A stretch of 64,000 nucleotides of DNA from Candidatus Saccharimonadota bacterium. GTDB taxonomy: Bacteria; Patescibacteriota; Saccharimonadia; Saccharimonadales; UBA4665. Location of the stretch: positions 14,848 to 78,847 of the forward strand of contig JABCZM010000002.1 of NCBI GenBank assembly GCA_013289705.1, in the 5' to 3' direction. Made by a program: the position numbers and the translations under genes. How positions within the stretch are numbered: position 1 is the first letter of the stretch; each line of letters starts with the position of its first letter. Under the pieces are notes generated by a model. It did no database searches and had not been told where the DNA came from. It was given only the letters and a program-made list of their open reading frames with translations. Shown piece after piece: positions 1-64,000 of the stretch.

Positions 1-8
1 ATACTCCT

Positions 9-341
9 CTAGCGGTTGTCGCCAGCGCCTTTTTGGACGCCGCGCTTTTGGCGGTCTGCTAGTTTAGTTAGGTTCTTTTGCATGATATCGTCGAACGATA
101 AGCCCAAGCTGTCGGCCAGAATTGCGATGTACCAAACAACGTCACCAAGTTCTTTGCCAAGCTCTGTAATATCTTCGTCGGTTATGACGCCATCGCGGTA
201 AGCAACGATTTTTTTCCATTTTTCGATGACTTCGCCGGCCTCACCAGCAACGCCCATGGCCCAAATGGTTTTGTCCATCAGCGGATCTGGGTTACTGATG
301 GCGGTTTTGAGTGCCTGCTTTTGGTATTCGTCGAATGTCAT
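9..341 (-). CDS. MazG-like nucleoside-triphosphate pyrophosphohydrolase (small single-domain form)
   Basis: 110-aa ORF. Acidic helix motifs GVAGEAGEVIEKWKK and ELGDVVWYIAILA are typical of the MazG/NTP-PPase fold. Confidence 0.7.
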   Translation of the reverse strand: MTFDEYQKQALKTAISNPDPLMDKTIWAMGVAGEAGEVIEKWKKIVAYRDGVITDEDITELGKELGDVVWYIAILADSLGLSFDDIMQKNLTKLADRQKRGVQKGAGDNR

Positions 342-357
342 GCAATTCCCCCAATTA

Positions 358-912
358 TTATTGTTCGCTTATTTTTACAGCACCCTGGCGAATAACCTCA
401 ATTGCGTCGTCAACAATGCGGATAATGGTTGATGGTTTATTGCCCGATAAATCACCGCCATCAACATAAAAATCTACTCGACCGTCAAAGTACTGTTTGG
501 CTTTGGCTACCGTATGCGCAGGTTGTTTACCAGGGTGATTGGCACTGCTTGTTTGCAGTGGCCCCGTTTTTAGCAGCAATTCCTGCAATAGCGGATCGCT
601 GGGAATGCGAAACGCCTGGCGGCCAGTGCCTTGATTGAGATAGCTGACGCCATGTGGAATTTCGATACTAATTGCACCCGGCCAAAACTGCTCAACGGCT
701 TTAAGATAGCGCCTCTTTATGCCCAAATCCACCAACTGATCGATGTTAGCCGCAATAATCGTGCCCGGCTTGGATTCGCGCTGTTTCAGAGCGTACAGTC
801 GCTGCACCGCCCGCTCATCGGCAGCCCTGGCAACAATCCCGTAGACTGTATCGGTTGGGATCACACCTACGGCACGGGCAATTTGCAGTTTTTTTGCAGC
901 TTCTTCAAACAT
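358..912 (-). CDS. tsaC: L-threonylcarbamoyladenylate synthase, YrdC/TsaC/YwlC family
   Basis: 184 aa. N-terminal PTDTVYGIVA motif, KQRESKPGTIIAA and TSSANHPG motifs of the YrdC domain. Confidence 0.8.
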   Translation of the reverse strand: MFEEAAKKLQIARAVGVIPTDTVYGIVARAADERAVQRLYALKQRESKPGTIIAANIDQLVDLGIKRRYLKAVEQFWPGAISIEIPHGVSYLNQGTGRQAFRIPSDPLLQELLLKTGPLQTSSANHPGKQPAHTVAKAKQYFDGRVDFYVDGGDLSGNKPSTIIRIVDDAIEVIRQGAVKISEQ

Positions 913-948
913 GCACTTATTGTACAGTACTTAATTTATGCAGAGAGA

Positions 949-1377
949 TTATTTGGTCTGCATGTATGCAAAGACTGCTAGCGCAGCCAGACCAAGCACG
1001 ATAACAACAGTTGCAATAATAGCCACCGTCACGCCATTGCCTGGTTGGCTCTGGTTTTTCGCCAGCTGAGGCTTTGCGTCTTTGACGTTTTCTCGGTTGA
1101 TTTCTTCTTGGATCAATTTACCAGGAGAATTAGCGGCTGGTTTGGCTTGAGCTGGACGATCGACCGTCGACACTTCTTCTGGTTTCATGGCAGATTTTGG
1201 TTCGTTTGCAGGGTCAGCCAGTGGCTCCATGTCGGCACGTGGCGCCACCACGTCCATGACTGGTGCAACAAGCGGCGCAGCGAGGTTGGATACAGGTATA
1301 GTCGAAGTCGAAGTTGCAGTCGTTGGTTCTTCCATAATGCTTAAGATTATTCTAGCACAGCCAACGGATGGCAGCAC
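949..1377 (-). CDS. Pro/Ala-rich protein with a single C-terminal transmembrane helix, function unknown
   Basis: Low-complexity P/A/E-rich N-terminal part and hydrophobic VTVAIIATVVIVLGLAALAVFAY tail. The start codon is uncertain (internal M at 1335 is possible). Confidence 0.4.
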   Translation of the reverse strand: MLPSVGCARIILSIMEEPTTATSTSTIPVSNLAAPLVAPVMDVVAPRADMEPLADPANEPKSAMKPEEVSTVDRPAQAKPAANSPGKLIQEEINRENVKDAKPQLAKNQSQPGNGVTVAIIATVVIVLGLAALAVFAYMQTK

Positions 1378-1389
1378 TGCAAGTTGAGT

Positions 1390-2220
1390 TTAGCGTAGCC
1401 GATACATACCGCCTACTTGCACGATCATTTGCTCTTTTAGGAGATCATCAAGTACAGACTGGAGCCGCTCGTCTGCGATTTCATTGATGAGTTTTGATTC
1501 GGACAAAGATTGCTGGCTCAGCAGACGGATCACCTTGCCACGTATCTGCCGGCGTGAGCCAATAAACGACGACTGCTTCACATAGCTTTTGCTTAACTTG
1601 TTAAGGTTTCCATTGGCCTGTTTTAGGTACGTCCCGTAGTCCATGAGACTCCAAAACCAAATACGCGGATTCTGCATGTCTAGCGTTTGCGAAACGAGTT
1701 GTAAAATTTCGGTGTCTGGAATGTCTGTTTTGTCTTGGAAAAAATGATGAATATAGACCGTCCTGATGTTGGTTTCAATAAAAACAGCTGGCAGATTAAA
1801 CGCGTAGGCCGTAATTGCGGCTGCAGTGTTTTTGCCTACACCTGGTAACGTAACAAGTTTAGTAATCTCGCTTGGCAGATGGCCGCCATGTTCGGACACT
1901 ATAGCCTGCGCCGTCTGCCACAAAAATTTGGCGCGACGGTTGTAGCCAAGCCCACTCCACATAACCAAGACCTCACCCAGCGATGCGTTTGCAAGTGATT
2001 CGATCGATGGAAACGTTTTTAGGAATTCATGGTACTTTGGAATCACTCGGAGCACTTGCGTTTGTTGCAACATCAACTCACTGACGAGAATTTTGTAGGT
2101 GTCAAAGTGGCCATCCGGTTCAGGAATGCGCCAGGGTAAATCATGGCGGCCATATTCCTGATAATAGACCATAACCGTTTCTTGAAACCTTTTTATGTCA
2201 GCCAGTTTCAAGCCAGGCAC
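1390..2220 (-). CDS. mutY: MutY-like adenine DNA glycosylase (HhH-GPD), cysteine-free
   Basis: LPWR...YKILVSELMLQQTQV (catalytic Glu context), GLGYNRRAKFL, LPGVGKNTAAAI hairpin-helix-hairpin, SLMDYG (catalytic Asp context). The translation contains no Cys at all and there is no NUDIX-like C-terminal domain. Confidence 0.75.
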   Translation of the reverse strand: MPGLKLADIKRFQETVMVYYQEYGRHDLPWRIPEPDGHFDTYKILVSELMLQQTQVLRVIPKYHEFLKTFPSIESLANASLGEVLVMWSGLGYNRRAKFLWQTAQAIVSEHGGHLPSEITKLVTLPGVGKNTAAAITAYAFNLPAVFIETNIRTVYIHHFFQDKTDIPDTEILQLVSQTLDMQNPRIWFWSLMDYGTYLKQANGNLNKLSKSYVKQSSFIGSRRQIRGKVIRLLSQQSLSESKLINEIADERLQSVLDDLLKEQMIVQVGGMYRLR

Positions 2221-2269
2221 CCTCGAATTGCATTATTATGAAGCATGCTACTAGTATACTAAGTATATA

Positions 2270-3100
2270 ATGATTACTTCTATCGTACGGGATGTAAAAC
2301 GCTTTGCTGTGCTTATCCCAGGTATTGTTATCGCTTACTTTTCGGTACGTGATATTTTTCCACTGGTCGACAAACGCCTACCCCTTAGTCTGGCCGTCCT
2401 TGTAACATACGTACTGGGCGCATACGTACTCATACCAGCACTGATCCGTGTTATACGAATCGCCTTACCAGCGCGTCACCTGCAGGCGTACTGCGTTACT
2501 CCTGACGGCTTTGCATCAGACCCTGTTAACGTTGGTATTGTTGGCGAAAAAGACGCATTGATTCGTGCCATGCAAGCAGCAGGTTGGCACGTGGCCGACA
2601 AACACTCCGCAAAAAATGTTGTCCATGAAATTGCCAGCACATTGTTCAACCATGCCTACGTCAACGCACCGATGAGTAGCCTCTATTTGTTTGGGCGACA
2701 ACAAGACATTGGCTTCGAAATCCCCGTTGAGGGTGAACGCGGACATCGACACCATGTACGATTCTGGGCAACTACATATCAGCCCGGTGCCAAGTTTAAC
2801 TTCGGCACGTTTGAATGGCATAAGCAACCAGCACGAGCCACCAGCAAGCACACACTGTGGGTTGGCGCCGCATCTCAGGATGTTGGCTTTGCGCTTATAA
2901 AGCACAACGCCCAGATGACACATATGATTCACCCAGACACCAACGCCGAGCGACAACTGATTATTGATGGTCTGCGAGCAGCAAAACTCGTGGCCAGTAC
3001 TAAATCAATTCAGCTTAGAAAACCCTATCGACTGGTTAATCGTGCCTGGCGCGGCCAACTCCACAGCGACGGCAGGCTGTATATCGTGAAATTAAAATAG
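2270..3100 (+). CDS. membrane protein with LssY-like C-terminal domain
   Basis: Two N-terminal TM helices, then DPVNVGIVGEKDALIRAMQAAGWHVAD, which resembles the LssY_C family signature. This call is from memory of the family only. Confidence 0.45.
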   Translation: MITSIVRDVKRFAVLIPGIVIAYFSVRDIFPLVDKRLPLSLAVLVTYVLGAYVLIPALIRVIRIALPARHLQAYCVTPDGFASDPVNVGIVGEKDALIRAMQAAGWHVADKHSAKNVVHEIASTLFNHAYVNAPMSSLYLFGRQQDIGFEIPVEGERGHRHHVRFWATTYQPGAKFNFGTFEWHKQPARATSKHTLWVGAASQDVGFALIKHNAQMTHMIHPDTNAERQLIIDGLRAAKLVASTKSIQLRKPYRLVNRAWRGQLHSDGRLYIVKLK

Positions 3101-3110
3101 CAACCAGTAC

Positions 3111-4802
3111 TTATTGATAATTCCAGAGCGCTACGCCGTTGGCGTCTGTAACGTCGACTATTTTTTTGGTTTCACCAGAATTAACAGTTGCACCGTAGTC
3201 AGCAGTCTCGGTAGACGAGTCTACACGATATACAAGCATCGTATTGCTCAACCAACGAATTGGGTAGCTTAGGCCGTCTTGGGTTGCCAAGACTGTTTCT
3301 TTTTGTGATGACTTATCATAAAGCACTAGTGTGTCCTTGCCGGCTCGGCTATCAACGTAGACGCTCTGCTTGCCATCTGGACTATCAATATACAATCGGC
3401 CCATGCCGTTATAGGTATCACTACTGAGTGCTGGTTTGCCGGTACCAAGCTTGCCAAGCTTGTATGTGTAGCGATTGGTAGGGCCAACCAGTAGCAGATC
3501 ACCATAGTCGATACGAAATACACTGAGCACTTCACTAGTCAGTAAAACTTGTCTGCCTGCACCGTCGGGGTTAATTTTTATGAACTGCCCGGTACTGCCG
3601 CCAACGGCATAGTAGATTGCACCGCTTGCACTAAACACGTCGTTAAGATAATTTGCATGATCGAGCACAATGCTTTGCTTGGTTTTGTAGTTGTATGATA
3701 TGAGCCGGTAACGGGACGAATCCGTTGTAGAGGTGCTTGACTTGATGGTAGCGTAGACCAAACGATCCCCAAACCAGTCGATGATTTTAAACTGGCTAGC
3801 GTAATCAACAACAGTTGTCGCACCGGTCTTTACCGTTATAAGTGTGAGCGTTTGCAGCGAAGCACCACTGGAATCTTTCTGGCTATCGCGCACCGAAACA
3901 AGCGCTGCTGCATCACCGGAACCATTTGGCACAAGTGTTAGCTGGTTCGTTTCATAACCCGTGCCGGGCAGTAGTAATTGCGAATTTTGACCATCGGCGT
4001 CGGCTTTGTAGACGTTATAGATGCCCGCTTGCTTGGAAACATACAGCTCTTGGGCACTTACAGCTGGCTGCGTTAGGGCTGGATTTGCCTCGGCTGCAAC
4101 CGTTTTTGTCGGTGGCACCGTCTTATGTGACAAATGATCACGGACAAAATTAACACCTTTTGTACGAAGCGTTGGTTGGACAACCGGTATCGCAAGCAGC
4201 ACGATAATCACCAAACCCATAAAAAGCCGGCGACTTGTAATAAGAGAACGAACTGGCTTGGCGTCCGATGCTTCGGTAATAGCCAGATCTTCGACGCCAG
4301 CAGACTCGTCAGCCACTCCAGCCAAGTTATCACCAGAGAGTGGCAATTTTTTGACTGGTGTAAGCGGCTCGGCACGTTTGAATGGCATAGGGCCATCGGG
4401 TGGACGATATCGTGGTGCTGCTTTGGGTACTTCTGGCGCCGTCTTTCTAACGGGTACTGTTGTGCTTTTTTCGGACGTTGCAACAATCGGCTCTGGATGT
4501 TCGATTGGTGGCGGAGGCGTCGCTTCCGGTTCTGCATCTGCTTGCTGCTCAGTAATCTTGATACTAACTTTTTTGGCATTCTTTTTAGGTAATGGCGGGG
4601 CAGATTTGGGTTTTTCGACTAGCTCTATCGCTTCAGCAACAGGTGCATCTTCGGCCTTTGGTTTGACAACAACTTGCTGCGACTCATCCGGCTGATTCAC
4701 ATCAAGCATTTTATCGATCCTAACCTCGATTTTATGCTCTTCTTCGGGCGTTAAGGACTCATCGGCAGCATCACCCAACACCGTAATTTTTTTACTCGCC
4801 AT
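3111..4802 (-). CDS. single-pass membrane-anchored surface protein with TolB-like beta-propeller ectodomain
   Basis: 563 aa. K/E/P-rich cytoplasmic N-terminus, TM helix LFMGLVIIVLLAIPVV, then repeated propeller-like blades of the type 'GIYNVYKADADGQNSQLLLPGTG'. Confidence 0.5.
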   Translation of the reverse strand: MASKKITVLGDAADESLTPEEEHKIEVRIDKMLDVNQPDESQQVVVKPKAEDAPVAEAIELVEKPKSAPPLPKKNAKKVSIKITEQQADAEPEATPPPPIEHPEPIVATSEKSTTVPVRKTAPEVPKAAPRYRPPDGPMPFKRAEPLTPVKKLPLSGDNLAGVADESAGVEDLAITEASDAKPVRSLITSRRLFMGLVIIVLLAIPVVQPTLRTKGVNFVRDHLSHKTVPPTKTVAAEANPALTQPAVSAQELYVSKQAGIYNVYKADADGQNSQLLLPGTGYETNQLTLVPNGSGDAAALVSVRDSQKDSSGASLQTLTLITVKTGATTVVDYASQFKIIDWFGDRLVYATIKSSTSTTDSSRYRLISYNYKTKQSIVLDHANYLNDVFSASGAIYYAVGGSTGQFIKINPDGAGRQVLLTSEVLSVFRIDYGDLLLVGPTNRYTYKLGKLGTGKPALSSDTYNGMGRLYIDSPDGKQSVYVDSRAGKDTLVLYDKSSQKETVLATQDGLSYPIRWLSNTMLVYRVDSSTETADYGATVNSGETKKIVDVTDANGVALWNYQ

Positions 4803-4877
4803 ACTTCTTATCCTTAATCAAATCATACCAGAAAAAGAGGTTATAGCCCAGAAATGCACGGCCGCCAACTTCGTTGA

Positions 4878-6728
4878 CTAGTTGCCGCCGTAGCCGCCGC
4901 CATATCCGCGGTACGTCAGCTGCGGTTTATAGTAATCAGTAACCTTAATAGCTTTTCCGCTGCCATCCGCCGGCATAATAAACAACTCACTCCCATTCTT
5001 AGAAACTAAGACGTAATTATCGGTGTACCAGCCGTACGGTGTGTCATCACTCAGTGAAGCAATTTGCTTTTGATTATTGGCGTCAGCGTCCCCAATAAAG
5101 AGTGCATTTTTGTTATCACGAACATCACTCCAGAAGGTTTGCTTGTCGGAAGGCGAAACTAGGAAGGTCGGATACAGTTTGTTGAACGTATCAGCAGTGA
5201 CGGTTGTTTGTTGTGTCAATTTTGCATCTTGGTATTCATAGTAGGTATTTGGCGCATCGCTGGTTGCACCTGGCACGCTCACGTACACAGCGTGCGGTTC
5301 GTATGGAGCCAGCGCGACACTATAGTATTGACTGCCAGCCGGAATTGGAAAATCTTGGATGGATTTTTTATTGCTGCCATCTGGCTGAACACTCATCAGG
5401 CTAGCACTTTTGCCGTCCAAATGGTTTGGAAACTGGCCGGAATACCAGTTTTTTACATAGACAAGCTCATTGTCTAATATGTACACGCTGCTAAAACTGG
5501 TCGAGCCATAGTCAGACGCGCTAGTCCCCTCGCCTTGTGTTTGATCAATGTTAAAGAGCTTACCGCTTGGGGCGTCGTAGCTTTTAAGCACCAGGCCGCC
5601 CGACTGCCAGCTGTTGATGTCGCTGTGCGAAACCTCGTAGACGAACGTGTCGTTACTCCAGCCAACCAGAGTGAAGCTAGCCGTAGCGCTACCACTGTCG
5701 ATATTTGTAACAGTATCGTCACTGGTATTAATCAGGTAGATGCCCGGCTGGCCGTTATCCCGTTTTGCGAGCAGTGCCAGATACTTCCAGTCACGTGAAG
5801 CCAGAAGTGACGTACTTGCCGGGTCTTCGTTACCCGTACCGGCAAGCACCGTTTGACGATTTGTGCCGTCTAGATTGGTCTTGATAACATCAATCTTGCC
5901 GCTTAAATTAGACAGGAAGTACAGCTTGCCAACAGGGGTTAATGTAAACTTGTTATCTGTCACCACCTGATCGGTAACCGTAATTGTTGCAGAGGCCGCA
6001 TTATAGCCAGCAAGCTGCAAGTTCGCTTTCTGAGTGGTGGCGGTGGTTGGCAATACAATAATTGCCTTGCCGTCTTTGTCGGTCTTGGTATCTGTACCCA
6101 ATACGGCGATGGCCACGTTTGGTAAGCCTTTGCCTGTTATCTTATCGGCAATCGTTACGGGAACTTGTCGGCCGGTTGCTACCAGATGAATTTGCAGTAG
6201 GTTGTTTGAACCTATCAACGAGACCATAACTTTGCTCGTGGTTGCCTTGTAGTATTTTTTCGAGACGGCAAGTTTTTGCGGGCCAACTGGCACTCGAAGT
6301 GTGGCCGTTCCAGCCGCATTAGTGATCGCGGTTTTGTCGGCGAGCACCAGGGTGACACCACTGATTGGCTTGCTGGTGGTTTTGTCGACAACATTGATAC
6401 TAAAACTCTGTTTCAAAAATAATCCGAGCACCTTATATCGGCTAGCCGGCACACCCAACACCACTGCAATAATAACTAAAAGTGTCAGTGGCAATGTCCA
6501 TTTTTTCTTTCTCCAGTAGCCCCGAAAGACATTTTTGATATGGCCAAACTTTTCCTTGTTAGCCTCTTCTGCAACCTTGGCGTTTTCTTCCCAGGCTTTT
6601 GTATCGACTTTACTTTTAGCTTCAGACGGCTCGGTGCTTTCTTGTGCACTTTCTTGCTCGGCTTTTACCACCTCCGGCTCTGCATCGGTTAGTTTTTTAT
6701 CTTCTTCGGCGTCTTTGGTGTCTGCCAT
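4878..6728 (-). CDS. single-pass membrane-anchored surface protein with CarboxypepD_reg-like domains and TolB-like beta-propeller
   Basis: 616 aa. Acidic N-terminus and TM helix LPLTLLVIIAVVLGV. Two Ig-like segments (VVDKTTSKPISGVTLVLADKTAITNAAGTATL; IADKITGKGLPNVAIAVLGTDTKTDKDGKAII). Propeller-like blades follow (KTNLDGTNRQTVL, GIYLINTSDD). Same architecture as the neighbouring 3111-4802 gene. Confidence 0.5.
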   Translation of the reverse strand: MADTKDAEEDKKLTDAEPEVVKAEQESAQESTEPSEAKSKVDTKAWEENAKVAEEANKEKFGHIKNVFRGYWRKKKWTLPLTLLVIIAVVLGVPASRYKVLGLFLKQSFSINVVDKTTSKPISGVTLVLADKTAITNAAGTATLRVPVGPQKLAVSKKYYKATTSKVMVSLIGSNNLLQIHLVATGRQVPVTIADKITGKGLPNVAIAVLGTDTKTDKDGKAIIVLPTTATTQKANLQLAGYNAASATITVTDQVVTDNKFTLTPVGKLYFLSNLSGKIDVIKTNLDGTNRQTVLAGTGNEDPASTSLLASRDWKYLALLAKRDNGQPGIYLINTSDDTVTNIDSGSATASFTLVGWSNDTFVYEVSHSDINSWQSGGLVLKSYDAPSGKLFNIDQTQGEGTSASDYGSTSFSSVYILDNELVYVKNWYSGQFPNHLDGKSASLMSVQPDGSNKKSIQDFPIPAGSQYYSVALAPYEPHAVYVSVPGATSDAPNTYYEYQDAKLTQQTTVTADTFNKLYPTFLVSPSDKQTFWSDVRDNKNALFIGDADANNQKQIASLSDDTPYGWYTDNYVLVSKNGSELFIMPADGSGKAIKVTDYYKPQLTYRGYGGGYGGN

Positions 6729-6829
6729 GGTGTAAGATTACCTATCCCCGTCTCTTAATATAAGCTTAAGAGAATTGTAACAAAAATAATCTCAGAAAAA
6801 TACACCTGAACTGATGAACTGGGGCCGCG

Positions 6830-6835
6830 TATAAT
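6830..6835 (+). promoter_or_regulatory. candidate -10 box (TATAAT) 7 nt upstream of the ATG, suggesting a leaderless mRNA
   Basis: TATAAT at 6830-6835 and ATG at 6843, with no Shine-Dalgarno sequence in between. Confidence 0.3.
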
Positions 6836-6842
6836 CTAGAGC

Positions 6843-7481
6843 ATGAGTTTGATTGCCAGCCCAAAAGAATTAGAAAAAGCCGCTCGTCACCTGGCCGAAG
6901 TTGATGGCATCTTGGCACCTATAATTGCTGAACGTGGGTTGTGTACCATTGCTCCAAACAAGAATTACTACCAGGAATTGGTAGATAGTATCATTAGCCA
7001 ACAACTCAGCGTGCATGCAGCGCGAGCAATCGAAGGCAGATTTCGTAACTTCTTTGGCGGTCACTTCCCGACTGCCAAAGAAATACTAACTACTAACGTT
7101 GAAACGTTGCGTGGGCTGGGGTTTTCCAGAGCAAAAGGTGCCTATGTGCTAGATCTGGCACAGCATATTGTCGACGGCAAAGTGAAATTTGACCATCTGG
7201 ATGCGCTTTCCAACGAGGCAATTATCAAGGAACTGGTAGCCGTCAAAGGCATCGGCGAATGGACCGTGCACATGTTTCTGATGTTCTGCATGGGGCGATT
7301 GGACGTCCTGCCAGTTGGTGATTTGGGCATCCGCAACGGCGTCCGCAAGCTCTACAACTTCAAAGACGTACCCACGCCGCAGCAAGTTACCGAAATTGCT
7401 CAAAAATATAATTGGCAGCCTTATGAAAGTGTGGCCAGCTGGTATATTTGGCAGTCGCTCGACAACACGCCAGCGCTCTAA
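6843..7481 (+). CDS. DNA-3-methyladenine glycosylase II family (AlkA-like, HhH-GPD)
   Basis: 212 aa. IISQQLSVHAARAI, VKGIGEWTVHMFLMF, VLPVGDLGIRNG (catalytic Asp context). Confidence 0.8.
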   Translation: MSLIASPKELEKAARHLAEVDGILAPIIAERGLCTIAPNKNYYQELVDSIISQQLSVHAARAIEGRFRNFFGGHFPTAKEILTTNVETLRGLGFSRAKGAYVLDLAQHIVDGKVKFDHLDALSNEAIIKELVAVKGIGEWTVHMFLMFCMGRLDVLPVGDLGIRNGVRKLYNFKDVPTPQQVTEIAQKYNWQPYESVASWYIWQSLDNTPAL

Positions 7482-7487
7482 GATAAA

Positions 7488-8285
7488 TTAGTCGATAACC
7501 AACGACTTCAGCATTGTCAAAAGTGGCGTGGAAAGACTCGTATCAGACCAGCTTGAAACCGGAATACTTATGGCAGTCCCGGCGGTTGTGCAGGTAGACT
7601 CGCTACATTTCAGAAAGCTCACATTTACTAACGGATCGGCCTTAACAACGTCACTTTGTGGTATGTATTGCCCTGCCTGATAGCCGTTATCGCCAGCAAG
7701 GTACAGTGCGTCTATACTTGTTGTGTCTCCCTTATAATTAACAAAACTAACGTAAGTTTCAGCCCGCTGATTGGGTGTTGGCTGCTTATAGCTAATCTTC
7801 TGCGACGCGATTGCAGCAACAGCAGTGTTAGCAGCGAACTGGGCGATGGTGGTTTGAGCCGCCTGAATTGTAAACACAATTTGGCCCGTCACAACTTGCT
7901 CAGTTGCATCTTTGAGCTGTAGCGGCGGCGATACAACCGTCAGCTTATCGGCATTATCAGTTAACTTCCAATCTTTGGGATAGTCAAAACCCAGGCTGTA
8001 ATTAGTTGAATCGTAATGCTTGATAGCTGCGCTAATCTTGGTTACAGAACTGGGCTGCAAATTAGCTGGTTTTTCTTGAGCAGGAACAGGCTTTTTGGAG
8101 CCACTATGGGCAACAAGCATAAACACGCCGACCAAAATCGCCGCGAGCACAATCACGGCAAGCACCAGCTTCAACAAGCCACCGACAATACGCTTTGGAT
8201 TAACGGGAGGTAAGTAATTCCCCTTATCCGCTATATTGATCGGGGCCGAAGTAGTATCGTGCTGATTGCCAGGCAAATCATCCAT
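7488..8285 (-). CDS. single-pass membrane-anchored exported protein, function unknown
   Basis: 265 aa. N-terminal TM helix LLKLVLAVIVLAAILVGVFMLV followed by a soluble domain. No recognisable motif. Confidence 0.45.
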   Translation of the reverse strand: MDDLPGNQHDTTSAPINIADKGNYLPPVNPKRIVGGLLKLVLAVIVLAAILVGVFMLVAHSGSKKPVPAQEKPANLQPSSVTKISAAIKHYDSTNYSLGFDYPKDWKLTDNADKLTVVSPPLQLKDATEQVVTGQIVFTIQAAQTTIAQFAANTAVAAIASQKISYKQPTPNQRAETYVSFVNYKGDTTSIDALYLAGDNGYQAGQYIPQSDVVKADPLVNVSFLKCSESTCTTAGTAISIPVSSWSDTSLSTPLLTMLKSLVID

Positions 8286-8414
8286 ACCTCAAGTATACGC
8301 CGGTCTATTATTGTTGCACCTGAACAATCCGAAAATCCCTCATGTCAGCAAAATCACCACAAGTCCATCCGTCTTCAACGACCAGCTCGTCCCCAACATC
8401 GCGGATGTTATCCG

Positions 8415-9365
8415 CTAAGCAAGCATCTTTTTTATAATGGTGGCGACTTCTTGTGCGCATCCCCAAGACATCGTGTAACCCGCACCACCGTGACCATAAT
8501 TATGAACAATACTCTTTCCCTCAACCGTCTCGAACTCAAGGCGAACTTCGTCCCTTGTTGGCCGTAAGCCAACCTTAACTTTAAGCTGTTCAACCTCGCT
8601 AAACACCGGCGAAAGTCGTTTTGCTTTTCGTAATATTTCTTCTGTATCGTTCAGGTCAGGATCCAGACTCCAATTGTTAGCTTGGGCAGTTCCTCCGAGA
8701 ATAATGTCATCGTACCGAGGAATTATATAGGTTAGGCCATTATGTGCTTCGTCATCAGCAACAGCGTTTTTAAAGTCTCTCTTTTTGATGCTAATAACCT
8801 GGCCTCGTGTAGGATAAAGTCGGTTATCGTTACACAATTCACGCGCGCCCAATCCTGTACAATTTACAATTACGCGAAATGTTTCTGGTACTTCTTTGAA
8901 ACTTCCGATTTCCCGTTGTTCTATCCGAATACTACGCTCTGCTAATTGGAATTGTAACCATGGTAGATACCTAGACGTATCCATTAGAACAAGGTCTGCA
9001 TAGTATCCGTCCACATATCCATCTGGTAATTCAGTCTTATCAACACGCCCGAACGTCTCGACAGCCGGGCGCCACCATGGATCATCTTTTGGCTCATCAA
9101 AGTATTCAGTGAGCCTAACTGGCCGGACTCCGCTATCTAGATCTGATTTAACTGTATTTTCAAGGTACTCGCGGGTATATTTGCTCCAAACCAATACCTT
9201 GTCCCGAGGATTACATAGATAGGGCTCCCAAATGGCGGCCGCGGCAGCTGAATTCGTTTGCAGCGGTAGTTCTTTAGCCCAGATAGAGATATCATGCCCT
9301 TCACGCGCCAATACGAGGGCAGTTGTTAAACCTGATACTCCTGCGCCAATGACTAAAATTTTCAT
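8415..9365 (-). CDS. D-amino-acid oxidase-like FAD-dependent oxidoreductase
   Basis: MKILVIGAGVSGLTTAL dinucleotide-binding motif, SAAAAAIWEPY, and C-terminal VHNYGHGGAGYTMSWGCA, which is typical of DAAO. Confidence 0.7.
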   Translation of the reverse strand: MKILVIGAGVSGLTTALVLAREGHDISIWAKELPLQTNSAAAAAIWEPYLCNPRDKVLVWSKYTREYLENTVKSDLDSGVRPVRLTEYFDEPKDDPWWRPAVETFGRVDKTELPDGYVDGYYADLVLMDTSRYLPWLQFQLAERSIRIEQREIGSFKEVPETFRVIVNCTGLGARELCNDNRLYPTRGQVISIKKRDFKNAVADDEAHNGLTYIIPRYDDIILGGTAQANNWSLDPDLNDTEEILRKAKRLSPVFSEVEQLKVKVGLRPTRDEVRLEFETVEGKSIVHNYGHGGAGYTMSWGCAQEVATIIKKMLA

Positions 9366-9374
9366 TTTAACAAT

Positions 9375-10350
9375 TTAACTGTCGACAAAATTGCAAAGCT
9401 CTTGCCAGATCGCGTCAGCAATATCAATTTCATTATTATCTACAGCTTTTTGTGCTAATTCGTCACCACGTTCGCCGGGTAACATTACTTTTTGACCATC
9501 CAGAGGCTTTGCCGCCGTAACTGTTTGTACTAGTTCATCAGCCCCCTTAAGAAACGCTTCTTTCCCGACCAGTAGTCCTGGATCGATTGCTAGCACAAAT
9601 GTCCCTGCGCCTTTTTCTTTGTTCAAGCCTATGTATGCAGCGTCTGTAAATGGCCCTCCAAGCAACTGCACCAGCAGTGATAAACCAAAGCCTTTATGGG
9701 CGGCAAAAGTACTAACCGAGCCATCGAGTGCTTTGGCAGCATCAGTTGTAGGATTACCATCGACATCAAAAGCTACACCTTCTGGTAATGGCTCACCTTT
9801 AAGCTTATATTCCATGACGCCAAAAAAGGCCATTGCCGCCGTAGCAGTATCAAAAACTACTGACCGTCCGCTCGTTGGAAAGGCATAGCTAAGAGGGTTC
9901 GTGCCAAGTTTTGCTTCTGCCGAACCGGTTGGAGCGACAAATGGGGGGGGTACCGACACAAACAAGAGCAATATAACCATTATCTGCAATCTGTCTCGCA
10001 AAATAACCAATCGCTCCAGATGAACTAAAAGTATGGTTCGACCCTACAATACCGACACCATGTTCAGCGGCCAAATCACAAGCAAGTTTAGCAGCCCTAC
10101 TAGTGGCAACCATCGCATGACCACCCGATACCAGCGCACCACACTTGCTTTGTTTAATTAGTTTATACTCTTCAACATCTTGAGCTTTTGGCACACCGCC
10201 TGTGGCAATTTTTGTAATTCCTTGGTTGTTGCCCCGAAGTTGGGCATACAGCAGGACTTCGGAAATAGTTTCGCCATCCGGGCCCTCATAACCAAGTTTT
10301 TGAACCCCGTCCAAAACCTTTGCGTGTAAATCAGTTACCTTAACCTTCAT
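9375..10350 (-). pseudogene. Ldh_2 family (malate/L-lactate/ureidoglycolate-type) dehydrogenase, frameshifted at a poly-C(8) tract (coding strand)
   Basis: ORF 9889-10350 is the N-terminal part (ends ...IALVCVGTPP) and ORF 9375-10010 is the C-terminal part (...PPPFVAPTGSAEAKLGTNPLSYAFP...AHKGFGLSL). The two overlap at G8 (9943-9950, plus strand). Removing one base gives a continuous VCVGTPPFVAPTGSAEAKLGTNP. Confidence 0.75.
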
Positions 10351-10419
10351 GGTTGCCTCCTTCTTCTACAGCAATTGTAGCAGAAGTACCGTTACGGTAC
10401 AGGCCCCGGGTAGAAGAGC

Positions 10420-10425
10420 TATAAT
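10420..10425 (+). promoter_or_regulatory. candidate -10 box (TATAAT) 6 nt upstream of the ATG (leaderless arrangement)
   Basis: TATAAT at 10420-10425 and ATG at 10432, with no Shine-Dalgarno sequence. Confidence 0.3.
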
Positions 10426-10431
10426 AAAAGC

Positions 10432-10998
10432 ATGAATAGCGTTGTTAGAGCAGTGGCTTGGAGCCAATTGTTTTTGTATGGTGGGCTTTTGTTGTGTGTG
10501 CTACTGAAGCCAGCGGGTCTCGCGGCCAATGATGGTATTAGCTACTTTGGTATTTTTCGGGTAACCTTTGTGCCCTACGCGATCGGGTTGTTGGGTTCGG
10601 CGTATTTTTGCCGGCAGACGGCGAATAACTTGCGCGGCAGCAATTTAGGACCAGTCCGGTTGGTCATGTCTGCAGTAGCAACACTAACGGTAATTATCGT
10701 CCTTACACCCTATGCCGCCGGCAGGTGGGTAGACGACACTCATACTACGTGCGGGTCAATTCTGTTCATACTACAGTTGCTCCTGAGCGGTTGGCTGATC
10801 GTGCGATTGCGCTACATTTGGTGGAGTATCGCACTCAGCCTAGCCGAACTTGCCGGCGGTATTTTATCGGCAATCTATCTTGGCCCACTGCATGGCTTCC
10901 TGTTTCAATCCCAAGTACTGTTCCAGCTGGCCTTTGGGACTTTACTTGTGCTAAGTTTGCGCGCGTTGCCCGTGCCGGCTAGCCAACATGTTTCATAA
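10432..10998 (+). CDS. polytopic membrane protein, function unknown
   Basis: 188 aa with about 6 hydrophobic helices. The 3' end overlaps the convergent doc gene by 20 nt. Confidence 0.45.
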   Translation: MNSVVRAVAWSQLFLYGGLLLCVLLKPAGLAANDGISYFGIFRVTFVPYAIGLLGSAYFCRQTANNLRGSNLGPVRLVMSAVATLTVIIVLTPYAAGRWVDDTHTTCGSILFILQLLLSGWLIVRLRYIWWSIALSLAELAGGILSAIYLGPLHGFLFQSQVLFQLAFGTLLVLSLRALPVPASQHVS

Positions 10999-11359
10999 GC
11001 CAAGCGGCAATAGTCGGGATATCCAGGTGATCGACGGCCACTTGCACGGCAAAGTCTTCTAGATCCTTGGGGGTTGCGGTAAGTTTATCGCCATTACGAA
11101 CTAGAAAAATAGCACACACTGTAACTGCGGTACGTTTGTTACCATCACTAAATGGGTGATCACCAATAATGTTTCGTAAGTAGACTGCTGCCTTTTCAAA
11201 AACATCTGGATATTGTTCTTGGCCAAACACCTCTTGGGCCGGCGCTTCAACCACCGATTTTAAACGATTCTCGTCACGAACACCGTGTGAGCCACCAAAG
11301 TCCGTAATAATCTGAAAGTGAAGGCGCAGAATCTCGCCAACAGCGATATATCGAGTCAT
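10979..11359 (-). CDS. doc: Fic/Doc family toxin (death-on-curing)
   Basis: 126 aa. The Doc signature HPFSDGNKRTA is present, and the start overlaps the stop of the upstream antitoxin. Confidence 0.85.
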   Translation of the reverse strand: MTRYIAVGEILRLHFQIITDFGGSHGVRDENRLKSVVEAPAQEVFGQEQYPDVFEKAAVYLRNIIGDHPFSDGNKRTAVTVCAIFLVRNGDKLTATPKDLEDFAVQVAVDHLDIPTIAAWLMKHVG

Positions 11360-11565
11360 TATCTGTCGGCTAGATTTTTAAGGGTTTCGCCATATTGCTC
11401 TACGAATGCATCGTATTCTTGCATGAGTTTCGCGTGTTTTTTATTTTTGATGGGTTCGATAGTGTACTTTACTTCATCACCCACTTCCAAACCAAGCTCA
11501 CGAAGCTCACCTTTAGGGATCGTGATACCGGCACTAGAACCAATTCGAATGATTTTCTGTGTCAT
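11359..11565 (-). CDS. AbrB/MazE/SpoVT-type antitoxin (Phd-function partner of Doc)
   Basis: 68 aa. KIIRIGSSAGITIPKGELRELGLEVGDEV swapped-hairpin motif. Overlaps doc by 1 nt. Confidence 0.75.
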   Translation of the reverse strand: MTQKIIRIGSSAGITIPKGELRELGLEVGDEVKYTIEPIKNKKHAKLMQEYDAFVEQYGETLKNLADR

Positions 11566-11614
11566 GATTAGATTATAACAAAATTATAATATTCACACAA
11601 GGATTTTCTTAGTA

Positions 11615-12040
11615 CTAGACGCCCATTGCCCCGATAATCAGTGCCATAACCAAGACTGTTACTAATTCGTGACCAGCGTTTAAAAGTGTTAGTTTCTTAC
11701 GGCGAAACTCAAACAAATCGTGTACTAGCAGGCGGGCTGCAGTGAAGCCAAGCCAAAGCCAGAAGGCCGTTTGGACTGTGTCGCTCAAAAAACTATTACC
11801 GTAAAACTTGTGAGCAATGAATGACACGTGCGCTAATACAAACGCCGTGAGTAGTGACGCAACAAATGTGAGGCCATAGGTTACACCCGCCTGGCTTCCA
11901 CCCATCTTTTTATCCATTTTTACCCCTGTTAATTTCATCCAGGACCTACCAAACACTGCGGGCATATACCAGATAGATCCAACCACCATACTAGAAACTG
12001 CAGCTAGAAATACTGCCAGATAATTGACGTCAACGTTCAT
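11615..12040 (-). CDS. DUF1761 family membrane protein
   Basis: Start chosen at MNVDVNYLAVFLAAVSSMVVGSIWY (ATG at 12040, preceded by a TAAGGAG RBS) rather than the longer ORF. Four TM helices. Confidence 0.55.
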   Translation of the reverse strand: MNVDVNYLAVFLAAVSSMVVGSIWYMPAVFGRSWMKLTGVKMDKKMGGSQAGVTYGLTFVASLLTAFVLAHVSFIAHKFYGNSFLSDTVQTAFWLWLGFTAARLLVHDLFEFRRKKLTLLNAGHELVTVLVMALIIGAMGV

Positions 12041-12120
12041 CGTAGAACACTCCTTATTTATAGTTTGGATTATGCGCGCGTTATAGGCCAAAAACAATCA
12101 TGCCTCAATAATTTGTATTT

Positions 12121-12636
12121 GTGATAAAGTATGACCTACATATGGTAGAAACAGCACCTGGAAAAAGAGTAGCCAAAAAAACACCCCAGAGAAACGTGGT
12201 CGTATTTTCGTCATATACTGGCGAACCGTTTCATCAGCTACAACAGTCTGATAAAGACGAGATTATTGCCAATGTTAGCCGATCTAGCCGTAACCAGAGG
12301 GCAGTCTCCCTGGGGTTATTTGGAGCAAGCGCTGCAATAACAGTACTTGGACTACTTGGCGAACCCGCATCGCAACAGTCTACCTATTTTGCATGTGGTG
12401 GTGCCCTCTTTGCTGCTAGCACGGGTAGTCTATTAGTGCTACGACTGAAGGCAGACAACGCTGAATACGCCCAGGGAGCAATCCGTGCGCAAGAACAGTC
12501 AATCCAGCCGTATACGATATGTCAGACCCAGGTTGACGGCGAAGCCCCTGGTCCATTAAGTCCAACCGACATCTGGGTCAGTCGGGATGTACCTCTATTT
12601 CAGTCGAGCAATGTACCTGTTGCAGCCACCGATTGA
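12121..12636 (+). CDS. hypothetical protein with two central TM helices
   Basis: 171-aa ORF with a GTG start. No recognisable motif. Confidence 0.3.
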   Translation: MIKYDLHMVETAPGKRVAKKTPQRNVVVFSSYTGEPFHQLQQSDKDEIIANVSRSSRNQRAVSLGLFGASAAITVLGLLGEPASQQSTYFACGGALFAASTGSLLVLRLKADNAEYAQGAIRAQEQSIQPYTICQTQVDGEAPGPLSPTDIWVSRDVPLFQSSNVPVAATD

Positions 12637-12694
12637 GAGAGCCCTCTGCTAGCTCGCGCTTCTGCTAGTGCTATGCGGCGGTTACTATCGCTAG

Positions 12695-13999
12695 CTAAGG
12701 TGCAAGCCGGTTAATGTCCCTAGGAAATAGGATGGCTTCCTTAACGTTGGCAAGACCAATGGTTTTTTCGGTCAAGCGATCAATACCAAAGCCGAAGCCA
12801 CCGTGGGCTGGCAAGCCGTGCTTGAAAGCACTGACATAAGCTGCAAAACCGGAAGCTTCGGGGTCAACGCCAGCAGCTTTCATTTGTGCAATAAGCACAT
12901 CCGGGCGATGTTCGCGCTGCGGGACAGTAGAAATTTCGATGCCGCGGAACAATAAGTCAGCTGAACGAGCGGTGCCGTTTTCGCCCTTCATGTGGTAAAA
13001 CTTCATTTTACTTTCCGGAAGCCCTGTTGCAAAGACAGCTTCACAGCCATCGTGCTTTTTGGCATAGGCACAGATCCATTTTTCTTCTTCGGGGGTGAGA
13101 TCGATCTCTTTACTAGTGTCTTTGCCCGTTTCTTTCGTGAACATTTCGTGGATTGTGGCCATGGTGTAGTGCGGAAATTCTGGTTTTAAGACTAGTTCCG
13201 GTGCCTGCAAACTCTTCAGATCGTCGCCGTGTTCGGCATACACCCGAGTCAGTGTGTTATATACCAAATCTTGTAAGAAGTTCATAATGTCTTCGTGTCC
13301 ATCAATGAATCCCATTTCAACATCCAGCATCGTCACTTCCGATACGTGACGCGTAGTAGCAGATAATTCTGCCCGAAAAGCAGGAGCGATTTCGAACACG
13401 CGCTCAAACACCCCAACCATCATCTGTTTATACAGTTGCGGGCTCTGGGCTAAGGTGGCTTCTTTGCCAAAATAATCGAGCTTAAAGACTTCGGCGCCAC
13501 CTTCAGCCGCACCAGCAACAAGCTTCGGTGTGTTAATTTCGACAAATTCATTTTTGTACAAAAATTCGCGGATATAGCGCAGTAACTCACTCCGAATCTT
13601 GAAGATTTTTCCTTCTTGTAAGTTCCGCAGACCAATTGGCCGATAATCGAACAACGTGTCGAGATTTTCGGGTTTATGGCTAATAGGCTTATCGATTTCA
13701 ATCGGTGATTCGGCCTCTACTGGCATCAAAACTTCCAAAGCTGCATCGTGCAACTCAGCGCCACCAGGAGCACGTGGTTCGGCAACGACTGTCCCAGTAA
13801 CGGATAGTACTGTGCCCAATTGGAGACCGCGTAATTTTTCAACTTCATCTTTGTCTTTGACAACCAACTGCACCAAGCCACCACGGTCACGAATGTTTAA
13901 AAATGTTAGGCCGCCCAGCAGGCGCTTTTTGTGCAACCAGCCTTTCACGACGACTTTTTCACCGATGTGTTTTGTTAGTTCTGAACTTAATGTCCGCAT
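12695..13999 (-). CDS. aspS: aspartate--tRNA ligase, archaeal/type-2 (probably non-discriminating)
   Basis: 434 aa. N-terminal OB fold (VVVKGWLHKKRLLGGLTFLNIRDRGG), the LAQSPQLYKQ motif typical of AspRS, class II motif 3 GFGFGIDRL, and a C-terminal FPRDINRLAP. Confidence 0.85.
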   Translation of the reverse strand: MRTLSSELTKHIGEKVVVKGWLHKKRLLGGLTFLNIRDRGGLVQLVVKDKDEVEKLRGLQLGTVLSVTGTVVAEPRAPGGAELHDAALEVLMPVEAESPIEIDKPISHKPENLDTLFDYRPIGLRNLQEGKIFKIRSELLRYIREFLYKNEFVEINTPKLVAGAAEGGAEVFKLDYFGKEATLAQSPQLYKQMMVGVFERVFEIAPAFRAELSATTRHVSEVTMLDVEMGFIDGHEDIMNFLQDLVYNTLTRVYAEHGDDLKSLQAPELVLKPEFPHYTMATIHEMFTKETGKDTSKEIDLTPEEEKWICAYAKKHDGCEAVFATGLPESKMKFYHMKGENGTARSADLLFRGIEISTVPQREHRPDVLIAQMKAAGVDPEASGFAAYVSAFKHGLPAHGGFGFGIDRLTEKTIGLANVKEAILFPRDINRLAP

Positions 14000-14151
14000 A
14001 TAAAATTCCTCTGCTAAAGATTAATGATTCGGCAATAATTGGCCGCAAATTGGCCTGGAAATGGGTCGCTGCAACAGCTCTAGCCAGCCTGCTAGTAGCT
14101 GCAGACCCCGGAATTTATATTTGACCGAACCGTTTTGACACTCATTTGAGA

Positions 14152-15228
14152 TTATTCTACCACTTCTGGGGCCTCAGGGGTAGGTGTGGCTGGCTCTACT
14201 GGCTCAGTTTTTTCCTTTTTGTGCGCAAGGTGATCTTTTTTGGCGGCTGCGGCGGCAACCGCTCGCAAATCATCATAATTATCAAACTCATCAACAATTA
14301 GCTCACCGACAATCTGTTCAATGACATCTTCTATGGTAATAATTCCTACCAGCTCTTCGAAGCTATTAACCACCAAAAATAGGTGTTGCTTGGTTTTGAT
14401 GAACGCTTGGAGTGTTTGGTAAAGTGTAAAATCTTCGTGCACATAACTCAGGCGTGGCTTCATAAGATCACGTACTTTGCCGGTTTTTTTGGTGTTTATC
14501 AGATCGTGTAAATATAAAATACCGACGATATTGTCACGCTTGCCTTCGAATACTGGGAAGCGACTGTGGCCACTTTTGTGCAATTCTTCCATCAGGATTG
14601 GTCCGATCGATTCCTCGACATTTACAAACACCACCACACGCTTGGGAATGAGAGCGTCAACTACCAGCTTGTCGCCAAAGGTCAGGGCATGCGTTAATAG
14701 ATTGATTTCGCCAGCCGGAATACGATTATCGGCCTGCTGTTTTTGATTCTCTAACAGTTCGGCTAGGTCGGATTTTTGGTATAAACCAGTGTGAAACGTC
14801 ACAGGCCGGTGTTTATGTACAAAGCTCGTGAACCGCGTAATCCAGGGGTGCAACTGCTCTAATAACCAAGCAAATACCGGTGCCGATCGACGGGCCGACC
14901 AAATACCAGCCTTCGTAAGGTGACCAGTAGGAATCCACACAAACCCGACCCAAATAATCAGCGCCACGAATATAACCGCCAACCACGCCGGCAAGCTGTG
15001 TGAAAACAACACCACGCTGGCGGCGAACGCCACACCAATCACAAACCACAGCAAAACCTGGAGACTAACACCGTAGGAAACAGGTTTATAGAGTAAGCTC
15101 GCCACGCTATCGCCACGCCTGGCCAATCTTTTTAACTCCTTAACTGGTACGTGCTGGTAGGTTTTGAGTAGCGCCAGGAAAACCAGTGCCAGTGCGGCAC
15201 AGACAATGCCAAAGATAAATGAAATCAT
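14152..15228 (-). CDS. CNNM/DUF21 transmembrane domain protein with CBS pair (hemolysin/CorC-related family)
   Basis: 358 aa. N-terminal TM block, then CBS-pair motifs (HSRFPVFEGKRDNIVGILYLHDL; LFLVVNSFEELVGIITIEDVIE). No CorC_HlyC domain; the tail is acidic. Confidence 0.75.
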   Translation of the reverse strand: MISFIFGIVCAALALVFLALLKTYQHVPVKELKRLARRGDSVASLLYKPVSYGVSLQVLLWFVIGVAFAASVVLFSHSLPAWLAVIFVALIIWVGFVWIPTGHLTKAGIWSARRSAPVFAWLLEQLHPWITRFTSFVHKHRPVTFHTGLYQKSDLAELLENQKQQADNRIPAGEINLLTHALTFGDKLVVDALIPKRVVVFVNVEESIGPILMEELHKSGHSRFPVFEGKRDNIVGILYLHDLINTKKTGKVRDLMKPRLSYVHEDFTLYQTLQAFIKTKQHLFLVVNSFEELVGIITIEDVIEQIVGELIVDEFDNYDDLRAVAAAAAKKDHLAHKKEKTEPVEPATPTPEAPEVVE

Positions 15229-15339
15229 GCACTCATCTTACGGCCATATGGCTATTTTTAAAAGCGCGGCGACAGAGAACTATGTCTTCAGCTTGCAATG
15301 GTATACTACTATCCATAGAAGAGGAGAGATTTAAATACT

Positions 15340-16005
15340 ATGAGTAAGCAGTTTTGGGCCGTCATTTTGGTCATCGTTGTCGCCTTAGGCGGCGTGTTCT
15401 TTGCAACCAGTCATAATAATACAGATTCGGGTAGCACCAGTAGCCAGCCAACAAATCACGTTGAAGGCTCCACAAGTACTGGTGTCAAGCTTGTTGAGTA
15501 CGGTGATTACGAATGCCCGTATTGTGGTCAGTTTTACCCAATTGTTAAGCAGGTTGTCGCAACCAACAGCGACAAGATTCAATTCCAGTTCCGCAACTTG
15601 CCACTCAGCCAGATACACAAAAACGCCTTTGCTGGTGCGCGTGCTGCCGAAGCAGCAGGACTCCAGGGCAAGTTCTGGGAAATGCATGATGCACTGTATG
15701 ACAACCAGGATCCAAACGGCGCCCAGGGCTGGGTTGCCAGTAACGATCCACTGGGTGAATACTTTGACGGATTCGCTACAAAACTTGGCCTGAACAAAGC
15801 ACAGTTTGATACCGATTTTGCCAGCAGCAAAGTTAATAATCTGATCAATGCCGACCTAGACGCTTTCAAGAAGACCGGCGTAGACGAAGCAACCCCAACC
15901 TTCTTCCTGGACGGCAAACACATTACTCCAGGCTACAGTGCGGCCGACTTCCAGAAGTTGATTGATGCCGAAATCAAGGCCAAAGCAAAAACCACTACGC
16001 CATAA
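15340..16005 (+). CDS. membrane-anchored DsbA-like thiol:disulfide oxidoreductase
   Basis: N-terminal TM helix, CPYC active site (YGDYECPYCGQF), thioredoxin-fold remainder. GAGGAG RBS. Confidence 0.8.
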   Translation: MSKQFWAVILVIVVALGGVFFATSHNNTDSGSTSSQPTNHVEGSTSTGVKLVEYGDYECPYCGQFYPIVKQVVATNSDKIQFQFRNLPLSQIHKNAFAGARAAEAAGLQGKFWEMHDALYDNQDPNGAQGWVASNDPLGEYFDGFATKLGLNKAQFDTDFASSKVNNLINADLDAFKKTGVDEATPTFFLDGKHITPGYSAADFQKLIDAEIKAKAKTTTP

Positions 16006-16016
16006 ATTCTGCGAAC

Positions 16017-16054
16017 GAACCAAAAGAGCCGCCAAAACCGACGGCTCTTTTGGT
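16017..16054. terminator. bidirectional hairpin between convergent dsbA-like and MFS genes
   Basis: Perfect 14-bp stem AACCAAAAGAGCCG / CGGCTCTTTTGGTT with a 10-nt loop (16031-16040). The T/A runs lie partly inside the stem. Confidence 0.55.
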
Positions 16055-16071
16055 TGCAATAGAATACAAAA

Positions 16072-17529
16072 CTAGTGCATAGCAACGGCTTTTTCAGCCT
16101 CCACACCTTGGGTGATTTTTGGTTGCTTCAGCAAAAGCGTTGCGATGATGGATGCACCAAGCATGAAGCCAGTTCCAACAAGAAAGGCCACGTGGAAACC
16201 ATGGACTTCGGCAGTCAGTGATGCCAGCCTGGTTGGTGCAGCGTGCAGGTTTGTGATGTATCGCGCGGCGGCCGATGTCGACAAGCCAGTTAATATCGCT
16301 AGGCCAATGGCCCCACCAATCTGCTGCGAGGTATTGAGCAGCCCCGATGCAAGACCGGATTGCTTACCAGGTACACCGCTCGTTGCGGCGATGGTAATTG
16401 AAATAAACGTTGCACCCATGCCAAGACCCATCAAAATGAAACCCGGCAGAATGTCATGGATAAAGTTACCCCCAACCCGCACATGCGACAAGTAGAACAA
16501 CGCGCCCGCAGTGAATAAGGGCGCCACCATTAAGATTGGTTTAAAGCCAATTTTCTTAACCAGCCTAGGCACATTCGTTGCTGCAATGGCGATCATAACC
16601 GGCAAAACCAAGAAGCTTAACCCAGTTTTTACTGGTGAATAGCCGAGTACGGTTTGTGTATACAGCGATACGAAAAAGAACGTCGAAAACAGGCCCGCTA
16701 CGATTGGCATCATGGTCAGGTTAGCTGCAGTAACGTTGCGAATTCGGAAAATTTTAAACGGTACTAGCGGGTGTTCGACGCGTAGCTCGTTCCAGATAAA
16801 AAAGCCCATGAGCAGGATGCTTGCACCGAGATACGTTAGTGTACTGTGCGACGTCCAGCCATGACTTGGTGCCTCTACCAAGGCGTAGACCAACAACATG
16901 AGTGACGAAGTAATTGAAATAGCGCCGGGAAGGTCGAGTTCGTTGTGTGTTTCTTCGGATTCGTGTGCGGGCACCATGCGCCAGGTGGCAGCAACAACAG
17001 CAACGGCCACAGGCACATTTATAAAGAAGTTCCAGCGCCAGCCAAGGTATTGGGTAATAATACCGCCGAGCAATACGCCAGCGGCTGCACCACCAGATGC
17101 CACTGCACCCCAAACTGCTAGGGCGGTGTTGCGTTCGTGACCCTCTTTGTATGTGACCAGAACTATCGAAAGTGCCGCTGGCGACATCATCGCAGCTGCC
17201 AAACCTTGCGCAGCACGCAAACCTATGAGAATACCGCCCGTTGGAGCAAGCCCGTCAATCAGCGAAGCGATACCGAATATTGCGGTACCAATCATAAATA
17301 ACTTGCGACGTCCAAACAGATCGGCCGCGCGGCCACCAAGCAGCAAAAAGCCACCGAATGCCAGGGTGTATGCCGTGACAATCCATTGCAAGCTTGATTG
17401 CTGCATATGAAATGCTTTTTGAATAGCAGGCAATGCCACGTTTACAATTGATACGTCTAGCACAACCATAAACTGGGCCAGCGCCAGAACGATAAGTATG
17501 AGCCAATGACTCCGGACCTTCTCTGCCAT
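16072..17529 (-). CDS. MFS transporter, DHA2 (EmrB/QacA-like, 14-TMS) drug:H+ antiporter family
   Basis: 485 aa. LDVSIVNVALPAI, GGRAADLFGRRKLF (motif A-like), about 14 helices. Divergent from a MarR gene. Confidence 0.85.
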   Translation of the reverse strand: MAEKVRSHWLILIVLALAQFMVVLDVSIVNVALPAIQKAFHMQQSSLQWIVTAYTLAFGGFLLLGGRAADLFGRRKLFMIGTAIFGIASLIDGLAPTGGILIGLRAAQGLAAAMMSPAALSIVLVTYKEGHERNTALAVWGAVASGGAAAGVLLGGIITQYLGWRWNFFINVPVAVAVVAATWRMVPAHESEETHNELDLPGAISITSSLMLLVYALVEAPSHGWTSHSTLTYLGASILLMGFFIWNELRVEHPLVPFKIFRIRNVTAANLTMMPIVAGLFSTFFFVSLYTQTVLGYSPVKTGLSFLVLPVMIAIAATNVPRLVKKIGFKPILMVAPLFTAGALFYLSHVRVGGNFIHDILPGFILMGLGMGATFISITIAATSGVPGKQSGLASGLLNTSQQIGGAIGLAILTGLSTSAAARYITNLHAAPTRLASLTAEVHGFHVAFLVGTGFMLGASIIATLLLKQPKITQGVEAEKAVAMH

Positions 17530-17600
17530 ACTGTTCTCCTTGAATTCTTAGTAAATTTCGAGTATTATTTGAGTTACCAGATTATTGTAAAGCTCAATGA

Positions 17601-17613
17601 TTGACAATGTCAA
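17601..17613. promoter_or_regulatory. palindrome TTGACAaTGTCAA in the MFS/MarR divergent intergenic region (candidate MarR operator / -35)
   Basis: Perfect 6-bp arms around one central base, 19 nt upstream of the marR-family ATG. Confidence 0.4.
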
Positions 17614-17631
17614 ATATTAATTCAGAGAACC

Positions 17632-18060
17632 ATGACCAAGCAGCCACTATCCGAACAATTCTATTTTGCACTCGTTGCATTCTTACTGCAAGCCAAGCAG
17701 CAAGTTGTGGCAATTAGTGGCGAGCTTGGTCTCACCAGTGTGCAAGCACTCACCCTTCTAATGGTCGATAGCATTACAGCACCTTCCATGAGTAGTCTTT
17801 GTAAGTTATATGACTGTGATGCCAGCAACATAACCGGCATTATTGACGGCCTCGAGCAAAAAGGCCTGGTATCGCGCCAGCCGCACCCAACCGATCGCCG
17901 CATAAAAATAATTCGCCTAGAACCAGCCGGCAAACAAATACAGACCAACATCATCCGTCACCTGGTCAAAAACAGCGACCACCTATTTGACGGCCTTAAC
18001 CAAACCGAACTAGCTCAGTTCGCCAACTTAGTCCAAAAACTCCAAATCCCCAAAAAATAA
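17632..18060 (+). CDS. MarR family transcriptional regulator
   Basis: 142 aa. Winged-helix core LTSVQALTLLMV...ITGIIDGLEQKGLVSRQPHPTDRRIKIIRLEPAG. Confidence 0.85.
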   Translation: MTKQPLSEQFYFALVAFLLQAKQQVVAISGELGLTSVQALTLLMVDSITAPSMSSLCKLYDCDASNITGIIDGLEQKGLVSRQPHPTDRRIKIIRLEPAGKQIQTNIIRHLVKNSDHLFDGLNQTELAQFANLVQKLQIPKK

Positions 18061-18370
18061 CTTAGTAGTGCAAAAATTCTTGCCACTTGGGACGTCGAAC
18101 CTGTACTTCAACTCGAGTACCTTTCGAGTTCATAACTTTAATTTTTACTGACATAATAACCCCTATACCAAAGACGGTAGCATATTCAAATACTATCCTC
18201 AGTGGCTTTTTTATTTTTTAACTGTTTTTGTTCTCTCTTCGGGCGGCTCTCGCACTCCGCAGATTCAAGATAAGTGCAGTGTAACGGATACGGTTATGCT
18301 TTGTCAAGAAGAATTGTTGTCTCCGATTTTTCATTACATATTGTAAAAAGTAATGATTTTTGATATAGTA

Positions 18371-18631
18371 ATGAATATGAATAAGCTCATCACTATCACA
18401 AGCAAGGGCCAGACGACGTTACCAATCATCATGCGCCGCAAGCTTGGTATTGATTCGGCTGGTGGAGTACTGCAGATTAATTTTGATGAGCGCAAGGGTG
18501 AGCTAGTCATTACAAAACCGGCCAGCATCACCGACCTGAGTGAACGAATAAGCAGTTTTATCAAGCCGGGCACAAAACCAGTACTTTCAGTTGATGACTA
18601 CTACAAGACCAATCGGGAAATGAAAACTTAG
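18371..18631 (+). CDS. vapB: AbrB/SpoVT-type antitoxin (VapB-like)
   Basis: MNMNKLITITSKGQTTLPIIMRRKLGI motif. The stop abuts the ATG of the PIN gene. The start could be 18353, 18371 or 18377. Confidence 0.7.
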   Translation: MNMNKLITITSKGQTTLPIIMRRKLGIDSAGGVLQINFDERKGELVITKPASITDLSERISSFIKPGTKPVLSVDDYYKTNREMKT

Positions 18632-19051
18632 ATGGCCATTTCTTCTGGGTCACTCGATGCGAATGTGCTCCTGCGACTACTATTGAACGATGTGGCCGAT
18701 CAACACCTAGAGGCGATGAGGCTACTTCAGAATGCTTCCGGGCAATTTGCCGTCGCAGATACTGCCATTATTGAGGTAGTGTTTGTGCTAGAGAGGAACT
18801 ACAAGCTTACAAGATTACAGATATACGAAGCGGTGCAAGGGCTCATTGCGCTCGCACAAATAAACTGCAATCGAAATTTATTTGAAAAGGTTCTGCCTAT
18901 TTTCACGGAGCATGCCGGACTGTCATTTGAAGATTGTTGTCTGGCTACCTATGCCGAACTTGAAGATGCAAATCCCTTATGGACTTTCGACAAGAAGCTT
19001 GCGAATCAAACTTCAAACACCCAGCTTGTGAGTGCCGACTTACTTCGGTAG
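18632..19051 (+). CDS. vapC: PIN-domain toxin (VapC-like)
   Basis: 139 aa. N-terminal LDANVLLRLLLND (first acidic residue), an internal E and C-terminal D residues. Directly follows the antitoxin. Confidence 0.75.
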   Translation: MAISSGSLDANVLLRLLLNDVADQHLEAMRLLQNASGQFAVADTAIIEVVFVLERNYKLTRLQIYEAVQGLIALAQINCNRNLFEKVLPIFTEHAGLSFEDCCLATYAELEDANPLWTFDKKLANQTSNTQLVSADLLR

Positions 19052-19636
19052 CGAAACATAAAGCCAGTGGTGATTACTGTATTGGGCAACGCTTTTTAAC
19101 AAACCCTTGGTTGATTGCCTGGTTTGCAATGCCTCGCGAACAGAGGTGGATGACACATCGGGCGCGTAACTATTAATAAGTGTCACGAGCGGTGCCTGCG
19201 GCCAGCTGGCAACCGTTTGCTTGATATCCTCAACTGCTTGGCCGTCTCGCCGGCCAATTACCAGCTCAGCCATCGCAAACAAGCGCTCAATGTGCGGCCA
19301 GGTACTCATGTGTAGTACCGCATCGGAACCAACCAAAAATACCAGCTGACTATCTGGGAACATTATTTCTAAATTTGGTAAGGTACGCTGCATGGAAAAA
19401 CTGACATCGTCCAATTCTAGGACTTCAAAATTTGGATATGGGCGAACTGCGCGCTGCAACATGGCAACCCGATGGCCAAAGTGTTCAACCGTCTTCTTGT
19501 GACGTGGCCGCCGTTCCGGCAAGAAATACAGCCTATCGAGTTTTGCTGCCTGCACCGCTTGCAAGGCAAAAGCAATGTGGCCAGCGTGCACGGGGTTGAA
19601 CGTGCCGCTATAGATACCAATACGTTCTTTGGTCAC
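19040..19636 (-). CDS. nadD: nicotinate-nucleotide adenylyltransferase
   Basis: GIYSGTFNPVHAGHIAFA (HxGH nucleotidyltransferase motif) and SSTSVREAL. A GTG start at 19636 with a GGAG 8 nt upstream is preferred; the maximal ORF extends to 19669. Confidence 0.8.
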   Translation of the reverse strand: MTKERIGIYSGTFNPVHAGHIAFALQAVQAAKLDRLYFLPERRPRHKKTVEHFGHRVAMLQRAVRPYPNFEVLELDDVSFSMQRTLPNLEIMFPDSQLVFLVGSDAVLHMSTWPHIERLFAMAELVIGRRDGQAVEDIKQTVASWPQAPLVTLINSYAPDVSSTSVREALQTRQSTKGLLKSVAQYSNHHWLYVSLPK

Positions 19637-19717
19637 TCGGCTAGCTCCATCGTGGCACCTTTGCAACATTTGGCGGTATCAAATTGTTCAGTGTTTTGGT
19701 CTTGAGCCATGCAGGTA

Positions 19718-21280
19718 TTATAGACCAGCTCCCACCAGAGCCAATTTACCCGCAGGACGAGAGGCCTCCGCAGTGATTTGGCCAGATTCTTGTTGTTCTT
19801 GTTCAAATGATTCAATACCAGCTTCTTCGAAGACTTGGTTAGCCTGTTTGGAAATTTTGGTTTCAAGAGCCGCCGCTTTAGCTTCTGCCTGGGCTTTCCT
19901 TTTGGCCGCAAGCGCTTTCCGACCGCCATTGCCCTTAGAAAATACGCTGCCATTTATGACCATCGCCTTGCAATCCCAGCAAGCCAGAACTTTGGCACAC
20001 GGATCTGCAAAAACTCTAGCCGTACAGTGTGGGCATTTCATCCACTTTTCGCTTGATGCCTCCTCGTCTGGCTTGCTATTCGGATTATTGTTATCTTCTG
20101 GATTACCATTTTTATTAAGCGGGCAGCTACCAGAAACAGCCGTTTTTTGGGCAGCGTGCAAAGATTCTTCCGCTCGCTTGGTCTCACCGCGCTCTAGGAA
20201 AAAGCGTGCTTCTTCGACGTGCAGTGCCGCCGTCGGTCCGAACACTAACGCATTAACTTCTTTGTTCGTGGTAGCGTATTTGACACAGAACCGCTCAGAC
20301 AGATAATCAAGCCGCAAGATTGCCTCCAGAGGTGTTTCAAAAGCATGGGCTTCTTTAAGAAGTTGGGCTCTGATTTGCAACACCATGCTGTGCTGATTTT
20401 TTTCGCGTTGCCTACAAAATTCTCGGTGTTCCAAGTAGTCCTGTCGTGGCTTCGCTTCGCCGTAAAAGGTTCCGCCAGCCTCATCGTCGTACAGCTTTAC
20501 AAGATCTACCAAACCGTTCGGCAAAGCTTCTTTTGGTATCAGGAGAACTTTACCTTGAATTTCATTCCCATCATCGGTATCGAGCGGCGCACCGAACGTT
20601 TCAGCAAGTTTTTTGATCGTTTTTATATCATGACGAGGACTTGTTGGCGTCGCCTTACCGGCCACAAGAGCAGTTTCGAGCGCAATATCGTCACCGTCTG
20701 CCGCGAACAACTGGATTGAACATGTCTCAGTATCGGTATAGAAGTTGTAGTCTTTTTTGTCGGCCTGCGACATGGTGGTGGAAGTCGTGGAGTGCACGAC
20801 GGCATAGTGGGTTTTTAGTATGCCCTCTGCATGCAGTTTCTGGATAATAGCAACATTCTTGTGGTCTTGTTTTGTGCGGCCTTCCATTTCTCCATTTAAC
20901 GTCGTGTATTTTAGTGCGTTCAACGACATATCGGACAGTTTTTTACCATTTTGCTCGAATACGCTGTTGTTGGCCTGCAATTTCACCTTCGTATATAAGC
21001 CAGCTTTGCTTAGTCGCTCGCCGATGTCTTTACTAATATTCATATCCACCACTGCTATATCTTTCGGCTCGCCAAGCAAGGCAGCCCGTTGTATGGTGCT
21101 CATGAGGGTTGAGTCATTGACTTGCTCACGAGTGTCAATTGCACCAGCCTCACCACGAATGGCAATACCACCCAATGCCTGTATGGACTCTCTTCGGGCC
21201 GCCAATTCCAGCTCTGGGTATGCAGTCTCCACTAGGAGCCACTGTGGAATGATTTGGTGGTGTTGTTCGGGGCTGGTCAT
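19718..21280 (-). CDS. 520-aa protein of unknown function with C-terminal zinc-ribbon and Lys/Ala/Glu-rich tail
   Basis: Long ORF with normal codon appearance. CPHC...(13 aa)...CWDC four-Cys ribbon at about aa 415-440, preceded by an N/P/D-rich linker. I recognise no family for the ~400-aa N-terminal region. Confidence 0.6.
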   Translation of the reverse strand: MTSPEQHHQIIPQWLLVETAYPELELAARRESIQALGGIAIRGEAGAIDTREQVNDSTLMSTIQRAALLGEPKDIAVVDMNISKDIGERLSKAGLYTKVKLQANNSVFEQNGKKLSDMSLNALKYTTLNGEMEGRTKQDHKNVAIIQKLHAEGILKTHYAVVHSTTSTTMSQADKKDYNFYTDTETCSIQLFAADGDDIALETALVAGKATPTSPRHDIKTIKKLAETFGAPLDTDDGNEIQGKVLLIPKEALPNGLVDLVKLYDDEAGGTFYGEAKPRQDYLEHREFCRQREKNQHSMVLQIRAQLLKEAHAFETPLEAILRLDYLSERFCVKYATTNKEVNALVFGPTAALHVEEARFFLERGETKRAEESLHAAQKTAVSGSCPLNKNGNPEDNNNPNSKPDEEASSEKWMKCPHCTARVFADPCAKVLACWDCKAMVINGSVFSKGNGGRKALAAKRKAQAEAKAAALETKISKQANQVFEEAGIESFEQEQQESGQITAEASRPAGKLALVGAGL

Positions 21281-21414
21281 AGTTTTATAGGCTTTGTATG
21301 GTGCTCAGTTACTTCTTCTACCAAGCAATACACACCAAACGTGCCGACGACATACAACAAATCACCGAGCAGTGATGCAATTTTTATGTTTGTGAAGTGA
21401 GTTGGACGACTCAT
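21277..21414 (-). CDS. small (45-aa) single-TM protein, possibly translationally coupled to the 520-aa gene
   Basis: MSRPTHFTNIKIASLLGDLLYVVGTFGVYCLV. The stop overlaps the downstream ATG (ATGA). The maximal ORF runs to 21519. Confidence 0.35.
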   Translation of the reverse strand: MSRPTHFTNIKIASLLGDLLYVVGTFGVYCLVEEVTEHHTKPIKL

Positions 21415-21649
21415 ATGTAACCCTTCTTGATGGAGAGCAAGGGGTGTTTCTCGGTAAGCCCGGTGAAACTGACGACTTGCTCGGCCATCGTAGTTAAGAA
21501 GCTGTATCTGACTTATCACTCTTTATGAAAAGAATGCTTTACAGTTGCGGCACAGTTCCCGATTCGCACGGGATTCCAGCTTTGATTGTTAAGTTCTAGT
21601 AGTGTAGCACCAGTCCATTACGCTAGATATAGTAGTTTTTGCAATGAAA

Positions 21650-22321
21650 TTACTTGAGTCTGAAACTTTTTATTGCGTTGGTGAACAGGCTGTAATCGGG
21701 GCTTGCACTATTGTCGGTGTAGACAAAAAAGAAGTGATGAGGGCCACTTGTACCAGTCAGGGTAGCGTTGTTTAGCCCATCTGGTGACGTCGTACCAACC
21801 ACATCACGTTCGTAGTTGCCGGTATCGCACAAGAAATCAATTCCCTGCCACTTTGCCAGCACGCCACCGTGGCCCTGGGTATTCGACATGCCCGTAAAGG
21901 TCGTACAGTTGTCCGATACACTACCAAGTACGTTGATAGTGTTTTGGTGAGCCTGAATATGTAGCGCTCGATTCACCGCAAACGTGCCAACATTTGTGTC
22001 GATGTATATTTCGAGCCAACGATTTTTATTGTCACCAACCGAACCCTGCCAGCCCAGCGTTGGTGCCGGTACATCGTTGTGAACAATCGGCTTCCAGTCT
22101 ATTGGTAATTTTATAGAAAACAGTTTTTCGTCAAAGGTAGTGAGTTTGGTGGTATCGTAGCTAATTTTTGTGACAACAACTGCAGGCGTATTGCCAATAT
22201 GATTATCGGACTTCAAAAAATGGCCTAACGCGAACAGACCTGCCAAAATAACAATAACAATACCACCCAACCAAGCATAAAACTTGCGGTGACTGTGTTC
22301 GGGTTCGCCTGACCGGTACAT
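21650..22321 (-). CDS. single-pass membrane-anchored exported protein, function unknown
   Basis: Start placed at MYRSGEPEHSHRKFYAWLGGIVIVILAGLFALGHF (22321). The longer ORF would overlap the upstream LexA-like gene by 70 nt. Confidence 0.5.
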   Translation of the reverse strand: MYRSGEPEHSHRKFYAWLGGIVIVILAGLFALGHFLKSDNHIGNTPAVVVTKISYDTTKLTTFDEKLFSIKLPIDWKPIVHNDVPAPTLGWQGSVGDNKNRWLEIYIDTNVGTFAVNRALHIQAHQNTINVLGSVSDNCTTFTGMSNTQGHGGVLAKWQGIDFLCDTGNYERDVVGTTSPDGLNNATLTGTSGPHHFFFVYTDNSASPDYSLFTNAIKSFRLK

Positions 22322-22346
22322 TTTGTGTTTTCTATTGATGATCGAA

Positions 22347-22835
22347 TTATAACGCAGCTTGTCCGGATTGTCGTTTTTTAAGTGCCGACAGGCGTGGCAT
22401 AAAGCTTTGGGCGGCACCTTCCAGCCCTAGTACTCGCAGCGCACCAACCAGTACGTATAATTGATCGACATTGGATTCTAACAGCTCAGCACCGCTGTTT
22501 TCGACTTGTCCAAAGGCGTGTTCAATTTTCTCGACTAACCACTTCTCTTCACCGGCAGCAATGATGTTGCTGGTAATTTTTGTTGCTTCTGAAGGCTGTA
22601 CAACCTCTAGTGAGCGAGCCGAGTGATCACGCTTTGCCAAATGCCCACGCTTAATCAGGTTATTGACATGCAACGCCACCGTCGCCACCGACGTATAGTT
22701 AAGCCCGTTCATAATTTCACGATAGCTTGGGCTGTAGCCATGCTCACCAATGAATGTTTCGATGTAGGCCAAAAGTTCACGCTGTTTTTTGGTTGGTCGA
22801 ACGCTTGTAGAATCAACCATTTGTTTTCCGTTCAT
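22347..22835 (-). CDS. LexA-type winged-helix DNA-binding protein lacking the S24 peptidase domain
   Basis: KKQRELLAYIETFIGEHGYSPSYREIMNGLNYTSVATVALHVNNLIKRGHL matches the LexA N-terminal domain. The ~85-aa C-terminal part has no GDSM/Ser-Lys dyad motifs. Confidence 0.65.
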   Translation of the reverse strand: MNGKQMVDSTSVRPTKKQRELLAYIETFIGEHGYSPSYREIMNGLNYTSVATVALHVNNLIKRGHLAKRDHSARSLEVVQPSEATKITSNIIAAGEEKWLVEKIEHAFGQVENSGAELLESNVDQLYVLVGALRVLGLEGAAQSFMPRLSALKKRQSGQAAL

Positions 22836-22908
22836 AAACTTAACTATGCCACAGACTTTAGATTATAAAAACTGCCGGCGTGACCAACAAGCACTTATAT
22901 CAACCATA

Positions 22909-23328
22909 CTATGTTTTGGCTTTACCACTGGTTTCTGGAAATACCCAATATTTGTACCAGAGAAAGCTCCAGAACGTGAAGAATACGCCGGAGATAAAGA
23001 AGCCGATGTATGGGGTGATACCGATAGCATAAAGACCACCAATCAGGAAGTAATCGAGCACCAGGCCAATGCTTTCAATTGAGATATAGCGAGCGGCGTG
23101 CTGCATCTCGCCCAACGAAATATGGTCACCAAACGCCCAAAAGCGCTGAAAGAAGTAATTGATGGTCCAGCCGATGGTGTCCGATAGCAATTTTGCCGGA
23201 AACCATTTCCAATGCAAACCCGAATAACAGATAGCAAACACGCCGTACGACACCCAAAAATACAACGACCCACCAACCAAATATTTCATAAATCGGGCCG
23301 AATCAGCCTTGGTTATTTTATACTTCAT
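22909..23328 (-). CDS. GtrA family membrane protein (polyprenyl-phosphate-sugar translocation family)
   Basis: 139 aa with 4 TM helices. FMKYLVGGSLYFWVSYGVF and FQRFWAF motifs. Confidence 0.75.
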   Translation of the reverse strand: MKYKITKADSARFMKYLVGGSLYFWVSYGVFAICYSGLHWKWFPAKLLSDTIGWTINYFFQRFWAFGDHISLGEMQHAARYISIESIGLVLDYFLIGGLYAIGITPYIGFFISGVFFTFWSFLWYKYWVFPETSGKAKT

Positions 23329-24628
23329 GCGTTTTCACTTTCGGCGTGGCGACAGCTATGCCCGCCAGCCCCCACCACAAATAGGCCAACGTGTCATCTG
23401 CCCAAGCGTGTGACAACAAATTTACCAACGTCAGACCAGCTAGAGCAGCAAATAAGCCAAGCGCCAGTGAATCTTGCTTGCGAACCCAAAGTTCTTTTGC
23501 CACCAACCCATTAATACTCACAAATAATACCAAGCCCAGCCAGCCAACTTCCTGGCCAATTTGCACAAAATAATTTTCGGCAATCCGGACCTTACCGTTG
23601 TTATACACAGATGCTGGTCCAGCAGTTCCTGGCCCGCGACCAAGTGGTTCGTGCATCACATCGTGCAAGCCGTCTTTCAACGCAGACTCGTGACCTTGAT
23701 TGCTGCTTTTGGCAATCGTCGACTTGTCATCGGTATGGAACAGGCTGTCCTGAATCGCTGTATTGTGCCGCAGCAGCACGAGCGAACCACTCATGATAAT
23801 TACCGCTCCAATGGCGATACTCGACACAACTCGACGATTCCGTGCCGTTTTTAATCCAACCCACGCCAAAATTCCTATACTTACAATAAGACCCAGCCAA
23901 GCGCTCCGCGAAAATGTCAAAAATAGCACTAATCCACCGGTGACCGCAAGCACAGCGTACTGAACTATTCTGTGTTTTTGCCACCGAGCGAAAACCAAGC
24001 TTAGCACCAGCACTAAGTAAGCACCTAGTGGATTTGCACCACGTAGCGTCGACATAATGCGGAGGTGATGGATATTGTTGTTGATTGTCTCGTACGGAAA
24101 GATCGTCCCCGTGTTGTAGCCAGCATGCTTGAGCACATCGTAAGGCAACACAAAATATTGCAACAACCCGAACAATACAACGAGCGCGGCTGGCCACACC
24201 AACAAGCGCGGCCAGTAGATTTTTAGCTTTGGTGCACCAGTTGCAACAACCCACGCTGCCAAAAAGAACAGCAGAAACCTTGCGTTCACAATCCAGCCGT
24301 ACATGAGCGCTTTGGCGGTCACATCGTGCAACGCATACGAAATAATTCCCCATAGCAACTGCACAAACAGATACAGCACAATGACTCGAACAAGTTTCGA
24401 AGTGTACAACTGCCGACGCACCTTCGCATCCTGGGTTAGCACGTAGACCGCACCGATACCCAACGGTACGAGTAAAATTTCCTTCCAGAGCCGCAAAAGT
24501 GTGTAATGCCCAACCAAACTTGCCAACCAAACCGTCAGGAACGCATGAAACGGCACAAGTAGCAATATCGTCGCAACGATTGCCGCCAGAGCTGATGCCA
24601 ATATAGTAGTAGAGTTGCTACGCTTCAT
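23318..24628 (-). CDS. O-antigen ligase/polymerase-like (Wzy_C) polytopic membrane protein
   Basis: 436 aa with about 11 TM helices. FSRSAWLGLIVSIG motif and a periplasmic-type loop with H...HN residues. Confidence 0.7.
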   Translation of the reverse strand: MKRSNSTTILASALAAIVATILLLVPFHAFLTVWLASLVGHYTLLRLWKEILLVPLGIGAVYVLTQDAKVRRQLYTSKLVRVIVLYLFVQLLWGIISYALHDVTAKALMYGWIVNARFLLFFLAAWVVATGAPKLKIYWPRLLVWPAALVVLFGLLQYFVLPYDVLKHAGYNTGTIFPYETINNNIHHLRIMSTLRGANPLGAYLVLVLSLVFARWQKHRIVQYAVLAVTGGLVLFLTFSRSAWLGLIVSIGILAWVGLKTARNRRVVSSIAIGAVIIMSGSLVLLRHNTAIQDSLFHTDDKSTIAKSSNQGHESALKDGLHDVMHEPLGRGPGTAGPASVYNNGKVRIAENYFVQIGQEVGWLGLVLFVSINGLVAKELWVRKQDSLALGLFAALAGLTLVNLLSHAWADDTLAYLWWGLAGIAVATPKVKTHEV

Positions 24629-24676
24629 AAGTGTTACAATTTAGTATATAGGATAGACCCTTACGTATATTTAATT

Positions 24677-26125
24677 ATGAAGAATAACGCCTCACTTTTA
24701 TACAACGCCTGCCTGGTCATTGGAGATTTTCTAGCGCTGGTTGCCGCGTTCGTGGGCGCCTACGTCTTACGCGTTAGCTTAAGCAATGCGCCTATCGAAC
24801 ATCCAATTCATGCCATCACGTACATCGGTATTTTTGCCACTCTGTTGCCATTCTGGATTTTAATTTTTGGACTACTAGGACTGTACAACAGCAGTATTTA
24901 TGAACGACGCTTTAGCGAACTTGGACGCTTGCTTACAGGCTCATTTGTGGGTATGTTATTCGTGATTTTCTGGAACTTTTTGTCTGTTAATCCGATCTTT
25001 CCGGCAAAATTGATTCCTATTTATGGTTTTGGACTTGGTTTTGTGTTTTTAGTACTATTTCGGAACCTTGCCCGATTAATTCGCACAGAATTATTTGGAT
25101 TTAACATTGGGCTCACGAAGGTTGTGCTGGTTGGTAATACCGCTATTACCCACGAACTTGTTAACTCATTAGCCGACAGTCGACGTTCGGGCTACAAAGT
25201 AATTGGCGTCATTGGTGGCAAGCGCCAGATCGGTGATCGTCCAATACTTGCCTACGCTAATTTTGCGGAGTTTTTGCGGAGCGTACCAACGGATCTGCAT
25301 GGCATCATCCAAACCGAACTCTACGTCGACGAAGCACGCAATGCCGAAATCCTAACGTACGCCCAAGAACATCACATAAACTACCGCTTTGTACCAGGCA
25401 ATAGTGAATTATTCGTGGGCAACATTGACGTCGAACTGTTCCGCTCTAGTGTACCGGTTATTAACGTCCATCATACTGCTTTATTCGGCTGGGGCCGTGT
25501 GGTCAAACGCTTAACGGATATTTTCTTGGGCGGCTTGCTGCTTGTGCTGAGTTCGCCGTTCTGGGTACTGATTGCCATAGCCGTCAAACTAAACGATCCC
25601 AAAGGCCCTGTATTTTACCGCGCAAAACGGCTGACTCGCTTTGGCAACAGCATCAAAATCATGAAATTCCGAACCATGAAACAAACTTACAACAACATGA
25701 CCCCAGAAGAAGGCTTCGCCAAAATGGGGCAGCCGGAGCTGATCAAACCATACCGCCAGAACGGCGATCAACTACCCGATGATCCGCGTGTTAGCAGCAT
25801 TGGCCGCTTTTTGCGAGCAACCAGTTTAGACGAACTACCTCAGTTATTTAATGTCGTGCACGGCGAAATCAGCTTGGTTGGGCCACGCGCACTCGACATC
25901 TTCGAAATCGAACAATACTCCAAGAAAAATCTGATTCTGAGCGTCAAGTCCGGCCTAACCGGACTAGCAATTGTATCTGGCCGCAGCGGCATTAGCTTTG
26001 ACGAACGACGCAAGCTTGACTTGTACTACGTGCAAAACTGGAACTTTTGGTTAGACATCGTCATCTTGGCAAAAACCATCCGCGTTGTGCTGGAGCGTCT
26101 GACGCGACGGGGCGCACGCTACTGA
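24677..26125 (+). CDS. polyprenyl-phosphate glycosyl-1-phosphate transferase (WbaP/CpsE-type initiating sugar transferase)
   Basis: 482 aa. N-terminal TM block, central Rossmann-like segment, and a C-terminal Bac_transf domain (KRLTDIFLGGLLLV..., PKGPVFYRAKR, SLDELPQLFNVVHGEISLVGPR). Confidence 0.9.
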   Translation: MKNNASLLYNACLVIGDFLALVAAFVGAYVLRVSLSNAPIEHPIHAITYIGIFATLLPFWILIFGLLGLYNSSIYERRFSELGRLLTGSFVGMLFVIFWNFLSVNPIFPAKLIPIYGFGLGFVFLVLFRNLARLIRTELFGFNIGLTKVVLVGNTAITHELVNSLADSRRSGYKVIGVIGGKRQIGDRPILAYANFAEFLRSVPTDLHGIIQTELYVDEARNAEILTYAQEHHINYRFVPGNSELFVGNIDVELFRSSVPVINVHHTALFGWGRVVKRLTDIFLGGLLLVLSSPFWVLIAIAVKLNDPKGPVFYRAKRLTRFGNSIKIMKFRTMKQTYNNMTPEEGFAKMGQPELIKPYRQNGDQLPDDPRVSSIGRFLRATSLDELPQLFNVVHGEISLVGPRALDIFEIEQYSKKNLILSVKSGLTGLAIVSGRSGISFDERRKLDLYYVQNWNFWLDIVILAKTIRVVLERLTRRGARY

Positions 26126-27234
26126 TGGCCCGGCCGCTATCATCGCTTAGGGTGGCAATTGTCCACGACTGGCTAATTGGCGGTGGCGCAGAGCGTGTGG
26201 TACTAGAACTGCATCATATGTTCCCAGAGGCACCCATTTATACGTCATACACCACTGATATTTGGCGAGCCCGCATGGACGACAAAGTCATTACCGGTTT
26301 CTTGCAGCACTGGCCCTTTCCAAAAATTCGTAAATATGTACCGTTCTTGCGAGCTTGGTGGTTTAGCCATCTCGATTTGAGCAACTATGATTTAGTAATT
26401 TCTTCTAGTGGCGCCGAAGCAAAAGGCATCAAAACAGACCCAAACACACTACACATCAACTACTGTCATTCACCTACCCACTATTATTGGGTTCGCTACA
26501 ACGAATACTTGAAAAATCCTGGTTTTGGAAAGTTAGATTGGCTGGCACGATTTGGCTTAAAAATGCTGGTTGGACCAATGCGAACATGGGATTTGAAAGC
26601 GGCTGGACGCCCAGATGTAATGATTGCAAATTCAACCCAAACACAGGCAATGATCAAAAAATATTACAAACGTGATGCGGTCGTGGTACATCCGCCGGTT
26701 GACGTTGCGCGATTCAAGCGCCCTAAAACAGAGGTGTTGCGTCATGGCTTTGTGATTGCTGGCCGCCAGACGCCGTATAAACGGATTGATTTGGCCATCG
26801 AAGCCTGCAACGATCTTAAAGTACCCTTGGTCGTGATTGGCAACGGACCAGAGCATCGGCGACTCGAAAAACTGGCTGGGCGCAGCGTCACCTTTCTGAG
26901 CAACGTGTCAGACGAAGAAATGGCCGGGCATTTTCAATCGGCCGAGGCATTTCTATTCCCCGGTTTGGATGATTTTGGTATTTCACCGCTGGAATCTATG
27001 GCAGCTGGTACCCCTGTTATTGCGTACAAAGCTGGCGGCGCACTCGATTACGTCATTCCTGGGAAAACTGGCGAGTTTTTTGACAAGCAAACAACAAAAT
27101 CACTGATATCCGTTCTGGAAAGTTTCCGCTCTAGCCATTACAATGTAGCGAACCTGGAAGCAAAGGCAGCCGAATTCACGCCAGGGATATTTATCCATAA
27201 TATGCAAGAAATCATTAAAAAATCTTTACAATAA
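26125..27234 (+). CDS. glycosyltransferase family 4 (GT-B)
   Basis: Start at MARPLSSLRVAIVHDWL (ATG overlaps the upstream TGA as TGATG). C-terminal E-x7-E region (FLFPGLDDFGISPLESMAAGTPVIA). Confidence 0.85.
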   Translation: MARPLSSLRVAIVHDWLIGGGAERVVLELHHMFPEAPIYTSYTTDIWRARMDDKVITGFLQHWPFPKIRKYVPFLRAWWFSHLDLSNYDLVISSSGAEAKGIKTDPNTLHINYCHSPTHYYWVRYNEYLKNPGFGKLDWLARFGLKMLVGPMRTWDLKAAGRPDVMIANSTQTQAMIKKYYKRDAVVVHPPVDVARFKRPKTEVLRHGFVIAGRQTPYKRIDLAIEACNDLKVPLVVIGNGPEHRRLEKLAGRSVTFLSNVSDEEMAGHFQSAEAFLFPGLDDFGISPLESMAAGTPVIAYKAGGALDYVIPGKTGEFFDKQTTKSLISVLESFRSSHYNVANLEAKAAEFTPGIFIHNMQEIIKKSLQ

Positions 27235-27259
27235 ACCAGAAAGTAGTATATTTAAGATC

Positions 27260-29098
27260 ATGTGCGGTATTGTAGGCTACATTGGCGAACAACCTAAAGC
27301 GCTCAACGTCGTACTCGACGGCCTGAGTGCGCTTGAATATCGTGGCTACGATTCAGCGGGCGTGGCATATTTGGACAACAAAAAGCAACTGCTGCTCGAC
27401 AAGCAAGTTGGACGCGTCCAGGGGCTGATCGATAGCTTAGGCGGCGCTGATTTGCCGCCAACCACCACGGCCATTGGCCACACTCGCTGGGCAACCCACG
27501 GTATCCCAACCATTCCAAACGCTCACCCACAAAGCAACACCGATAAAACCATCATGGTGGTCCATAACGGCATTATCGAAAACTATAGCGAACTACGCGA
27601 TCATCTGGAAAAGCAAGGTTACAAATTTGTGTCCGAAACCGACACAGAAGTAATCCCCCACCTGATTGATTTTTATACCCGCACTACAACATCGTTTGTC
27701 GAGGCGTTCGAACAGGCCTTGCACCAGCTGCGCGGAGCATACGGCATCGTGGTAGCTACGTCAGCCGAGCCAGACACACTGTACGCTGCCCGACTCTCAA
27801 GCCCACTGGTGTTTGGCGTCGCCGAAGATGCCTTAATTGTAGCATCGGACCCGTCCGCCATCATGGAACACACCAAGAAAGTAATCTATTTGAACGACTA
27901 CGAGTTTGTTTGTCTGCATAGCGATGGCAGTTACGATATCAAGGATTTTGAGCATGACACCGTGGTGGAACGCGAAGTCGAGACATTGGAATACGATGCA
28001 GCACAGGCATCACTGGGTGACTACCCACACTTTATGCTCAAAGAGATCTTTGAAATCCCCGCAACGCTACGTTCGGCCACATTGGGACGCATTAAATTAG
28101 AGAGCAACACCGTAAAATTAGGTGGCCTAGAATCTGTCGCCGAACAGCTAAAGTATATTGATCGGATTGTGATTGTGGCCTGCGGCACGGCATCATATGC
28201 TGGCATGTACGGCGAATATTTGATAGAGGAACTAGCGGGAATTCCGGTGGAAGTTCAGCAAGCCAGTGAATTTAAATACCGCAACGAACCGTTTTCCCGC
28301 AGCACCGCGCTGATTGCCGTTTCCCAGTCCGGCGAAACCGCAGACACCATTGCCGCTTTGAAAAAAGTTGAAAGTTACGGTGTACTGCGTTTAGGTGTTA
28401 TTAATGCCGTGGGCAGCACCATGACCCGCATGACCGATGCTGGCGTCTATTGCCACGCCGGACCAGAACAAGCAGTTGCCAGTACCAAGGCGTTCTTTGC
28501 ACAGGCAACCGTGCTGATGCTGATTGGCCTGTACCTAAGCAATGGCCGCTCAGAAATCTACAAGCCACTTCTAGAAGAACTAGAAGCCCTGCCAAACAAA
28601 GCCAAACAAGTACTCGACCAAGCAGACAAGATTAAAGCACTGGCCGAAAAATACAAAGACAATCGAGACTTTATTTACATCGGTCGTGGCTATGCCTACC
28701 CCTGCGCACTGGAAGGCGCCATTAAGCTCAAAGAAATCACCTATATCCACGCCGAAGGCTACCCAGCTGGCGAAATGAAACACGGGCCACTGGCCCTGAT
28801 CGACGAAAACTTTCCGACCTTTGTGATTGCCACTGATTCTAAAGTGCTAGAAAAAACCTACGGCAGCATTCAGGAAATTCGTGCTCGCAAAGGCCCAGTG
28901 ATTGCCATCGCTACCGAGGGAAACACCGAAATCGCCAAACTTGCCGACGACGTCATTTATGTTCCTAAATCAATGGAGCAAACATCACCATTGCTCGCAG
29001 AAATCGTCATGCAACTCTTTTCATACTATGTTGCCGTAGCCAAAGACCTCAACGTCGACCGCCCTCGCAACCTTGCAAAATCAGTCACCGTCGAATAA
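27260..29098 (+). CDS. glmS: glutamine--fructose-6-phosphate aminotransferase (isomerising)
   Basis: MCGIVGY N-terminal nucleophile, two SIS domains, and a C-terminal ...LAKSVTVE. 612 aa. Confidence 0.97.
   Translation: MCGIVGYIGEQPKALNVVLDGLSALEYRGYDSAGVAYLDNKKQLLLDKQVGRVQGLIDSLGGADLPPTTTAIGHTRWATHGIPTIPNAHPQSNTDKTIMVVHNGIIENYSELRDHLEKQGYKFVSETDTEVIPHLIDFYTRTTTSFVEAFEQALHQLRGAYGIVVATSAEPDTLYAARLSSPLVFGVAEDALIVASDPSAIMEHTKKVIYLNDYEFVCLHSDGSYDIKDFEHDTVVEREVETLEYDAAQASLGDYPHFMLKEIFEIPATLRSATLGRIKLESNTVKLGGLESVAEQLKYIDRIVIVACGTASYAGMYGEYLIEELAGIPVEVQQASEFKYRNEPFSRSTALIAVSQSGETADTIAALKKVESYGVLRLGVINAVGSTMTRMTDAGVYCHAGPEQAVASTKAFFAQATVLMLIGLYLSNGRSEIYKPLLEELEALPNKAKQVLDQADKIKALAEKYKDNRDFIYIGRGYAYPCALEGAIKLKEITYIHAEGYPAGEMKHGPLALIDENFPTFVIATDSKVLEKTYGSIQEIRARKGPVIAIATEGNTEIAKLADDVIYVPKSMEQTSPLLAEIVMQLFSYYVAVAKDLNVDRPRNLAKSVTVE
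28997..29098 (+). repeat. direct repeat copy 1 (last 33 codons + stop of glmS)
   Basis: 102 nt, identical to 29805-29906 except at 2 positions. Confidence 0.9.
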
Positions 29099-29106
29099 CG
29101 TGACGA

Positions 29107-29136
29107 TTGACAATTAACACTGTTTTAGTGTACACT
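29107..29136 (+). promoter_or_regulatory. sigma70-like promoter TTGACA-N18-TACACT with ACACT/AGTGT inverted repeat
   Basis: TTGACA at 29107-29112 and TACACT at 29131-29136. The ATG at 29146 follows the -10 box by 9 nt, leaving a very short or no leader. Confidence 0.45.
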
Positions 29137-29145
29137 GGGCACACT

Positions 29146-29367
29146 ATGAAGAACATTACCCTCTCCGCCCCTGAAGCACTCATTGAGCAGGCTCGAAAAA
29201 AAGCAATTGCTAAGGGCACAACACTCAATAATGAGTTCCGTCTATGGCTGGAAGCGCAGACAGCGAACGGAGAAGAACGAGCAGCTCAATATAGGCAAGT
29301 CATGAAACGACTTTCGCACGTTAATGCTGGTCGTAAATTCACTCGTGAAGAAATGAACCAGCATTAA
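29146..29367 (+). CDS. small antitoxin (RHH/VapB-like) of the PIN module
   Basis: 73 aa starting MKNITLSAPEALIEQARKKAIAKGTTLNNEF. Sits 4 nt upstream of the PIN gene. Confidence 0.6.
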   Translation: MKNITLSAPEALIEQARKKAIAKGTTLNNEFRLWLEAQTANGEERAAQYRQVMKRLSHVNAGRKFTREEMNQH

Positions 29368-29371
29368 AAGC

Positions 29372-29906
<535 letters not shown>

Positions 29907-29941
29907 TCTTTAGCAACGAAAAGTATGATACTTTAATTCAT

Positions 29942-30160
29942 TCACAGCGGCTGGCCTACGCTTCGCTCAAAAGCAGCAATAATGTCCGTACTGGGATCAA
30001 TAAGATCTTCTGTTTTATAGGCATTAGCTTTTTTCTTGTGTGCCCAGACACCTATTTGAATGGGCTTTTTAACAGGGGCCGGAGCAATTACCGCTTGCGC
30101 CCTTCTGATGAGTTTGATGAGATTCGTCTTCGCTTCGTAGACGGGAATGACTTTACGCAT
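29942..30160 (-). CDS. orphan Phd/YefM-like antitoxin
   Basis: 72 aa. MRKVIPVYEAKTNLIKLIRRAQA resembles the Phd/YefM N-terminus. No toxin ORF lies downstream, where only the glmS relic is found. Confidence 0.5.
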   Translation of the reverse strand: MRKVIPVYEAKTNLIKLIRRAQAVIAPAPVKKPIQIGVWAHKKKANAYKTEDLIDPSTDIIAAFERSVGQPL

Positions 30161-30167
30161 ATGCTAG

Positions 30168-31247
30168 CTAGAGGTATTCAGTTTCGTTACGATCTTCAAG
30201 CGTCTTTTGGATGTCTTTGATCTTTTCGATTTGATCTTTGGGGATAATCAACAGCGCGTCTTCAGTGTCAACAATTACTAAGTTTTTAACGCCAGCAACC
30301 GCTATAAGCTTGTCTTTGTGGTCGGTTTTGATAAGCGAGCCTTTGGTGTCAACAGTGATAATATTGCCGTTTTCGTAGTTGCCAACCCCGTCTTCAAAAA
30401 AATCGTACACCGAGCCCCATGTGCCGACATCGGTCCATTTGTAAGGCAACAAGATAACCATCGCATCACCATTGTTCATGACATGATTGGTCACATCTTC
30501 AGTTGGACCTTTGTCCATGGTAGCGTAAATGGCTTCGATGGCTTCATTTTCGCCCGGTTTGTCCATGGCGTCTTTTATCTTCATTAATGCTTCGTACCAA
30601 TCGGGACGATACTTTTTGTAGGCTTCAAGCATGAGTTCTGGATACCAACAGAGGTGATTACAGTGTACTACAACGTGAAAATTTTCGACTAGCCGTTTGG
30701 CTTCACGAGCCGTTGCAGGACGAAACAGGAACTTATCTATCTTGTAGGCCTCACCACTACCGATAACTTCGACGTCGAGTTTTAGATAATCGACACCCAT
30801 AACTGGTTCGGTTGCTTTAATGCCACCGGTCACTGGCTGTTTATGTTTAGTGACAAGCTTCTCGGCCTGGCGAATCATCTCTAGGAAACCTTCTTCTGGG
30901 TCGCGGATGCAATCGGCCTGGACGATAAAAAATGGTTCATCAGGGTGATTCAAACTCAAACGAACAAAGGCTAAACCTTCGGCTGGGCCACGATCTTTGG
31001 CAACATCTGGTTCGACAATGTAGTTTTTGAGCGGAATTTGTGGTGACTGCTCGGATACGTATTTGATAAATTTACGCTTAGTTGAGATATAAATGTCTTC
31101 GGCGGTGAATTCTTTGAGCAACGTTTTGATTGTTTGCTCGTACGACGACACATCGCCGATAATCGGCTGGAATTGCTTGGGCTTGTCCTGGCGACTGTAG
31201 GGCCACATTTTAGTGCCTTGTCCGCCAGCGGTCACGATAATTTTCAT
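30168..31247 (-). CDS. sugar-phosphate nucleotidyltransferase (mannose-1-phosphate guanylyltransferase-like, no cupin domain)
   Basis: MKIIVTAGGQGTKMWPYSR (GxGTRxxP-like motif), 359 aa. Confidence 0.65.
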   Translation of the reverse strand: MKIIVTAGGQGTKMWPYSRQDKPKQFQPIIGDVSSYEQTIKTLLKEFTAEDIYISTKRKFIKYVSEQSPQIPLKNYIVEPDVAKDRGPAEGLAFVRLSLNHPDEPFFIVQADCIRDPEEGFLEMIRQAEKLVTKHKQPVTGGIKATEPVMGVDYLKLDVEVIGSGEAYKIDKFLFRPATAREAKRLVENFHVVVHCNHLCWYPELMLEAYKKYRPDWYEALMKIKDAMDKPGENEAIEAIYATMDKGPTEDVTNHVMNNGDAMVILLPYKWTDVGTWGSVYDFFEDGVGNYENGNIITVDTKGSLIKTDHKDKLIAVAGVKNLVIVDTEDALLIIPKDQIEKIKDIQKTLEDRNETEYL

Positions 31248-31322
31248 TCCTTATATGATACCAAACTAGAGCCGATAGCAAGAATCAAGTACAATGAAAG
31301 GACAATAAACTAGGGGGCCCTT

Positions 31323-33786
<2,464 letters not shown>

Positions 33787-34016
33787 TTTGCTAATTCCTT
33801 CTTTGTCCTAAAACCATGAGCCCTCGCCTTATAAGGCACTTTTTCGCTTACCAACTCGCGGTAATCGGATAATTGCGAGATTAGACCCTTATACCATGTA
33901 ACCTAAGTTCAGACGATAGCCAACCGCACCATGTCGAAGTTTCGTATCAAAAGCACGTTGTGGCTTGGCAAGCTGAAAATTACAAATCGTCGAAGGATTT
34001 ATAACAATAAACCAGC

Positions 34017-34631
34017 CTATTGGATTTGCTGTATGGTCGTTAGCGCATCGCCAACGGCTTGTCTCTGCTGAGTTGCATCACAGCCACCTGCTGAGCCTCC
34101 GCTATAGCCGATGTAGAAACCACCAAACTGCTTCACAAGCTTACCGCCGGCGTTATCGGAAGTTGGGTTTGTTGGGTATGTGCCGTCCACCTTGAATAAT
34201 ATCCCAAGTGGCGAGCTTGCAGGTGTACAGCTTGTGTTATCAGCAAGCAAGGAAGATGTGGACATATTCGCCTGTGTTGTTGCCAACGGCTTACCAGAAT
34301 CATCGTGAAGAGCCGCGCTCGTACCGGTATACGTAAAGACTTTGTAGGTTAAGTCTTTTATAGAATCGGGTACAGTTATCTCAACACCTAACTCAGATAG
34401 CTTGATTAGATTAGCGTTTGCAACAGGTGTGGCAGTTGATAAAGTTGCTGTCTTGGCCGGAGATGTCGTCGCTGGCTTTGTGGTCGTAGTAGCTGCAACT
34501 GGAGTAACGACAGTCTTACTGTGATTCTTATAAACCAAATAGCCCACAGCGCCGATCAACGCCACAATTACTAGAACTAGTATAATTTCAACAACACCAA
34601 AACCTGACTCGTTATTCCGTAGTTTGCCCAT
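34017..34631 (-). CDS. type IV pilin-like protein (prepilin-type N-terminal signal)
   Basis: MGKLRNNESG|FGVVEIILVLVIVALIG has Gly at -1, Glu at +5 and a hydrophobic helix. A Thr/Pro/Ala-rich linker and globular C-terminal domain follow. The start could be 34631 or 34637. Confidence 0.55.
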   Translation of the reverse strand: MGKLRNNESGFGVVEIILVLVIVALIGAVGYLVYKNHSKTVVTPVAATTTTKPATTSPAKTATLSTATPVANANLIKLSELGVEITVPDSIKDLTYKVFTYTGTSAALHDDSGKPLATTQANMSTSSLLADNTSCTPASSPLGILFKVDGTYPTNPTSDNAGGKLVKQFGGFYIGYSGGSAGGCDATQQRQAVGDALTTIQQIQ

Positions 34632-34780
34632 CTGCATAATCCTCGTATTAACTATTGCCTTGATTCTAAGCCAAGAGGAACAAATGCACAATACACTTAA
34701 GATGAATGCCGGATTCGTATAAAGTCGCCTGAAATGCTTAATTTTCGCCTTTTGGTGAGGATTTTTGTATACTAGCAGGG

Positions 34781-35350
34781 ATGAGTTTTGATCCAGTAGA
34801 TTATTCGAATTTGGGTGTCAAAGAAACTGTTATTCCTGGTTTTTACGAGATAGATTTGGTTATTCATGGCGATAGTCGTGGCTGGTTTAAAGAAAATTAT
34901 CAAAAGGAAAAATTAGAGGCGCTTGGCTTGCCGGCATTTGAGATTGTGCAGAATAACTTTTCTTTTAATGCCCAAAAAGGCGTAACGCGTGGTTTGCATG
35001 CCGAGCCATGGGAAAAGTTTATATCGGTGGCGAACGGCAGCGTGTTTTGTGCCTGGGTTGACCTGCGCAAGGGCGATTCGTTTGGCCAGACATTCTCGCT
35101 GGAACTCAATCCTGGCAAAGCGGTATTTGTACCTCGTGGCGTTGCTAACGGTTATCAAACGCTTGAAGACAATGTTACCTACACCTACCTGGTGAACGCA
35201 CACTGGTCAGCAGAACTTAAGTACGCGGCTGTCAATTTGTTTGACCCGGAGCTTGGCATCAATTGGCCATTTGGCAAAGATCAAGCAATTGTTTCGGACA
35301 AAGATTTGCAGAATCCCTTGCTCAAAGATGTAACACCAATGGAGTTTTAA
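34781..35350 (+). CDS. rfbC: dTDP-4-dehydrorhamnose 3,5-epimerase
   Basis: 189 aa. GDSRGWFKENY, GVTRGLHAEP and VFVPRGVANGYQTL motifs. Confidence 0.92.
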   Translation: MSFDPVDYSNLGVKETVIPGFYEIDLVIHGDSRGWFKENYQKEKLEALGLPAFEIVQNNFSFNAQKGVTRGLHAEPWEKFISVANGSVFCAWVDLRKGDSFGQTFSLELNPGKAVFVPRGVANGYQTLEDNVTYTYLVNAHWSAELKYAAVNLFDPELGINWPFGKDQAIVSDKDLQNPLLKDVTPMEF

Positions 35351-36217
35351 ATGGATGAATCACGCATACTGATTCTTGGTGCGTACGGCCAGCTCGGCAA
35401 GGCACTGCAAGCGAAATATCCACAAGCAAAAGCAGTGAACCATGACGCTTTTGATATGACCGACTGGGACATGATTGAAAAGTATGATTGGTCGGGGGTT
35501 GATGTTATTTTGAACGCAGCCGTGTTTGCAAATGTCGATGGTTCGGAAACACCAGAAGGTCGAGAAGCCGCCTGGAAAGTCAACGCCACTGGCCCCGGAT
35601 ACCTCAGTAAGATTGCCGGTGCACATAATATAGTCTTAGTACACATCTCGTCTGACTACGTATTCGATGGTACAAAAAACCCACATACGGAAGAAGAAGC
35701 ATTTACACCCTTAGGCGTATACGGACAAGCAAAAGCGGCTGGCGACATCGCCGTTAGTACAGCCCCAAAGCACTATATTGCTCGTACCTCCTGGTTGATT
35801 GGCGACGGCCCGAACTTTCTTCGTACGATGATGGGTTTGGCCGACAAAAACATCTCACCGACAGTTGTGGCAGATCAAATTGGCCGGCTTACTTTTACAC
35901 CCACCCTGGTAGCGGCAATCGACCATTTGCTAGTAAGCAAAGCAGCCTACGGCACCTATAACGTCAGCAACGATGGTGCTCCAGCTAGCTGGGCCGATGT
36001 TACGCGCACTATCTTCAAAGAACTTGGTCGTGACGATTTAACGGTAACCGATACGACGACCGACGAATATTTTGCCAGCAAAACCGGTATTGCACCACGG
36101 CCGCTTAAAAGCGCTTTTGACCTTACGAAGCTACGAAACGCTGGTTTTGTAGCATCCGAATGGCCCTCTGCATTACACGATTACATTCAAGACGAACTAG
36201 CCAAAGTAAAGGAGTAG
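35351..36217 (+). CDS. rfbD: dTDP-4-dehydrorhamnose reductase
   Basis: [21 protein letters not shown] and YGQAKAAGD (YxxxK). The start abuts the rfbC stop. Confidence 0.9.
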
Positions 36218-36221
36218 CACT

Positions 36222-37079
36222 ATGAAAGGTATTATTTTAGCGGGCGGTTCTGGAACACGACTGTACCCAATCACCAAAGGTATCTCAAAACAGCTGATGC
36301 CGATCTATGACAAGCCGATGGTTTATTATCCGCTCAGCACGCTCATGATGGCGGGCATTCGTGAAATTCTAATTATTACTACGCCTGACGATCAGGCAGC
36401 CTTTCAGCGCCTGCTTGGTGACGGATCGAGCCTTGGTTGCGAGTTTAGTTATGCCGCCCAGCCATCGCCAGACGGTTTGGCGCAAGCATTTATAATCGGT
36501 GAAGAATTTATTGGTGATGATAAAGTCGCATTGGTGCTCGGCGACAACGTCTTCTATGGCCATGGCTTTGGTAGTAGCCTTAAAGAGTGCGTCGACCCAG
36601 ATGGCGGCATTGTCTTTGCGTACCAGGTATCTGACCCTGAACGCTACGGCGTCGTGGAGTTCAACGACAAACGTGAGGCTATTTCTATCGAAGAAAAGCC
36701 AGCTCAGCCAAAGAGTAACTTTGCAGTTGTGGGTCTTTATTTTTACGATAACGACGTGATAGAGATTGCTAAAAATATTAAGCCAAGCGACCGTGGCGAG
36801 CTAGAAATAACCGCTGTGAACGACGAATATCTCAAACGTGGTAAGCTCAAGGTCCAAACCATGGGCCGTGGGTCTGCCTGGCTCGACACTGGTACATTTG
36901 AGTCCATGAACAGCGCCTCACAGTTCGTGGAAGTTATCGAAAAACGTACTGGCTTCAAAATCGGCTGCATAGAAGAGGTTGCCTGGGAAGAAGGTTTCAT
37001 AAACAGTGACCAACTGACAGCCCTAGCCGAACCTCTCAAGAAATCCGGCTACGGCGAATACTTACTCGATCTACCTTGA
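36222..37079 (+). CDS. rfbA: glucose-1-phosphate thymidylyltransferase
   Basis: [42 protein letters not shown] and [19 protein letters not shown]. Confidence 0.95.
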
Positions 37080-37361
37080 AACTGTGATTGAATTACCTGT
37101 TAGTGTTGCTTTTACTGGGTAGGTATACGCGGGGACATCACCAATAACTGGATCGCAGGCGTCGTCAATGCCGTCATTATCAATGTCATGGCCACTGAGC
37201 GGAATAGTGAGACATTGGTCTTGAGCGTTCAAGATGCCATCACCATCCTAATCGTTGGTTATGGCTGCTATATAAACGACCCTATAGCTATCAATTGTTT
37301 GCTCGGCCATGTCTTTTCTAAGGAAATGCATCGTGTCATAGCCAGTTAACCAGTCCGTCAT
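37071..37361 (-). pseudogene. fragment of a thrombospondin-type-3 (Ca-binding DxDxDG) repeat surface protein, with an in-frame TAG
   Basis: The minus-strand frame reads MTDWLTGYDTMHFLRKDMAEQTIDSYRVVYIAAITND*DGDGILNAQDQCLTIPLSGHDIDNDGIDDACDPVIGD...SR*. The stop is at 37248-37250. There is no signal peptide or domain context. Confidence 0.35.
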
Positions 37362-37644
37362 CGTAACTCACTGGATAGTTCACATCGACCAAGTAACACG
37401 TCTTATTAACACCAAAGGTGACAACGCACCAAGGTCAGACGAGTCATTTGATTCATCGGTGATAGTTGGCCGCGTGCAATATCGTCTAGCAAAACTAGGC
37501 TACGCGCTGAATTTCTTGCGAAGCCCAGCAGGATTAATGGTTGCCATTTACCTACTAGCCATTATAATTGTCGTACTTGAGCTTCGACGACTAAATGCCT
37601 CTTACGAACAACCTACCTACCGACTAATGAACCACCTGCGCTAA
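37342..37644 (+). pseudogene. 5'-truncated SipW-type (S26B) signal peptidase I fragment
   Basis: The frame open from 37342 reads PVNQSVIVTHWIVHIDQVTRLINTKGDNAPRSDESFDSSVIVGRVQYRLAKLGYALNFLRSPAGLMVAIYLLAIIIVV. This matches the C-terminal two-thirds of SipW (VTHRI...TKGDNN...D...G.L.F...P.G + TM). The catalytic-Ser N-terminal part is absent. Confidence 0.55.
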
Positions 37645-37703
37645 GTAATCTAAATGCGCCACTATCCACGACCACGGATTGTAGTTATAATTGACAATAC
37701 TAT

Positions 37704-38153
37704 ATGCAAGAATTATTACTGTCGCTTATTCGACATCCTTTCAAGACTATTAACGGGCGAAAAGAGCTCCGCTATCTTGTAGCCGGTACAGCAAGTGAAG
37801 CCATAGAATATTTTAGCTTCCTTATCTTATTTGCGCTCGTGAATCAACTATACTTATCTAATTCTATTAGCTTTATATTAGGCGTCATTAGTGGTTTTAT
37901 CTTCCATAAAAATTGGTCATTTAGAGGCGAACACCAGTTTAAAACTAGGGACCAGTTTTTAGGATACGTTGGTTTGGCCGCAGTAAATTTTGTACTTATT
38001 AATTTGCTTGTTGGCTACCTTGTTGATGGGCTAAAAATTGCACCGGCAATTGCAAAGCTTGTAGCAATAGCAATAACCGTTATTTGGACTTTTGGGCTTT
38101 CAAATTTTGTGATATTTCGGCATCGAAAGCACGATGACGCACAGAAGCATTAA
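37704..38153 (+). CDS. GtrA family membrane protein (second copy)
   Basis: 149 aa with 4 TM helices. RYLVAGTASEAIEYFSFLIL and FHKNWSF motifs. Confidence 0.75.
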   Translation: MQELLLSLIRHPFKTINGRKELRYLVAGTASEAIEYFSFLILFALVNQLYLSNSISFILGVISGFIFHKNWSFRGEHQFKTRDQFLGYVGLAAVNFVLINLLVGYLVDGLKIAPAIAKLVAIAITVIWTFGLSNFVIFRHRKHDDAQKH

Positions 38154-38983
38154 TCCCCGTATATTTCTTGGGCAAAGCGAACGGCTTTTTCAACCCTGGC
38201 AACATTTTCGCCAATTTCTCCAGGGCGCATCTCAATTGATACATAATTTTGATAATTAATGTCGCGAAGTGTTTTTGCCGCCTCACGATGACGAACGTCC
38301 GCCCTGTCCTCAACTTGCTCGAGAAAAGGCGAGCTAATATGGAAATGTTGCAAGACACCTGAAGCATCGGTTATTGATTTGACAATGTCGTCACCAGCCA
38401 AAGTCATGCCGGCTATATCAAGGTGAAGGCCGAACCCCGGATTACTCACTAGGTTCACGAAATCAATTCCCTGCTGAGCATTTGTCACAAAATCACACGC
38501 ATATTCAGTTGGATTTGGCTCAATGCAGAATTTCACATTTTCCTCTTGGGCTCGTTTACCCAGAGTAGCAAAGAAAGCCTTAGCTACTTCATTGGCCTCG
38601 TGTTGTAGCATTTCGCTACGTTGGCGATTCTTTGGAGAGCCAAAGACCATGATCCCTGCGCCCATTTTGCCAGCTAAACCGATAAAACGCTTTAGATATT
38701 CGAGAGTTTTTGCTCTATTTTCCTCGTCCTCGAATATTTTGAGATCAGGACGCGAAAATAACATAGACTGGAAAGCAATTATTTCAATACCATAAGATTG
38801 CCAAAAATTCCTATACTCATCGGCTTCAGCTTGCGAAGCATTCGTAGGATTCTCCCATCGCTTGGTTGGTGCAAGTTCTACATATTTCATGCCTAGTTCA
38901 CGCAGCTTTTCAGCGACCGCCGCTTCTTCGTCATTTGTCCATGCGATGCTCGATACGGCCAGTTTCATTATGCTAACCCTCAC
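38150..38983 (-). CDS. xylose-isomerase-like TIM-barrel protein (sugar-phosphate isomerase/epimerase family)
   Basis: 277 aa. MKLAVSSIAW..., CIEPNP and LHLDIAGM metal-ligand-like motifs of the AP_endonuc_2 fold. Confidence 0.65.
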   Translation of the reverse strand: MRVSIMKLAVSSIAWTNDEEAAVAEKLRELGMKYVELAPTKRWENPTNASQAEADEYRNFWQSYGIEIIAFQSMLFSRPDLKIFEDEENRAKTLEYLKRFIGLAGKMGAGIMVFGSPKNRQRSEMLQHEANEVAKAFFATLGKRAQEENVKFCIEPNPTEYACDFVTNAQQGIDFVNLVSNPGFGLHLDIAGMTLAGDDIVKSITDASGVLQHFHISSPFLEQVEDRADVRHREAAKTLRDINYQNYVSIEMRPGEIGENVARVEKAVRFAQEIYGD

Positions 38984-39001
38984 AATATTTAGATTTATAC
39001 T

Positions 39002-39811
39002 TTAGAGTATATACGCTTGGCGGACAATATCTAATTCGGGAAGCACCTTTTGTAGATCACCAGGGTAACGCATTTCAAGAGATATAAATCCCAAATAACC
39101 CGACTGCTTAAGCGCCTGCGCCATTTCAGCATGCGGTACCAAGTTATCCTGGCTTAGTGGCGCAAGATCAGGGGCGCTAGCATCAAAAGATCGTATGCCC
39201 ACCTGCCGCATGGCATACGGCAAGTCCTGAACCCCCTCCTGTGCGCCAATTATTGCAGCGCTATCTAGATGTAGACCAAAACCGGAGTGATCTACATATT
39301 TAACCAGCTCGACACCCTCGCGAGTGGTCTTGATAAAATCATTGCCGTAGCCAGAGAGTGGTTCGACGCACAATACGGTTCCTTCTTCACTAGCCGTTTG
39401 CGCGACAGCAGTAAAAACCTCTTTAGCATTCTGCAGCCTTAGCCCCGAACTCAAACTATTCCCTTGTCGCAAAGCCGGTGAACCGAAAATCATAGATTCG
39501 GCCCCAAGTCTTCCAGCCAGCTCAGCCTGTCGCTTTAAGTGCTCGGTAAGATTACGCCGTTGATCAGATTCTCCGAAGAGTGCGACATCCTGGCGTCCAA
39601 AAGCCAGTGACTGAAGCCCAAAAACAGCCAAGCCCACATCCTCTAGTCGTTTTCTATAATCCGACACTATAGCGACATCAGTCAAAGGAGCGTCATCCCA
39701 GACCATTGTCGGTGCCAGTACCAAGCCCTCAACTCCATTAGCCGAAAGGGCAGAAAGCATACTGTACGGAACTTCCGCTGGCAATGCGATGCCGGAAATG
39801 GCGAGTTTCAT
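39002..39811 (-). CDS. xylose-isomerase-like TIM-barrel protein (second, divergent copy)
   Basis: 269 aa. CVEPLS, GLHLDSAA and ISLEMR motifs. Paralogous architecture to 38150-38983. Confidence 0.65.
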   Translation of the reverse strand: MKLAISGIALPAEVPYSMLSALSANGVEGLVLAPTMVWDDAPLTDVAIVSDYRKRLEDVGLAVFGLQSLAFGRQDVALFGESDQRRNLTEHLKRQAELAGRLGAESMIFGSPALRQGNSLSSGLRLQNAKEVFTAVAQTASEEGTVLCVEPLSGYGNDFIKTTREGVELVKYVDHSGFGLHLDSAAIIGAQEGVQDLPYAMRQVGIRSFDASAPDLAPLSQDNLVPHAEMAQALKQSGYLGFISLEMRYPGDLQKVLPELDIVRQAYIL

Positions 39812-39814
39812 AGC

Positions 39815-40588
39815 TTAACCGAACACCGTCGCATATTTTGCAATAAATTGTTTAATATCATCAAGCTCTTCATCCTTCGTCATAATATAGTGCTCCGGAC
39901 CATGGAAAGTGCTGGCATATTTTGTGTGCATGTCCCAACGTGTCGGTAACACATCTGCTGGTTCATTAGTAAAAGTCTTGTCAAAACAATACTTCGCCAA
40001 TTCCTCGGTGCTCACAGGCGGAGTCGCAAGGTTCACTAGAGGCAACCCGTTATTAATTGCGACTTCGATATCATGCCATAGATTAGCGAGATTATAGTAC
40101 TGGTACACCCCGTCTTTGTGTATCCGATCTAGATTATTGTTATTGAGCAGGTCATAGATAACATTCTTCTTGAGCCCCGTGCCAAAGAGACCGGGCAACC
40201 GCAAAATGGTCGTATCGAAGTTGTCGTGGCAGTATTGCTCTAGGAAATAGCGATTCGCACCGTATGGCAGCAGATCCTCAGCTTCGATAGGCGTATCTTC
40301 GTCTACACCGACAGCAGTCTTATAGACACCGACTGTTGAAATAAGCACCAGCTTATGAACCCGTACTTTCGAGATATGACCAACGTATTCCTTGATCTCA
40401 GCCAGGTCTTTTTCACCTTCCTGGTTGATGCGCCACATCTCGGCTCGGTTTGCGGCACTTACAACCAAGTCGTATTCTCTGCCCTCTATCTCATCAATGT
40501 TTGAAGAGTTGTAAAGATCATCGAACACATGCCGTGCAGCAATATTCGAACCGACAAAACCGGTATAACCTATAAGAGCAGTCTTCAT
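39815..40588 (-). CDS. NAD(P)-dependent epimerase/dehydratase-like (atypical SDR)
   Basis: MKTALIGYTGFVGSNI glycine-rich loop and LISTVGVY. 257 aa. Confidence 0.65.
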   Translation of the reverse strand: MKTALIGYTGFVGSNIAARHVFDDLYNSSNIDEIEGREYDLVVSAANRAEMWRINQEGEKDLAEIKEYVGHISKVRVHKLVLISTVGVYKTAVGVDEDTPIEAEDLLPYGANRYFLEQYCHDNFDTTILRLPGLFGTGLKKNVIYDLLNNNNLDRIHKDGVYQYYNLANLWHDIEVAINNGLPLVNLATPPVSTEELAKYCFDKTFTNEPADVLPTRWDMHTKYASTFHGPEHYIMTKDEELDDIKQFIAKYATVFG

Positions 40589-40599
40589 GTAGCTTCTCC

Positions 40600-41523
40600 T
40601 TAATATCCAATTCTACACTGGCCAGGCCGTGGATGATAGCCCAAAGGCGAAAATTCAGCTTCCATTTGCACTAAATGATCCTCAAAGACCTCATTAGAAG
40701 CGTCAGCATCAAATGGTGCAATAGTATTAAGGACAAAATCGGCAATACGCCGAGATTCCGGCCTTACGTCTGAGCGACCAAGCAGATAATCAAGTTGCAG
40801 CTTGAATTGATCGTAACGCTTACGGTCGAAAACCGGACTACCTGTTTCCTGCGCAACCATAGCTTGAGGATAACGCAAGTCAAAAGAGACGCCACCAATA
40901 GGTAGACCAGCTTCTCGTGCTGCGAGCGGTGTGTGGTACATATATATCCAGTTGTTCATGTTAGCTTCGTTCGCAGGATATCGTGCAAGATGTTCGGCAC
41001 CCGCCACGGTGAACCCACGTGGTCCGCAAAGGGCATCAGCCGGAAAAGCGTGAGTCTGTTCGAGTACCCAGCCCGCCAAACGTTCTGTACGTCGCTGGAC
41101 AGGGGGCATAGTACTCTCTGCGAGGGCAGTCCGGCCAACAACGAGTACGTCGTACGTCGTAAGCCCCTGGATAATTTCGGACGCGAAGTCTGATATATGC
41201 GTCTTTTCAGGTTCATGGGTAACCATATTCTCTGCGGCACCGGCTACTGCGTAGGCAATGCCTTGCTTGCGTTGAGTAGCAATGCCATTAACATCAGAGG
41301 GCAGAACAATTGCACCGCGGCGGCGATGTGCCGCTGCTACCCAGTCACCCATGCCACCATCTTCTGGTGAACCATCGACAACAACCAATGGCCGTCCGCT
41401 ATCGCGCCATCGCTCAGCATTATCGAGCGATAACTCAAACCGAACATCGCTAGGGTCGGTATAGAAAGTAGCTGTCGCACCGACCAAATCTACGCCAGCA
41501 AATTCGCTTGAATATTGTGTCAT
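40600..41523 (-). CDS. hypothetical protein, possibly a GT-A-fold glycosyltransferase-like enzyme
   Basis: 307 aa. LVVVDGSPEDGG (resembles a DxD-containing nucleotide-sugar loop) and CGPRGFTVAG. Noticeably more GC-rich than its neighbours. The family is not recognised. Confidence 0.3.
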   Translation of the reverse strand: MTQYSSEFAGVDLVGATATFYTDPSDVRFELSLDNAERWRDSGRPLVVVDGSPEDGGMGDWVAAAHRRRGAIVLPSDVNGIATQRKQGIAYAVAGAAENMVTHEPEKTHISDFASEIIQGLTTYDVLVVGRTALAESTMPPVQRRTERLAGWVLEQTHAFPADALCGPRGFTVAGAEHLARYPANEANMNNWIYMYHTPLAAREAGLPIGGVSFDLRYPQAMVAQETGSPVFDRKRYDQFKLQLDYLLGRSDVRPESRRIADFVLNTIAPFDADASNEVFEDHLVQMEAEFSPLGYHPRPGQCRIGY

Positions 41524-41563
41524 TTAAGATAAGATCATAGCATAAAACTTCAAGTAAGTCAAA

Positions 41564-42382
41564 CTATCGGCGATACTTACGTCGAGTGGCTTTGAGTAAG
41601 ATGCCCATGACATGGGCATTACCCTTTATAGGACTAATCTTTGTGGGCGTTTTGCCTTTTTTGGGATATTCACGGGTTACCGGGGTTTCAATAAGTTTAA
41701 ACCTTTTGGCGCGCGCGCTTTCAACGGCCAAATGATAATGAAGTTCATAGGTCTTGAAAACATCACGGAACACCGATATGTCCTTATCTAAAAGCAGCTT
41801 TTTGCTGTAAGCTCGAAAACCATTGGTGGTGTCTGTATGGCGATGTCTTGCGGCAATGCTTAAAAGTGGAGCGTGTAGAACACGGACAGCTATCAGCCTT
41901 TCTAGAGGCGTATTAACTGCCCTACCACCCTTAATGAAACGAGAGCCCTGGATATGATCGTAGCCTTCATCCAGCAGTTTTACAAAATCCGGGATTGCCG
42001 AGATATCATCCTTCCCATTCCCGTCCACCACAATTACACCATCATAGCCCTGGTTCATGGCATAGGCGAAAGCCATACGCATTTGTGCACTAAGTTTCCC
42101 TGGTCCCGTCTTGGTTAACAGCGCTCGCACGCCAACAGTTTTCAGAAAATCAGATTCGAGTGAACCGTCCGTGCTACCACCGTCGGCGACCAAAATGTCT
42201 ACGGCCGACACATACCGCTTCATCTTTGTGAGCTGTTTTTGAACCTTCTGGCCTTCATTGATAACAAACACGCATACTGCGTATCGATTCTTTTTGATAA
42301 AGAACTCTTCAAGCTTAAAATCGGGAAATTCCCACGAGGGATTATTTTTTTTAATTAACTCTGCTGGATTCATATCCAACAC
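41564..42382 (-). CDS. glycosyltransferase family 2 (soluble GT-A)
   Basis: VCVFVINEG..., VADGGSTDGS, VVDGNGKD (DxD-like) and GFRAYSKKLL. Confidence 0.75.
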   Translation of the reverse strand: MLDMNPAELIKKNNPSWEFPDFKLEEFFIKKNRYAVCVFVINEGQKVQKQLTKMKRYVSAVDILVADGGSTDGSLESDFLKTVGVRALLTKTGPGKLSAQMRMAFAYAMNQGYDGVIVVDGNGKDDISAIPDFVKLLDEGYDHIQGSRFIKGGRAVNTPLERLIAVRVLHAPLLSIAARHRHTDTTNGFRAYSKKLLLDKDISVFRDVFKTYELHYHLAVESARAKRFKLIETPVTREYPKKGKTPTKISPIKGNAHVMGILLKATRRKYRR

Positions 42383-42383
42383 C

Positions 42384-43361
42384 TTACTTAGTTACGTTTC
42401 TACGAGTTTCATCAGCAATACTAACGGTACTGCTAAGCTCTTGCTTAATATGATACGGTGATTCGTCGCGAGTCTCCTCTAATATCTGACCGATATACTC
42501 AGCCAACATAGCCACAATAAGAAACAGAAAGAAAAACATTATTGATGACTGCATTGAAAGTGTTGTCCAGCCCCTGGCGATATCATCCTGGGAAATGTTA
42601 ACCAGCACTACGTAAGCCGCGTACAGTAAGTTTGTGGCACTTGCGAAGATGCCAAAATAGGTAAGAGCACGAAGCGGGTGACTTGAATAGCTAGACACAA
42701 GATTGATGGCGCGGAGTGCCAGAGCATTTTTTGATGTGCTGTAAAGCTCCTTACCCTTGGGTAACTTGTAGTAGAAATTTTCCGCCTCAAAACCAATCTG
42801 CTTTGCCAGGTAGCGTATATGTTTTGAATAGCGCCCGCTACGGGTTAAGGCATTCACAGCCGTACGATTCATGCCAATAAAGTAAGTTGCGCCATGCGGA
42901 ATATCAATTTTCAAAAACTTGCGATTGTACCAATAAAACATGCGAGCGCCTACATCTTCTAGCTTATTCTGACGGCGCAAGTTTGTGGCTACCCCAAATA
43001 TGATGTCCGACTTAGACCGCAAGCGCTCAATCATAGCTGGTATGTTTTCGGCAGGATCTTCGTTATACAGCACACAAATGTAGTCGCCTATGGCCGCTTC
43101 AACTCCGGCAAAAACAGCCGTGTCGCTTTCGCCGATTTTCGACAAACGCATAACACGAATACAAGCAATCTCCTTCAAGCTAGTCGCTACTGCCTCGACG
43201 TCTTTCGGTAACAGACCATTATCAATCAACAAAACCTCGTAATTGGCGTAGTTTTTCTTCAGTAAGCTTGTTAGTTTTTGCAACTTTGAAACGACATTAT
43301 CAACTTTTTCATCAGCAACAAAAACAATTGTCACAAATGCATCTAGTATTTTACTTTCCAT
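42384..43361 (-). CDS. GT2 polyprenyl-phosphate glycosyltransferase-like (GtrB/DPM1-like, two C-terminal TM helices)
   Basis: VTIVFVADEK..., LLIDNG, a GT-A core, then the TM helices LTYFGIFASATNLLYAAYVVLV and IMFFFLFLIVAMLAEYIGQI. Confidence 0.65.
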   Translation of the reverse strand: MESKILDAFVTIVFVADEKVDNVVSKLQKLTSLLKKNYANYEVLLIDNGLLPKDVEAVATSLKEIACIRVMRLSKIGESDTAVFAGVEAAIGDYICVLYNEDPAENIPAMIERLRSKSDIIFGVATNLRRQNKLEDVGARMFYWYNRKFLKIDIPHGATYFIGMNRTAVNALTRSGRYSKHIRYLAKQIGFEAENFYYKLPKGKELYSTSKNALALRAINLVSSYSSHPLRALTYFGIFASATNLLYAAYVVLVNISQDDIARGWTTLSMQSSIMFFFLFLIVAMLAEYIGQILEETRDESPYHIKQELSSTVSIADETRRNVTK

Positions 43362-44460
43362 AGGTAATCTTTAGCTCCCTGAAAACATCGTAAATATTGT
43401 CTATCTTACCACCCATTATACAGATATAATTGGCGACGCCTCCGTAATGATCTTTGTATAAGATGGGCCTGCTGTCGTCCGCCTCGCTCTGTGGCAGGAC
43501 GGTCTTCACCTCCCAGAGTGATTCACCACTATACGTGACATGTTTCGCAGCAGGCATGTAGCGCTTCACATCAGCTATCATCTGAGGAAAGTGGCTCACT
43601 CGCTCAATATCGTTTAAATATTGATGACTATCCCTGACATGGTCGGGCGTGTCGTGCCACTCACTGTGTGGTGTATAGCGAACATGTGATAAGCTGAACT
43701 TGTTTTTATCCGGAAAAGGCATGAGCGAGAAAAAAGGACCACACATAATAGTAAAGGCTGCTGTCGAGAATTCTTTTGGGACATCAACCAGGCACATTTC
43801 TGTTAGCTCGTGCTTGAGTGGTATTGAAGGCAGACCCGATCTATTGTTCACATTATTAATCGACGAATATGTCGTATTAAGGACGTGAGTCCCCAGGTAG
43901 CTATTCTTGTCCGTCTGAACAGTGATTCCACCCTCACCTTGCCAAATCGAATCTACGCTCTCCCCAACATTAATATCAACTCTCAATTCGGAGAGTTTTC
44001 TGAGTAGCAAGTCCTTCAAAATCTTAGTATTAAACGCATATTCCTCGACTTCGAACACTTGTTCTATGAGTCTTCTGTCAAAAAAGTCCATGCCTATTTT
44101 CGAGGGTTCAATCTTGGCGCCGATTCTCTCATAAAATCTCAGAAATTGATTTGCCGAAACCTTAGAAAAGCTTGTGGCAATTGCGTAATACTTCGTAAAA
44201 TCTCGCACTATGGCCTGTTCATACTCTTGCGAAAATATCGGCAGATTGACTCGTGAACGGAGAGCGGTTAATACGCTGCGCGGATAGTGGTAGCCATTGT
44301 GGACACGCGCCTGATTGTTATACGAAGCCCGTTGCATGACATCCGGCTCTTTTTCAATAACCAGTACGCTAGACTGCCCCAAATCTTCTTTCAGAAATTG
44401 AGCAAGCCTTAGCCCGTAAAACCCCCCACCTATGATTATTGTGTCGTATCGTCTACTCAT
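43351..44460 (-). CDS. FAD-dependent oxidoreductase (GR2/DAO-like dinucleotide fold), specificity unknown
   Basis: YDTIIIGGGFYGLRLAQFL ... VLVIEKE. 369 aa. Overlaps the downstream GT2 gene by 11 nt. Confidence 0.65.
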   Translation of the reverse strand: MSRRYDTIIIGGGFYGLRLAQFLKEDLGQSSVLVIEKEPDVMQRASYNNQARVHNGYHYPRSVLTALRSRVNLPIFSQEYEQAIVRDFTKYYAIATSFSKVSANQFLRFYERIGAKIEPSKIGMDFFDRRLIEQVFEVEEYAFNTKILKDLLLRKLSELRVDINVGESVDSIWQGEGGITVQTDKNSYLGTHVLNTTYSSINNVNNRSGLPSIPLKHELTEMCLVDVPKEFSTAAFTIMCGPFFSLMPFPDKNKFSLSHVRYTPHSEWHDTPDHVRDSHQYLNDIERVSHFPQMIADVKRYMPAAKHVTYSGESLWEVKTVLPQSEADDSRPILYKDHYGGVANYICIMGGKIDNIYDVFRELKITYGK

Positions 44461-44506
44461 TAGCTTCTAGATTATTATTAGTTGAGTTCTCACTTCCGAC
44501 ACTGCC

Positions 44507-44542
44507 TGTTTGTGCTGCTTTATCAAATAGACAGCACAAACA
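44507..44542. promoter_or_regulatory. perfect 11-bp inverted repeat TGTTTGTGCTG-N14-CAGCACAAACA in a divergent promoter region
   Basis: Arms at 44507-44517 and 44532-44542, between divergently transcribed genes 43351-44460(-) and 44626-46461(+). Confidence 0.4.
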
Positions 44543-44625
44543 CTTATTTCATCTTTAAATGATAACGCAAGTAACCGTCGAGACAATTAGCAAGCTTAAT
44601 ACTCTATATAGTATACTTTATACAA

Positions 44626-46461
44626 ATGCCCAAACCTACGTCTTTAAGATACTTTGAAAATGGTTTTGTAAAATTTAGCCTACTCTTTGTTTCCCTGACT
44701 TTTGCGTTCATAACATCGAAGTTGCTTGAAGTCATTATACGGCCGTCAAATCCAGCAGACATTCAAAACTTATATGCGGCAGCCGGCAAGTTTAATCCGG
44801 CGGAAAATTTTATAAGAATCTTGTGGATAGCAGTTTTTTCGATCGTGTTTTACAAATGCCTTAGCCTGTTACTGGCCAAGAAACCTTTGGTTTTTAGGGT
44901 TATTTTTATCTTTCTGGCTGTTTTTAGTATTCTTTCAATTGAAATAGTACCGAGAATTCAGGCATACAAGGGCAATCTCGACACCTTCCATAATGGTGAG
45001 CAGCTGTCTCCTGCTAACGACTTCAATGCCGGCAAAGGACTCTACAGCGGCATGTTTGTGCTTCATGGAGCAGGCGAAGATGTACTAGTCCCGTCATTAG
45101 CACTTCATGCAGCACACAAGGGAGCGAATCCCAACGGTATTAGTACTTATTATTTTCTTACGTCCATACTCGAACTCATTTCAGCGGCACTTTTTATCTC
45201 TCTACTAGCAATATTATTTGAAAATACAGCCCTTTTTATAGCCACGACTTTATGGTTCGTACTCGGCATGTATTCAAGCTTTGACTATGCACGGGACATA
45301 TTTACATGGCTTATATTTGGTTTAATATTCTACGTCGTTGTTCGGCGCAACAATAAGCATAAGACGGCAGCGTACATCGGCGTAGGCGGCTTAAGTTCTG
45401 CCGCCATATTCTATGCGATTGACAGGGGTCTAATCGCCACATTTTTAGCAATCCTTCTCACACTTACTACTCTTTTTGTAAAAACTGCTGACAATGGAAA
45501 ATTATCGCTTACCTTACCTAAAAAAATGGAAAATTATAAAAATGCCGCATTCATCATTGGGAGTATGCTAGTGGTACAACTGATCGGCTTACTAATACTA
45601 GGCTTCGGGCAATACAAAGATTTCCTTATTACTTATTTCGTGGATATACCCAAGTACGAAGGGTTACTTTTCGATTACCCACTGCGTACTTTCAATACTG
45701 CAAACTTTACACTTTGGATACCAATCATACTTATACCCTTTGCAACATTAATGCTTAATGCACTCGTGAGAAGCGGTAAAAAAATCAACTTTGGGCCATC
45801 AGAAGTTTTTGCATTCTTGTTATTGGCCACGGGGATATTATTTCTACAAGGTGGTTACGGAAGATACGACGCAGGCCATGTCGCATACTCAACTCCGGTT
45901 CTTTTTGTCGCAGTGTTTTATATTTCGTGGCTATATACTAAGAAATTTTATGCAGACAAAGAGAAGTTGTGGCTGCCGGTGGTTGCAATCGGGCTTTTAT
46001 TTATACCCATATCGACAATCGACGTCAGCAGACTTAGCGCCCTGGTGAATGTTAGCCCCGGGCAAGTAAAACAGGTCGTGACACTTCCGAGCATACCAGA
46101 TCGAGAATGGATTCCATCATACGTTCAACAGGTGACGAATTTTATTACCAACAACACCTCCAAATCTGATCCTATTTTCGTTTTTACACAGCAGCCCATA
46201 TATTACTATCTAACTGACAGACGTAACCCAACAAGATTTTACATACCATGGTTTGCCGACCCAAAGCCTCTCGAAACCGAACTATTAGCATCGCTCAAGA
46301 AGGATAATCCCAAATACATACTGTACTCTGGTGGTACCGGGTGGGATGATGTTGATGGATCTACTATGCAACAGCGAACACCTACCGTAGACGCTTGGAT
46401 TAGAGCAAACTACCCCGTACAGCATCTGGTTGGCGCGGCTATTATACTATCCAAGAACTAA
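44626..46461 (+). CDS. large polytopic membrane protein with C-terminal soluble domain (candidate GT-C-type glycosyltransferase)
   Basis: 611 aa with about 12-14 TM helices and a ~150-aa extracytoplasmic C-terminal domain. AT-rich. No specific motif recognised. Confidence 0.4.
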   Translation: MPKPTSLRYFENGFVKFSLLFVSLTFAFITSKLLEVIIRPSNPADIQNLYAAAGKFNPAENFIRILWIAVFSIVFYKCLSLLLAKKPLVFRVIFIFLAVFSILSIEIVPRIQAYKGNLDTFHNGEQLSPANDFNAGKGLYSGMFVLHGAGEDVLVPSLALHAAHKGANPNGISTYYFLTSILELISAALFISLLAILFENTALFIATTLWFVLGMYSSFDYARDIFTWLIFGLIFYVVVRRNNKHKTAAYIGVGGLSSAAIFYAIDRGLIATFLAILLTLTTLFVKTADNGKLSLTLPKKMENYKNAAFIIGSMLVVQLIGLLILGFGQYKDFLITYFVDIPKYEGLLFDYPLRTFNTANFTLWIPIILIPFATLMLNALVRSGKKINFGPSEVFAFLLLATGILFLQGGYGRYDAGHVAYSTPVLFVAVFYISWLYTKKFYADKEKLWLPVVAIGLLFIPISTIDVSRLSALVNVSPGQVKQVVTLPSIPDREWIPSYVQQVTNFITNNTSKSDPIFVFTQQPIYYYLTDRRNPTRFYIPWFADPKPLETELLASLKKDNPKYILYSGGTGWDDVDGSTMQQRTPTVDAWIRANYPVQHLVGAAIILSKN

Positions 46462-46474
46462 CTGTTAACGACAA

Positions 46475-46503
46475 TTGACACTCCGCTGTATTGGCTATAT
46501 AAT
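46475..46503 (+). promoter_or_regulatory. sigma70-like promoter TTGACA-N17-TATAAT
   Basis: TTGACA at 46475-46480 and TATAAT at 46498-46503, 30 nt upstream of the 46533 ATG. Confidence 0.45.
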
Positions 46504-46532
46504 TCGCTTTAGTGAAGGCCTAAAATAAAGAC

Positions 46533-47135
46533 ATGACAACTCAGAAAGCAGTCAGAGGCAAGACTTCAAGGAAGCGGCCATTGTTCGCCGTCTCTTTAGT
46601 AGCGGTTATTGCTCTAGTTGGTTTATTATTCGTGTCGGAGTTAACCAATGTGACTCACCTTTTTCACTCCGAGGCACCTACTAAACAAGTTACAGCGAGT
46701 CAAGATACTAAAGGAGAACTGCCAAAAAGTAATACGAGTACTGCCAAAAACAGTCCTACTCAAACACCGAACACACAGATCAATACTGGCCAGCCCAGTG
46801 ATAATAAAAGCACATCTGGTGGCAACACCGACACGAATCTAATAGAGCCGTCGGGCACTTTTGTAAGCGCACATAACGTTCCGACATCAGTTTCCCTGGC
46901 ATCAGTTTGCAATACCACGCCAGGTGCAACTTGTAAGATAGATTTCACTAAAGACGGGGTGATAAAAGAACTTCCCTCAGAAACGACGGATGGGGGTGGC
47001 TCAGCATACTGGAATAGCTGGACTCCAGCTAGCCTAGGTCTAACATCGGGTAATTGGCAAATCACAGCCATAGCACAACTCGGTACCCAGACTAAAACCA
47101 GCGTAGACGCCTTACCGCTAAAGGTTTCGGAATGA
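46533..47135 (+). CDS. single-pass membrane-anchored exported protein, function unknown
   Basis: N-terminal K/R-rich segment plus TM helix LFAVSLVAVIALVGLLFV, an S/T/N/P-rich linker and a small beta-rich domain. The stop overlaps the next ATG (ATGA). Confidence 0.5.
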   Translation: MTTQKAVRGKTSRKRPLFAVSLVAVIALVGLLFVSELTNVTHLFHSEAPTKQVTASQDTKGELPKSNTSTAKNSPTQTPNTQINTGQPSDNKSTSGGNTDTNLIEPSGTFVSAHNVPTSVSLASVCNTTPGATCKIDFTKDGVIKELPSETTDGGGSAYWNSWTPASLGLTSGNWQITAIAQLGTQTKTSVDALPLKVSE

Positions 47136-48898
47136 AAAGGAATCGCTTTTTCAGCGTCGCTTTCTGCTTGATCTTGGGCTTAGCCATGGGCTTGTCCTTG
47201 GCTAAGCCGGTAAGTGCAGACTCATTCAATCAGAACAATATTATAGATGATACCGTTTTTGACAATACCGGTGTAATGAATGTTACTCAGATTGATGGAT
47301 TCTTAAATTCATTTCCAAATAGCTGCATCAGCTCAAATAGTGGCTTTGGTGCAGTCGATCCAACCGGCTACAACCCAACCAGTGGATATACGTATGGTAG
47401 CTATGTAACAGCGGGCCAAGTTATTTATGATGCCGCCCAGGCCTACGGCTTAAACCCGCAAGTTCTCCTTGCTACCCTACAAAAAGAGCAAGGTATCGTA
47501 GTCGGGGCTACGAATTTCTGCAGCAATGGCGACCAAAATAAATACACTGCCGCGGTCGGTTACGGCTGTCCGGATAGTGGCGCTACTTATAGCTACAGCA
47601 ACTTAAACCTGTACGAACGTAATGGCGTAACCGTTTCGAGTACGGGCTCAACTTGCGTAAACAGTCCCTTGAAAGCTGGTTTCTCGCAACAAGTAATTAG
47701 GGCTGCATGGTTGCTCAAATTCGGCGAACAGCGCTCACAAGGCAACACTGGCTGGGCAGTTATTAAAGGTAGCTGGAACAACTCCGACGATCCGCAGACT
47801 TGCTATGGTGGCCCAATGACCCAGGGGACGTACCAGCGTTGCCCGAGTGGTGGTTTGGCCTATTACGATGGCTATACGACGATAGATGGAACGGCCGTAC
47901 ATATGGACACGGGGGCTACAGCGGCACTATATTGGTACACCCCCCACTTCCATGGCAACCAAAGCTTTTTCAGTCTATTCTACGCCTGGTTCGGTCCTAC
48001 ACACGCGTACTTTGGTAATATACCATCTTCAAGCTCAACGTATGCAAGAAGTGCTTGTGATATTCCAGGCTTCGATAGCTCAATGATTGGTCGGCTTTAT
48101 AATCCCGACACACAAGATTTCTTATATACTACAAGTCGTATCGAGGCCTGTTCTGCAGTGAGCTATGGATATATTTGGGATGACGTTGTGATGCAAAACG
48201 CAACCGGCCAAGATGCCATACCAGTCTATCGAATCGCAAATTATAATCGTCATATCTTTACAACAAGCGCTTCAGTCCGTGATAGTGCCATAGCTAGTCA
48301 AGGGTACCATGATGAGGGTGTACCGTTCTATGTTTATTCCACTGCCGGTACCGGCAGAACGGCAGTCTACGGACTACAGTCTGGCCCCACCTTCTTCTTT
48401 ACTAGTGCCGGTAAAGAAGCGGAAAGCTACGTCAACACTTACGGCTATTCATCCTATGGAGTAATCTTCTATACCCCGGCTTTAGATACCGGTGACTTTC
48501 CGGTGAATAGACTTGTCCGCAATAATCAAAGAATATATACGCCAAACCTTGTAGAAGTTGCGAATGCTATGCAGTACGGCTTTCAGAAAGAAGGAACTGT
48601 CTCGGTCGACGATACCATGCCAAACGTGGGCAATATGCCCGTATATCGCCTAAAAACACCCGCCGGAATATATGTATATACCACAAGTCGTTTAGATAGA
48701 GATATAGACGTTATCTACTACAACTGTGTTGCGGAGGGGATGCCGTTCTATAGTCTGGCGTACTCAAACACCCCCGTATATGCCGCCACAAATCCGCATA
48801 ACGGCTTCTGGATCTATGCAAGCAATCCTCAAGAATACAATGACGCTACCAGTTACTATTCATATCTTGGTGACGGGACTGGTTGGTATGGCTACTAG
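47132..48898 (+). CDS. secreted protein: N-terminal LLATLQKEQ-type (putative cell-wall-active) domain plus six DUF5648-like ~40-aa repeats
   Basis: Signal peptide MKRNRFFSVAFCLILGLAMGLSLAKPVSA. AAQAYGLNPQVLLATLQKEQGIV. Repeats of the type [V/L]YR[L/I]xNxxxxxxxYTTS....GYxxEGVxFY (RLYNPDTQDFLYTTS; VYRIANYNRHIFTTS; VYRLKTPAGIYVYTTS, and others). Confidence 0.6.
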   Translation: MKRNRFFSVAFCLILGLAMGLSLAKPVSADSFNQNNIIDDTVFDNTGVMNVTQIDGFLNSFPNSCISSNSGFGAVDPTGYNPTSGYTYGSYVTAGQVIYDAAQAYGLNPQVLLATLQKEQGIVVGATNFCSNGDQNKYTAAVGYGCPDSGATYSYSNLNLYERNGVTVSSTGSTCVNSPLKAGFSQQVIRAAWLLKFGEQRSQGNTGWAVIKGSWNNSDDPQTCYGGPMTQGTYQRCPSGGLAYYDGYTTIDGTAVHMDTGATAALYWYTPHFHGNQSFFSLFYAWFGPTHAYFGNIPSSSSTYARSACDIPGFDSSMIGRLYNPDTQDFLYTTSRIEACSAVSYGYIWDDVVMQNATGQDAIPVYRIANYNRHIFTTSASVRDSAIASQGYHDEGVPFYVYSTAGTGRTAVYGLQSGPTFFFTSAGKEAESYVNTYGYSSYGVIFYTPALDTGDFPVNRLVRNNQRIYTPNLVEVANAMQYGFQKEGTVSVDDTMPNVGNMPVYRLKTPAGIYVYTTSRLDRDIDVIYYNCVAEGMPFYSLAYSNTPVYAATNPHNGFWIYASNPQEYNDATSYYSYLGDGTGWYGY

Positions 48899-48907
48899 CC
48901 TACTAAA

Positions 48908-51352
48908 TTACGGCGCGTACTGATACTTCTCATCAAACAAGCCCAGTGGCACTTGTTCAAGACCGGTGGCAGATACAAGGTAAAGATTCTTCTCTTGTAA
49001 CCTACAGACTACACCGAACATTCGTTCCAGGGCATGGGCAGTGGTGCCGTCAATCTGGCCGTGTTCTGATTGAAAGTCATCGGGCATAAGGTATAGGTCA
49101 AGTATTGGCGTAAAGGTATCCAGCCGCGCCCAGAACATTGTTCCACCAAAATATGGATAAGCGGCTGGATTATCAACAACTTTTCGAGCAATTTCTGATG
49201 TGAAGGCACGGTCTAGTAAACTCTGAAGGATGTATTCATTCCCGCCCATGTGTCTTTTCAGCGAAACTAGATGATTTTGCGGGCCAATGATACCTGCTTC
49301 ATCACTCTTTAGAACTTCAAGTACTTTGGCGACCGCATCTCCATCTGGCAACAAAGCATCCAAAACATCCGTAAACCAATTAAACCCATCGACACGATGT
49401 TTAGATTTTTTACTATGAAGCTTCAACACATACTCATAACCTGCCATTCTGAGCCTTTGCGCTACAAATAAGAAAGGTAGCACGTCACGACCGCGATTAG
49501 GCAACACAAAAGAGGTAGTTTTGACGTCTTTTCGTCCGGGAATAGAAAGCTTAAAATCCTTATCGCGTTCATTAAGTGTCACAAATAAATCGAAGGGCTC
49601 CTTAATCAACTTAAGCCTTGCTTGTATGGTTGGCCAGAGATCTGTGTAATAAAGATGGACGACGACGGCAAGTTTTTTGTCGACATTTCTGGTAATACCA
49701 TAGGCCGGGAAGCTTTTCAGATTTTTGATATTGTGGCTAGCTTGTGCTAAAACTTCGGCAGTTCTATTTAATACTGCGTGCCCCAAATGCATCGACGGCT
49801 CCATGATCGCACCTTCAGCCCATTCATTCCAGGCATTAACAAATACCAGCGGTGCCTTTTTTTTACTCGTCTCCTGCTCAATAAGGCCTCTTAGCCACTC
49901 TGCATATAGATCAGGGCTAGAATTTTGATAGACAAATCCCTTGCCTTTTTTCCTGGCGTCATTATCCCACGACGGCGTAACACAAGGATAGGTGGGGAAT
50001 TTATACGAGTCCCTGAGCTTTTCATTAAGGGCGATTGATCTGTAATCGGCCACCACACCACTAAAGTTAACGTCTAATCGCTTCTGGCTTATATCAACAT
50101 ATGGAAACCGGTTATCTTTAAAAAGCTCATTCTTGAAGAACGCACTTAGCGGTGCAAAATCGAGCGCAGCATCAAATCCGTACTCACGAGGGTCTTGATC
50201 ATCAAAACTCAGGAAAGAAACTAGCTGTAGTTCCTTATTGTGTTTTTTGCGGAAGTATTCTCTCCACGTCTTAGCGTATTTTTCCGGGTCTTTCAATTCC
50301 GAAGCCCTGTATACCATGAGAACCGGCTTATTGTCTTCGGTTATATAACGTGGATCCAGCAATATGTGCTCGACGTCTTTAATAAAGCTGAGCGGGTCGC
50401 TATCAAGGTATTCCTGGGCAATTATTACATCATTGTCTCGGCCATCCCATCGTTTTGTCCAGTTTTCATTTGCCCAACAAATAGTGAAGTTAAAGTCCCA
50501 CTCCTTATGTTTTAGCACGGTGTTTAGCGGGGTTTCCATTATTTTATGACCGCTAAACCAATAGTAATAAAAACAGAATCCATAGATTCCATATTTTTTT
50601 GCTAATTCAATTTGTTCCAGGATTTTTGATTCAATCCGTAAATCATAGAAGCCCAGATCTTTTGGGAGAATTGGTTGTTGATGACCAACAAAGCGCGCCT
50701 GTCCAGTTGTTACATTGGTCCATTCCGTAAATCCTTTGCCCCAAGCCTTTTCATTCTCTTCGATAGGGTGAAATTGAGGCAGGTATATGGCAACCGTTCG
50801 AGGGTCTTTTTTATCACGCTCAAAATAACCCGATTGTACTTCTTCGTAATAAATCTTCTGTCTATTATCGAGTAGATTGACATGTTCTGGGTAATTGTTT
50901 GAAAGGTCTTTGTTGTATATTGACGCTGGGAGCTTTTCTAGACCAAATCGCACTGTGGTGCTGTATAGTTCCTTGTACCCCTTTCCTTCGTTCAACTCAA
51001 CAGTTATGTCGCCGTCTTCAAACTCAAACTCGGCCTTAAAGCCTGAGTGGAGTGTGTCCTTCCGCGCAAGATTTGGGTATGTTTTTGCGACATCCGATCT
51101 CTTTAAGCCGAGCGTCACAGGATATATGTCGGCATTGTTTCGAACCCGCATCTCAAAACTTATATTTTTCTTTGGAATGATCCACCCCTCGACAGACAGA
51201 GTCCGTTCCCCAAGTAATGTATCTCGTGGGCTATCAACGCTGAACATATAGTTCTTGGAGGCGCCAAAGTAGGCCCTGGCTGCGTGACGCGCCCGACGGC
51301 CTAGCCATAAGGCACGTTTGGCATGTTGCACTGGATCAAAAGCTTTTTTCAT
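48908..51352 (-). CDS. fusion protein: WbsX-like (GH99-like) glycosyltransferase domain plus rhamnan-synthesis RgpF-like domain
   Basis: 814 aa. AIYLPQFHPIEENEKAWGKGFTEWTNV (WbsX signature). The C-terminal half has LAVVVHLYYTDLWPTIQARLKLIKEPFDLFVTL and GGTMFWAR (RgpF-like). Confidence 0.7.
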   Translation of the reverse strand: MKKAFDPVQHAKRALWLGRRARHAARAYFGASKNYMFSVDSPRDTLLGERTLSVEGWIIPKKNISFEMRVRNNADIYPVTLGLKRSDVAKTYPNLARKDTLHSGFKAEFEFEDGDITVELNEGKGYKELYSTTVRFGLEKLPASIYNKDLSNNYPEHVNLLDNRQKIYYEEVQSGYFERDKKDPRTVAIYLPQFHPIEENEKAWGKGFTEWTNVTTGQARFVGHQQPILPKDLGFYDLRIESKILEQIELAKKYGIYGFCFYYYWFSGHKIMETPLNTVLKHKEWDFNFTICWANENWTKRWDGRDNDVIIAQEYLDSDPLSFIKDVEHILLDPRYITEDNKPVLMVYRASELKDPEKYAKTWREYFRKKHNKELQLVSFLSFDDQDPREYGFDAALDFAPLSAFFKNELFKDNRFPYVDISQKRLDVNFSGVVADYRSIALNEKLRDSYKFPTYPCVTPSWDNDARKKGKGFVYQNSSPDLYAEWLRGLIEQETSKKKAPLVFVNAWNEWAEGAIMEPSMHLGHAVLNRTAEVLAQASHNIKNLKSFPAYGITRNVDKKLAVVVHLYYTDLWPTIQARLKLIKEPFDLFVTLNERDKDFKLSIPGRKDVKTTSFVLPNRGRDVLPFLFVAQRLRMAGYEYVLKLHSKKSKHRVDGFNWFTDVLDALLPDGDAVAKVLEVLKSDEAGIIGPQNHLVSLKRHMGGNEYILQSLLDRAFTSEIARKVVDNPAAYPYFGGTMFWARLDTFTPILDLYLMPDDFQSEHGQIDGTTAHALERMFGVVCRLQEKNLYLVSATGLEQVPLGLFDEKYQYAP

Positions 51353-53104
51353 TTAAGCCTTGACCTCCATCCTCTGATTATCATGATTAAAATTAGGATT
51401 CAGGTATGGATCTTCAGCAACTTGCCGTTCTTTGATTGAGTCAATTTGGAGCAGTATACCGTCATAAGTGATTTGGACATATGGCGTGTATATATGCCTA
51501 TATTCGTGGTCATTCAGTGATTTGCTTAGGGCATACACATTACTGAGCTTCCCTCCTTTATCAATCGAAGCTATTAGGGCATTTTTGCTGATTGCATACG
51601 CGACTGCATTGAGCGCACTAACATTACGGCGACTTTTGGCATATAGACCTCGTGAGTAATGTGGGTCATCGAAGGGCATTCCTTGGAGCATATCAGCGTA
51701 ACCATTTTCCCCGAAGCCGATGCCGATGCCTGCACTCAAAATTGTCTGCCGGCTTGGATCGAGTATAACTGGACCAACGAGACCAACTCCAGGCAGCTGG
51801 CTGTCACCAATTATAGTTTTTGCCCAGTTCGTACTCACAATTTCACTATGGCCATCTATAAAGAAAAAGTAGTTACTGTTTGCTTGTGCAACAGCAGCCC
51901 TCCATTCATCCAGCGTACTTGCAGTATGCAGTATCCGTAGAGTCTTATCCGCACAGACGCTTTGAAGCTCCTCTTGCACGGTCCCGTCCACTGGCGAGGC
52001 CGTAGTCAGGAAAACCTCAAGTCCGACTCCTGGCTCATTTTTTATGGCGGACCTGAGTAATTTCTTGGTACTGGCCATGTCGTGGTGTCGTACAAAAACG
52101 GCCAATGTTTCAACGGGCGCGACATCGTATTTAATAGTTCTATGTTGGGTGATTATTCCCTTTTCGATTACGCCAGATCGACCGGTACGACTCAAGTGGT
52201 CGCGTAAAAGTTTGAGCTGAGCCTCATACACATACGGCTTGGCATCAGTATTCGCCGCCGTAGATGCCTCATGTATCCTCCAACTATATAGTATTTTTGG
52301 TATATGAAAAACTTGCGACGTTTTTTCAGTAATACGTACAAATAAATCCCAGTCCTGTGCGCCTTCGCAACCCTTGTGAAAGCCACCGATCTCTCTAACG
52401 AGTGACGTGCGTAGACAAGTAAAGTGCGTAATATAATTACAACTTTCTAGAAATTCTGGACTCCAGTCAGGCTTAAGGAATGGGTAGGAATGCACCGTGC
52501 CACTCGAATCGATCTTATCCTCATCGGTGTAGATTAGGTCCACTTCAGGATTAGCATTTATGACCGAAACCATTTCGTACAACGCATTTGGCCAAAGAAC
52601 ATCATCATGGTCAAGCAAGCCAATAAACTCGCCAGTTGCTAGACTGATCGCACTGTTTGAGGCCTCGCTGATGTGGCCGTTCTTTTTTCGTACAATAAGC
52701 TTTATGCGTGGGTCTTTCTTGGCATATTCTTTGAGGGTTTTGACGACCTGGCCGTTTGGCGAGGCATCATCGGCCGCACAGAGTTCCCAGTTATCATAGG
52801 ACTGCAGCAAGACACTGTCTAGGCACTCACGAAGATATTCGTCAGGCGTATTGTACGTTGGCAATATCAAACTTATTAAGGGTCTATTTTTGAATGTTCC
52901 AGAATTTTTAATTTGAGTCATATGTTCGGCAATGGAAGGATAATAATTATAAAAGTGATACGTTTCGCGATGCGCACTTGTCATGCCCGGAAACAGAACC
53001 GCTTTAGCATGGATAGCCAATTTTCTAAGAATTGGCACGCGTATTATAACTTTCTTTGCTCCTACGACAGATTTTCTTGCCGTTGACTTAAGCACTTGAC
53101 TCAT
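51353..53104 (-). CDS. two-domain glycosyltransferase, N-terminal GT2
   Basis: ISLILPTYNTPDEYLRECLDSVLLQSY, AADDASP, LLDHDD (DxD), and a second Rossmann-like domain (YFFFIDGHSEIV). Confidence 0.8.
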   Translation of the reverse strand: MSQVLKSTARKSVVGAKKVIIRVPILRKLAIHAKAVLFPGMTSAHRETYHFYNYYPSIAEHMTQIKNSGTFKNRPLISLILPTYNTPDEYLRECLDSVLLQSYDNWELCAADDASPNGQVVKTLKEYAKKDPRIKLIVRKKNGHISEASNSAISLATGEFIGLLDHDDVLWPNALYEMVSVINANPEVDLIYTDEDKIDSSGTVHSYPFLKPDWSPEFLESCNYITHFTCLRTSLVREIGGFHKGCEGAQDWDLFVRITEKTSQVFHIPKILYSWRIHEASTAANTDAKPYVYEAQLKLLRDHLSRTGRSGVIEKGIITQHRTIKYDVAPVETLAVFVRHHDMASTKKLLRSAIKNEPGVGLEVFLTTASPVDGTVQEELQSVCADKTLRILHTASTLDEWRAAVAQANSNYFFFIDGHSEIVSTNWAKTIIGDSQLPGVGLVGPVILDPSRQTILSAGIGIGFGENGYADMLQGMPFDDPHYSRGLYAKSRRNVSALNAVAYAISKNALIASIDKGGKLSNVYALSKSLNDHEYRHIYTPYVQITYDGILLQIDSIKERQVAEDPYLNPNFNHDNQRMEVKA

Positions 53105-53141
53105 TATCGCCTAACCTCGTTTTGTCTTGTGATGCACGGCA

Positions 53142-54116
53142 TTACTTCTTCGTCCTTTTAAGGCTATTCCTTGCTTGTGATAATCTTTGTGCTAGTTTAT
53201 AACTTTTTGAATTTTTGATCCTACTAAGATCGCTCTCTAGGTCCTCATTTCGCTTAGTTGTTGTGGCCTGAAATTCACGAAGTTCATATTTAAGTTTATT
53301 AGTATCATCGAGTAGCTTTACTAGCTCGTCTATTCTAGACTGCCTGTTGTCCAGTTCTTTATTAAGGTTTCTAATGTAGTCAGCCTTATATTGCTCAGGC
53401 TTTTTTATTGGCTTCGGTATAGGTTTTGCCTTTGAGCCTTTGCTAGTCGGACTTAGAACTAATTTATATTGAAATGCCCTGGCCGTAGGATCTGCCACCA
53501 TTTTCCAGAAAATCTCATTCGCAACAAGTCCATATTTTTCAAGAAGGCTTTGGATAATTTCCTTTGGATAATCACTCTCCGAAGAGTCGATGCGAATAAT
53601 GTCATATCCTGCGGTGGTTACTATGCTTGTCAACGAGTTTAGCGTGAAATACTTGAGGTGGGTATTGTCTAAGATTCCCATATTTTCGTACTCAAAACCA
53701 CCGCCAAGAAGCTCAAGCCGTACACTAATATGCGCTACATTTGGGGTAGAAATAAATATTTTGCCATCTTTCTTCAATAGCTTCAAACTTTTTTTAAGTA
53801 CTTCACCTGGATCCTTCAGATGCTCTATAACATCTCCAAAAAATATTACATCATATGTCCGCTCGTACACTTCAGTCGGCCAATCACCATCAAGATCAAA
53901 TGAATAAACCCCATCTAGAACTTTTCTAGCCGCATATTTATCCTCGCTTATTTCAACGCCATATACCGTACATTTTTTATGTTCTTTTATATAGCTTCCG
54001 TAGTATCCTGTGCTACACCCAAAATCCAGAACCTTTGACCCCTCGGGGATATCATCATAGAACCAGCCTATTGCACCGATGATACTTTCTGGAATGTTTT
54101 CGGAGTATTTAGACAT
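53142..54116 (-). CDS. class I SAM-dependent methyltransferase with C-terminal coiled-coil
   Basis: VLDFGCSTGYYG (motif I) and VIFFGDVIEHLKDP. The last ~90 aa are heptad-like and K/E/L-rich (NKELDNRQSRIDELVKLLDDTNKLKYELREF...). Confidence 0.8.
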   Translation of the reverse strand: MSKYSENIPESIIGAIGWFYDDIPEGSKVLDFGCSTGYYGSYIKEHKKCTVYGVEISEDKYAARKVLDGVYSFDLDGDWPTEVYERTYDVIFFGDVIEHLKDPGEVLKKSLKLLKKDGKIFISTPNVAHISVRLELLGGGFEYENMGILDNTHLKYFTLNSLTSIVTTAGYDIIRIDSSESDYPKEIIQSLLEKYGLVANEIFWKMVADPTARAFQYKLVLSPTSKGSKAKPIPKPIKKPEQYKADYIRNLNKELDNRQSRIDELVKLLDDTNKLKYELREFQATTTKRNEDLESDLSRIKNSKSYKLAQRLSQARNSLKRTKK

Positions 54117-55311
54117 TAGCTACTTCCCACTTATAGTCCATGAGCACTACACCCTGATCTTCGGTCTCTTGCTTGACATTGAACGTGGCTAGCTTGGGTA
54201 GATAGCGCAGAACCTTCGTCGCGGCGTTATTCATTATCGCAATCGTCACGAAATAGGTTCCTGGTGCCAAAGTCTGACTCAAACTCAAGCTTATATTGGT
54301 GGATCGAGCCTTGATGGCCGTAATGTTAGAGATTTTGGTGTTAGTTCCGAAGCAATATGCACCAGCACCATTAAATATTTGCAAGCCGATGTGAAAACTC
54401 TCTTCTGTTGAGTGGTTTTTCACAGAAAATCCGACAGTGACATTTTCGCGCATACTAAAACTTTTGGACGAACCGTTTGGTGATTTTAACTTAACGTTTT
54501 TAACCGTGAACATACTACTATCTTTTCTTGGTTCACCCTTAGGGTCTTTGCTCTGAACCTGCTTTTCAAAATTCTGTTCCAGATATTTATCCGCTATATC
54601 ACCTGGCTTTCCATTTAGCTGGATGACACCTTTTTCGATTAAGATTGCCCTTTGGCAGAATCTCTGCACGGCTGACATATCGTGAGTAACGAGCACGACT
54701 GTCCGGCCTTCTTTCTTAAGATTTTCGAACATGTCGTAACATTTTTGCTGAAAAGAGGCATCGCCCACTGCTAGCACCTCATCAAAAAGCAAGATATCAC
54801 TATCGGCGCGAATCGCAATAGAGAAGGCTAGCCTAACTTGCATCCCAGAAGAGTAGTTTTTTAGCTTTTGATCCATGAATCGCTCAATTTCTGCAAAGTC
54901 CACAATATCTTCATACATAGCCATCATCTCTTTGCGATTGAAGCCCAGAAGTGCACCATTGAGAAACACATTTTCGCGACCCGTAAGCTCCGGATTAAAG
55001 CCAACGCCCAATTCTATAAAAGGCGTCAGCTTTCCATTAACGTGAATACTGCCTTTGCTGGGCATGTAGGTTCCAGCAAGCATTTTTAACAGCGTGCTTT
55101 TGCCACTTCCGTTCCGGCCAACTATTCCAAAAAACTCACCCTTCTTAACTTCAAAAGAGATGCCTTTGAGCGCTTGCTGCGTTTCGTATGATCGTTTACC
55201 GCCATGAACCAAGTTAATAAGTGCACCTTTTATGGAGGCTTGTTTTTCGTGCGGTAATTTAAACGTTTTACTGACGTTGTCTACTTTTATTGCTACATCG
55301 TGAATCGCCAT
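54109..55311 (-). CDS. wzt: polysaccharide ABC exporter ATP-binding protein with C-terminal glycan-binding-type domain (Wzt/TagH-like)
   Basis: Walker A GRNGSGKST, signature YSSGMQVRL, Walker B ILLFDE, plus a ~150-aa beta-rich C-terminal extension (Wzt_C-like). Confidence 0.85.
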   Translation of the reverse strand: MAIHDVAIKVDNVSKTFKLPHEKQASIKGALINLVHGGKRSYETQQALKGISFEVKKGEFFGIVGRNGSGKSTLLKMLAGTYMPSKGSIHVNGKLTPFIELGVGFNPELTGRENVFLNGALLGFNRKEMMAMYEDIVDFAEIERFMDQKLKNYSSGMQVRLAFSIAIRADSDILLFDEVLAVGDASFQQKCYDMFENLKKEGRTVVLVTHDMSAVQRFCQRAILIEKGVIQLNGKPGDIADKYLEQNFEKQVQSKDPKGEPRKDSSMFTVKNVKLKSPNGSSKSFSMRENVTVGFSVKNHSTEESFHIGLQIFNGAGAYCFGTNTKISNITAIKARSTNISLSLSQTLAPGTYFVTIAIMNNAATKVLRYLPKLATFNVKQETEDQGVVLMDYKWEVANV

Positions 55312-55313
55312 AT

Positions 55314-56123
55314 CTATATATTCTCCGCAAAGCTATCCGCTTGGCTCTTAAAGTAAGCCATGCCGCCAATCAAAACCAATATTACAACGCCAAAAGGAAT
55401 CAATGCATACCAGCCGCCGCCGAATATGCGTGATGTGGTAATTACTAATTTGTCGTGAGTAATCAATGAATAACGAGCGTCCTGTATTGACTGCGCCATT
55501 GGGTTTAGGAGCAATATTTTTTGGTAGGTCACGTCGTGGATAATTGATAGCGAATACAGTATTGGCGTGAGGTAAAAGCCCGCCTGCAAAGCCACTTCCC
55601 ATATGTAGCTAATATCCCGAAATTTCACGAATGCGGCTGACAAAAAGAGAGAAATACCAAGCGCAAACACATATACCTCGATAAGTATGAGCGGCAGCAA
55701 GAACGTAGTGTTAAGTAGGTCAACACGGTTAACGAGCATAAAAATTGCGACGACAATAAGATTCAGGCCAAGATTAATGACAGCTGACAGGCTACTACTA
55801 AACACAATTATCCAACGGGGGATACTAATTTTACGGATTAGGTCACCTCGGCCAACAATCGAACCTAGGCTTTGAACGGTCATTTCATAAAAGAAGTTCC
55901 ATATAACAATACCCAGCAGAAGGTAAACTGGGAAGTGTGGTATTCCACCGCCAGATTTTAAGACTTTTACGAATACAACATACAGGATAACAAATAAAAG
56001 TAGTGGGCGGAGGAGTGACCACGCATAACCTAGCGCAGAACCTTGGTAGCGCAACTTGAAGTCTGTGCGGACTAACTCGCTCAGCAGCGCCCGGTTTTGT
56101 TTTGAGAAGATACGATTGAACAT
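55314..56123 (-). CDS. wzm: ABC-2 type polysaccharide exporter permease (Wzm/TagG-like)
   Basis: 269 aa with 6 TM helices. The N-terminus LVRTDFKLRYQGSALGYAWSLLRPLL is typical of ABC2_membrane. Confidence 0.85.
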   Translation of the reverse strand: MFNRIFSKQNRALLSELVRTDFKLRYQGSALGYAWSLLRPLLLFVILYVVFVKVLKSGGGIPHFPVYLLLGIVIWNFFYEMTVQSLGSIVGRGDLIRKISIPRWIIVFSSSLSAVINLGLNLIVVAIFMLVNRVDLLNTTFLLPLILIEVYVFALGISLFLSAAFVKFRDISYIWEVALQAGFYLTPILYSLSIIHDVTYQKILLLNPMAQSIQDARYSLITHDKLVITTSRIFGGGWYALIPFGVVILVLIGGMAYFKSQADSFAENI

Positions 56124-56191
56124 TGGTTGTAGAGTATTATAGATGAAGATTGGCCTGAAGTCGACAAAACTCCTATATAATATTGGTTAGT

Positions 56192-57658
56192 ATGCAGCAG
56201 ACAAGTTTACCCATATTTATTGAAGAAGAGGCCGAAACAAACAGTGTTGAGTTCAAAACCTCCGCTGATGGTAAGCTGCCGAAAGATATCTGGCACACCG
56301 TATCAGCCTTTGCCAATAGTAGTGGCGGCAAGATTATTTTTGGGATTACGCCTGAGGGCACGCGAGTAAACCTCTCGAAAACCAGCGTCGACAGCCTCCA
56401 ACAAGACATCGTCTCGCTCTGTAGCCAAGGCTTTAGTAGCACAATTACGCCCGACATTCAGTACAGCGAGGGCGTACTGGTGGTTTTTATACCCCCATCT
56501 CCAGCACAGCTTCGACCAGTTTACATGAAAAGCAAGGGTGCTGGCAGCGGCACATACGTACGCGAAGGCTCTTCAAACCGCATTGCCAATGATGAAATGA
56601 TCCGTCGTTTTAGCGTTGCTGCTCGAGGTGGAGCCGAAACACTAGATTTCGAAGAAATTAGCTTTGCGGATTGCCTAGCAATGGAGCTCGTTAACGAGTA
56701 TATAGACCTTATAAACCAAAAGAAGACGAACATGTACCAAAACTTTACTGCTGAAGAGGTTTTGATAAAATTACGAGCCATCACAAAAACACTACACCCG
56801 ACGTTGTTCGGTCTATTAGCATTCGGGAAGGCTGCAACGCCACAAGAGATAATCTCTCCCACGGTGAGCATTACCACCACTCAATACCCCGGACTTACCA
56901 AGGTTAATGAGGAAGACTTCTCTGAAACATACGTCGACAATCGCGAGTTTTACGGCAACGCCAAGCGTCAATTCGAGGATGCTTTTACCTTCATGAAATC
57001 AAAACTGCCCGTGCGCGGTACGATAGATAGTAACGGCAAGCGGCGAGATTATTTCGTCATACCCGAGGTTGCACTGCGTGAGGCCCTAGCCAATGCTTTA
57101 GCGCACAGAGATTATTCGACCTATTCGTCATCAATTCAGATTGACATTTTTTCGGATCGTATTGAGATTATTAATCCTGGGGTAAGCTTGGTGCCCATAG
57201 AGCAACTGGATCACGCTCCATCTGCCACCCGAAATCCACTCCTTATGAACTACCTAAAGGACTACGGTATTACCGATCAAAAAGCTCGAGGCATACGAAC
57301 CATCAAGGTCTCTCTGAAAGCAGCCGGGCTGCTTGCCCCAACATTTGAAAATGTCGGCCAATCTTTCAAAGCAACACTTTTTGCATCGGCCTTTATCTCT
57401 CCAGAGGATAAAGCTTGGCTACAAAAATTCACTTCGTTTGAGCTCAATGAACGACAACTCAATGCACTGACACATGCAAAAAATAACCCCGAAGGCATAA
57501 ATAATGGCGAATATCGTGACTACAACAGCATGAACAACGTTCGCGACGACAAAAAGGCAAATAAAGAGCTCCGTCAACTTGTGGAAAAAGGTATCTTGAT
57601 CATATCTGGCGAGAATAAGGCGAGGCGGTATGTACTGCATTCAGACTATGCTCAATAA
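56192..57658 (+). CDS. AlbA_2 (Schlafen-like, divergent AAA) + HATPase_c_4 + C-terminal wHTH protein
   Basis: ETNSVEFKTS...WHTVSAFANSSGGKIIFGI (AlbA_2). REALANALAHRDYS...IDIFSDRIEIINPG (HATPase_c_4). C-terminal LNERQLNAL...RYVL (wHTH-like). ATG at 56192 preferred over TTG at 56183. Confidence 0.7.
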   Translation: MQQTSLPIFIEEEAETNSVEFKTSADGKLPKDIWHTVSAFANSSGGKIIFGITPEGTRVNLSKTSVDSLQQDIVSLCSQGFSSTITPDIQYSEGVLVVFIPPSPAQLRPVYMKSKGAGSGTYVREGSSNRIANDEMIRRFSVAARGGAETLDFEEISFADCLAMELVNEYIDLINQKKTNMYQNFTAEEVLIKLRAITKTLHPTLFGLLAFGKAATPQEIISPTVSITTTQYPGLTKVNEEDFSETYVDNREFYGNAKRQFEDAFTFMKSKLPVRGTIDSNGKRRDYFVIPEVALREALANALAHRDYSTYSSSIQIDIFSDRIEIINPGVSLVPIEQLDHAPSATRNPLLMNYLKDYGITDQKARGIRTIKVSLKAAGLLAPTFENVGQSFKATLFASAFISPEDKAWLQKFTSFELNERQLNALTHAKNNPEGINNGEYRDYNSMNNVRDDKKANKELRQLVEKGILIISGENKARRYVLHSDYAQ

Positions 57659-57758
57659 GTTTATCGCCCCGATATCGCCCGTTTATCGCCCCGATATCGC
57701 CCCATCCGCACCCCTGTTGGCCGTATTTTATCGCCCGTTTATCGCCCCGATATCGCCC
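57659..57758 (+). repeat. iteron-like array: 22-bp unit GTTTATCGCCCCGATATCGCCC (x3) = seven TATCGCCC 8-mers phased at 11 bp
   Basis: 8-mers start at 57662, 57673, 57684, 57695 and at 57729, 57740, 57751. A longer 33-nt repeat occurs at 57673-57705 and 57729-57761. Confidence 0.9.
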
Positions 57759-57787
57759 CATTTATTACAAACCGCCGAGGAGATTGC

Positions 57788-58822
57788 ATGACCAAAAAGA
57801 CTGCTGCAAAGGTATCGGTAGTAATCCCGAACTGGAACGGCATTGATTCTATCGGTGCCTGTTTGGATTCGCTGCTTGCCCAAACTTACAAGCCACGCAT
57901 TATTGTCGTCGAAAACGGCTCAAAAGACGGCTCACTTAAATTCATACAGCAAAACTATCCATCCGTAGAACTCGTAATACACAAAAGAAATAAAGGGTTT
58001 GCAGGTGGCGTTAATGCCGGCATCCGCAGAGCAATGCGGCATCATGGTGACGAATTTGTGGCTCTGCTTAACAACGATGCCGTGGCGGACGCACACTGGC
58101 TCGAACACTTGCTAGACGATATACAAGCCAATACCGACACCGGTATCGTAACCTGCAAACTAATGGATCAGCACAAAAAACACCTCGACAGCACCGGTGA
58201 TCAATATACCATTTGGGGCCTACCTTTTCCGCGAGGCCGAGGCGAACCAGTGAGCGACAAATACGATGACCACGTGCAAGTCTTTGGGGCCAGCGGCGGC
58301 GCCAGCCTGTACCGCGTCAGTATGCTGGAGCAGATTGGGTTATTTGACGAGGATTTCTTTGCCTACTATGAAGATGTTGATCTTAGTTTTCGGGCACAAT
58401 TGGCTGGCTGGAAGGTGCGCTATGTGCCGGAGGCGATTGCCTACCACCAAATCGGGGCTACCAGCGGTAAAATTAAAGGATTTACGACTCGCCAGACAGT
58501 CAAAAATCTACCGTGGCTACTGTTAAAGAATGCCCCGTTCAGCATTCTGGTGCGTGTTTTGCCGCGATTCATGTTCGCTTACCTGTCGTTTATTATTATG
58601 GCAGCCGCTCGCGATCAAGGCTACGCCGCACTCATGGGCTATTTTCAGATGGTGTTCTTGCTGCCAAAAAAGGTACTGCAACGATTGCAAATTCAGCATC
58701 ACCGCAAAGTAAAATCTTCCTACATATGGAACATCATGACGCACGAACTACCGCCAAACGCGCGCAGGCTACGACTACTGTTCCACCCCATTAAAAGTTT
58801 GGCAAAAGATAGAGACCATTAA
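57788..58822 (+). CDS. glycosyltransferase family 2 (rhamnosyltransferase-like)
   Basis: VSVVIPNWNGIDSIGACLDSLLAQTY, NNDAVAD, GASGGASLYRV and YYEDVDLSFRAQLAGW. Confidence 0.85.
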   Translation: MTKKTAAKVSVVIPNWNGIDSIGACLDSLLAQTYKPRIIVVENGSKDGSLKFIQQNYPSVELVIHKRNKGFAGGVNAGIRRAMRHHGDEFVALLNNDAVADAHWLEHLLDDIQANTDTGIVTCKLMDQHKKHLDSTGDQYTIWGLPFPRGRGEPVSDKYDDHVQVFGASGGASLYRVSMLEQIGLFDEDFFAYYEDVDLSFRAQLAGWKVRYVPEAIAYHQIGATSGKIKGFTTRQTVKNLPWLLLKNAPFSILVRVLPRFMFAYLSFIIMAAARDQGYAALMGYFQMVFLLPKKVLQRLQIQHHRKVKSSYIWNIMTHELPPNARRLRLLFHPIKSLAKDRDH

Positions 58823-58878
58823 AACAGTTGACCCTCATAAACCCGTACGGTACTATTGCCTCGTAAGCCAAACCAGCA

Positions 58879-59289
58879 GTGCTGGACGCACAAAGGGACT
58901 GTATGCAATTTCAGGCTCACGGTGGCATCAATATCTTGGGAGTAGTCGGTACAGTCTATCACTGGGTAGATGTATTGAGTGGGCCCGTGCTGGGATTGGC
59001 GATTGTTATCTGGGCTATCCGAAAATATCTGGCATTTCGCTGGCACCGCACGCAACCAACCATCTTGTTTGAACTGACACCTCCTGCCTCAAGCAAACGG
59101 ACACCGCACGCCACCGAACAGTTCCTTATGAGTCTGCATTCACTGGGCAGGCATCTTACGTTTAGCCAGCGATTGCTCGGCAGAACAGCGGTCTTTTCGT
59201 TGGAACTACCAGCATCGCGTCGCAAGGGTATTCGCTACGCCGTACGAGTTAGGGTTACGAGACGTGTTGAGAACACTATTTTTCGTTGA
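58879..59289 (+). pseudogene. N-terminal fragment of a membrane-anchored ATPase-type gene (resembles the N-terminus of CPR DUF87/T4SS-coupling-like proteins)
   Basis: TM helix LSGPVLGLAIVIWAI, then ILFELTPP...TEQFLMSLHSLG...FSLELPASRRKGIRYAVRV. The ORF ends after about 125 aa, just before a TA cassette promoter. The ATPase body is absent. Confidence 0.35.
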
Positions 59290-59297
59290 ACGTTTTA

Positions 59298-59326
59298 TTG
59301 ACAAACGTATTACGTTTTGCTATTTT
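59298..59326 (+). promoter_or_regulatory. TA module A promoter TTGACA-N17-TATTTT with embedded perfect palindrome AAACGTAtTACGTTT
   Basis: -35 at 59298-59303, palindrome at 59303-59317, -10 at 59321-59326, ATG at 59333 (6 nt after the -10 box, leaderless-type). Confidence 0.5.
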
Positions 59327-59332
59327 AAGGAC

Positions 59333-59578
59333 ATGAGTAATGTTATTTCTAGCAAATACCAGGTTGTCATACCTAAGGCCATACGAAAACAGTTGGGCAT
59401 CAAACCTGGTCAAAGAGTACGTGTCGAAGCGGGTAAAAATGGTGATATCGTTCTAAAACAAGAGCCTGAGCAAAAAAGCTACCGAAGCCTCATTGGTACG
59501 CTTGAAGCCCAGGCCGAAGACCCTGTCGTGCGGATCCGGCGTCTGCGCGACAACTGGAGACGCGGTGATATACATTGA
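59333..59578 (+). CDS. vapB: AbrB/SpoVT-type antitoxin, paralog A
   Basis: MSNVISSKYQVVIPKAIRKQLGIKPGQRVRV. 81 aa. Overlaps the PIN gene. Confidence 0.75.
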   Translation: MSNVISSKYQVVIPKAIRKQLGIKPGQRVRVEAGKNGDIVLKQEPEQKSYRSLIGTLEAQAEDPVVRIRRLRDNWRRGDIH

Positions 59579-59957
59579 TGCCAACATCCTCATATACTTG
59601 CTGGAAGATCATGGCGAAAAAAGCTTGTTTGTAGCCGATACGTTAGATGAGTTCCGAGCAAAACAACAGCCGTTTCTTACCTCGGTAATAACCATCACCG
59701 AGTTTTTGGCCGGTACCCGCACACTGAACAGAGACACGCTCGGTACTATTTCTGGTCTTGGGTTTCAAATTGTCGACGAAACAATTGCCGAAAGCGCAGC
59801 CAGACTCCAAAGAGATAAAAACCTTAAAATCGGCGACGCAGTACACCTAGCAACCGCCATCCAGAACAATGCAGCTGTTTTCTTTACGAATGATAGGCAG
59901 CTTGCAAAGGCAGCTTCGCAGTATTTAGAAGTTAAAACACTGTCGATGGTCGTATGA
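59565..59957 (+). CDS. vapC: PIN-domain toxin, paralog A
   Basis: GTG start giving (M)IYIDANILIYLLED..., ITEFL and GDAVHLATAIQNNAAVFFTNDRQL. The stop overlaps the next ATG (ATGA). Confidence 0.75.
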   Translation: MIYIDANILIYLLEDHGEKSLFVADTLDEFRAKQQPFLTSVITITEFLAGTRTLNRDTLGTISGLGFQIVDETIAESAARLQRDKNLKIGDAVHLATAIQNNAAVFFTNDRQLAKAASQYLEVKTLSMVV

Positions 59958-61051
59958 GCAAGATCGTCATCTGTTCACGCGAATGGAGCGGCAGCACCGG
60001 CCGGTATGCACGAGCCCTGGTCGAGCATTTGCAGGATATCGACACAAAAAATCAGTACATCATACTGCTCAAACCAGAAGACGCTGCCAGCTGGCAGCCA
60101 AAAAACCCGCGATTCTCGGTGCTAGCCTGCCCTCACAAAGAATTTAGCTTCGATGAACAATTTGGGCTCAAAAAACAACTTGAGATTTTACGGCCGGACC
60201 TCGTGCATTTCACGATGGTGCAGCAGCCCGCTTGGTACGGTGGCAAAGTTGTGACCACCATGCAAGACCTCACAACCATCCGTTTTCGCAATCTTTCTAA
60301 AAACCCAATTGTATTCGCTATCAAACAACAGGTCTATCGATGGCTCAATAAAAAGGTGGCAAAAAAATCAGTTGCCATTATTACACCTTCGCAATTCGTC
60401 CGTCTCGACGTGGCAAGCTTTACGCGCATCAATCCCGACAAGATAACCGTTACCCACGAAGGTGCCGATAGAATTACCAACAACCCGGAACCTGTGAAAG
60501 GCCTAGAAAAAGCACAATTCATCATGTATCTTGGCCGACCCATGACTCACAAAAACTTACCACGACTAATTGAAGCATTCAAAAAATTACAGATAGACCG
60601 GCCCGAACTTCGACTCGTGCTTGCAGGCAAAAAAGATGATAATTACCAGAAAATTGAGCGGGTTGTAGCAGCCCAGGGCACTAAAAATGTAGCCTTCACC
60701 GACTACGTAAGCGAAGGCCAGCTTCGTTGGCTCTACGAACACTGTGCAGCCTACGTCTTTCCTTCGCTGAGCGAAGGTTTCGGCCTACCAGGTCTAGAAG
60801 CTATGGCGCATGGCGCCCCAGTGATTAGCAGTAACGCTACTTGTTTACCTGAAATATACGGTGATGCAGTGTACTACTTTGACCCCGTAAACATCGACGA
60901 CATGGCAAAAAAAATCGGTGAGGTGCTTGATAGTGAACGCTTGCGTCAAGAACTGATTGCCGCCGGAAACCTGCAAGTCGATAAGTACTCGTGGCGGCGC
61001 ATGGCCAAGCAAACATTGGCCGTCTACGAACAAGCACTCAAACACACATAA
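59954..61051 (+). CDS. glycosyltransferase family 4 (GT-B)
   Basis: 365 aa. C-terminal YVFPSLSEGFGLPGLEAMAHGAPVISS (E-x7-E). Confidence 0.85.
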   Translation: MSKIVICSREWSGSTGRYARALVEHLQDIDTKNQYIILLKPEDAASWQPKNPRFSVLACPHKEFSFDEQFGLKKQLEILRPDLVHFTMVQQPAWYGGKVVTTMQDLTTIRFRNLSKNPIVFAIKQQVYRWLNKKVAKKSVAIITPSQFVRLDVASFTRINPDKITVTHEGADRITNNPEPVKGLEKAQFIMYLGRPMTHKNLPRLIEAFKKLQIDRPELRLVLAGKKDDNYQKIERVVAAQGTKNVAFTDYVSEGQLRWLYEHCAAYVFPSLSEGFGLPGLEAMAHGAPVISSNATCLPEIYGDAVYYFDPVNIDDMAKKIGEVLDSERLRQELIAAGNLQVDKYSWRRMAKQTLAVYEQALKHT

Positions 61052-62175
61052 TGAGCACTCCAGGTAACGGCAAACAACTACTCAATAGCCTGACATCGCT
61101 CCGGTTTTTTGCCGCCCTACTGGTGTTTCTGTGGCACACGCATTTGTGGGGCAACCATCTCGACAGATACCAGCTTGGCTACGCGGGCGTGTCATTCTTT
61201 TATATGCTGTCTGGTTTCGTGCTGACCTACGCCTATTACAAACGAATTACCATAGGCAAATTTACAGCCATTAAGTCCTACTATATTGCTCGGATTGCCA
61301 AGATTTATCCCGTTCATCTACTGACTTTTGCACTAGCAATACCGCTAGCTTTCTACGTCGTGCATGCCAGTGGCGTTGCAGAATTTCTAAAGCAAGCCGT
61401 TGCCAATGTTTTCCTCGTCCAAAGCTTTTCGCCACATATTCCCTACTATTTTGCCTTCAATGCCGTTTCGTGGAGCATTTCGGATGAGCTGTTTTTCTAT
61501 TTACTTATGCCCGTGTTTATATTCATCGCGTTCCGCCTGCGCAACAAGCTGTCTATTGGAAAACTTGTACTGAGCATGCTTGTTATCTGGATTGCAATGG
61601 TCGCCCTACTAACAGGAAAAGTTGCCGTGCTTGATCAGTGGGCCTATTATGTCTTGCCGTTGATTCGCTTGCCCGACTTTGTCCTAGGCATCTTGCTGTG
61701 TCTTGTATACTGGAAAAGCCAATCGACGAAACTCAATTCTATAAGGACTACGTGATTTAGTCTCGCCGAGATCAGCGCACTCACATTGTTGGTAACGGGG
61801 TTCATCGGCGACGCTCACTTGCCTCAGGCACTGCACTTTGACGTCGGCTTTTTGCCGTTTTGGACCATACTTATCTTCGTATTTGCACATGAGCGTGGCA
61901 TTATCTCGAAGCTATTAGGCCGCCGGCCGTTCGTGTTTCTGGGTGAAATTAGCTTTTCGTTCTACATGCTACACCAGCTTGTTATTCGGTACATCTGGCA
62001 CTACGGGATCAAGCCAGTTGCACCAATCGCGTTCACCATAACACTTGTGGGCAGCGCAGCGCTATTCCTTTTGTACGAGGAAAACATGCGCAAACTAGTC
62101 CGCAACAAGCTCGAAGCTAAGCTCGTTTGGCCAAGAAAAAACAAAGACACAGTGCTAGCAGAAGAGGCATTTTAG
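61051..62175 (+). pseudogene. acyltransferase family 3 (OafA/YrhL-like O-acyltransferase) interrupted by one in-frame TGA
   Basis: LTSLRFFAALLVFLWH start motif and about 10 TM helices. ORFs 61051-61755 and 61786-62175 are in the same frame, separated only by TGA at 61753-61755 (…IRTT*FSLAEISALTLLV…). Combined length of 374 codons fits the family. Confidence 0.7.
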
Positions 62176-62178
62176 AAT
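62161..62178 (+). repeat. direct repeat copy 1 (acyltransferase last codons + stop: GAAGAGGCATTTTAGAAT)
   Basis: Matches 62928-62945 at 17 of 18 positions. Weaker similarity continues for about 14 more nt. Confidence 0.6.
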
Positions 62179-62227
62179 TACGAACCAATTCGTTTTACTC
62201 TCACTAAATTGCCTGTTGTTTTACGAA

Positions 62228-62256
62228 TTGACAAAGGTTTTACGTTTTGATATAGT
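62228..62256 (+). promoter_or_regulatory. TA module B promoter TTGACA-N17-TATAGT with TTTTACG repeats
   Basis: -35 at 62228-62233 and -10 at 62251-62256. TTTTACG at 62219 and 62238. ATG at 62264. Confidence 0.5.
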
Positions 62257-62263
62257 TGAACTT

Positions 62264-62506
62264 ATGAAAAACAACTCCTTGGCACTGTCCAGTAAGTACC
62301 AAATCGTCATCCCGAAAGCTGCTCGACAGAAAATGGGTCTTGATAAAGCTATCGGCCAGCGCCTGCGTGTGAAGAGTGTCACTGAAAACGAGATTGTTTT
62401 TAGCAAAGAACCTTCTATTGACGACTTCTTGGGCGCGTTTGGTGACACCTTCCCTAAAAATACCGCCGCTAAGATCCGTAAAATGCGTGATGAGGAATGG
62501 GACTAA
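62264..62506 (+). CDS. vapB: AbrB/SpoVT-type antitoxin, paralog B
   Basis: MKNNSLALSSKYQIVIPKAARQKMGL...IRKMRDEEWD. Confidence 0.75.
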   Translation: MKNNSLALSSKYQIVIPKAARQKMGLDKAIGQRLRVKSVTENEIVFSKEPSIDDFLGAFGDTFPKNTAAKIRKMRDEEWD

Positions 62507-62509
62507 ACA

Positions 62510-62929
62510 ATGCTCATCGCACTGGACAGCAACATACTCATCGCCGCCCTGTCGCCACACGAAGAGCACTCCATATGGGCACAGCAACTTATAAAAGATA
62601 TTGCCAGCAACCGCTATCAAGCCGTGGTTTCGTCGATAGCTTACGGGGAAATCTTGAGTTTCAGCACACAACAAGTAGCAAGAGCCCTCGATCTAGGCTC
62701 GTTTCTTAGACAGATTAAAAATTGCGCGACTATAGCGGCAGATGACACGATCTGCTTGGCGGCTGGCGAGCTAAGAAGGACGTACGGCGGCAAGCTCAAG
62801 CTGCCCGATGCACTGCATCTTACCACAGCCCTCAACCAAAAGGCAGATTTATTCATCACGAACGATTTTAAGTTAGCGAAAGTTGCAGAGAGTATCGTAG
62901 CAACCAAGACTTTGGGTGAGTGGGTATGA
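62510..62929 (+). CDS. vapC: PIN-domain toxin, paralog B
   Basis: MLIALDSNILIAAL, YGEIL and PDALHLTTALNQKADLFITNDFKL. Confidence 0.8.
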   Translation: MLIALDSNILIAALSPHEEHSIWAQQLIKDIASNRYQAVVSSIAYGEILSFSTQQVARALDLGSFLRQIKNCATIAADDTICLAAGELRRTYGGKLKLPDALHLTTALNQKADLFITNDFKLAKVAESIVATKTLGEWV

Positions 62930-62945
62930 AGAGGCATCTTAGAAT
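62928..62945 (+). repeat. direct repeat copy 2 (GAAGAGGCATCTTAGAAT)
   Basis: Overlaps the vapC-B stop codon. Would read EEAS* versus EEAF* in copy 1. Confidence 0.6.
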
Positions 62946-63083
62946 CGCCAGCCGATTCGCCGGTGAGGCCATATAAGCACTCAACAACAATCGTTTGCGC
63001 CAAGAACTGACTACGGAGCCGGAAATGTTAGCTGCGCATAAACAGATAGTAGAATAGTAAGAAGTATTCTTTTTAACCTACCA

Positions 63084-63113
63084 TTAACAAACGTCTTACT
63101 TTTTTGCTAACAT
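63084..63113 (+). promoter_or_regulatory. TA module C promoter TTAACA-N18-TAACAT (degenerate version of the A/B promoter)
   Basis: ATTAACAAACGTCTTACTTTTTTGCTAACAT aligns with ATTGACAAACGTATTACGTTTTGCTATTTT of module A. ATG at 63121. Confidence 0.4.
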
Positions 63114-63120
63114 TTTACAC

Positions 63121-63366
63121 ATGGACATAACTGTTTCAACAAAGTACCAGATAGTAATACCGAAAGCTGTGAGAAAGCAGCTTGGCATCAAACCTGGTCA
63201 AAAACTCCGTATCGATAGCGTCGTTGGTAAACAAGTCACCCTATCAGCACCTCTGACAACAGAAGAATATCTAGATAAATATGCCGACTCACTCAAGGGC
63301 ACCGTCTGGCAAAAGTCAGGAATGGATGCAACCGAATGGATCCGCAAAATGCGTGACGAGGACTAG
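63121..63366 (+). CDS. vapB: AbrB/SpoVT-type antitoxin, paralog C
   Basis: MDITVSTKYQIVIPKAVRKQLGIKPGQKLRI...IRKMRDED. Shares a 19-nt identical run (63184-63202) with paralog A (59396-59414). Confidence 0.75.
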   Translation: MDITVSTKYQIVIPKAVRKQLGIKPGQKLRIDSVVGKQVTLSAPLTTEEYLDKYADSLKGTVWQKSGMDATEWIRKMRDED

Positions 63367-63375
63367 AGCTAAATC

Positions 63376-63566
63376 GTGATCGGACTTGATAGCAAACTAC
63401 TTTTACCCGCTGACAACGCTATTGCCCACCGTGCTGGCGTGCTTCGATTCAAACACGGTATTAAAACACCGACGCTATTCGCTTAGCTACAGCAGAACTT
63501 GCTGGGGCAGTCACATTTATTACAAAGACCTTAGGCTGGTTAGGCTCAAACTTGCTTCTGGCCTAA
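63376..63566 (+). pseudogene. decayed PIN toxin, paralog C (internal deletion plus frameshift)
   Basis: GTG-VIGLDSKLLLP... (PIN N-terminus) runs into TAG at 63484. The PIN C-terminus DAIRLATAELAGAVTFITK is readable in another frame (63471-63566). Total length is about 190 nt versus about 400 nt for intact paralogs. Confidence 0.65.
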
Positions 63567-63596
63567 AAATACTACCCTTGGTGGGTTAACCTCAGC

Positions 63597-64000
63597 CTAT
63601 TCGGCGAGCTTCAATACAATATGTCGGTCGCGGCCATCGCCGGCCGATTCACTCGTCAGGCCATATTCGGCGGCAAGCTGGTGCACAATGCGGCGATCAG
63701 CAGCGTTCATTGGTCGAAGTTCCATTGGTTCGCCACTGTCTTTGACATGCTTAACCCAATCTTCGGCGGTATGGCTAAGACGCTCGGCGCGCTGCTTTTT
63801 GTAGTCGGCAACATCGACGTTCACGCGGGTATACTGGTAATTGCTATTTTTGAGGGCAGTACTTACCAAATACTGCAGGGAGTGCATGGTTTCGGCGTGC
63901 TGACCAATCAAAAATCCGTTTAAATGTGTCGAAGGAACACTAAGCTGAATAACTTCTTCGTCACTGCTGGCGTGAATGTCGATGTTGGCCCCAAAAAACG
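63597..64000 (-). CDS. jag: Jag/KhpB-type RNA-binding protein (KH + R3H), 5' end beyond the window
   Basis: C-terminal R3H motif MNAADRRIVHQLAAEYGLTSESAGDGRDRHIVL. The KH-like LIGQHAETMHSLQYLV lies upstream. The frame stays open to position 64000. Confidence 0.75.
   Translation of the reverse strand, partial: FFGANIDIHASSDEEVIQLSVPSTHLNGFLIGQHAETMHSLQYLVSTALKNSNYQYTRVNVDVADYKKQRAERLSHTAEDWVKHVKDSGEPMELRPMNAADRRIVHQLAAEYGLTSESAGDGRDRHIVLKLAE

Follow-up and report, generated by a model that had tools for sequence, protein, structure and literature searches.

In a 64-kb window of Saccharibacteria DNA (the whole stretch of 64,000 nucleotides that was analysed), the end of an acyltransferase gene is found again directly behind the toxin gene of an adjacent vapBC toxin-antitoxin (TA) cassette, TA-B, and this copy is real and non-random. 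We read this 18-nt repeat and its longer counterparts around other vapBC cassettes, with a probability of roughly 55%, as scars of homology-facilitated, one-ended recombination between relatives that carry a cassette and relatives that do not. Taken alone the acyltransferase repeat is a minor and ambiguous example; its worth lies in the recurring pattern.

Copy 1 of the repeat, GAAGAGGCATTTTAGAAT, is matched at 17 of 18 positions by copy 2, which overlaps the vapC-B stop codon, exactly at the coordinates and with the sequences given by the earlier sequence-only reading of this DNA (Table 1). A repeat search lengthens the match to 26/32. The sole mismatch within the 18-mer falls at a second codon position; the 18-mer itself is too short for a usable codon-position signal, and that argument rests on the longer cases described below. 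The annotated parts bear out that the two copies enclose exactly a promoter, vapB-B and vapC-B, these being preceded by a 40-nt spacer. TA-B has the predicted make-up of a type II VapBC system, with a PIN toxin that carries the acidic residues, an adjoining antitoxin gene that ends 3 nt upstream of the vapC-B start, and its own predicted promoter. In a 28-sequence alignment D6, E47 and D100 of VapC-B are invariant and its C-terminus (..KTLGEWV) is the natural end of the family. VapB-B scores 23.0 bits with PF04014 (E = 7.6e-5; cut-off 24.7) and 25.2 bits with TIGR01439 (E = 1e-5; cut-off 28.3).

Table 1 Features around the glmS and TA-B/TA-C cassettes (positions in the window).
Feature	Position	Strand	Remarks
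Functional glmS tail, copy 1	28994-29098	+	last 34 codons and TAA
vapBC cassette behind glmS	29146-29800	+	vapB 29146-29367, vapC 29372-29800; PIN E = 5e-9
glmS-tail relic, copy 2	29802-29906	+	starts 1-4 nt after vapC stop; open frame and TAG stop kept
Acyltransferase gene (Acyl_transf_3)	61051-62175	+	start overlaps GT4 stop (TAATG)
18-nt repeat, copy 1	62161-62178	+	codons EEAF, TAG stop (62173-62175) and AAT of acyltransferase
TA-B promoter-like site	62228-62256	+	TTGACA-17-TATAGT with TG extension; sigma-70-like, 11/12 matches
vapB-B antitoxin, AbrB/MazE-type	62264-62506	+	80 aa; PF04014 and TIGR01439 just below cut-offs
vapC-B toxin, PIN domain	62510-62929	+	139 aa, full length; PF01850 E = 2.4e-16
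18-nt repeat, copy 2 (acyltransferase-tail relic)	62928-62945	+	begins with 'GA' of vapC-B stop TGA (62927-62929)
jag/khpB relic, internal 3' segment	62944-62974	-	26/31 to 63636-63666, score 37
GT4 glycosyltransferase 3'-region relic (RLRQEL..AGN)	62992-63025	+	17/19 to 60938-60956; 2-nt indel
TA-C promoter-like site	63084-63113		
vapB-C antitoxin of third cassette TA-C, AbrB type	63121-63366	+	PF04014 E = 2.1e-10; TIGR01439 E = 2.6e-12
vapC-C pseudogene	63376-63590	+	PIN fragments over three frames, internal deletions (three-frame translation)
jag/khpB 3' part (KH-R3H protein)	63597-64000	-	convergent with cassettes; PF01424 R3H; translation
Source segment of jag relic within jag/khpB	63636-63666		

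A match of only 18 nt that was spotted by eye and post hoc could be a coincidence, but we give this very little credence. Direct repeats of at least 17/18 within 1 kb lie on only six diagonals in the 64-kb window, namely the acyltransferase 18-mer, the glmS duplication, the vapB-B/vapB-C paralogy and three from a single 11-nt tandem array. The flank-to-flank local alignment score of 34 was unmatched in 12,000 random intervals of 550-900 nt from the window, apart from the tandem array and the flanks of glmS, TA-B and TA-C, and it exceeds the maximum of 32 obtained from 300 spacer shuffles. Furthermore, the match falls precisely on the stops of the host gene and of vapC, it has two sister cases in the window and about nine elsewhere, and it is kept in a second strain, L012 (98.3% identical), which has the same architecture with GAAGAGGCATCTTAGAAC as copy 2 (16/18). 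Over their overlaps with positions 58001-64000, eight contigs assembled from different samples (JGI, ENA and Logan) show 99.97-100% identity to the window, and the repeat structure is therefore no assembly artefact.

The history proposed for this arrangement, insertion of TA-B at the acyltransferase stop codon, has the bracketing repeat in its favour and fares less well when the gene and its surroundings are considered. To judge from its reading frames the acyltransferase gene is decaying: an in-frame TGA at 61753-61755 breaks it into ORFs at 60991-61755 and 61786-62175, which share one frame and both match Pfam PF01757. L012 has TGG instead of this TGA and two frameshifts (+T after 61104 and +A after 62135), one of which alters the frame through 'EEAF*'. 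This decay makes the 'stop-codon' framing of the repeat fragile. The closest acyltransferase homologue is only 50% identical.

Relatives differ in what they hold between the GT4 glycosyltransferase gene and jag. Two of them, at about 70-75% nucleotide identity, have TA-B without the acyltransferase: in L107 the order is GT4-TA-B-(ACL)-jag, with TA-B directly after GT4, and in L104 TA-B lies directly against jag with overlapping stops. Homology to both orthologues begins at 62218 and includes the promoter, vapB-B is about 74% identical to its L104 orthologue at the nucleotide level, and the divergence resembles that of the neighbouring genes. Conversely, L109 has an acyltransferase homologue and no TA (GT4-acyltransferase-(ACL)). 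Since TA-B occurs without the acyltransferase and the acyltransferase without TA-B, parsimony does not favour an insertion of TA-B at the acyltransferase stop, and either of the two may be the newcomer. An empty-site pattern gave 0 matches in the JGI metagenomes, both strain types carry TA-B and the relic, and neither an empty site, a donor nor a polymorphic strain was recovered. Homologous recombination between strains is, on the evidence of their alignment, active at this locus: the window and L012 are identical over kilobases, broken by clusters of 8-25 differences, and one such tract covers the 3' half of the acyltransferase gene (61560-62109), ending about 50 nt short of the 18-mer.

The 144 nt 3' of vapC-B are a patchwork of three scraps, from the acyltransferase tail, jag and GT4. 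The additional similarity between the repeat copies that had been seen past the 18-mer (9/14) gives way here to a better match, as positions 62944-62974 agree with jag/khpB at 26 of 31 positions and read YGLTGESAGD where the gene reads YGLTSESAGD. TA-C, whose vapB-C is paralogous to vapB-A, is thereby the third cassette in the window with a tail-type footprint, its source being jag. Its vapC-C has a 45-nt indel relative to L012, and the gene is called there in no contig. Aligned locally with 60938-60969, the GT4 scrap scores 32, as high as the best of 300 shuffles. The repeat pairs of GT4 and jag interleave with each other, and that of the acyltransferase is nested within the GT4 pair. Micro-homology at the junctions is slight, about 2 nt, 'GA' between vapC-B and the acyltransferase relic and 'AT' between the latter and the jag relic.

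Such a patchwork could be filler from one repair or replication event with serial template switching, a broken or stalled 3' end having copied pieces of neighbouring templates before it was rejoined, in which case the 18-mer would say nothing about the insertion of TA-B. Scraps of 18, 31 and 34 nt that lie within 100 nt of one another, all in direct orientation and with sources within 2.1 kb, overlaps of 0-2 nt at the joins and the interleaving of the GT4 and jag pairs all fit this idea, and with TA-B ancestral in the slot of relatives a recent TA-B insertion is not needed. We nevertheless consider it unlikely. Each of the three sources falls in the final 116 nt of its gene; by our estimate about 11% of the local sequence qualifies, which gives a chance of about 0.1% for three and suits decayed tail relics better than random templates. 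Four of the five differences in the 31-nt jag scrap are at third codon positions, as in another allele and not in a fresh copy, and the filler leaves unexplained the clean 104-nt glmS relic and the repeats of 65-230 nt elsewhere.

The tandem position of TA-C and the paralogous patches in promoter and vapB, at offsets of 848-866 nt, could also point to a tandem duplication of 'acyltransferase tail + cassette', with the second 18-mer as the start of unit 2. This is hardly conceivable: the units are 52% identical over aligned columns, at which level a 17/18 match would have a probability of about 3e-4 by our estimate, and this contrast in identity refutes the duplication. Moreover, vapB-C is nearer to vapB-A than to vapB-B, and the 126 nt from the second 18-mer to the TA-C promoter consist of the jag and GT4 scraps, to which nothing in the 37 nt of unit 1 corresponds.

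The footprint is far clearer behind glmS, a likeness that the sequence-only reading had rightly drawn. Positions 28994-29097 reappear at 29802-29905 as a 104-nt duplication with 98% identity, much stronger than the TA-B repeat. The relative L099, at about 74% nucleotide identity, has an orthologous cassette behind glmS (VapC 85% identical) and lacks the glmS relic. As the cassette is shared and the 98% relic is absent there, the relic is a recent, lineage-specific event. At both informative sites the relic has the outgroup state and the working copy the derived one: GGC (Gly) and TAG are common to the relic and L099, against GAC and TAA in the functional copy.

In all, the window has five vapBC cassettes, and three of them carry flank repeats from the 3' region of a neighbouring gene, with flank scores of 198 (glmS), 37 (TA-C/jag) and 34 (TA-B/acyltransferase) against a 99th percentile of 26 in the null. 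A scan of vapBC loci from metagenomes yielded about 9 independent cassettes out of about 66 testable loci (about 14%) that are bracketed by direct repeats of 65-230 nt, and in most of these the second copy begins 11-86 nt past the vapC stop. Wherever the host gene could be named, the repeat is a piece of its 3' end; these genes encode a phosphodiesterase (L032 and L084), an alpha/beta hydrolase (L085), HsdR (L042) and a glycoamylase convergent with vapC (L052). The repeat covers the 3' end of the target gene in the acyltransferase, glmS, L032/L084 and L085 cases, lies in the HsdR 3' region in L042, where the contig end truncates it, and is an internal segment near the gene 3' end in L052 and jag. 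Repeat lengths across cases are 18, 31, 65, 68, about 104-110 and 218-229 nt. Several independent relics start at most about 25 nt from the vapC stop, with homology that ends 0-4 nt from the host stop (glmS +0, L032 +4, L084 +2, acyltransferase +3). These ends are tidier than random illegitimate joining predicts. An informal comparison of repeats from different loci and different genes revealed no common motif.

How the two copies differ from each other bears directly on their origin. Between functional tails and relics from seven independent cases there are 9, 5 and 37 substitutions at codon positions 1, 2 and 3, respectively (37/51 at third positions), and L052 alone contributes 3, 0 and 14. 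Duplication in place followed by neutral decay should by our estimate give about 43% third-position and 28% second-position changes. This third-position bias indicates that the copies are diverged coding alleles and not an in-place duplication of the target, and in the longer cases the two tail copies would accordingly derive from different genomes. The frame is still open in the four relics translated (glmS, L032, L084 and L072), and a stop is retained in the three of them that extend to the gene end. Comparison of L032 with L084 shows 7-9% divergence in flanks and relic, 24% in vapB and 31% in vapC; since vapBC has diverged more than its flanks, cassette alleles and flanks differ in history. 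Between the same two loci the relic has 6-7 changes and the working tail 7-8. That a relic diverges no faster than a working tail is unexpected for junk DNA.

These data weigh heavily on the notion, implied by the 'footprint' of the sequence-only reading, that the tail was duplicated as a target site, by a transposition-like insertion with staggered cuts whose repair copies the target in place. Direct repeats that immediately bracket a compact unit, with lengths that cluster near 103-110 nt (glmS 104, L032/L084 104-108, L052 103, L018 about 109), are what such an insertion leaves, but over all cases the lengths run from 18 to about 230 nt and are not fixed, and at the TA-B/TA-C locus the GT4 and jag pairs are interleaved. 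Copy differences that are 73% third-position and 10% second-position, and mainly synonymous, contradict it; L052 is 17% divergent with no second-position change, as are separate functional alleles. Behind glmS an old cassette, which L099 also has, stands beside a young relic, and the derived states are on the working glmS copy and not on the relic. The repeat search found no inverted repeats pairing the cassette ends, and neither the 30 window ORFs scanned nor the gene calls around the cassettes include a transposase domain. Judged on the codon positions of the aligned copies, target-site duplication is largely refuted, and we regard it as very improbable.

A different enzymatic route would make the cassettes small integrative elements, moved by a tyrosine or serine recombinase acting in trans and bearing a replacement tail, with the repeats as attL and attR. 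Repeats that cover the host 3' end and stop at or just past its stop codon agree with this, as do the mainly synonymous differences, which an element-borne tail kept functional would also show; 18 nt is a plausible core size, and one homologue of VapC-B (L105) is encoded about 3 kb away from ParB and a large serine recombinase. We think this unlikely, because neither the 30 window ORFs scanned nor the genes called near either cassette include an integrase or resolvase domain, in line with the earlier remark that no recombinase is visible locally, and because no common core or inverted repeat was noticed in the variable repeats. The relics at 62928-63025 are internal fragments, with GT4 and jag pairs interleaved and not nested. 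In L032/L084 the spacer from tail to vapB is conserved like the flanks (7%) and vapBC is 24-31% divergent, so the whole element did not integrate independently in the two lineages, and same-family cassettes elsewhere have no repeats. Of the two mechanisms at which the sequence-only reading hinted, a site-directed one thus has no support, since no conserved core, inverted repeat or recombinase was noticed, and a homology-facilitated one fits the data best.

We therefore favour homology-facilitated, one-ended recombination, whose mechanism and order of events we infer as follows. Two related genomes would differ in content between the glycosyltransferase cluster and jag. Incoming DNA, probably taken up by natural transformation, would pair with the resident chromosome within a conserved gene, while its other end would have no partner, since only one of the genomes has the cassette. 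This unpaired end would be joined early via micro-homology, so that the tail of the conserved gene would come to lie on both sides of the cassette, one copy in the working gene and the other as a dead relic directly behind the vapC stop. Three gene-tail scraps would stand side by side because the slot between the glycosyltransferase cluster and jag was struck repeatedly. The same product could arise by single-crossover integration of a circular 'tail + cassette' where the repeat is long enough for RecA, which is plausible at 65-230 nt and not for the 18-nt acyltransferase repeat. Natural competence, with integration of DNA via homologous recombination, is a trait of Saccharibacteria (PMC10633639, PMC10187176), and the coupling of one-ended homologous with illegitimate recombination is well established (PMC3240628). 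One-ended recombination can account for the tidy junctions only through compact spacers and selection.

A bolder possibility, which we hold to be unlikely, is that vapBC together with the terminal 20-230 nt of a conserved gene of the host forms a mobile unit that is RecA-dependent and needs no enzyme of its own, the tail serving as a portable homology arm. Recombination between the tail copies would pop the cassette out precisely and restore the host gene, the unit could re-enter the same gene in any relative and re-create the duplication, and toxin addiction would counter deletion via the flanking repeats. In that case the relic would be no scar but a working part of the element, which would account for its tight fit to the vapC stop and for the divergence of the L032/L084 relic at a coding rate.

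How chromosomal TA operons without mobility genes spread is an open question to which these observations speak, and the mechanisms of TA integration are poorly characterised (PMC13617665, a 2026 comparative study). Host-tail relics directly behind a toxin gene are a sequence footprint whose occurrences can be counted in any set of genomes, and its codon-position signature distinguishes recombination between relatives from transposition-like insertion. If a systematic survey upholds the pattern, these cassettes would be moved by recombination of the ordinary kinds, homologous and illegitimate, probably through natural transformation, individual gain events would become datable, and reduced Saccharibacteria genomes would contain 'TA slots', in this window behind glmS and next to jag close to the replication origin.

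Several known systems invite comparison. Integron gene cassettes (attC) and Acinetobacter pdif modules (XerC/D) carry TA genes. Like the cassettes here they are small units, with or without a promoter, that are bounded by repeats and move without an enzyme of their own, but they depend on dedicated recombination sites of conserved structure that are independent of any host gene, whereas the repeats here are host coding sequence and the ORFs scanned include no IntI-like protein. Phage 21 and e14 in icd, and the islands in tRNA and tmRNA genes, target gene 3' ends and bring a substitute tail with them. They share with our cases repeats that are the 3' end of a gene and end where it ends, tails that differ at silent sites, and a displaced tail that persists as a pseudo-fragment. 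The cassettes differ in having no nearby integrase and no apparent conserved core, in their very variable repeat lengths and in a unit of only about 0.75-0.8 kb, consisting of the TA operon alone.

In Photorhabdus, a TA operon is flanked by duplicated res-like 24-bp palindromes, of which a relative lacking the TA has a single copy (PMC13617665, Mol Biol Evol 2026). There too a chromosomal TA operon stands bare of any mobility gene within a short duplicated bracket, although its repeat is a Tn3 res-I-like recombinase site and ours a host-gene coding tail. Campbell-type insertion-duplication yields a fragment-insert-fragment product with the whole homologous fragment as direct repeats, leaves the target gene intact if the fragment reaches the gene end, and makes the copies donor/recipient hybrids, which would match the present cases; it requires a circular or concatemeric donor and homology sufficient for RecA. 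Published outcomes of homology-facilitated illegitimate recombination are mostly insertion with deletion of recipient DNA and not duplication. Here, in contrast, the tail of the anchor gene is duplicated, and the junction types are read from the product alone. The process is known from natural transformation or conjugation in Acinetobacter, Streptococcus pneumoniae, Pseudomonas stutzeri and E. coli (PMC3240628). It resembles the present cases in its homology anchor on one side, its micro-homology join on the other and its independence of any element-borne enzyme, and it suits a naturally competent host and the strain mosaic observed at this locus.

Both copies of the 18-nt direct repeat that the sequence-only reading had described around TA-B, the vapB-B and vapC-B cassette behind the acyltransferase gene, were found with the sequences and at the positions claimed (see table). 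The interval separating copy 1, at the acyltransferase stop, from copy 2, behind vapC-B, includes a 40-nt spacer, and the cassette itself is VapBC of the ordinary kind, with a full-length VapC-B whose C-terminus coincides with the end of the family. The repeat is beyond chance: direct repeats of at least 17/18 within 1 kb lie on only six diagonals in the whole window, the score of the 18-mer exceeded all 300 spacer shuffles, and none of 12,000 random intervals in the window equalled its flank-to-flank score outside the flanks of the glmS, TA-B and TA-C cassettes and one tandem array. An assembly artefact was rejected, as eight contigs from independent assemblies (JGI, ENA and Logan) overlapping 58001-64000 are 99.97-100% identical to the window, the copies have diverged from each other and the layout is the same in L012, a strain 98.3% identical to the window. 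A tandem duplication of tail plus cassette was excluded as the origin of the 18-mer because the TA-B unit and that of the neighbouring cassette TA-C share just 52% identity, whereas the tail matches at 17 of 18 positions. On its own the acyltransferase 18-mer is a minor and ambiguous instance, for which a one-off template-switch event leaving a short filler is a live alternative.

Features of the cassette loci and their surroundings, in window coordinates
Feature	Position	Description
Fifth vapBC cassette	18353-19051	
Cobalamin riboswitch (Rfam RF00174)	21482-21630, minus	33.2 bits (gathering score 31.5); upstream of ORFs lacking Pfam matches
glmS tail, working copy	28994-29098	Last 34 codons and stop
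glmS relic	29802-29906	98% identical to the tail; starts 1-4 nt past the vapC stop
72-aa ORF	29942-30160, minus (segment 29907-30167)	Between glmS relic and NTP-transferase gene; no family match
11-nt tandem repeats	57659-57765	TATCGCCCCGA, two blocks; intergenic, SLFN/AlbA_2-type gene to GT2 gene
TA-A and GT4 junction	59333-59957	vapC-A stop overlaps GT4 start (ATGA)
GT4 3' region, source copy	60938-60969	
Acyltransferase in-frame TGA	61753-61755	Present in all contigs of the window strain
Copy 1	62161-62178	GAAGAGGCATTTTAGAAT; last four codons (EEAF) of the acyltransferase (Acyl_transf_3), TAG stop and three bases
TA-B promoter-like site	62228-62256	Strong; TTGACA-17-TATAGT
vapB-B	62264-62506	AbrB/MazE antitoxin models matched just under cut-offs
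vapC-B	62510-62929	PIN, E = 2.4e-16
Copy 2	62928-62945	GAAGAGGCATCTTAGAAT; first two bases are the final two of the vapC-B stop codon
jag relic	62944-62974	26/31 against 63636-63666, an internal 3' piece of convergent jag/khpB
GT4 relic	62992-63025	34 nt; reads RLRQEL..AGN; upstream of the TA-C promoter
vapC-C	63376-63590	Pseudogene with frameshifts and deletions; 45-nt indel between strains

When the 300 nt upstream of each of the five vapBC cassettes in the window were aligned with the 300 nt downstream, the score was 198 for the cassette behind glmS, 37 for TA-C, 34 for TA-B, 18 for TA-A and 16 for the fifth (99th percentile of the null, 26). The repeat at TA-C comes from jag, and the extension of the 18-mer by 9 of 14 matches previously proposed has to be reassigned to this 31-nt relic (that is, a second, non-working copy of a gene tail), which directly follows the acyltransferase relic and differs from the gene at five sites, four of them third positions. 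Another relic derives from the GT4 glycosyltransferase gene, with a score of 32 that equals the maximum among 300 shuffles. The 144 nt behind vapC-B are made up of these three fragments, all in direct orientation and each drawn from within 116 nt of a neighbouring gene's end. The acyltransferase pair lies nested within the GT4 pair. The GT4 and jag pairs are interleaved, which is not the outcome expected of simple successive target duplications. The vapB-C antitoxin gene is intact beside the vapC-C pseudogene, so the toxin of TA-C is the first to erode. In this member of Saccharimonadales the locus adjoins jag-yidC-rnpA-rpmH / dnaA-dnaN.

When metagenomes were scanned with aligned VapC-B relatives, 80 loci from very different organisms came up (361 kb), in which about 66 cassettes had sufficient flank. 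Direct repeats of 65-230 nt enclose about 9 of these 66, independent of one another (L018, L028, L032/L084, L042, L052, L064, L067, L072 and L085), and the second copy begins in most of them 11-86 nt past the vapC stop. In L032/L084 it is the 3' end of a phosphodiesterase gene that was duplicated, in L085 that of an alpha/beta hydrolase gene, in L042 that of HsdR and in L052 that of a glycoamylase-family gene convergent with vapC, as jag is in the window; the repeat of L072 falls within the 3' part of an uncharacterised ORF. The remaining direct repeats in the 361 kb come from paralogous genes or from repeats internal to proteins. As host tails we rejected L067 (a 65-nt repeat containing a hairpin), L082 and L016 (vapB paralogy) and L055, L058 and L060 (807/831-nt spacings), which, judged from one ABC-like ORF, are seemingly internal or paralogous gene repeats. 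A fixed-length target duplication was also discarded, since a seeming cluster at 104-110 nt vanished over the full list of cases, whose lengths run from 18 to about 230 nt.

Substitutions between working tail and relic were then tallied by codon position (first/second/third) in seven cases: glmS 0/1/2, L032 1/1/8, L072 2/2/8, jag 1/0/4, L052 3/0/14, L085 2/0/0 and L042 0/1/1, in total 9/5/37 for 51 substitutions. The frame is open in all four relics translated (glmS, L032, L084 and L072), and the stop is kept in the three of three that reach the gene end. Duplication in place followed by free drift of one copy would by our own estimate put about 43% of the changes at third and about 28% at second positions, and against that estimate the tally gives a chi-square of about 19 with 2 degrees of freedom (p about 1e-4, computed by hand). 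The third-position bias therefore indicates that the copies diverged as working gene ends, that is, in two different genomes. Four tail/relic differences are common to L032 and L084, the same locus in two species, so this relic is older than the species split. Between these two species (L032 231-923) vapB differs by 24% and vapC by 31%, against 7-9% for the flanks and the relic, and 5-9% for the flanking host genes, the promoter spacer and the relic taken together; the cassettes are therefore alleles with a history of their own, which suggests either that TA alleles were swapped between lineages or that old alleles were maintained.

The glmS duplication can be compared with L099, a relative (about 74% nucleotide identity) in which glmS-vapBC is collinear with the window and VapC is 85% identical. 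There only 34 nt lead from vapC to the convergent NTP-transferase gene, with neither relic nor 72-aa ORF; the cassette is thus old and the relic recent and lineage-specific. At both of the two informative differences the relic carries the outgroup state (GGC Gly, TAG) and the working glmS copy the derived one (GAC Asp, TAA), the reverse of the pattern expected had a duplicate made on the spot decayed. The whole 373-nt segment with the 72-aa ORF is absent from L099; this ORF had no match in Pfam (E <=1e-5) or NCBIfam (E <=0.1), and its N-terminus is, by eye only, reminiscent of Phd/YefM antitoxins.

Searches for an empty acyltransferase site returned none. Genome contigs yielded only relatives of the acyltransferase of about 32% identity from other phyla, no homologue above 50% identity was present among 5.8 billion proteins, and the reconstructed pattern CTAGCAGAAGAGGCATYTTAGAAYCGCC had 0 matches in JGI metagenomes (the predicted cassette-less allele would have ...GCTAGCAGAAGAGGCAT.TTAGAA joined to CGCCAGCCGATTCG). 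Exact-protein look-ups with VapC-B, GlmS and the 72-aa ORF led only to contigs in which the cassettes were in place. The slot that jag and the glycosyltransferase cluster enclose varies in content among more distant relatives: L107 has ABC-GT2-GT4, a TA-B orthologue 58 nt past the GT4 stop, two citrate-lyase-like genes and jag; in L104 the TA-B orthologue abuts jag with overlapping stop codons and homology from 62218, promoter included; L109 has GT4-GT4-acyltransferase homologue (50% identity), 16 nt and citrate-lyase-like genes, with no TA. TA-B is 69-74% identical in nucleotides to its orthologues, on a par with GT4, GT2 and jag, and a TA-B-type cassette is therefore old in the slot; in the window lineage either TA-B or the acyltransferase may be the newcomer. 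The block of a hypothetical 128-aa gene and TA-A is absent in L107, where GT2 overlaps GT4 directly, and no flank repeat was found for the TA-A insertion. In the related Saccharimonadales L102-L104 (for example L104 3775-4429 and 967-1638) a glmS-type cassette lies between rnpA and dnaA, by the presumed replication origin, and jag has a TA-B-type cassette right against it, so that TA cassettes seem to favour the origin region as a slot.

Compared with L012, the window shows kilobases of identity broken by sharp clusters of differences (within 56000-64000, 19 in 56000-56249, 8 in 60000-60249, 25 in 61500-62249 and 12 in 63250-63499), one of which spans the 3' half of the acyltransferase gene and stops about 50 nt short of the 18-mer. 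This mosaic points to frequent short recombination tracts or imports. L012 has TGG at the in-frame TGA codon of the acyltransferase, together with +T after 61104 and +A after 62135, the latter shifting the frame through EEAF and the stop. Since the window strain has the TGA and L012 two single-nucleotide insertions elsewhere, the gene is undergoing independent inactivation in the two strains, barring readthrough of the TGA.

The best explanation, to which we give a probability of about 0.55, is that the repeats are scars of homology-facilitated recombination. The data show directly the repeats with their recurrence, the allelic nature of the copies, the varied slot contents and the recombination mosaic; the route of recombination, the route of uptake and the order of events we infer as follows. 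Relatives differing by a cassette, or by another accessory gene, would recombine with homology on one side only, the opposite end would be joined illegitimately inside or just short of the end of the conserved gene, and a stretch of that gene's tail would be left in two copies. For the longer repeats, a Campbell-type single crossover with a circular tail-plus-cassette molecule would give the same product. Both routes have been established for other bacteria, one-ended homologous plus illegitimate recombination in PMC3240628, and Saccharibacteria are naturally competent and integrate DNA via homologous recombination (PMC10633639, PMC10187176). Integrase or transposase domains were absent from the 30 window ORFs scanned and from the gene calls around cassettes, and no terminal inverted repeats were found. 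A known RNA or tRNA target was ruled out, as the window has no tRNA and its sole Rfam match is the distant riboswitch, none of a relevant family. Three features fit the recombination scar poorly: relics sit very tight on the vapC stop and homology ends within 0-4 nt of the host stop, the junctions show minimal micro-homology, and the L032/L084 relic diverged no faster than the working tail. Given these, a site-specific mechanism that acts in trans is still conceivable, as is the more novel idea of an enzyme-free mobile unit in which the relic works as homology arm. The idea of failed curing, in which TA addiction selects aberrant recombinants, was dropped because such recombinants would be no better off than non-recombined cells. 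In an NCBI Saccharimonadales MAG (L105 378-5414) genes for a large serine recombinase and a ParB-like protein are found about 3 kb away from a VapC-B homologue (60% identical), possibly an integrated element carrying the same TA family. The observation of the sequence-only reading is confirmed and its interpretation as an insertion footprint partly upheld: the repeats recur and no recombinase was found locally, but the cassette type is old in its slot and has a second candidate newcomer beside it, and a recombination scar is favoured.

The recurring pattern and its codon-position signature are the part of interest and are directly testable. The literature searched contained no description of host-tail relics or duplications around TA cassettes, which is weak evidence because the search was limited. 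The footprint can be likened to the attL/attR repeats that flank elements integrated at the 3' ends of genes, to insertion-duplication products, to the scars of homology-facilitated illegitimate recombination and to the res-like palindromes recently reported around one TA operon of Photorhabdus (PMC13617665). What sets it apart from all of these is that it has no recombinase, no dedicated site, a variable length and repeats that are host coding sequence. A further difference is that recipient DNA is duplicated, deletion being the usual outcome.
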